Of a DNA stretch of 12,856 nt, positions 1 through 12,856 are shown one piece after another (positions within the stretch are counted from its first letter, which is position 1; the number at the start of each line of letters is the position of its first letter). The notes beneath the pieces were generated by a model that was not told where the DNA came from, ran no database searches, and saw nothing but the letters and a program-made list of their open reading frames with translations. The DNA comes from Candidatus Heimdallarchaeota archaeon B3_Heim (lineage in GTDB: Archaea; Asgardarchaeota; Heimdallarchaeia; Hodarchaeales; Hodarchaeaceae): the NCBI GenBank assembly GCA_003144275.1, contig NJBF01000068.1, positions 1 to 12,856 of the forward strand, read 5' to 3'. The position numbers and the translations under genes are program-made.

Positions 1-1094
1 TGCAGACAGTAAAAGGAACCACGAGATTTACGGTTCTTTTTATCTATATAGCCACACTTACTACACATTTGAGAGGTATACGCCTCGTTCACTCGAACTA
101 CTGTCATACCCACGAGTTTGGCTTTATATTCCAGCATCTGAACTAATTGTAAGAGGGGAAGTTGGACAAAGGCTTGGTTGGTGCGTTTTCCGAGGTTGCA
201 ATGCTGTTTCCACCCGACATTATACCCAATGACTAAGGTTTCAATATTGTGTGTTAAACAATAAGTGATGAGGCGTCGTGTGGTTTGATGGAAGAAAGCT
301 CGGAGTTTGTTCGTTCGTAAACGATGAAGACGGAGAATACGATGAGTAATCAGCTGGTGGTTGCAGGTGGAAGCCCTGGATCGATAGTGTGCAAGCTGTT
401 TGTTATACCACTGATTTATGGTCTTCACGACCCCGCCTTTGACGAGTAAGCCGTCTGACGTAGTTACGAGGTTGGTAAGTCCGAGATCAATTCCCATAGC
501 ACGGGAGGGCAAATCAGAGGAAGGAAACGCTTGCGCTTGCACTTCATAAATTAGTTCGACCACAAAGCGATCATAAAAGGGAACTAGCCGCGCACCCACA
601 CATGTTTCCGCTGTTAATGGAAGAGATCCCACTGGAAAGGCTGGAAAGCCTCGGGCCATGAGATTCCGGGCAAATAATATTTGATTATTACGGATTCGAA
701 CGCGGGGCCGAGGAAAGCTCAGTATATGCATCCCATTCTTGGGTTTATAGTTCGGGGTTCGGGGACGGGTTTGAAACTTAGTGGGATCTTTTTTCCAAGC
801 TTTCAAGGCATTAAAAAAGCCGCGCCAGACCTGTTCTATCTGTCGTAAGACTTGCTGGGGTAAATAGCTATCCGAGATGTGTTTTAATGTTAGATAAACT
901 GGTTCGTGCTTGAGCCGATGATATAGCGCCGTATACTGGAGCCATTTCCCTGTCCTGAAGAATTCTTGGCGGACCTCAAAGGTTGCGCGATTATAGAGAT
1001 TTTTGGAACAGGTGCACAAATCAACAAAAATAGGCCGCGGTTTCAGCTGCATTCGGATCGCTAACTGCGGTTGAGGGTGTTTCTTGGTGCGCAT
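1..1094 (-). CDS. tnpB: TnpB, RNA-guided endonuclease of the IS200/IS605 family; 3'-partial (364 codons visible, runs off the left edge)
   Basis: Manual translation from ATG at 1094 is stop-free to base 1: MRTKKHPQPQLAIRMQLK...SKNLYNRA...QQVLRQIEQVWRGFF...AMGIDLGLTNLVT (RuvC-I D203, nt 488-486)...LVIGYNVGWKQHCNLGKRTNQAFVQLP...LEYKAKLVG...VNEAYTSQMCSKCG...FYCL (Zn finger). SD-like GAGGTGGG lies immediately upstream. Not in the ORF track, presumably because the stop codon lies outside the window. Confidence 0.95.
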   Translation of the reverse strand, partial: MRTKKHPQPQLAIRMQLKPRPIFVDLCTCSKNLYNRATFEVRQEFFRTGKWLQYTALYHRLKHEPVYLTLKHISDSYLPQQVLRQIEQVWRGFFNALKAWKKDPTKFQTRPRTPNYKPKNGMHILSFPRPRVRIRNNQILFARNLMARGFPAFPVGSLPLTAETCVGARLVPFYDRFVVELIYEVQAQAFPSSDLPSRAMGIDLGLTNLVTTSDGLLVKGGVVKTINQWYNKQLAHYRSRASTCNHQLITHRILRLHRLRTNKLRAFFHQTTRRLITYCLTHNIETLVIGYNVGWKQHCNLGKRTNQAFVQLPLLQLVQMLEYKAKLVGMTVVRVNEAYTSQMCSKCGYIDKKNRKSRGSFYCL

Positions 1095-1115
1095 TCCCAC
1101 CTCTTTCTAGCATCT

Positions 1116-1143
1116 TCCCTCTTATAAGCTTGTAACAGAGAGA
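1116..1143 (-). promoter_or_regulatory. Imperfect hairpin containing CTTATAAG: candidate tnpB TATA box and/or subterminal left-end hairpin
   Basis: TCCCTCTTATAAGCTTGTAACAGAGAGA folds imperfectly around AAGCTT. TTATAA lies ~28-33 nt upstream of the tnpB ATG. Confidence 0.3.
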
Positions 1144-1180
1144 GAGCGGTGAAAGTGACGAATCCGATGAAACTGAACGC

Positions 1181-1220
1181 TTTTTATCCGATCAGATACT
1201 AATAAGTATTAGTTGTCGGA
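1181..1220 (+). promoter_or_regulatory. Putative aminopeptidase promoter: TATA-like TTTTTAT plus palindrome ACTAATA-AG-TATTAGT
   Basis: TTTTTAT at 1181-1187. Perfect 7-bp inverted repeat at 1198-1213, nested in TCCGA(1187-1191)/TCGGA(1216-1220), near the expected TSS. Confidence 0.35.
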
Positions 1221-1231
1221 CAAATTTGATC

Positions 1232-2341
1232 ATGTTTTCTGATTATAATGAAAAACTTGCGAAATTGATTGTTCAATATGCAGTAAAAATTGAACCTGAA
1301 GACACTGTTATTATAAAAGCACCTACGATCGCTGAACCCTTGGTAAAGACTGTTTACCGCGAAACTTTACGAGCGGGAGGACATGTTATCTTAGTAGATC
1401 TTAGTTTTGATGGTCAAGATGAATTATTTTTCAAGTTCACGTCTGATAATCAACTAAAATACGTCAATCCTATTAAATTAGATATCGTGAAGACACTAAA
1501 GAAATACATCAATATCTATGCTTCCTTTAATACCAGGGATTTAACAAGTGTTCCTCCTGAGAAGAAAGTTATGGTTGCTGAAGCAGGTAAAGAGATGAAT
1601 AAAATTTTCCTTGAACGAGCAAGTACAAAGGAGCTCAGGTGGAATATTTCACCATTTCCGTGTAATGCTTTCGCTCAAGAAGCGAATATGGGCCCCTTAG
1701 AATATCTTGAATTTGCGTATAAAGCCCTTAATCTTCATCAACCCGATCCCGTGAAGTTTTGGCAGGACTTCGAGAAAAAACAACAGCACATTGTTGATAT
1801 ATTAAACAAAGGCTCTTTTTTGCAAATAATCGGTGAGGATACCGACCTTACTTTAGGAATAGCTCAACGTCCCTGGGAAAATTGTAGTGGTCATGAAAAT
1901 TTACCTGATGGCGAGGTCTTCACAGCCCCTATTGAAGATGCAGTTAATGGCACTATTCGATTCACCTATCCAGGGATTTTTTCTGGACAGGAGATAGAGG
2001 ACATTCGCTTAACCTTCAAAGATGGAAAAGTCGTCGACTTCGATGCAGATAAAGGGAAGGATTTACTAAATAAGATTGTCACCACAATTCCCAATGCTAA
2101 TATTTTAGGAGAGCTTGCTGTTGGTACAAATTATGGTATCCAGCGATTTACAAAGAATATGCTCTTTGATGAAAAAATGGGTGGAACTGTTCATCTTGCA
2201 TTAGGGGCAGGCTATCCAGAAACAGGCTCAAAGAATGAATCATCTATTCATTGGGATATACTTAAGGATATGAAATCTCCAGAATCCAAAATACTCCTCG
2301 ACGGAGAAATGATCTATAAAGAGGGAAAATGGCTAATTTAA
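1232..2341 (+). CDS. ampS: Aminopeptidase, peptidase family M29 (AmpS/PepS/AmpT-like thermophilic metalloprotease)
   Basis: Metal-site motifs NLPDGEVFTAP, LGELAVG, FDEKMGGTVHLALGAGY, SIHWDI. ATG at 1232 is preferred over the TTG at 1226 used by the ORF track. Confidence 0.93.
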   Translation: MFSDYNEKLAKLIVQYAVKIEPEDTVIIKAPTIAEPLVKTVYRETLRAGGHVILVDLSFDGQDELFFKFTSDNQLKYVNPIKLDIVKTLKKYINIYASFNTRDLTSVPPEKKVMVAEAGKEMNKIFLERASTKELRWNISPFPCNAFAQEANMGPLEYLEFAYKALNLHQPDPVKFWQDFEKKQQHIVDILNKGSFLQIIGEDTDLTLGIAQRPWENCSGHENLPDGEVFTAPIEDAVNGTIRFTYPGIFSGQEIEDIRLTFKDGKVVDFDADKGKDLLNKIVTTIPNANILGELAVGTNYGIQRFTKNMLFDEKMGGTVHLALGAGYPETGSKNESSIHWDILKDMKSPESKILLDGEMIYKEGKWLI

Positions 2342-2348
2342 TCCCCTC

Positions 2349-2366
2349 TTTACATTTTTCTTTTTT
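2349..2366 (+). terminator. Oligo-T tract, archaeal-type terminator after the aminopeptidase
   Basis: TTTACATTTTTCTTTTTT begins 8 nt after the stop codon, in a 24-bp convergent gap. Confidence 0.4.
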
Positions 2367-3232
2367 CAGCTAATTTTGAACCCTTCAATCTGCTGATTCT
2401 TTATCGAGGAAATTGCAGGATAACCAACCAATAATTTAACATTGTGAGATCTAAACTCCATTAATTTCTTATCTATGTTGGCATCTGTAATTATTAGCTC
2501 ATTCAAGCTATACCTGATAATTTTCTGAGCCTTCCTTGAGAACTCTGACCATGTAGAGTTTGTTAACTCATCTTTCCACAGATTGGCTGCTTTGAGTCTG
2601 TCTTGAAGGACACGTCGACGTAAAAGATAAGGGAGAAAATCACTGATATTGTTCTCAAATTGGTCAGTTTCGATAGCTAATGGGGTATAAATAGCCAAAG
2701 GACAGCTAATTTTCTTAGAAAAGCCATTCATTACACGATAATCCCCATTAAGAGCAAATGGAATCACTGGTGAATATGATCGACATATCGATTTAATAAT
2801 TCTTGTAGAAAGATTTTCTATCCCTAAAAACATTGGTCGATCTGTTCGTTGTCTAATTTGAGTAAAGGACTTATTAAGAGCATTCTCTACGGAGACAGTT
2901 TGATCAATATCATAGGCTGGATGCCCTGCAACCAGATTCAGACTCAGATTTGAGTTATCAGCTATCATGTCTAGGTAAGATCTCAAGAGATCATTACCAT
3001 TCTGAAATTCTAATGCCCTAACCGCTACTGTGAGAACCAACGTGTGATTAAGCTGAAGTAAAAGTTTTTTTATCTCCTTAATAGAAAGAAGATGATCTTT
3101 TCCTTCATAATCTAGAAATATAAACGAATGGTACTTATCAACGGTTAAGATAGAATTCAGAAAATCTTTTTTTCCAGAAAATTTGGTATATTTTAAAGCA
3201 ATACCTGTTAAAAACGTTTCTTTATTGTTCAG
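2366..3232 (-). CDS. Uncharacterised archaeal protein, DUF7388-like (often mis-annotated 'luciferase' in haloarchaea); start codon ambiguous (CTG 3232, or ATG 3248 with a +1 shift; ORF track uses TTG 3040)
   Basis: The frame is open from 3235 to 2366. The extension reads FLNNKETFLTGIALKYTKF...FIFLDYEGKDHLL...HT before the track's LVLTVAVR. Motifs ALK, DYEGxxHL, T..VRA..F, LVAGHPAY, AIYTP, Y..RRR and VGYPA match, in order, an archaeal family recalled from memory (not searched). Confidence 0.75.
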   Translation of the reverse strand: MNNKETFLTGIALKYTKFSGKKDFLNSILTVDKYHSFIFLDYEGKDHLLSIKEIKKLLLQLNHTLVLTVAVRALEFQNGNDLLRSYLDMIADNSNLSLNLVAGHPAYDIDQTVSVENALNKSFTQIRQRTDRPMFLGIENLSTRIIKSICRSYSPVIPFALNGDYRVMNGFSKKISCPLAIYTPLAIETDQFENNISDFLPYLLRRRVLQDRLKAANLWKDELTNSTWSEFSRKAQKIIRYSLNELIITDANIDKKLMEFRSHNVKLLVGYPAISSIKNQQIEGFKIS

Positions 3233-3248
3233 GAACTAAATCCCACAT
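3222..3248 (-). other. Short ORF MWDLVPEQ* (extendable to GTG 3290, 22 aa) overlapping the 5' end of the DUF7388-like frame; either its true N-terminus or a uORF
   Basis: ATG TGG GAT TTA GTT CCT GAA CAA TAA, preceded by SD-like GAGGT with a 7-nt spacer. Confidence 0.3.
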
Positions 3249-3290
3249 GAAATTAACCTCAATTTCAATTTTTTCGATTTCTATCTTCAC

Positions 3291-3342
3291 AAGAACGATT
3301 CCGTTCTTAATCTCACTAAAATTACTAGCCTAAAAAAGGCTA
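3291..3342. promoter_or_regulatory. Two inverted repeats in the divergent intergenic region
   Basis: AAGAACG-ATTC-CGTTCTT (3291-3308) and TAGCCT-AAAAA-AGGCTA (3326-3342); the second contains a minus-strand TTTTTTA TATA-like core. Confidence 0.35.
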
Positions 3343-3423
3343 ACTATACTGACATCATAGCTAATGTAATTCCTTACATTTCTCTTTTTCTTAGCGTGTA
3401 GACCCATTTTGACGATTTATCAA

Positions 3424-3466
3424 CACAAAAATTTAAATAGCATTATGAGCTTGCTTGATAATTATC
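3424..3466 (+). promoter_or_regulatory. Archaeal BRE-TATA promoter of the ABC operon
   Basis: A-rich BRE-like CACAAAAA followed by consensus TTTAAATA (3432-3439). Predicted TSS ~3461-3464 falls in the perfect palindrome GATAATTATC (3457-3466). Confidence 0.6.
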
Positions 3467-3538
3467 TCGGATACAATGTCGTTGATGTGTCAACACCTTC
3501 TTGAAGGCTATTAGAATTCTAAGAATCACTTCCGAGAT
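3464..3538 (+). promoter_or_regulatory. Candidate structured 5' leader (multi-branch fold)
   Basis: 8-bp closing stem ATCTCGGA/TCCGAGAT encloses three short hairpins (3481-3494, 3496-3507, 3511-3522). Confidence 0.3.
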
Positions 3539-3568
3539 CAATTAAAAGAAAATAACTGGTGTAAAAAT

Positions 3569-4969
3569 ATGAAAAATCGTATTAAAATAACTCTTTTGCT
3601 TGTTGGAATAATGTTTATTGCAACAATGACTGGTACTGCTAGAGCAGCACCTCAAAAAACACATGCTTTACCAGCTGAGATTAAAATTGGAGGCGTGTTC
3701 CCCATTACCGCTCGACCCGATGCTGGTCCCGATCGTCGTGATGGATTTTTGATTGCCGTCGCCGAGATCAATGCTCAAACTGGTACAGACCGGATCCTGC
3801 CGGAAGGAGTCACACTTGTTTCTAATGTTCAAGATGACTTAAACACTGCTGCTGGAGGCACTGCCGCCGCAGAAACCCTTTTAGCCTGGGGCGCGGATAT
3901 TGTCCTTGGGTCTTCTGGAAGTAGTGTAAGTGCCGCAATGGCTAGTGCACTTACTCCAACGAAAGTTGTTCAGATTTCCTATGCTTCGTCTTCGCCGTCA
4001 TTAAGCGATCGGACGTTATATCCTTACTTCATGCGAACATGTGCCTCGGATGCAGATCAAGGCTTAGCTATAGCTGAGCTTGTGAAAGCTTTCGGATGGA
4101 CAAAAGGAGCTGTAATTCATACAAGTGATTCTTATGGAACAGGTTTAATTGAAATCTTCAAAGACGCTTATACTGGAACCATCCTTACAGATCAATCATT
4201 CGAAGCTGGTGCAACTGATGTTTCTGCACAAGTTCAGTCTCTTAAAGATACAAATCCTGAGTTTATTCTAGGGAACTTCATTGATGAGGATGCAAAAACT
4301 GTTATGAAGAAAGCAAACGATCTAGATATGTTGGATTTAGTCTGGATAACCACTGATGGGTGGTCAACTCAGGCAACAATTACGGACGCAAAAGTCAAAG
4401 AAGCCATGGATTTATCAATCGGTACTAATCCCGCTCCAGCAGAGGGTACAGGAATGTCTGATTTCAATGATACTTGGTTTGATCCTGTATGGAACTATTT
4501 AGAAACCCCTGCTAACAGTCAAAGTACTGGAACTCCTTTCAATTCATATGCACCCTTTTCTTATGATACTGTATATGTCGCAGCCAAAGGGTTGGCAGCT
4601 GCTGGAACTACTGATGGTGATGCTTTATTAACTGCTCTTTATGCCGTCACACATGAAGGTGCAACCGGAAATATCAAGTTTAACGAACTTGGAGAAGTTA
4701 TCGGTAGGTACGATTATGTCCAACTCAGAGATGATACCTACTTTAAATTCGGTGAATATGCTATTCCATCAGGAGCAACCTCGGCAATAGGTGTCCTAGA
4801 TGATGCATCTGAATTCGAACTGGTAAATGGGTCAATATGGTCTATTGCAAACAATGTGGCGACATTTGTAAGATGGGATCCTGTAGATACTGCTCCTGGC
4901 TTTGAACTGCTAGCTGCAGCACTTGCTATTGGTATCTTAGTTATAACAGTGAAGAAACGAAGAAAATAA
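3569..4969 (+). CDS. livK: HAAT-family ABC transporter substrate-binding protein (type I PBP/Venus flytrap, LivK/ANF-receptor fold) with signal peptide and C-terminal PGF/CTERM-type membrane anchor; ligand not established
   Basis: Signal peptide MKNRIKITLLLVGIMFIATMTGTARA; motifs IKIGGVFP, GSSGSSVS, QISYASSSPSLSD..YPYFMRT, WITTDGW; C-terminus TAPGFELLAAALAIGILVITVKKRRK; first gene of a liv-type operon; GGTG SD-like site upstream. Confidence 0.9.
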   Translation: MKNRIKITLLLVGIMFIATMTGTARAAPQKTHALPAEIKIGGVFPITARPDAGPDRRDGFLIAVAEINAQTGTDRILPEGVTLVSNVQDDLNTAAGGTAAAETLLAWGADIVLGSSGSSVSAAMASALTPTKVVQISYASSSPSLSDRTLYPYFMRTCASDADQGLAIAELVKAFGWTKGAVIHTSDSYGTGLIEIFKDAYTGTILTDQSFEAGATDVSAQVQSLKDTNPEFILGNFIDEDAKTVMKKANDLDMLDLVWITTDGWSTQATITDAKVKEAMDLSIGTNPAPAEGTGMSDFNDTWFDPVWNYLETPANSQSTGTPFNSYAPFSYDTVYVAAKGLAAAGTTDGDALLTALYAVTHEGATGNIKFNELGEVIGRYDYVQLRDDTYFKFGEYAIPSGATSAIGVLDDASEFELVNGSIWSIANNVATFVRWDPVDTAPGFELLAAALAIGILVITVKKRRK

Positions 4970-4971
4970 CT

Positions 4972-5026
4972 GTTAGAATTCCTTGAACGTACATTCAAGG
5001 ATCTAACTTCCTTTTTTTCCTTTTTT
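4972..5026 (+). terminator. Hairpin plus U-tract between the SBP gene and livF (terminator or mRNA-stabilising element)
   Basis: GTTAGA-AT-TCCTTGAA / loop CGTACA / TTCAAGGA-TCTAAC (14 bp with a 2-nt bulge), followed by TTCCTTTTTTTCCTTTTTT. Confidence 0.65.
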
Positions 5027-5085
5027 ACTCAAAATTATTAGATTTGGATTAACATAGTTCCAACGTATTATTTGGAAGTAATTAA

Positions 5086-5823
5086 ATGAGTCAAACAGTG
5101 CTCCGTGGAGAAAAAATTTACTCTGGTTACGGAAAACTTCAGGTAATCAATGGGATTGACATTCACATAGATGAAGGTGAATTAGTAACGATTATCGGTC
5201 CAAACGGTTCTGGTAAGTCAACTTTGATTAGAACAATGATTGGATTGGTGAACTTATTCGATGGTCATGTATTTATTCGTGACAAAGAAGTAAGCAGGAT
5301 GAAACCTCATGAAATCATTGAAGCTGGTATTCCTCTTGGTTATGTCCCACAACTTTCGAATGTATTCCCAAGTTTAACAATTGAAGAAAACCTTAAAATG
5401 GGACTATTTGTCAAAAAATGGGATGATTATTACCAAGAAAGAACGCATGAAATGTTTAAACTATTTCCTATCCTGGAGGAGAGAATAAAACAAAAAGCTA
5501 GTTTGCTGAGTGGAGGAGAACGACAGATGCTAGCACTAGCGAGAGCTTTAATGCCTTCACCAGAAGTTCTTATTCTGGATGAACCTACTGCTGCATTAGC
5601 TCCCAATTTAGCGGAAGATATGTTACAATTAATTGTTTCTTTAAAGAAGGAATTGAAAATTTCAATTCTACTTGTCGAACAGCGTGCAAAACGTTCGATG
5701 GAACTCTCTGACCGTGGTTATGTATTAGTAACAGGAGAAATTGCGGCTGAAGGACCAGCAAATGAACTTTTAGCTGAAGACAAAATTAAAAAACTATACC
5801 TCGGAGTAAGAGATCGCAAATAA
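5086..5823 (+). CDS. livF: HAAT ABC transporter ATP-binding subunit, LivF-like
   Basis: Walker A GPNGSGKS, YVPQ..NVFPSLTIEENL, signature LSGGERQMLALARAL, Walker B LILDEP, LivF-type LLVEQ. Confidence 0.92.
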   Translation: MSQTVLRGEKIYSGYGKLQVINGIDIHIDEGELVTIIGPNGSGKSTLIRTMIGLVNLFDGHVFIRDKEVSRMKPHEIIEAGIPLGYVPQLSNVFPSLTIEENLKMGLFVKKWDDYYQERTHEMFKLFPILEERIKQKASLLSGGERQMLALARALMPSPEVLILDEPTAALAPNLAEDMLQLIVSLKKELKISILLVEQRAKRSMELSDRGYVLVTGEIAAEGPANELLAEDKIKKLYLGVRDRK

Positions 5824-5869
5824 GAATCAGCGTCTACAAATTCAATAAAAAGTTTTAAGTGATGATAAT

Positions 5870-6958
5870 ATGGCAGGAATTATCCCAATAGATATTGTGA
5901 GTCATACCTCTCTCATAATAGTGTATGCTTCAACCTTGATATTGTTGACAATTGGCCTAAATATGATCTATTCTGTACTTAAATTCTCGAATTTTGCTCA
6001 TGCTGAATTCATTACGTTTGGTATGTTTACCTCATGGTGGTTATTGCAAATTTTGACGTTTGCTCTCCCATGGGACTCATCAATGTATTTGATTAACAAC
6101 CTGATTATTCAAGCATTATTTGCATTTGTGATGGTTGGTATTTTGGGAATTGCAAGTGAAGTGCTAGTTTTTGGTCGATTAAAAAGACTTGCAGCCAACC
6201 CCAGATCTTTCACTGTAGCATCTATAGGAATAGGGCTCGTTATTAGAAATTTTCTTGCAATGATATTTGGCAATTTTCCAAAACCAAATAGGGGCGGTAC
6301 TTCAATTGCAGCACTTCCATTCGATATTGATATTGGTATTAAACAGACTTTGATCAGAAATGACCCATTTTTTGGAAACCAAGGAATTTTTATTACCAGT
6401 TTTGAGGTTATAATTATTCTTATGAGCATTGGAACGGTTTTCACAGTGGATTATATGTTTAGAAAAACTAAACTTGGAATTGCTATGAGAGCCACCTCTG
6501 ATTCAGTCGAATTAGCTCAAGTTTCTGGAATAAACACACGAAAAGTTGTTTTTTACACTTGGTTTCTAGCTGCTGGAATTACTGGTTTCGGTGCTGCTTT
6601 ATTGCGAGCTAATCAGCCTCGATTCAGTACTTTGGATGGTTTTATGATGCTTCTACCAATTTTCGCTGTCGTTATTCTTGGTGGCGTAGGATCTTTCCGT
6701 GGAGGGATAATTTCTGCTTTTATAATAGCAGGTGTTAGACAATTAACTGTTATTATCTTTACTCAATTTCAAAGCCCTGGCGGACTTGAATATATGATTG
6801 AAGATTTCTTTTACCGTATAACTGGGATAGAGGGATTAGTAATTACTTTTGCACCAGGTTATGCGGATGGAGTCGGTTTTTTGGTCTTAATTTTTGTACT
6901 ACTGTTCCGACCTCAAGGTATATCTGGAACCGTGGAAGCGACTAGAGAGAGGGTGTAA
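5870..6958 (+). CDS. livH: HAAT ABC transporter permease, LivH-like
   Basis: GLNMIYSVLKFSNFAHAEF, TKLGIAMRATSDSVELAQVSGIN, VILGGVGSFRGGII, LFRPQGI; multiple TM helices. Confidence 0.9.
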   Translation: MAGIIPIDIVSHTSLIIVYASTLILLTIGLNMIYSVLKFSNFAHAEFITFGMFTSWWLLQILTFALPWDSSMYLINNLIIQALFAFVMVGILGIASEVLVFGRLKRLAANPRSFTVASIGIGLVIRNFLAMIFGNFPKPNRGGTSIAALPFDIDIGIKQTLIRNDPFFGNQGIFITSFEVIIILMSIGTVFTVDYMFRKTKLGIAMRATSDSVELAQVSGINTRKVVFYTWFLAAGITGFGAALLRANQPRFSTLDGFMMLLPIFAVVILGGVGSFRGGIISAFIIAGVRQLTVIIFTQFQSPGGLEYMIEDFFYRITGIEGLVITFAPGYADGVGFLVLIFVLLFRPQGISGTVEATRERV

Positions 6959-6977
6959 ATTTAGAGGAAATGATTAA

Positions 6978-8303
6978 ATGGCTGGAAGAATATTAAAATA
7001 CGAAATGGATGAAAAATTACGAACTTTGGTTGTCGGATTCGCACTAGCTATTCCAATTCTCTACCTTTATATTTATGCTCTTCTTGCCCAGACCAATAAA
7101 TCAATATTTCTTATCGGTACTGTACTAGCAATTCTTGTTTTCTTTATAGGAGCTCTGAGCTTAGATCTGGAAGTTGGTTCAGTTGGTTTGCCGAATTTCG
7201 GAAAAGTGGCCTTCTTTGCTTTGGGTGCGTACATCTCAACGCTCCTATATAGTGTGTATAGATGGCCATTCTATCACATTTATGGTATTGGTCCAATTGC
7301 TCAATTCCTCTTCTCTAGCCTGGTAGCAATAATTATTTGCGCTTTAGTAGGCTTTTTAGTCGCTATTCCCACTGTAAAACTTCGAGCAGATTATTTTGCA
7401 ATCATGACAATTGCGGGTGGGGAGGTTATTCGATTAATACTACAATATGAGAAACGTTGGTTTTGGGCACCAGCCCCAGTAGGGCCACCTCAACAAGTTA
7501 TCTCAAACAGAGCAATAGTCGAATTCACCACAGGCCTTTATCCATTTAACAAGACTTTAGCTTACTTTGGATTTACATTTTTTGAAGATAGTAATTTAGG
7601 TTCGGTCTTTCTCTGGCAAATAGTAGTGATAGTAATTTTTATTCTTATAGCCATTACGACTTATTGGTTTGTTCAACAAATAAGAAAATCTCCTTATGGA
7701 AGAACACTACGTGCGATTCGTGAAGACGATATCACTGTTACTTCTGTTGGTAAAGATGTTTCTCGCTTTCGTTGGCAAGTAACTACCCTTGCAGCATGTA
7801 TTGCTGGTTTGGCTGGTATTATGTACGCAATGACTTTCAAAGCGTTTGAAGCAGGAGATTTCAGGCCATTTCTTACTTTTGATCTTTATATTTTCATAAT
7901 AATTGGAGGATTGGGGAATAGTCGTGGAGCATTTGCAGGAACAGCGCTTGTTCAAATGTTTCTCCGAGCAGCACAAGTTCAAGAGGTAAAAGAAAACATT
8001 TCTCTCTATTTAGGAAGTGAATCACCAGTCATTGGTCCACTGTTCGAATTTTTACAGTTGGATGTGTTTATAAATCCAGATAACATGAGATTAGTTATCT
8101 TGGGAGTTATTTTGATTCTTTTTCTGTTATTTATGCCTGCAGGATTAATTCCTGAACCAAAAACAAACAATGAAAAGTATTTAAAGCAATTGACACCTGA
8201 AGAACGCATGCGTTCTGATGAGGCTGTTTCAGCAAGGCAGAGTCTTACCGAAAGAGAAAGAATAGGTAATGAAGATACTACTGAACCAAGTTCAAAGTTT
8301 TAG
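6978..8303 (+). CDS. livM: HAAT ABC transporter permease, LivM-like, with a charged C-terminal tail
   Basis: GLPNFGKVAFFALGAY, LRADYFAIMTIAGGEVIRL, SPYGRTLRAIREDD, IIGGLGNSRGAFAG, FMPAGLIPE. Confidence 0.9.
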   Translation: MAGRILKYEMDEKLRTLVVGFALAIPILYLYIYALLAQTNKSIFLIGTVLAILVFFIGALSLDLEVGSVGLPNFGKVAFFALGAYISTLLYSVYRWPFYHIYGIGPIAQFLFSSLVAIIICALVGFLVAIPTVKLRADYFAIMTIAGGEVIRLILQYEKRWFWAPAPVGPPQQVISNRAIVEFTTGLYPFNKTLAYFGFTFFEDSNLGSVFLWQIVVIVIFILIAITTYWFVQQIRKSPYGRTLRAIREDDITVTSVGKDVSRFRWQVTTLAACIAGLAGIMYAMTFKAFEAGDFRPFLTFDLYIFIIIGGLGNSRGAFAGTALVQMFLRAAQVQEVKENISLYLGSESPVIGPLFEFLQLDVFINPDNMRLVILGVILILFLLFMPAGLIPEPKTNNEKYLKQLTPEERMRSDEAVSARQSLTERERIGNEDTTEPSSKF

Positions 8304-8311
8304 GAGAATAG

Positions 8312-9220
8312 ATGTTGGAGTCACTAGAGTTGGAAAAAGACCCAGATAATATTAGTTTATCAGCTCAGAATATTCACAAATACTTTGGGGGAGTAAAAGC
8401 TCTTGAAGGGGCTTCTGTTGTAGTTTCGAAGAATAAATTAATCTCATTAATAGGTCCTAATGGATCGGGGAAAACTACTCTTTTCAATGTCATTTCTTGT
8501 TGGTCACCAAAATCTCATCCAGACGATCTATTAGAAGAAGATGAAGTAAAAATTCAGAAACGATTCCTTGACGGGATTAATAGAAAATTTGGAGGAAAGG
8601 AAGAATCTGAGGAAACTCCTTCTGAAGAAGTTGGTTCTGTTGATTTTGAAGACCTTAGATTGGATGGCCTAAACGCTCATGAAGCGGCGTTAACGGGCAT
8701 GATGCGTACGTTCCAAACGACGCGAAATTGGCCAAAATTAACCGTTCTTGAAAATTTACTTGTAGCACCTCAACATCAGACAGGGGAGTCTTTCATAAAT
8801 ATCTTCTTTAAAAGAAAACAAATAGAGGAAGAAGAACGTATCAATACTTTGAAAGCATTAGAAATATTAGACTTTCTTGAAATTACGCATATCCGGGATC
8901 AAATCGGAGAAGAACTTTCAGGTGGGCAATTGAAATTATTAGCCTTAGGACGATTGTTAATGACTGCTCCCCGATTAATTCTATTGGACGAACCAATGGC
9001 CGGAATAAATCCAACCTTAGGTAACAAAATCATGGATAAAATTTTGGAACTCAAAGTAGACTCAACAATCTTCCTGATTGAACACAATATGGATGTAGTG
9101 TTTAACTACTCCGATGAAATCTTTGTCATGGCTAGAGGTAAGATCATTGCTCAAGGTACTCCCAACGAAATTGAATCTAATAAAGAAGTGATTGAGGCAT
9201 ACTTGGGAGCAGATTACTGA
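8312..9220 (+). CDS. livG: HAAT ABC transporter ATP-binding subunit, LivG-like, with an acidic insertion after Walker A
   Basis: KYFGGVKAL, Walker A GPNGSGKTTLFN, RTFQ, LTVLENL, LSGGQ, LLDEPMAGIN, IEHNMD, EVIEAYLG; GGAG SD-like site upstream. Confidence 0.92.
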   Translation: MLESLELEKDPDNISLSAQNIHKYFGGVKALEGASVVVSKNKLISLIGPNGSGKTTLFNVISCWSPKSHPDDLLEEDEVKIQKRFLDGINRKFGGKEESEETPSEEVGSVDFEDLRLDGLNAHEAALTGMMRTFQTTRNWPKLTVLENLLVAPQHQTGESFINIFFKRKQIEEEERINTLKALEILDFLEITHIRDQIGEELSGGQLKLLALGRLLMTAPRLILLDEPMAGINPTLGNKIMDKILELKVDSTIFLIEHNMDVVFNYSDEIFVMARGKIIAQGTPNEIESNKEVIEAYLGADY

Positions 9221-9236
9221 TTTTTTGTAAAGGAAA

Positions 9237-10481
9237 ATGCCCATCTCCCAGAAAAAAGATATTTCTGCAAAATCCAGTTTAATTTCCGCATTTCTTGTCC
9301 ATTTATTTGTGGAAATTCCATATTTTATCTTCCCCGTTTTAGTACTAGTTGTTGGGGAAGATCTAAATTTGGGGGAGTTCATGTGGATTGGGTTGGGATC
9401 TATTGGTACTATAGGAGCTTTAGCTGCAGGTTTACCAGCACCATTAGTTGGATGGTTTTCGGATCGTTCTCGGAGAGGCATGATGATGTGTCTTAGTTTA
9501 ATCCTTAGCGCGTTGGGAGCTTTCATAATTGGGTTATCCGACTCTTCCCTCGTCATTACAATCTTTAGTTTTGGCCTTATAGGTCTAGGAGTTGGACTGT
9601 ATCATCCTCCGGGATTATCGTGGGTCGCATCTGCTTTTAAGGATGAAGAAAATGGGGGTTACTCCTCATATATTAATAGAATTTTAGGAGTTCACGGAGT
9701 AGGAGGTACAATTGGTTCCGCTGTTGGGCCCATATCTGTTTTTTTCTTATTAAATATAATGAATTGGCGGCAAATTTATCTATTATGGTCGTTTCCCTTA
9801 TTTCTTCTAAGTTTATTATTTTGGGTGTTTGTAGCAAGATTTGAATCTCCTCGGGAAAAAGAGAATAATATTCACGTTAAGAACGAATCAACTAATTTTC
9901 GAATTAAACTTAAATCAAATATAAGCCCTACAATGCTAATAATATTTGTATTTATGGTTCTTATGTCACTAACATGGGGGATGGTTAGTTTTGTACTAGC
10001 GCCATTTCTCTCTGAAGTCAAAGGGTTTGATATTTCACACGCAGCCTTATTTATTGGAGTGTCCCACCTGTTTGGAGCATCAGGTCAACTTTTAGGAGGT
10101 GTGATGGCGGATAAATATACGGAGAAAGTAGCTCTCCTATTTGCATCGGCTCTTCAAGGTGTTGTCATACTTGGAATTTACATCCTCAACCCTCCAGCGG
10201 TCCTGTTTGCATTATATATGATTCTATTCATTGTCAATGCTATTTTTTGGCCCACAACAAATAGCTTTCTAGCTAAAAATACCACTCAAATCGGCAGCGC
10301 CTTTGGTGGATTTATGTTAACAGTGAATGTCGTACGAGCAGCAGGACCAACCATTGATGGGTTTTTAATCACATTGAATCCAAGTAATTATCTATTAATT
10401 TTCGTTTTCGCAGTTATATTTTCAATTGCAGCTTTTCTGACACTAACTATGGTGAAAGGAAAATCCGATTTCTCTTCTTAA
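9237..10481 (+). CDS. Major facilitator superfamily transporter, substrate unknown
   Basis: ~12 hydrophobic segments; motif A-like GWFSDRSRRG and GVMADKYTEK; YHPPG in TM4; starts 16 bp after livG. Confidence 0.88.
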   Translation: MPISQKKDISAKSSLISAFLVHLFVEIPYFIFPVLVLVVGEDLNLGEFMWIGLGSIGTIGALAAGLPAPLVGWFSDRSRRGMMMCLSLILSALGAFIIGLSDSSLVITIFSFGLIGLGVGLYHPPGLSWVASAFKDEENGGYSSYINRILGVHGVGGTIGSAVGPISVFFLLNIMNWRQIYLLWSFPLFLLSLLFWVFVARFESPREKENNIHVKNESTNFRIKLKSNISPTMLIIFVFMVLMSLTWGMVSFVLAPFLSEVKGFDISHAALFIGVSHLFGASGQLLGGVMADKYTEKVALLFASALQGVVILGIYILNPPAVLFALYMILFIVNAIFWPTTNSFLAKNTTQIGSAFGGFMLTVNVVRAAGPTIDGFLITLNPSNYLLIFVFAVIFSIAAFLTLTMVKGKSDFSS

Positions 10482-10867
10482 GACTCTGGAAGGCAATAAA
10501 TAATGGCTTCAATTTCTAGATGTACTTCTCTAAGTAAAGGGCCAACTTGCACAGTCGATCTTGCAGGGGGGTTTTCAGGGAAAAATTCTGAGTAAGCAGT
10601 GTTAAATCTGTCAAATAATCTCATATCTGTCAAAAAAACTGTTGTTTTTACTGTATTTTTCAATGTTGTACCTGCTGCCTCAGCAATTGCTGAAAGATTT
10701 TGCATAACTTGTCGAGTCTCATCTTCTATGTTTTCGTTAATTAACTTCTTTGTTTCAGGATTGTAAGCGATTTGTCCAGCAGTAAACAAAAAATCGCCAG
10801 CTTTGATCCCTTGACTATAATAACCTCCAGGAGGAGTCCCCTTATCCGTTTTAATAACTTCTACCAT
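10478..10867 (-). CDS. ridA: RidA-family (YjgF/YER057c/UK114) reactive imine/enamine deaminase
   Basis: P.GGYYSQGIKAGDFLFTAGQI, QVMQNL, VKTTVFLTDM, FNTAYSEFF, PPARSTVQV (catalytic Arg), LEIEAI (Glu). Confidence 0.93.
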   Translation of the reverse strand: MVEVIKTDKGTPPGGYYSQGIKAGDFLFTAGQIAYNPETKKLINENIEDETRQVMQNLSAIAEAAGTTLKNTVKTTVFLTDMRLFDRFNTAYSEFFPENPPARSTVQVGPLLREVHLEIEAIIYCLPES

Positions 10868-10922
10868 CTTGTCTATCTCTTTTTGAGATTTGCCATTAAG
10901 AAATATTTTGTTTTATGTCGTT

Positions 10923-10938
10923 AAAAGAAGAGAAACAA
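10923..10938 (-). terminator. Pyrimidine/U-rich tract after the KamA-family gene
   Basis: The minus strand reads TTGTTTCTCTTCTTTT immediately after the TGA. Confidence 0.3.
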
Positions 10939-12753
10939 TCAGTAATAATACCAGATGCTTCTATAATCAGCTGGATCTTCTCCACTATTTTTTAATTTAT
11001 CTAAATAAGACTGAATACTAACATCAGTATAGAGATATGGATTTACTTTAGCTAGATTTTTCTCCCAAGGATGGAAAGAATACATTCTTCTTCCATCTGG
11101 AAGTATGGAAATCAATTCATGATCTTGCCAAGCACGTAAGTGATTCTTTCCCAAAAAGGGGACGTTGAAAACTGGTTCATCGCCTCGAAAGATGCCTGGT
11201 AAAAGACGGGCTTCTTCCTTTCTTTCTTGTAAAATCCGTGCCATTGGAACAGCGTAATCTTCAATTTCTTCTTTGCCTTTCATATTAAAATTATAATATG
11301 GATCAATTCCAATTTCTTTAAGTTTCATTCTAAGTACAACAGTCTCAAACCGTCTACTATTATAAAAAGTAAAAACTTGTTGATTATAGACATCTAGTTG
11401 GCTTTGCTTAACTTTTTTTATTGCATCAGCCATATGATAAGTTATTTCATATGGATGTTCGACATGAAGAACCATACTGAGATATCGTTTTCCAATTTCT
11501 TGATACTTGGCAAATATTTCGCATAACTCGGTAGTTATTCTCATCGGAACAGTTATAGGGATTCTAGTTGCGATACGAATGCTTCTAATGCTTTCGATTT
11601 GGGATAACGCCTTAATTACATATTCAATACGATTGTTTGACATAACGAGAGGATCTCCACCCGTAATTAGAACATCCATTATCTCTTGGTGCTCTTCGAA
11701 CCATTTCAGAGCATTATCAAGGTTTTCTTTATCAGCCATCGCTCCTGGCATAAACGGACACGTTATTTCCCAATTGCGCTGACAATAAACACATATTTGA
11801 GGACAGGAATCGTAGGGCTTGATAATTGCAACTTTAGGATATCTTCGGGTTACTAGATTTACTGGCGAAGTATCTGATTCTCTCATAAAATCGAGGGATG
11901 ATCGATCTTCTCCTACTTCTATCATTTTTTTAACATATGACATAGGCGGAATAACTTGTTTACGGACAGCAATATCATTCGGACTCGGTTTTTCGTCCAT
12001 TAGATGCAAATAATGGGGAGTGATACCAAAAGGAATATTATTCTCAAGAACTAGATGTATGGCATCTTCTTCTTCAGGTGTAAGTTCAATTAATTGTTTT
12101 AAAATCGAAAAACCTTCCATATCTTTGAAAACATTTTTGAATTGCCATCTCCAATCCATCCAATCATCCTCTGTACCCCCTAAGGTATCTAATATCTTTA
12201 GCTTATGGTTAATTCTTTCTTTAATGATTTCTTCATTAAATCCACTTGGGTATCTCTTCAGATGATTACTCATGCTCTTTGACAATTCATCCAGATAATT
12301 AGACCGTTTAATACTTGCTTCCTGACCGTAAATTCCCTCAAAACTTGGAATATTTAATTTATCTAAGAACAATGGAGGATAAATATTTGTTTTTCCATTT
12401 ATCGCATAAAAGAGGTGGTGAAATTCTTGTATAAATCCATATCCAACCTCAGCATCTCCAGTTGATGCAGCTTTCCACAAATATTCGAGTGATGAACTTA
12501 GTGCTAATCGTTCATTCCGTGGAGAGATGATATTTTTCATACAGCGTACAGCTTCTTTTAGAATAATATAATGCCAAGAAGCGAGTTGAGTTACATCACG
12601 CCTATAAGCCCACTCTAATCCTTCTAAATAGTGTATCATCTTTTCTCTAGCTTCTTCTACTGTGTTACTGCTTTTTAGCAACATATATATAGCAGGGTCA
12701 GCTTTCCAACAAGTCTCCCACCTAGGCTCCGCAATTTCGATATCCGACAACAT
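10939..12753 (-). CDS. Long-form KamA-family radical SAM/PLP aminomutase; active-site residues point to glutamate rather than lysine 2,3-aminomutase
   Basis: DWMDWRWQ, ITPHYL, RRYP, CPQICVYCQR (CxxxCxxC, nt 11805-11782), DVLITGGDPL, RIATR, HVEHPYEI, NQQV, PYYNFNMK, FNVPFLGK (putative PLP Lys, nt 11148-11146); ~180-aa N-terminal extension relative to clostridial KamA. Confidence 0.88.
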   Translation of the reverse strand: MLSDIEIAEPRWETCWKADPAIYMLLKSSNTVEEAREKMIHYLEGLEWAYRRDVTQLASWHYIILKEAVRCMKNIISPRNERLALSSSLEYLWKAASTGDAEVGYGFIQEFHHLFYAINGKTNIYPPLFLDKLNIPSFEGIYGQEASIKRSNYLDELSKSMSNHLKRYPSGFNEEIIKERINHKLKILDTLGGTEDDWMDWRWQFKNVFKDMEGFSILKQLIELTPEEEDAIHLVLENNIPFGITPHYLHLMDEKPSPNDIAVRKQVIPPMSYVKKMIEVGEDRSSLDFMRESDTSPVNLVTRRYPKVAIIKPYDSCPQICVYCQRNWEITCPFMPGAMADKENLDNALKWFEEHQEIMDVLITGGDPLVMSNNRIEYVIKALSQIESIRSIRIATRIPITVPMRITTELCEIFAKYQEIGKRYLSMVLHVEHPYEITYHMADAIKKVKQSQLDVYNQQVFTFYNSRRFETVVLRMKLKEIGIDPYYNFNMKGKEEIEDYAVPMARILQERKEEARLLPGIFRGDEPVFNVPFLGKNHLRAWQDHELISILPDGRRMYSFHPWEKNLAKVNPYLYTDVSIQSYLDKLKNSGEDPADYRSIWYYY

Positions 12754-12856
12754 TATTAAAAACCAATTTCTATTTTTTTAGAAAATAAATGATAGACCTT
12801 AATGGAGAGGTACAATTAAAGTAATCACCATTTTTCTTTCATTATCCTATTGTTAA

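What the first reader, a model, noticed from the sequence alone, without database searches (positions are those of the whole stretch)
3674..4768. ABC substrate-binding protein that closely mirrors eukaryotic class C GPCR (mGluR/GABA-B) Venus-flytrap domains
The motifs follow class C receptors as I recall them more closely than E. coli LivJ/K. IKIGGVFP ~ LGGLFP; GPDRRDGFLIAVAEIN..ILPEGVTL ~ GIHRLEAMLFALDRIN..LLPNITL (Arg78 equivalent = R56); LGSSGSSVS ~ IGASGSSVS of mGluR4/7 (Ser165); QISYASSSPSLSDRTLYPYFMRTCASD ~ QISYASTSxxLSDKxRYxYFxRxVPxD (Thr188 -> Ser) and GABA-B2 KYPYFFRTVPSD; FGWT..SDSYG ~ FNWT..EGDYG (Tyr236); WITTDGW ~ WIxSDGW (Asp318); FNELGEVIGRYD ~ FNENGDAPGRYD. The alpha-amino-acid contacts are kept, but the Lys409 equivalent appears to be Tyr, so glutamate specificity is unproven. 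The LIVBP origin of these domains is established. A secreted, membrane-anchored archaeal version still serving an ABC transporter could be a close relative of the eukaryotic domain, especially if the host is Asgard.
Basis: partly seen in the sequence, partly recalled or inferred. Interest (0 to 1): 0.75.

Follow-up and report, generated by a model that had tools for sequence, protein, structure and literature searches.

The report
Asgard amino-acid binding protein resembling GPCR flytraps
This gene encodes the surface-anchored binding protein of an amino-acid ABC importer in a Hodarchaeales (Asgard) archaeon, and its family and a sister Heimdallarchaeial family are the closest prokaryotic relatives found here of the Venus-flytrap sensor domains of eukaryotic class C GPCRs and plant glutamate receptors.

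Summary
ORF 3569-4969 (+) encodes 466 aa: a signal peptide, a Venus-flytrap (VFT) domain and a Heimdall-CTERM anchor. It heads an SBP-livF-livH-livM-livG operon that is conserved in Hodarchaeota and Heimdallarchaeota MAGs.

It scores higher on Pfam ANF_receptor (169 bits) than on Peripla_BP_6 (113 bits). Bacterial SBPs and E. coli LivJ score the other way round. The 60 PDB sequence hits shown (of 115) and the top 50 Foldseek hits are all mGluR, CaSR or GABA-B.

Two ML trees (LG+C20) place this family (A), a second Heimdall/Kariarchaeaceae SBP family (K) and the eukaryotic VFTs (E) in one clade at 100/100. E includes 7tm_3 GPCRs, fish mGluRs, plant GLRs, Euglena and coral. All ordinary SBPs sampled fall outside, and an AU test rejects moving E out (p = 0.0005). 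K is closer to eukaryotes than A, so the window's protein is a sister lineage and not the nearest relative. The branching order among A, K and E is not resolved.

No such homologue was found in 400 Bacillota genomes. In 400 Asgard genomes, 18 carry one, nearly all in the window's own class.

The ligand is probably an alpha-amino acid. Glutamate specificity is unproven.

The function is an ordinary one. The evolutionary link appears in the literature I searched only as one unexplained line in a 2026 preprint.

The parts
3569..4969 (+). Gene for the VFT-type substrate-binding protein (P0001, 466 aa)
   Evidence: ORF. Pfam ANF_receptor 168.9 bits, Peripla_BP_6 113.4 bits. AF2 model with mean pLDDT 93.3.
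3569..3646 (+). Signal peptide, residues 1-26: basic N-terminus, hydrophobic core, A-R-A then AP
   Evidence: Read from the translation. Hydrophobic segment at residues 5-23. Model helix 2-20. The cleavage site is inferred.
3674..4768 (+). Venus-flytrap (type I PBP) domain, residues 36-400.
   Evidence: Pfam match over residues 37-387. Two-lobed alpha/beta model. Foldseek top 50 are all class C GPCR VFTs.
4769..4891 (+). Short beta-rich stalk between the VFT and the anchor, residues 401-441
   Evidence: Model strands 407-436. No Pfam match.
4892..4966 (+). Heimdall-CTERM sorting and anchor signal: PGF, a TM helix, then KKRRK
   Evidence: NF045529 scores 25.4 bits at these coordinates in the genome search, above the 24-bit cut-off, and is one of 25 such tails in the genome. 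It scores 21.2 bits in the protein scan. TM segment at residues 443-461.
5086..5823 (+). livF-type ABC ATPase
   Evidence: PF00005. LivF and UrtE models score 193-207 bits. Syntenic in L006-L015.
5870..6958 (+). livH-type permease
   Evidence: PF02653 at 90.7 bits. Synteny.
6978..8303 (+). livM-type permease
   Evidence: PF02653 at 125.6 bits; LivM model at 86 bits. Synteny.
8312..9220 (+). livG-type ABC ATPase with the BCA_ABC_TP_C tail
   Evidence: PF00005 and PF12399. LivG model at 184.6 bits. Synteny.
9237..10481 (+). MFS transporter directly downstream. Whether it belongs to the same unit is not known.
   Evidence: PF07690 at 121 bits. It follows livG in Hodarchaeota loci L006 and L008.

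Best explanation
The gene encodes the extracellular substrate-binding protein of a Liv/HAAT-type ABC amino-acid importer in a Hodarchaeales (Heimdallarchaeia, Asgard) archaeon.

Proposed mechanism: the protein is exported through a Sec-type signal peptide and held at the cell surface by a Heimdall-CTERM tail. Its two-lobed Venus-flytrap closes on an alpha-amino acid. The universally conserved Ser118/Ser119, Ser141, Tyr189 and Asp263 would hold the alpha-carboxylate and alpha-ammonium groups. The loaded protein would then dock on the LivH/LivM permease, and LivG/LivF would hydrolyse ATP to drive import.

Evolutionary placement: its family (A) and a second Heimdallarchaeial SBP family (K) form an exclusive clade with the VFT domains of eukaryotic class C GPCRs and plant glutamate-receptor-like channels. 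It is therefore a transport-type relative of the stock from which the eukaryotic sensor domain most probably came.

Shown here: the gene, the fold, the operon, the host lineage and the clade. Inferred: the ligand class, the anchoring chemistry and the archaeon-to-eukaryote direction.
For: Gene and domains:
- Signal peptide, VFT and anchor.

Operon:
- SBP-livF-H-M-G is conserved in ten family-A loci from Hodarchaeota, Heimdallarchaeota and Methanoperedens-type MAGs.

Host:
- The nearest homologues, at 80-86% identity, are Hodarchaeota or Hodarchaeales.
- The genome carries 25 Heimdall-CTERM tails.

Receptor-like character:
- ANF_receptor versus Peripla_BP_6 bits are 169/113 for the query, 285/157 for family K (P0295) and 228/113 for a eukaryotic GPCR VFT.
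- For bacterial SBPs they are 128-157/215-232, and for E. coli LivJ 86/179.
- The 60 PDB phmmer hits shown (of 115) and the Foldseek top 50 are all mGluR, CaSR or GABA-B.

Phylogeny:
- FastTree of 288 VFT domains.
- Two IQ-TREE LG+C20+F+G4 trees with different sampling.
- Both give [A+K+E] at 100/100 with a stem of 0.47-0.54, A at 100/100, and [K+E] at 100/99 and 98/86.
- An AU test rejects holding E outside [A+K+nearest SBPs] (delta lnL 103, p = 0.0005).

Reciprocal search:
- A profile built only from eukaryotic VFTs finds Kariarchaeaceae and Heimdallarchaeota SBPs at 266-466 bits. The next ordinary SBP scores 156 bits.

Shared derived residues in A, K and E that ordinary SBPs lack:
- G42, F44, R56, Y138, P152 and W259.

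Distribution:
- 18 of 400 Asgard genomes carry a match, all in the window's class except one.
- 0 of 400 Bacillota genomes reach E <= 1e-30.
- In 400 genomes of the Methanoperedens phylum, only the one Methanoperedens genome does.

Eukaryotic origin of group E:
- 7tm_3 domains.
- Source names: plant, fern, Euglena, Rhodelphis, coral, fish.
- Eukaryotic neighbour genes: cofilin, DHHC-ankyrin, unsplit Rpb1, Ric8.
Against: - No ligand was tested. The column of the mGluR distal-carboxylate Lys holds Tyr327, and the usual Thr is Ser141, so specificity is open.
- The branching order within the clade is unresolved. A+K monophyly is not rejected (p = 0.24 and 0.40), nor is E monophyly (p = 0.35). In tree 2 one eukaryotic pair branches outside K plus the remaining E.
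- The family is patchy. It is in 6 of 22 genomes of its own genus and also in Methanoperedens-type archaea, so horizontal transfer is active.
- Bacterial sampling was indirect: the top 150 of a full phmmer scan, one word-limited profile search, one bacterial phylum of genomes and a single-pattern genome scan. A rare bacterial member could have been missed.
- ESM Atlas feature look-alikes include bacterial ANF_receptor clusters at scores of 0.89-0.91. These were not placed in the tree.
- GABA-B, CaSR/T1R, natriuretic-peptide receptors and animal iGluR amino-terminal domains were not in the trees.
- The AU groups were named after the first tree had been seen.
Confidence: 0.75

Rival explanations
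1. The Heimdallarchaeial families A and K descend from a eukaryotic VFT domain that archaea captured by horizontal transfer and then re-used as an ABC binding protein. On this reading the resemblance says nothing about the origin of the eukaryotic domain.
For: - The distribution in Asgard is patchy, 18 of 400 genomes.
- The family moves horizontally, for example into Methanoperedens and into one genome of another Asgard class.
- In tree 2, K sits inside eukaryotic diversity, with the P0155/P0213 pair branching first at 95/83.
- Branch order is not resolved by the AU tests.
Against: - Both archaeal families work in standard livFHMG operons and carry archaeal sorting tails.
- A receptor domain regaining permease docking twice is less parsimonious than the accepted direction, from SBP to receptor.
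- A is outside [K+E] in both trees.
- The sister group of the whole clade again contains a Hodarchaeales SBP, the genome's third paralogue.
- E monophyly is not rejected.
Confidence: 0.13
2. It is an ordinary LivJ/LivK-like branched-chain amino-acid binding protein. The class C resemblance is only the generic similarity shared by all type I periplasmic binding proteins.
For: - The Liv-type operon.
- NCBIfam's LivJ/K subfamily model gives a weak hit (64 bits).
- The alpha-amino-acid contact residues are shared with LivJ.
- The ANF_receptor model also rings in E. coli and six other control genomes.
Against: - The LivJ/K model scores 64 bits against a cut-off of 477.
- The ANF versus PBP6 score order is reversed relative to LivJ and bacterial SBPs.
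- No bacterial SBP is among the 60 PDB hits shown or the Foldseek top 50.
- The clade with eukaryotic VFTs has 100/100 support, and the AU test gives p = 0.0005.
- Six signature residues are shared only with K and E.
Confidence: 0.05
3. The protein is mainly a surface sensor. It would signal through a partner, or act like the VFT-TM-wHTH fusions of the same family, and its link to the transporter would be secondary.
For: - Members of the same clade occur as orphans without ABC genes: the genome's own paralogue P0008 and K members L024-L026.
- Others occur as VFT-TM-(weak MarR-like wHTH) fusions.
Against: - This copy sits 116 bases upstream of livF in an operon order conserved across orders.
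- It has only a sorting-signal TM and no cytoplasmic domain.
Confidence: 0.05

Closest known systems
E. coli LivJ/LivK and other HAAT-family (TC 3.A.1.4) ABC substrate-binding proteins (Pfam Peripla_BP_6)
   Same: Type I periplasmic-binding-protein fold. N-terminal signal peptide. Encoded next to livH, livM, livG and livF. The same Ser, Thr/Ser, Tyr and Asp/Glu columns that hold an alpha-amino acid.
   Different: The NCBIfam LivJ/K model scores 64 bits against a 477-bit cut-off. Peripla_BP_6 scores below ANF_receptor. The protein is about 100 aa longer, with a stalk and a Heimdall-CTERM anchor instead of being free or a lipoprotein. It lies on the far side of a 100/100 branch from LivJ/K and all bacterial SBPs sampled.
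VFT (ligand-binding) domains of class C GPCRs: mGluR, GABA-B, CaSR
   Same: Best sequence and structure matches in the PDB. Shared GG(L/V)FP, Arg56, QISY, YPYF and W..DGW signatures. Same clade in ML trees.
   Different: It has no 7tm_3 domain, no cysteine-rich domain and no G-protein coupling; it has a single C-terminal anchor helix. It serves an ABC importer. The mGluR distal Lys is Tyr here. Identity to animal mGluR VFTs is only about 23-27% overall.
Heimdallarchaeial family K SBPs (Kariarchaeaceae or Heimdallarchaeota, for example P0295, P0303, P0121)
   Same: Same architecture: signal peptide, VFT and PGF-type tail. Many are linked to livFHMG, though divergently. Same super-clade. About 30-40% identity to the query.
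   Different: K is the closer relative of eukaryotic VFTs: [K+E] has 100/99 and 98/86 support, ANF_receptor reaches up to 285 bits, and identity to a GABA-B-like GPCR VFT is 41%. No K member was found in the window's genome.
Amino-terminal domains of plant glutamate-receptor-like channels (GLR)
   Same: The Macleaya GLR (P0250) and a fern homologue (P0216) fall in the eukaryotic part of the same clade.
   Different: There the domain is fused to an ion channel. Their branches are long.

Membership tests
HAAT-type ABC transporter substrate-binding protein (type I PBP, Pfam Peripla_BP_6 clan) | Two-lobed type I PBP fold with a Pfam match above the gathering score | tested here: met
   Peripla_BP_6 scores 113.4 bits against a 31.7-bit cut-off. 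The AF2 model has mean pLDDT 93.3 with alternating beta-alpha lobes.
HAAT-type ABC transporter substrate-binding protein (type I PBP, Pfam Peripla_BP_6 clan) | Genetic linkage to LivH/LivM permeases and LivG/LivF ATPases | tested here: met
   livF, H, M and G lie directly downstream. The same order is found in family-A loci L006-L008 and L010-L015.
HAAT-type ABC transporter substrate-binding protein (type I PBP, Pfam Peripla_BP_6 clan) | Export signal | tested here: met
   N-terminal basic-hydrophobic-ARA segment. No dedicated predictor was run.
HAAT-type ABC transporter substrate-binding protein (type I PBP, Pfam Peripla_BP_6 clan) | Binds an amino acid and delivers it to the permease | not testable with these tools
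   The only evidence is that the alpha-amino-acid contact columns are conserved.
LivJ/LivK orthologues (NCBIfam NF011933) | Score above the curated cut-off of 477 bits | tested here: not met
   64.4 bits.
Pfam ANF_receptor (PF01094, receptor-family ligand-binding region) | Score above the gathering threshold and above competing PBP models | tested here: met
   168.9 bits against a 25.4-bit cut-off, and higher than Peripla_BP_6 at 113.4 bits. Bacterial SBPs and LivJ show the reverse order.
Class C GPCR | 7tm_3 heptahelical domain | tested here: not met
   No 7tm_3 match. Only the signal peptide and one C-terminal TM segment are hydrophobic.
Class C GPCR | VFT ligand-binding domain homologous to mGluR, GABA-B and CaSR | tested here: met
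mGluR-type L-glutamate site | Arg and Lys that hold the distal carboxylate, plus Ser, Thr, Tyr and Asp that hold the alpha-amino-acid moiety. Residue roles are recalled from the mGluR1 structure literature; the columns were checked against fish mGluRs P0108 and P0110. | tested here: inconclusive
   Arg56, Ser118/119, Tyr189 and Asp263 are present. Thr is replaced by Ser141 and Lys by Tyr327.
Heimdall-CTERM surface proteins (NCBIfam NF045529) | C-terminal PGF-like motif, TM helix and basic tail scoring above 24 bits | tested here: inconclusive
   25.4 bits in the six-frame genome search but 21.2 bits in the protein scan. The motif is visible in the sequence. No exosortase or archaeosortase (PF09721) was found in the 94%-complete genome.

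The most novel reading that the evidence does not exclude
The Venus-flytrap domain of eukaryotic class C GPCRs and glutamate-receptor-like channels was inherited from a Heimdallarchaeial ABC-importer binding protein. That would make it an Asgard-derived component of eukaryotic signalling, not a bacterial acquisition as textbooks and recent papers state. Families A and K would be the surviving transport-type relatives. The VFT-TM-wHTH fusions in the same archaea would show that the domain was already being recruited as a transmembrane receptor before eukaryotes.
Probability: 0.5. Interest if true: 0.8.

Novelty: new variant of a known kind. Interest (0 to 1): 0.7.

Why it matters
The ligand-binding domains of class C GPCRs (mGluR, GABA-B, CaSR, taste receptors) and of glutamate-receptor channels are always described as descendants of bacterial periplasmic binding proteins. 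Examples are PMC2670285, PMC12965686 and PMC13466386. Here the closest prokaryotic relatives found are binding proteins of Heimdallarchaeia, the Asgard class placed nearest to eukaryotes, and they still work in ABC importers.

If this holds, it has three consequences:
- It adds a signalling module to the list of Asgard-derived eukaryotic parts.
- It gives a better outgroup for studying how class C receptors evolved.
- It offers small, soluble, prokaryotic VFTs that are 35-41% identical to GPCR VFTs, usable for structural and ligand-recognition work.

For this window alone the function is ordinary amino-acid uptake.

Tried and rejected
- The genome-contig scan used only one degenerate peptide pattern. 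It returned 18 loci, so it cannot bound the family's range. I used it only for organism names and synteny.
- The search for an archaeosortase or exosortase (PF09721) in the genome found nothing. The processing enzyme for the tail is unidentified. This is not evidence of absence at 94% completeness.
Bacterial genome sampling is therefore limited to one phylum.
- ESM Atlas look-alikes list archaeal and some bacterial ANF_receptor clusters at scores of 0.87-0.96. They come without sequences or alignments, so I could not place them. They remain leads only.
- One search repeated the bipartition already tested. The second run found a better constrained tree (p = 0.40). I report both as one test.
- Reads: contigs from two metatranscriptome libraries of one study, 85-95% alike, cover the SBP gene and little of the permease genes. 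DNA carry-over cannot be excluded and the sequences are relatives, not this strain. This does not show transcription.
- Marine-sediment and cold-seep runs hold at most half of the sampled words. I draw no habitat claim beyond that.
- I did not run a homodimer prediction, because nothing in the report depends on it.
- I did not run the sigma-70 promoter scan on the 528-base upstream spacer, because it does not cover archaeal promoters.
Full report
**The gene**

The window holds one long ORF at 3569-4969 (+), 466 aa. The protein has four parts:
- a basic-hydrophobic N-terminus ending A-R-A, which is a signal peptide;
- a domain matched by Pfam ANF_receptor (168.9 bits) and Peripla_BP_6 (113.4 bits) over residues 37-387;
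- a short beta-rich stalk;
- a PGF-TM-KKRRK tail. NCBIfam's Heimdall-CTERM model scores this tail at 21.2 bits in the protein scan and 25.4 bits in the genome search, where the cut-off is 24 bits. It is one of 25 such tails in the genome.

An AlphaFold2 model built on a 72-sequence alignment has mean pLDDT 93.3 and pTM 0.85.

**Context and host**

Four genes follow directly downstream: livF (5086-5823), livH (5870-6958), livM (6978-8303) and livG (8312-9220). An MFS carrier comes next. The order SBP-livF-H-M-G recurs in ten related loci from Hodarchaeota, Heimdallarchaeota and Methanoperedens-type MAGs.

The closest homologues (80-86% identity) and all named close relatives are Hodarchaeales, Hodarchaeota or Heimdallarchaeota. 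The assembly is 3.95 Mb and 94% complete.

**Check of the resemblance**

- phmmer against all PDB sequences returned 115 hits. The 60 shown are all mGluR1-8 or GABA-B2, and the best is mGluR8 at 7e-19. No bacterial binding protein is among them.
- The Foldseek top 50 against the PDB are all mGluR, CaSR or GABA-B VFTs, with TM-scores of about 0.7 on the target.

| Protein | ANF_receptor | Peripla_BP_6 |
|---|---|---|
| Query (P0001) | 169 | 113 |
| Its paralogue P0008 | 167 | 102 |
| Heimdall family K (P0295) | 285 | 157 |
| Eukaryotic GPCR VFT (P0155) | 228 | 113 |
| The genome's third, ordinary-looking paralogue | 118 | 113 |
| Bacterial SBPs | 128-157 | 215-232 |
| E. coli LivJ | 86 | 179 |

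**Who the relatives are**

A full phmmer scan of 1.84 billion representative proteins gave 8410 hits. After the query's own family, the best hits fall into three groups:
- Long multi-VFT proteins. About 27 of them carry a 7tm_3 domain.
- Proteins of about 460 aa named Kariarchaeaceae or Heimdallarchaeota.
- Lower down, ordinary SBPs of 370-410 aa from Peptococcaceae, ANME-2 and others.

The 7tm_3 and multi-VFT proteins are eukaryotic. Their source names include Macleaya GLR, a fern, Euglena, Rhodelphis, a coral and fish mGluRs. Their contigs carry cofilin, DHHC-ankyrin, an unsplit Rpb1, Ric8 or a PDEase fusion.

The unnamed 460-aa proteins lie beside Asgard hallmark genes such as actin, an E2 ubiquitin-conjugating enzyme and an Arf-family GTPase. 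Others lie beside archaeal ribosomal-protein clusters.

**Phylogeny**

I cut all hits into single VFT domains with a purpose-built HMM and rooted the trees on E. coli LivJ/LivK. Three analyses were run:
- a FastTree of 288 domains;
- a careful IQ-TREE run (LG+C20+F+G4 PMSF) on 107 domains;
- a second careful IQ-TREE run on 89 domains with changed sampling.

All three agree on the main points:
- The query's family (A), the second Heimdall family (K) and all eukaryotic VFTs (E) form one clade. Support is 100/100 and the stem is 0.47-0.54 substitutions per site.
- All ordinary SBPs sampled lie outside this clade. That includes the best matches from 400 Bacillota genomes and 400 genomes of the Methanoperedens phylum.
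- A is monophyletic (100/100).
- K+E is supported at 100/99 and 98/86.

An AU test rejects a tree that keeps E outside [A+K+nearest SBPs] (delta lnL 103, p = 0.0005). The groups for this test were named after the first tree had been seen.

The inner branching order is not settled:
- A+K monophyly is not rejected (p = 0.24 and 0.40).
- E monophyly is not rejected (p = 0.35).
- In tree 2 a GABA-B-like/PDE-linked eukaryotic pair branches before K plus the remaining E.

**Reciprocal test**

A profile made only from 18 eukaryotic VFT domains (alignment A3) was searched against 5.8 billion proteins.
- It found family-K proteins at 266-466 bits. The named ones are Kariarchaeaceae or Heimdallarchaeota.
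- The top hit scored higher than a member of the query alignment itself.
- The next ordinary SBP scored 156 bits.
- This search is word-prefiltered, so it is supportive rather than exhaustive.

**Signature residues**

- G42, F44 (GG[LV]FP), R56, Y138 (QISY), P152 (YPYF) and W259 (W..DGW) are shared by A, K and most of E. They are not shared by the ordinary SBPs.
- The residues that hold the alpha-amino-acid moiety are conserved in all groups, including LivJ: S118/S119, position 141 (Ser in A, Thr elsewhere), Y189 and D263 (Glu in LivJ). An alpha-amino-acid ligand is therefore the best guess.
Glutamate specificity is unproven.

**Distribution**

- Among 400 Asgard genomes, 18 have a match at E <= 1e-30. 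All lie in the window's class except one, which is 66% identical and looks like a transfer.
- Six of the 22 genomes of the window's own genus have it, and none of the 135 genomes of the largest family does.
- Family A is mostly Hodarchaeales. Methanoperedens-type sequences are nested inside it, which suggests transfer out of Heimdallarchaeia.
- Family K is in other Heimdallarchaeial families and is absent from this genome.
- K members are also binding proteins. Seven loci have a divergent livFHMG operon. Three K members are orphans.

**Interpretation**

The protein itself does an ordinary job. It captures an amino acid outside the cell for a Liv-type ABC importer, tethered to the surface by a Heimdall-specific tail.

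What is unusual is its ancestry. Its lineage and lineage K are the nearest prokaryotic relatives found here of the eukaryotic VFT. Three successive branches around the eukaryotic clade contain Heimdallarchaeial SBPs: the third paralogue's group, A and K. This pattern favours descent of the eukaryotic domain from a Heimdallarchaeial SBP.

Transfer from eukaryotes into archaea remains possible. I rate it at about 0.13, because both archaeal families sit in canonical ABC operons.

**Literature**

Reviews and research papers still call the ancestors bacterial PBPs (PMC2670285, PMC12965686, PMC13466386). Searches pairing Asgard or Heimdallarchaeota with ANF_receptor, Venus flytrap or metabotropic glutamate found no paper making this link. 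One October 2026 preprint (PMC13734099) lists 'a class C GPCR' among Asgard-eukaryote-exclusive structural clusters, with no further detail. That may be the same family.

**Earlier scan notes**

One note proposes a peptide to amino acid to beta-amino acid module across this window. I confirmed its gene content: an M29 peptidase, RidA and a KamA-family aminomutase. I did not test the hypothesis. A second note describes the orphan paralogue with a repeat stalk. I confirmed that it is P0008, 82% identical, with no ABC genes in the 4 kb examined.

**Limits**

- No ligand or transport data.
- Bacterial diversity was sampled indirectly.
- Several eukaryotic VFT families are missing from the trees.
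- Many eukaryotic branches are long and compositionally odd.
- The root is assumed to lie among ordinary SBPs.

Noticed in passing
Proteins P0090, P0091, P0123 and P0127 (Hodarchaeales or Kariarchaeaceae, family A clade; not in the window): These proteins of about 650 aa have a signal peptide, a family-A VFT, one TM helix at about residues 465-485 and a cytoplasmic tail of about 170 aa. The tail gives weak, sub-threshold MarR-like winged-helix matches of about 20 bits. They look like membrane-spanning one-component receptors built on this VFT.
   Followed up: partly
G000 contig C93:23657-24961 (L002:1105-2658, minus strand; P0008): A second copy in the same genome, 82% identical and 517 aa. 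It has a Ser/Thr/Asp-rich repeat stalk before the anchor and no ABC genes within the 4 kb examined, so it is an orphan VFT.
   Followed up: partly
Proteins P0099-P0104 (Hodarchaeales; not in the window): Family-A VFTs also occur as tandem double VFTs (914 aa). Others are fused to NosD or parallel beta-helix domains (870-1110 aa) with Thr/Pro-rich stalks and anchors.
   Followed up: no
window 10939-12753 (-): A 604-aa KamA-family radical-SAM aminomutase (TIGR00238 at 328 bits). Its best specific model is glutamate 2,3-aminomutase, at 215 bits against a 650-bit cut-off. It has an N-terminal extension of about 190 aa with no family match.
   Followed up: no
window 10478-10867 (-): A RidA / L-PSP family protein (PF01042, 116 bits) between the MFS gene and the aminomutase.
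   Followed up: partly
window 3-1100 (-): A TnpB-type RNA-guided endonuclease of an IS200/IS605-like element (NF040570, 170 bits), running off the window's left end.
   Followed up: no
window 1226-2341 (+) and 2366-3040 (-): An M29 aminopeptidase (288 bits), which is syntenic in Hodarchaeota locus L007, and a weak DUF7388 protein. The 528-base AT-rich spacer 3041-3568 before the SBP gene was not analysed.
   Followed up: no
window 8312-9220 (+): LivG is 302 aa, and the ABC_tran and LivG models match it in two stretches (about 32-100 and 106-300). This suggests an insertion in the ATPase domain relative to E. coli LivG.
   Followed up: no
Proteins P0106 and P0107 (metagenomic; not in the window): Proteins of about 1000-1070 aa with an N-terminal SBP_bac_3 / weak Lig_chan-Glu_bd domain followed by two VFTs. 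Their VFTs fall in the sister group of the [A+K+E] clade, together with the genome's third paralogue. Their origin is unknown.
   Followed up: no
L036 (JGI metagenome contig, eukaryotic): A protist GABA-B-like GPCR (P0155: one VFT joined directly to 7tm_3, with no cysteine-rich domain) lies next to a Ric8 homologue. Its VFT is 41% identical to the Heimdall family-K protein P0295.
   Followed up: partly

What the first reader, a model, noticed from the sequence alone, without database searches (positions are those of the whole stretch)
11140..11810. Long-form KamA homolog carries the glutamate 2,3-aminomutase signature (Lys/Asn in place of Asp293/Asp330)
In Clostridium subterminale lysine 2,3-aminomutase, Arg134 binds the carboxylate, Asp293 (PYYIYQCD) and Asp330 (FVVDAPGGGGK) bind the epsilon-amine, and Lys337 holds PLP. 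Here Arg is kept (CQR, nt 11778-11776), PYYNFNMK puts Lys at the 293 position (nt 11280-11278), FNVPFLGK puts Asn at the 330 position (nt 11166-11164), and the PLP Lys is kept in a loop one residue shorter. Lys/Asn at these positions is the reported hallmark of glutamate 2,3-aminomutase (Ruzicka and Frey). The likely 'lysine aminomutase' annotation is therefore probably wrong. The inferred product is beta-glutamate, a known compatible solute of marine archaea, or another acidic beta-amino acid made by an uncharacterised ~600-aa subfamily.
Basis: partly seen in the sequence, partly recalled or inferred. Interest (0 to 1): 0.75.

Follow-up and report, generated by a model that had tools for sequence, protein, structure and literature searches.

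The report
Long-form glutamate 2,3-aminomutase in an Asgard archaeon
This gene most likely encodes a radical-SAM enzyme that moves the amino group of glutamate to make (or use up) beta-glutamate, not the lysine enzyme its relatives are labelled as; the reading is sound, but a 2022 paper already reported it for this enzyme branch in methanogens.

Summary

- **Signature residues.** K492 sits at the LAM Asp293 position. N530 sits at the Asp330 position in two of three alignments. R326 matches Arg134 and K536 matches the PLP lysine.
- **Conservation.** Across 139 long-form homologs, N530 is kept in 138 and K492 in 131.
- **Clade.** The protein belongs to a deep ~600-aa clade found in at least 531 species of anaerobic archaea and bacteria. 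The clade includes M. jannaschii MJ0634 (TM 0.94). Its nearest short-form relatives are the bacterial glutamate 2,3-aminomutases, which also carry Lys/Asn.
- **Prior work.** The idea is not new. Tunckanat et al. [quoted passage not shown] As I recall the abstract, that enzyme is a form with a ~160-aa N-terminal extension.
- **Other DNA.** This scan has noted the same clade before on other genomes.
- **What is new here.** The host is a Hodarchaeales archaeon in which the gene is accessory (5 of 22 genomes of the genus). The neighbourhood is conserved: a Liv-type ABC importer, an MFS carrier, RidA and a divergent class-I aminotransferase. That leaves open a scavenging role rather than an osmolyte role.

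Verdict: a new member of a known kind, of moderate-to-low interest.

The parts
10939..12753 (-). Long-form KamA-family radical SAM/PLP aminomutase gene (604 aa, P0001), a predicted glutamate 2,3-aminomutase of the MJ0634 type
   Evidence: ORF and translation. TIGR00238 scores 328 bits against a cut-off of 199. AF2 model pLDDT 91.7. LAM 2A5H aligns at Z 42.6, rmsd 1.8 A over 335 residues. MJ0634 matches at TM 0.94.
12184..12753 (-). N-terminal helical extension, residues 1-190. It is absent from lysine 2,3-aminomutase; residues from about 142 onward are shared with bacterial glutamate 2,3-aminomutase.
   Evidence: Alignment A1. Foldseek query ranges start at 142 for Q185C5 and about 187 for LAMs. 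The domain model is all helical with pLDDT 81. No structural relative rises above noise; best Z is 6.0.
11782..11805 (-). CxxxCxxC motif for the [4Fe-4S]/SAM cluster (C317, C321, C324)
   Evidence: Sequence. Each Cys is kept in 137-138 of 139 homologs.
11776..11778 (-). R326, equivalent to LAM Arg134 (binds the alpha-carboxylate). It follows Q325, giving the 'CQR' motif shared with glutamate 2,3-aminomutases; LAM has 'CTR'.
11653..11661 (-). GGD motif (G365-D367) of the SAM-binding strand
   Evidence: Aligned and near-invariant.
11278..11280 (-). K492, at the position of LAM Asp293 and of the Lys in glutamate 2,3-aminomutase
   Evidence: Lys in 131 of 139 homologs.
11185..11187 (-). R523, an invariant Arg at the one-residue insertion that is specific to the long forms, just before the substrate-side strand
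   Evidence: hhalign. Kept in 139 of 139 homologs. Its role is inferred only.
11164..11166 (-). N530, most likely at the position of LAM Asp330 and of the Asn in glutamate 2,3-aminomutase
   Evidence: Searches support this; one search gives a different register. Kept in 138 of 139 homologs.
11146..11148 (-). K536, the predicted PLP (internal aldimine) lysine, in an 'LGK' motif as in glutamate 2,3-aminomutases
   Evidence: Kept in 137 of 139 homologs.
10942..11136 (-). C-terminal domain specific to the long forms (residues 540-604, ending WYYY). It replaces the Cys-rich Zn tail of LAM (LAM_C).
   Evidence: Alignment A1. Pfam finds no LAM_C.
10478..10867 (-). RidA-family enamine/imine deaminase, 71 nt downstream on the same strand
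   Evidence: PF01042. TIGR00004 scores 134.7 against 106. Syntenic in two relatives of the same genus.
9237..10481 (+). MFS transporter, convergent with RidA
   Evidence: PF07690. Syntenic in three relatives.
3569..9220 (+). Liv-type ABC importer: a binding protein with a C-terminal anchor, an ATPase, two permeases and a second ATPase
   Evidence: PF01094/PF13458 and translations. Syntenic in three relatives.
1226..2341 (+). M29 aminopeptidase
   Evidence: PF02073, 288 bits.
3..1100 (-). TnpB-family gene that bounds the island; multi-copy in the genome
   Evidence: NF040570, 169.6 bits. Copies on C61, C69, C44 and C57.

Best explanation
The gene encodes a long-form (MJ0634-type) glutamate 2,3-aminomutase.

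Proposed mechanism, inferred by homology to lysine 2,3-aminomutase:
- The [4Fe-4S] cluster on C317/C321/C324 reductively cleaves SAM to a 5'-deoxyadenosyl radical.
- The radical abstracts H from C3 of glutamate, which is held as an external aldimine on PLP after displacing K536.
- The amino group migrates from C2 to C3 through an azacyclopropylcarbinyl radical, and the hydrogen is returned. The reaction is reversible.
- R326 holds the alpha-carboxylate.
- K492 and N530, possibly helped by the clade-invariant K494 and R523, take the place of the two Asp that bind the lysine epsilon-amine and hold the gamma-carboxylate instead.

Shown here: family membership, conservation of all catalytic motifs, the Lys/Asn signature, kinship with MJ0634 and with bacterial Eam, and the conserved neighbourhood.

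Inferred: the substrate, the residue roles, and the direction of flux in the cell. The enzyme either makes beta-glutamate as a compatible solute or feeds imported beta-glutamate or glutamate into metabolism through the neighbouring class-I aminotransferase.
For: Family and fold:
- KamA family model met (328 against 199 bits). Among the equivalog models the best is glutamate 2,3-aminomutase (214.6), ahead of AblA (164), Arg-AM (155) and EpmB (122).
- The AF2 model (pLDDT 91.7) superposes on LAM 2A5H at Z 42.6, rmsd 1.8 A over 335 residues.
- Foldseek ranks MJ0634 first (TM 0.94, 46% identity, full length). C. difficile glutamate 2,3-aminomutase Q185C5 comes second, ahead of every lysine enzyme.

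Signature and tree:
- K492, N530, K536, R326 and Q325 align with the Eam residues and are near-invariant in 139 homologs.
- The tree shows the long forms as one clan (100/100) attached to the Lys/Asn grade. The Asp/Asp sequences form a separate clan (99/89).

Genome:
- The genome has no second KamA-family gene and no AblB.

Literature:
- Tunckanat et al. [quoted passage not shown]
- From my memory of the abstract, it is MmarC7_1783, with a ~160-aa N-terminal extension. It was predicted from substrate-binding residues and confirmed by detecting beta-glutamate after expression in a methanogen.

Context in other lineages:
- Methanothrix loci place an MscS channel and a Na+/H+ exchanger next to the gene, which fits an osmolyte role there.
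Against: - No activity is known for this protein or for any Asgard member.
- It is only about 46% identical to the Methanococcales member, and a long branch (1.5 changes per site) separates it from the bacterial Eam clade.
- It fails NCBI's Eam equivalog cut-off by a wide margin (214.6 against 650).
- One alignment method puts F529, not N530, at the 330 position.
- A 2005 review states that early NMR labelling ruled out a glutamate aminomutase as the source of beta-glutamate in methanogens.
- I could not read the 2022 paper, nor show by sequence that its enzyme lies in this clade.
- The extra invariant basic residues (K494, R523) could point to a different acidic substrate.
Confidence: 0.68

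Rival explanations
1. It is a 2,3-aminomutase of the same mechanism that acts on a different non-basic amino acid, such as aspartate, glutamine, 2-aminoadipate or an imported beta-amino acid. Glutamate is not its physiological substrate.
For: - Long branch and failure of the Eam equivalog cut-off.
- Invariant K494 and R523 are specific to the clade and absent from bacterial Eam.
- Gene contexts are very diverse. They include AlaDH/PNT-like plus saccharopine-dehydrogenase genes in Bacteroidota and tandem paralogs in a Bacillota locus, which may mean more than one specificity within the clade.
Against: - The signature residues are the same as in proven Eam.
- The active-site residues are near-invariant across the clade, which argues for one substrate.
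- A clade member reportedly yields beta-glutamate in vivo (Tunckanat 2022; details from memory).
Confidence: 0.2
2. It is a lysine 2,3-aminomutase, as JGI labels its homologs. [quoted passage not shown]
For: Names given by one source. General KamA-family membership.
Against: - Both Asp residues that bind the lysine epsilon-amine are replaced by Lys and Asn.
- The AblA model scores 164 against a cut-off of 525.
- No AblB was found in the 94%-complete genome.
- The tree places the protein apart from the Asp/Asp clan.
Confidence: 0.03
3. It is not an amino-acid aminomutase. It uses the KamA scaffold plus its extra N- and C-terminal domains for other radical chemistry, for example on a peptide, a protein or a cofactor precursor.
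For: - About 250 residues of extra domains have no known fold relative.
- Sequence conservation is unusually high across phyla, 60-67% between Asgard, Thermoplasmata and WOR-3.
- There is no universal partner gene.
Against: - The PLP lysine, the alpha-carboxylate Arg and all SAM and cluster motifs are conserved.
- Importers for small solutes recur next to the gene.
- The core superposes on LAM at 1.8 A.
Confidence: 0.05

Closest known systems
Archaeal long-form glutamate 2,3-aminomutase (M. maripaludis C7 MmarC7_1783, Tunckanat et al. 2022) and its M. jannaschii homolog MJ0634 (Swiss-Prot Q58051, still 'Uncharacterized KamA family protein')
   Same: Full-length architecture: an N-terminal helical extension, the KamA core and a non-LAM C-terminus. 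The structural match to MJ0634 is TM 0.94 with 46% identity. The Lys/Asn signature is also shared.
   Different: The host is an Asgard (Hodarchaeales) archaeon, not a methanogen. The gene is accessory within its genus. It sits with an ABC importer, an MFS carrier, RidA and an aminotransferase rather than alone. That MmarC7_1783 belongs to this clade rests on my memory of the abstract and not on a sequence comparison.
Bacterial glutamate 2,3-aminomutase Eam (C. difficile Q185C5; NCBIfam TIGR04368; Ruzicka and Frey 2007)
   Same: Lys at the 293 position, Asn at the 330 position, and the 'CQR', 'PYYxF' and 'LGK' motifs. It is the closest short-form relative by sequence, by tree and by fold. It shares the last ~45 residues of the N-terminal extension.
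   Different: Only 26-33% identity, and 214.6 bits against the 650-bit cut-off. The long form adds about 140 more N-terminal residues and a different C-terminal domain. It also has a one-residue shorter PLP loop and the invariant K494 and R523.
Lysine 2,3-aminomutase (C. subterminale KamA, PDB 2A5H; archaeal AblA)
   Same: Fold (Z 42.6, rmsd 1.8 A). Also the CxxxCxxC motif, the GGD motif, the PLP lysine and the alpha-carboxylate Arg, and by inference the radical/PLP mechanism.
   Different: Asp293 and Asp330 are replaced by Lys and Asn. There is no LAM_C zinc tail and no AblB partner. The AblA model scores 164 against 525.

Membership tests
KamA family radical SAM proteins (TIGR00238) | Score above the curated family cut-off | tested here: met
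   328.4 bits against 199.2; 330.3 bits in the genome search.
KamA family radical SAM proteins (TIGR00238) | CxxxCxxC cluster motif, GGD SAM motif, PLP-binding Lys and alpha-carboxylate Arg | tested here: met
   C317/C321/C324, G365-D367, K536 and R326 are aligned and near-invariant.
Bacterial glutamate 2,3-aminomutase equivalog (TIGR04368) | Score above the curated equivalog cut-off | tested here: not met
   214.6 bits against 650. A true member, P0209, scores 693.
Bacterial glutamate 2,3-aminomutase equivalog (TIGR04368) | Lys and Asn in place of LAM Asp293 and Asp330 | tested here: met
   K492. N530; an alternative register appears.
Archaeal long-form glutamate 2,3-aminomutase (MJ0634 / MmarC7_1783 type) | Full-length similarity, including the N-terminal extension of about 160-190 aa | tested here: met
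   Q58051 MJ0634: TM 0.94, 46% identity, residues 12-604. One clan with 100/100 support.
Archaeal long-form glutamate 2,3-aminomutase (MJ0634 / MmarC7_1783 type) | Conversion of L-glutamate to beta-glutamate | not testable with these tools
   This needs an enzyme assay or metabolite detection. The literature claim for a clade member was seen only as a title.
Archaeal long-form glutamate 2,3-aminomutase (MJ0634 / MmarC7_1783 type) | The characterised enzyme MmarC7_1783 lies in the same clade as this protein | not tested
   The paper is not held and I could not fetch a Methanococcus maripaludis sequence. The link rests on my memory of the abstract.
Lysine 2,3-aminomutase AblA/KamA (TIGR03820) | Equivalog score, Asp293/Asp330 and an AblB partner | tested here: not met
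   164.3 bits against 525.4. Lys/Asn at the two positions. No AblB found in the 94%-complete genome.
Arginine 2,3-aminomutase (TIGR04468) and EpmB (TIGR03821) | Equivalog score | tested here: not met
   155.2 bits against 600, and 122.5 bits against 369.3.

The most novel reading that the evidence does not exclude
In sediment-dwelling Hodarchaeales, and independently in Thermoproteota, Anaerolineales and Atribacterota, the long-form enzyme may be the entry step of an uptake-linked module rather than an osmolyte synthase.

Proposed route:
- A binding-protein-dependent importer (Liv-type ABC or TAXI-TRAP) brings in beta-glutamate. From memory, beta-glutamate is a major free amino acid of marine pore waters.
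- The reversible aminomutase converts it to L-glutamate.
- The divergent class-I aminotransferase passes it to 2-oxoglutarate. The ADP-forming acyl-CoA synthetase-like gene next door is the only other gene found that could belong to a fermentative route onward to ATP.

This would be the first described route for beta-glutamate assimilation, and a new nutritional trait of Asgard archaea.
Probability: 0.22. Interest if true: 0.6.

Novelty: new member of a known kind. Interest (0 to 1): 0.33.

Why it matters
Databases still call this widespread clade 'lysine 2,3-aminomutase', 'KamA family radical SAM protein' or 'uncharacterized' (the Swiss-Prot entry for MJ0634). It occurs in at least 531 species in the genome collection searched. 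Reading it as a glutamate 2,3-aminomutase corrects metabolic reconstructions of many uncultured anaerobes, including Asgard archaea. The annotation gap is real, but the biochemical idea has been in the literature since 2022.

What could still be learned from this locus is physiology. The open question is whether beta-glutamate is made as a compatible solute or taken up and consumed. The recurring adjacency to importers, and in two lineages to one aminotransferase subfamily, makes that question testable.

Tried and rejected
- **Papers not held.** Ruzicka and Frey 2007 and Tunckanat 2022 are not in the library. Only titles and citing sentences could be read, and searches for MJ0634 or MmarC7_1783 found no text.
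- **Fetching the M. maripaludis or M. jannaschii protein for direct alignment.** No tool gave it. Cluster look-ups of ten representatives returned only Bipolaricaulota, Vulcanimicrobiota or unnamed sources. AFDB clusters gave no names.
- **N-terminal domain fold search.** The best Z was 6.0, which is below the noise level for helical bundles, so nothing can be said about its origin.
- **Rfam scan of the window.** No match.
- **Expression.** No RNA holder was listed.
- **Co-transfer of the importer with the aminomutase.** The window's binding protein is only 23-27% identical to the KamA-adjacent binding proteins of Thermoproteota. That is no closer than a paralog in its own genome (30%), so there is no evidence for a shared mobile module.
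- **Universal partner gene.** Clustering the neighbours of 87 loci found none.
- **Fusion partners as clues.** TetR, and DnaJ plus M54 peptidase, occur in single representatives. They are too sporadic to use and may be gene-call artefacts.
- **Pore-water beta-glutamate.** Two literature searches gave nothing usable, so that point rests on memory.
Full report
**Observation.**
The window carries a 1815-nt ORF on the minus strand (10939-12753) that encodes a 604-aa protein, P0001. The motifs CPQICVYCQR, PYYNFNMK and FNVPFLGK are all there.

phmmer against the PDB finds only lysine 2,3-aminomutase 2A5H (E 1e-37). It aligns PYYNFNMK with PYYIYQCD, so K492 falls on Asp293.

**Family placement.**
- Pfam sees only a weak Radical_SAM match.
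- NCBIfam places the protein in the KamA family (TIGR00238, 328 bits against a cut-off of 199).
- It reaches no equivalog cut-off: glutamate 2,3-aminomutase 214.6 against 650, AblA 164 against 525, arginine 2,3-aminomutase 155 against 600, EpmB 122 against 369.
- The word-indexed search finds thousands of relatives of almost constant length (598-620 aa). They are 60-67% identical across Hodarchaeales (up to 90%), Odinarchaeota, Thermoplasmata, Methanosarcinales, Altiarchaeales and WOR-3 bacteria. Their names are only 'KamA family radical SAM protein' or 'lysine 2,3-aminomutase'.
- The exhaustive search of 50%-identity representatives shows a sharp gap. About 25 full-length long-form clusters score at least 390 bits, and the best short forms score 148 bits or less.
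- The best short forms are a true glutamate 2,3-aminomutase equivalog (P0209, 693 bits against 650) and Eam-like sequences. Lysine 2,3-aminomutase equivalogs (P0217, P0223) come just behind.

**The signature.**
In default MAFFT and in a profile-profile comparison of 36 long forms against 17 short forms (hhalign, probability 100%), four residues line up:
- K492 aligns with the Lys of Eam-type sequences and the Asp293 of LAM.
- N530 aligns with the Asn of Eam and the Asp330 of LAM.
- P532 aligns with the conserved Pro.
- K536 aligns with the PLP Lys.

A third method (L-INS-i) gives a gapless register that puts F529 at the 330 position. I regard the Asn assignment as likely, because that register breaks the conserved [DN]-x-P motif. 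It is not proven, because I could not inspect coordinates.

Further residues are shared with Eam and differ from LAM:
- Gln after the third Cys ('CQR' against 'CTR').
- Phe in 'PYYxF' (Tyr in most LAM-type sequences).
- 'LGK' against 'GGK'.

Across 139 long forms N530 is kept in 138, K492 in 131 (Gln in 5), K536 in 137, R326 in 137 and each cluster Cys in 137-138. The clade-specific R523 is kept in all 139 and K494 in 136.

**Tree.**
A maximum-likelihood tree of 19 long and 30 short forms (393 columns, LG+C20) gives these results:
- The long forms form one clan (100/100) on a long branch of 1.48 changes per site.
- That clan attaches to the part of the tree occupied by Lys/Asn sequences, which form a grade.
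- The Asp/Asp sequences form one clan (99/89).

The Lys/Asn state is therefore shared with the neighbouring Eam-like lineages and was not invented separately. The tree is unrooted.

**Structure.**
- The AF2 model built on the long-form alignment is confident (pLDDT 91.7, pTM 0.90).
- VIA-align superposes residues 181-566 on LAM 2A5H at Z 42.6, rmsd 1.8 A over 335 residues. The next hits are generic radical SAM barrels at Z 15 or less.
- Against Swiss-Prot models the top hit is Q58051, 'Uncharacterized KamA family protein MJ0634' of Methanocaldococcus jannaschii (TM 0.94, 46% identity, residues 12-604).
- Second is Q185C5, the C. difficile glutamate 2,3-aminomutase (E 3e-27, from residue 142). 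It ranks ahead of all lysine 2,3-aminomutases, which score E 3e-24 or worse and start at about residue 187.
- The first ~140 residues form a helical bundle with no structural relative above noise.
- The C-terminal 65 residues replace the zinc-binding LAM_C tail.

**Literature.**
- A 2005 review says early NMR labelling had ruled out a glutamate aminomutase for beta-glutamate in methanogens.
[quoted passage not shown] - The paper itself is not held.
- From my memory of its abstract, the enzyme is MmarC7_1783, a KamA homolog with a ~160-aa N-terminal extension. It was assigned from its putative substrate-binding residues and confirmed by finding beta-glutamate after expression in a methanogen.
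- I could not align that sequence with P0001, so the link is strong but indirect. It rests on the architecture and on the Methanococcales homolog MJ0634.

**Distribution and context.**
- *Host.* The host genome is a Hodarchaeales MAG (3.95 Mb, 94% complete). The window is a whole contig.
- *Copy number.* This is the only KamA-family gene in the genome, and no AblB is found.
- *Within the genus.* Only 5 of 22 genomes carry the gene, and several near-complete ones lack it.
- *Synteny.* The carriers keep the order Liv-type ABC importer, MFS, RidA, aminomutase. A class-I aminotransferase lies divergently upstream.
- *Own genome.* The aminotransferase lies on contig C69, whose end overlaps the window's end by 127 identical bases. 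An ADP-forming acyl-CoA synthetase-like gene and a second TnpB follow it.
- *Wider spread.* In the species-level genome collection at least 531 species encode a relative. They are mostly uncultured anaerobes of sediments and hot environments: Methanothrix, Methanomassiliicoccales, Desulfurococcales including Ignicoccus pacificus, Aminicenantes, Anaerolineales, Atribacterota and Bacteroidales including Prolixibacter denitrificans.
- *Partners.* No partner gene is universal.
- *Importers.* 13 of 87 loci have a Liv-type ABC importer within 6 kb. These are Asgard, Thermoproteota and relatives, and Anaerolineales, where the genes lie on one strand and often follow an IclR regulator. Five more loci have a TAXI-TRAP system (Atribacterota, Desulfurococcales).
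- *Independence.* The binding proteins in the different phyla are not close relatives, so these adjacencies arose separately. I did not test the enrichment statistically.
- *Methanothrix.* There the neighbours are an MscS channel, the same aminotransferase subfamily and a Na+/H+ exchanger with a TrkA-N domain. That fits osmoadaptation.
- *Habitat.* Contigs 90-95% identical to the gene occur in marine sediment, cold-seep and seawater metagenomes.

**Mechanism and role.**
By homology with lysine 2,3-aminomutase, the enzyme should use the SAM-derived 5'-deoxyadenosyl radical and a PLP aldimine to shift the amino group between C2 and C3. R326 would sit on the alpha-carboxylate. K492 and N530, perhaps with K494 and R523, would sit on the gamma-carboxylate.

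I put glutamate as the substrate at about 0.68. The cellular direction is open:
- **Osmolyte synthesis.** This has the 2022 precedent and the Methanothrix context.
- **Uptake-linked use.** The importer, the aminotransferase, the acyl-CoA synthetase-like gene and the aminopeptidase of this island equally fit uptake and use of glutamate or beta-glutamate.

The reaction is reversible, so sequence alone cannot decide.

**Verdict.**
The family is not uncharacterised, so this is a new member of a known kind in a new host lineage.

Earlier notes of this scan had seen the same clade on other genomes and called it unstudied. The 2022 paper changes that assessment.

Noticed in passing
window 1-127 and 12730-12856: The first 127 bases are identical to the end of contig C30, and the last 127 bases are identical to the end of contig C69. 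These look like assembly-graph overlaps. C69 continues the locus with the divergent aminotransferase (C69 12334-13626, 94% identical to the relative's gene), an ADP-forming acyl-CoA synthetase-like gene and a TnpB.
   Followed up: yes
window 3-1100 (-): A TnpB-family gene, cut by the contig end, has copies 70-89% identical on at least six other contigs. Together with a second TnpB on C69 it brackets the roughly 15-kb island that holds the aminomutase.
   Followed up: partly
window 3569-4969 (+): The Liv-type binding protein has a paralog 82% identical on contig C93, and only that gene is duplicated. It ends in a hydrophobic stretch followed by basic residues, like an archaeal C-terminal membrane anchor.
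   Followed up: partly
P0140, P0145, P0235, P0252 (representatives): Some full-length long-form homologs have lost the CxxxCxxC motif, and P0140, P0235 and P0252 have also lost the PLP lysine. They are likely inactive or repurposed derivatives.
   Followed up: no
L088 635-4358 (Bacillota MAG): Two long-form KamA paralogs lie in tandem, 23 nt apart on one strand. This may mean there is more than one specificity within the clade.
   Followed up: no
L070, L071, L073 (Bacteroidota): Here the long-form gene is followed on the same strand by an AlaDH/PNT-like gene. In L073, the one locus where I annotated them, a saccharopine-dehydrogenase-like gene comes next. L051 has a peptidase-C45/AAT-family gene 12 nt downstream. 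These could be catabolic partners for a beta-amino acid.
   Followed up: partly
L029 9018-9953 and L030 8777-9676 (Methanothrix and relatives): An MscS-type mechanosensitive channel gene lies directly upstream of the long-form aminomutase, on the same strand in L029. In L030 an aminotransferase and a Na+/H+ exchanger with a TrkA-N domain lie downstream.
   Followed up: partly
window 2366-3040 (-): A 224-aa ORF has only a sub-threshold match to DUF7388 (23.5 bits against 27). Its function is unknown.
   Followed up: no
P0131, P0134 (representatives): Single representatives carry fusions to the long-form enzyme: an N-terminal TetR domain in one, and DnaJ plus a C-terminal M54 peptidase in the other. 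These may be real fusions or gene-calling artefacts.
   Followed up: no
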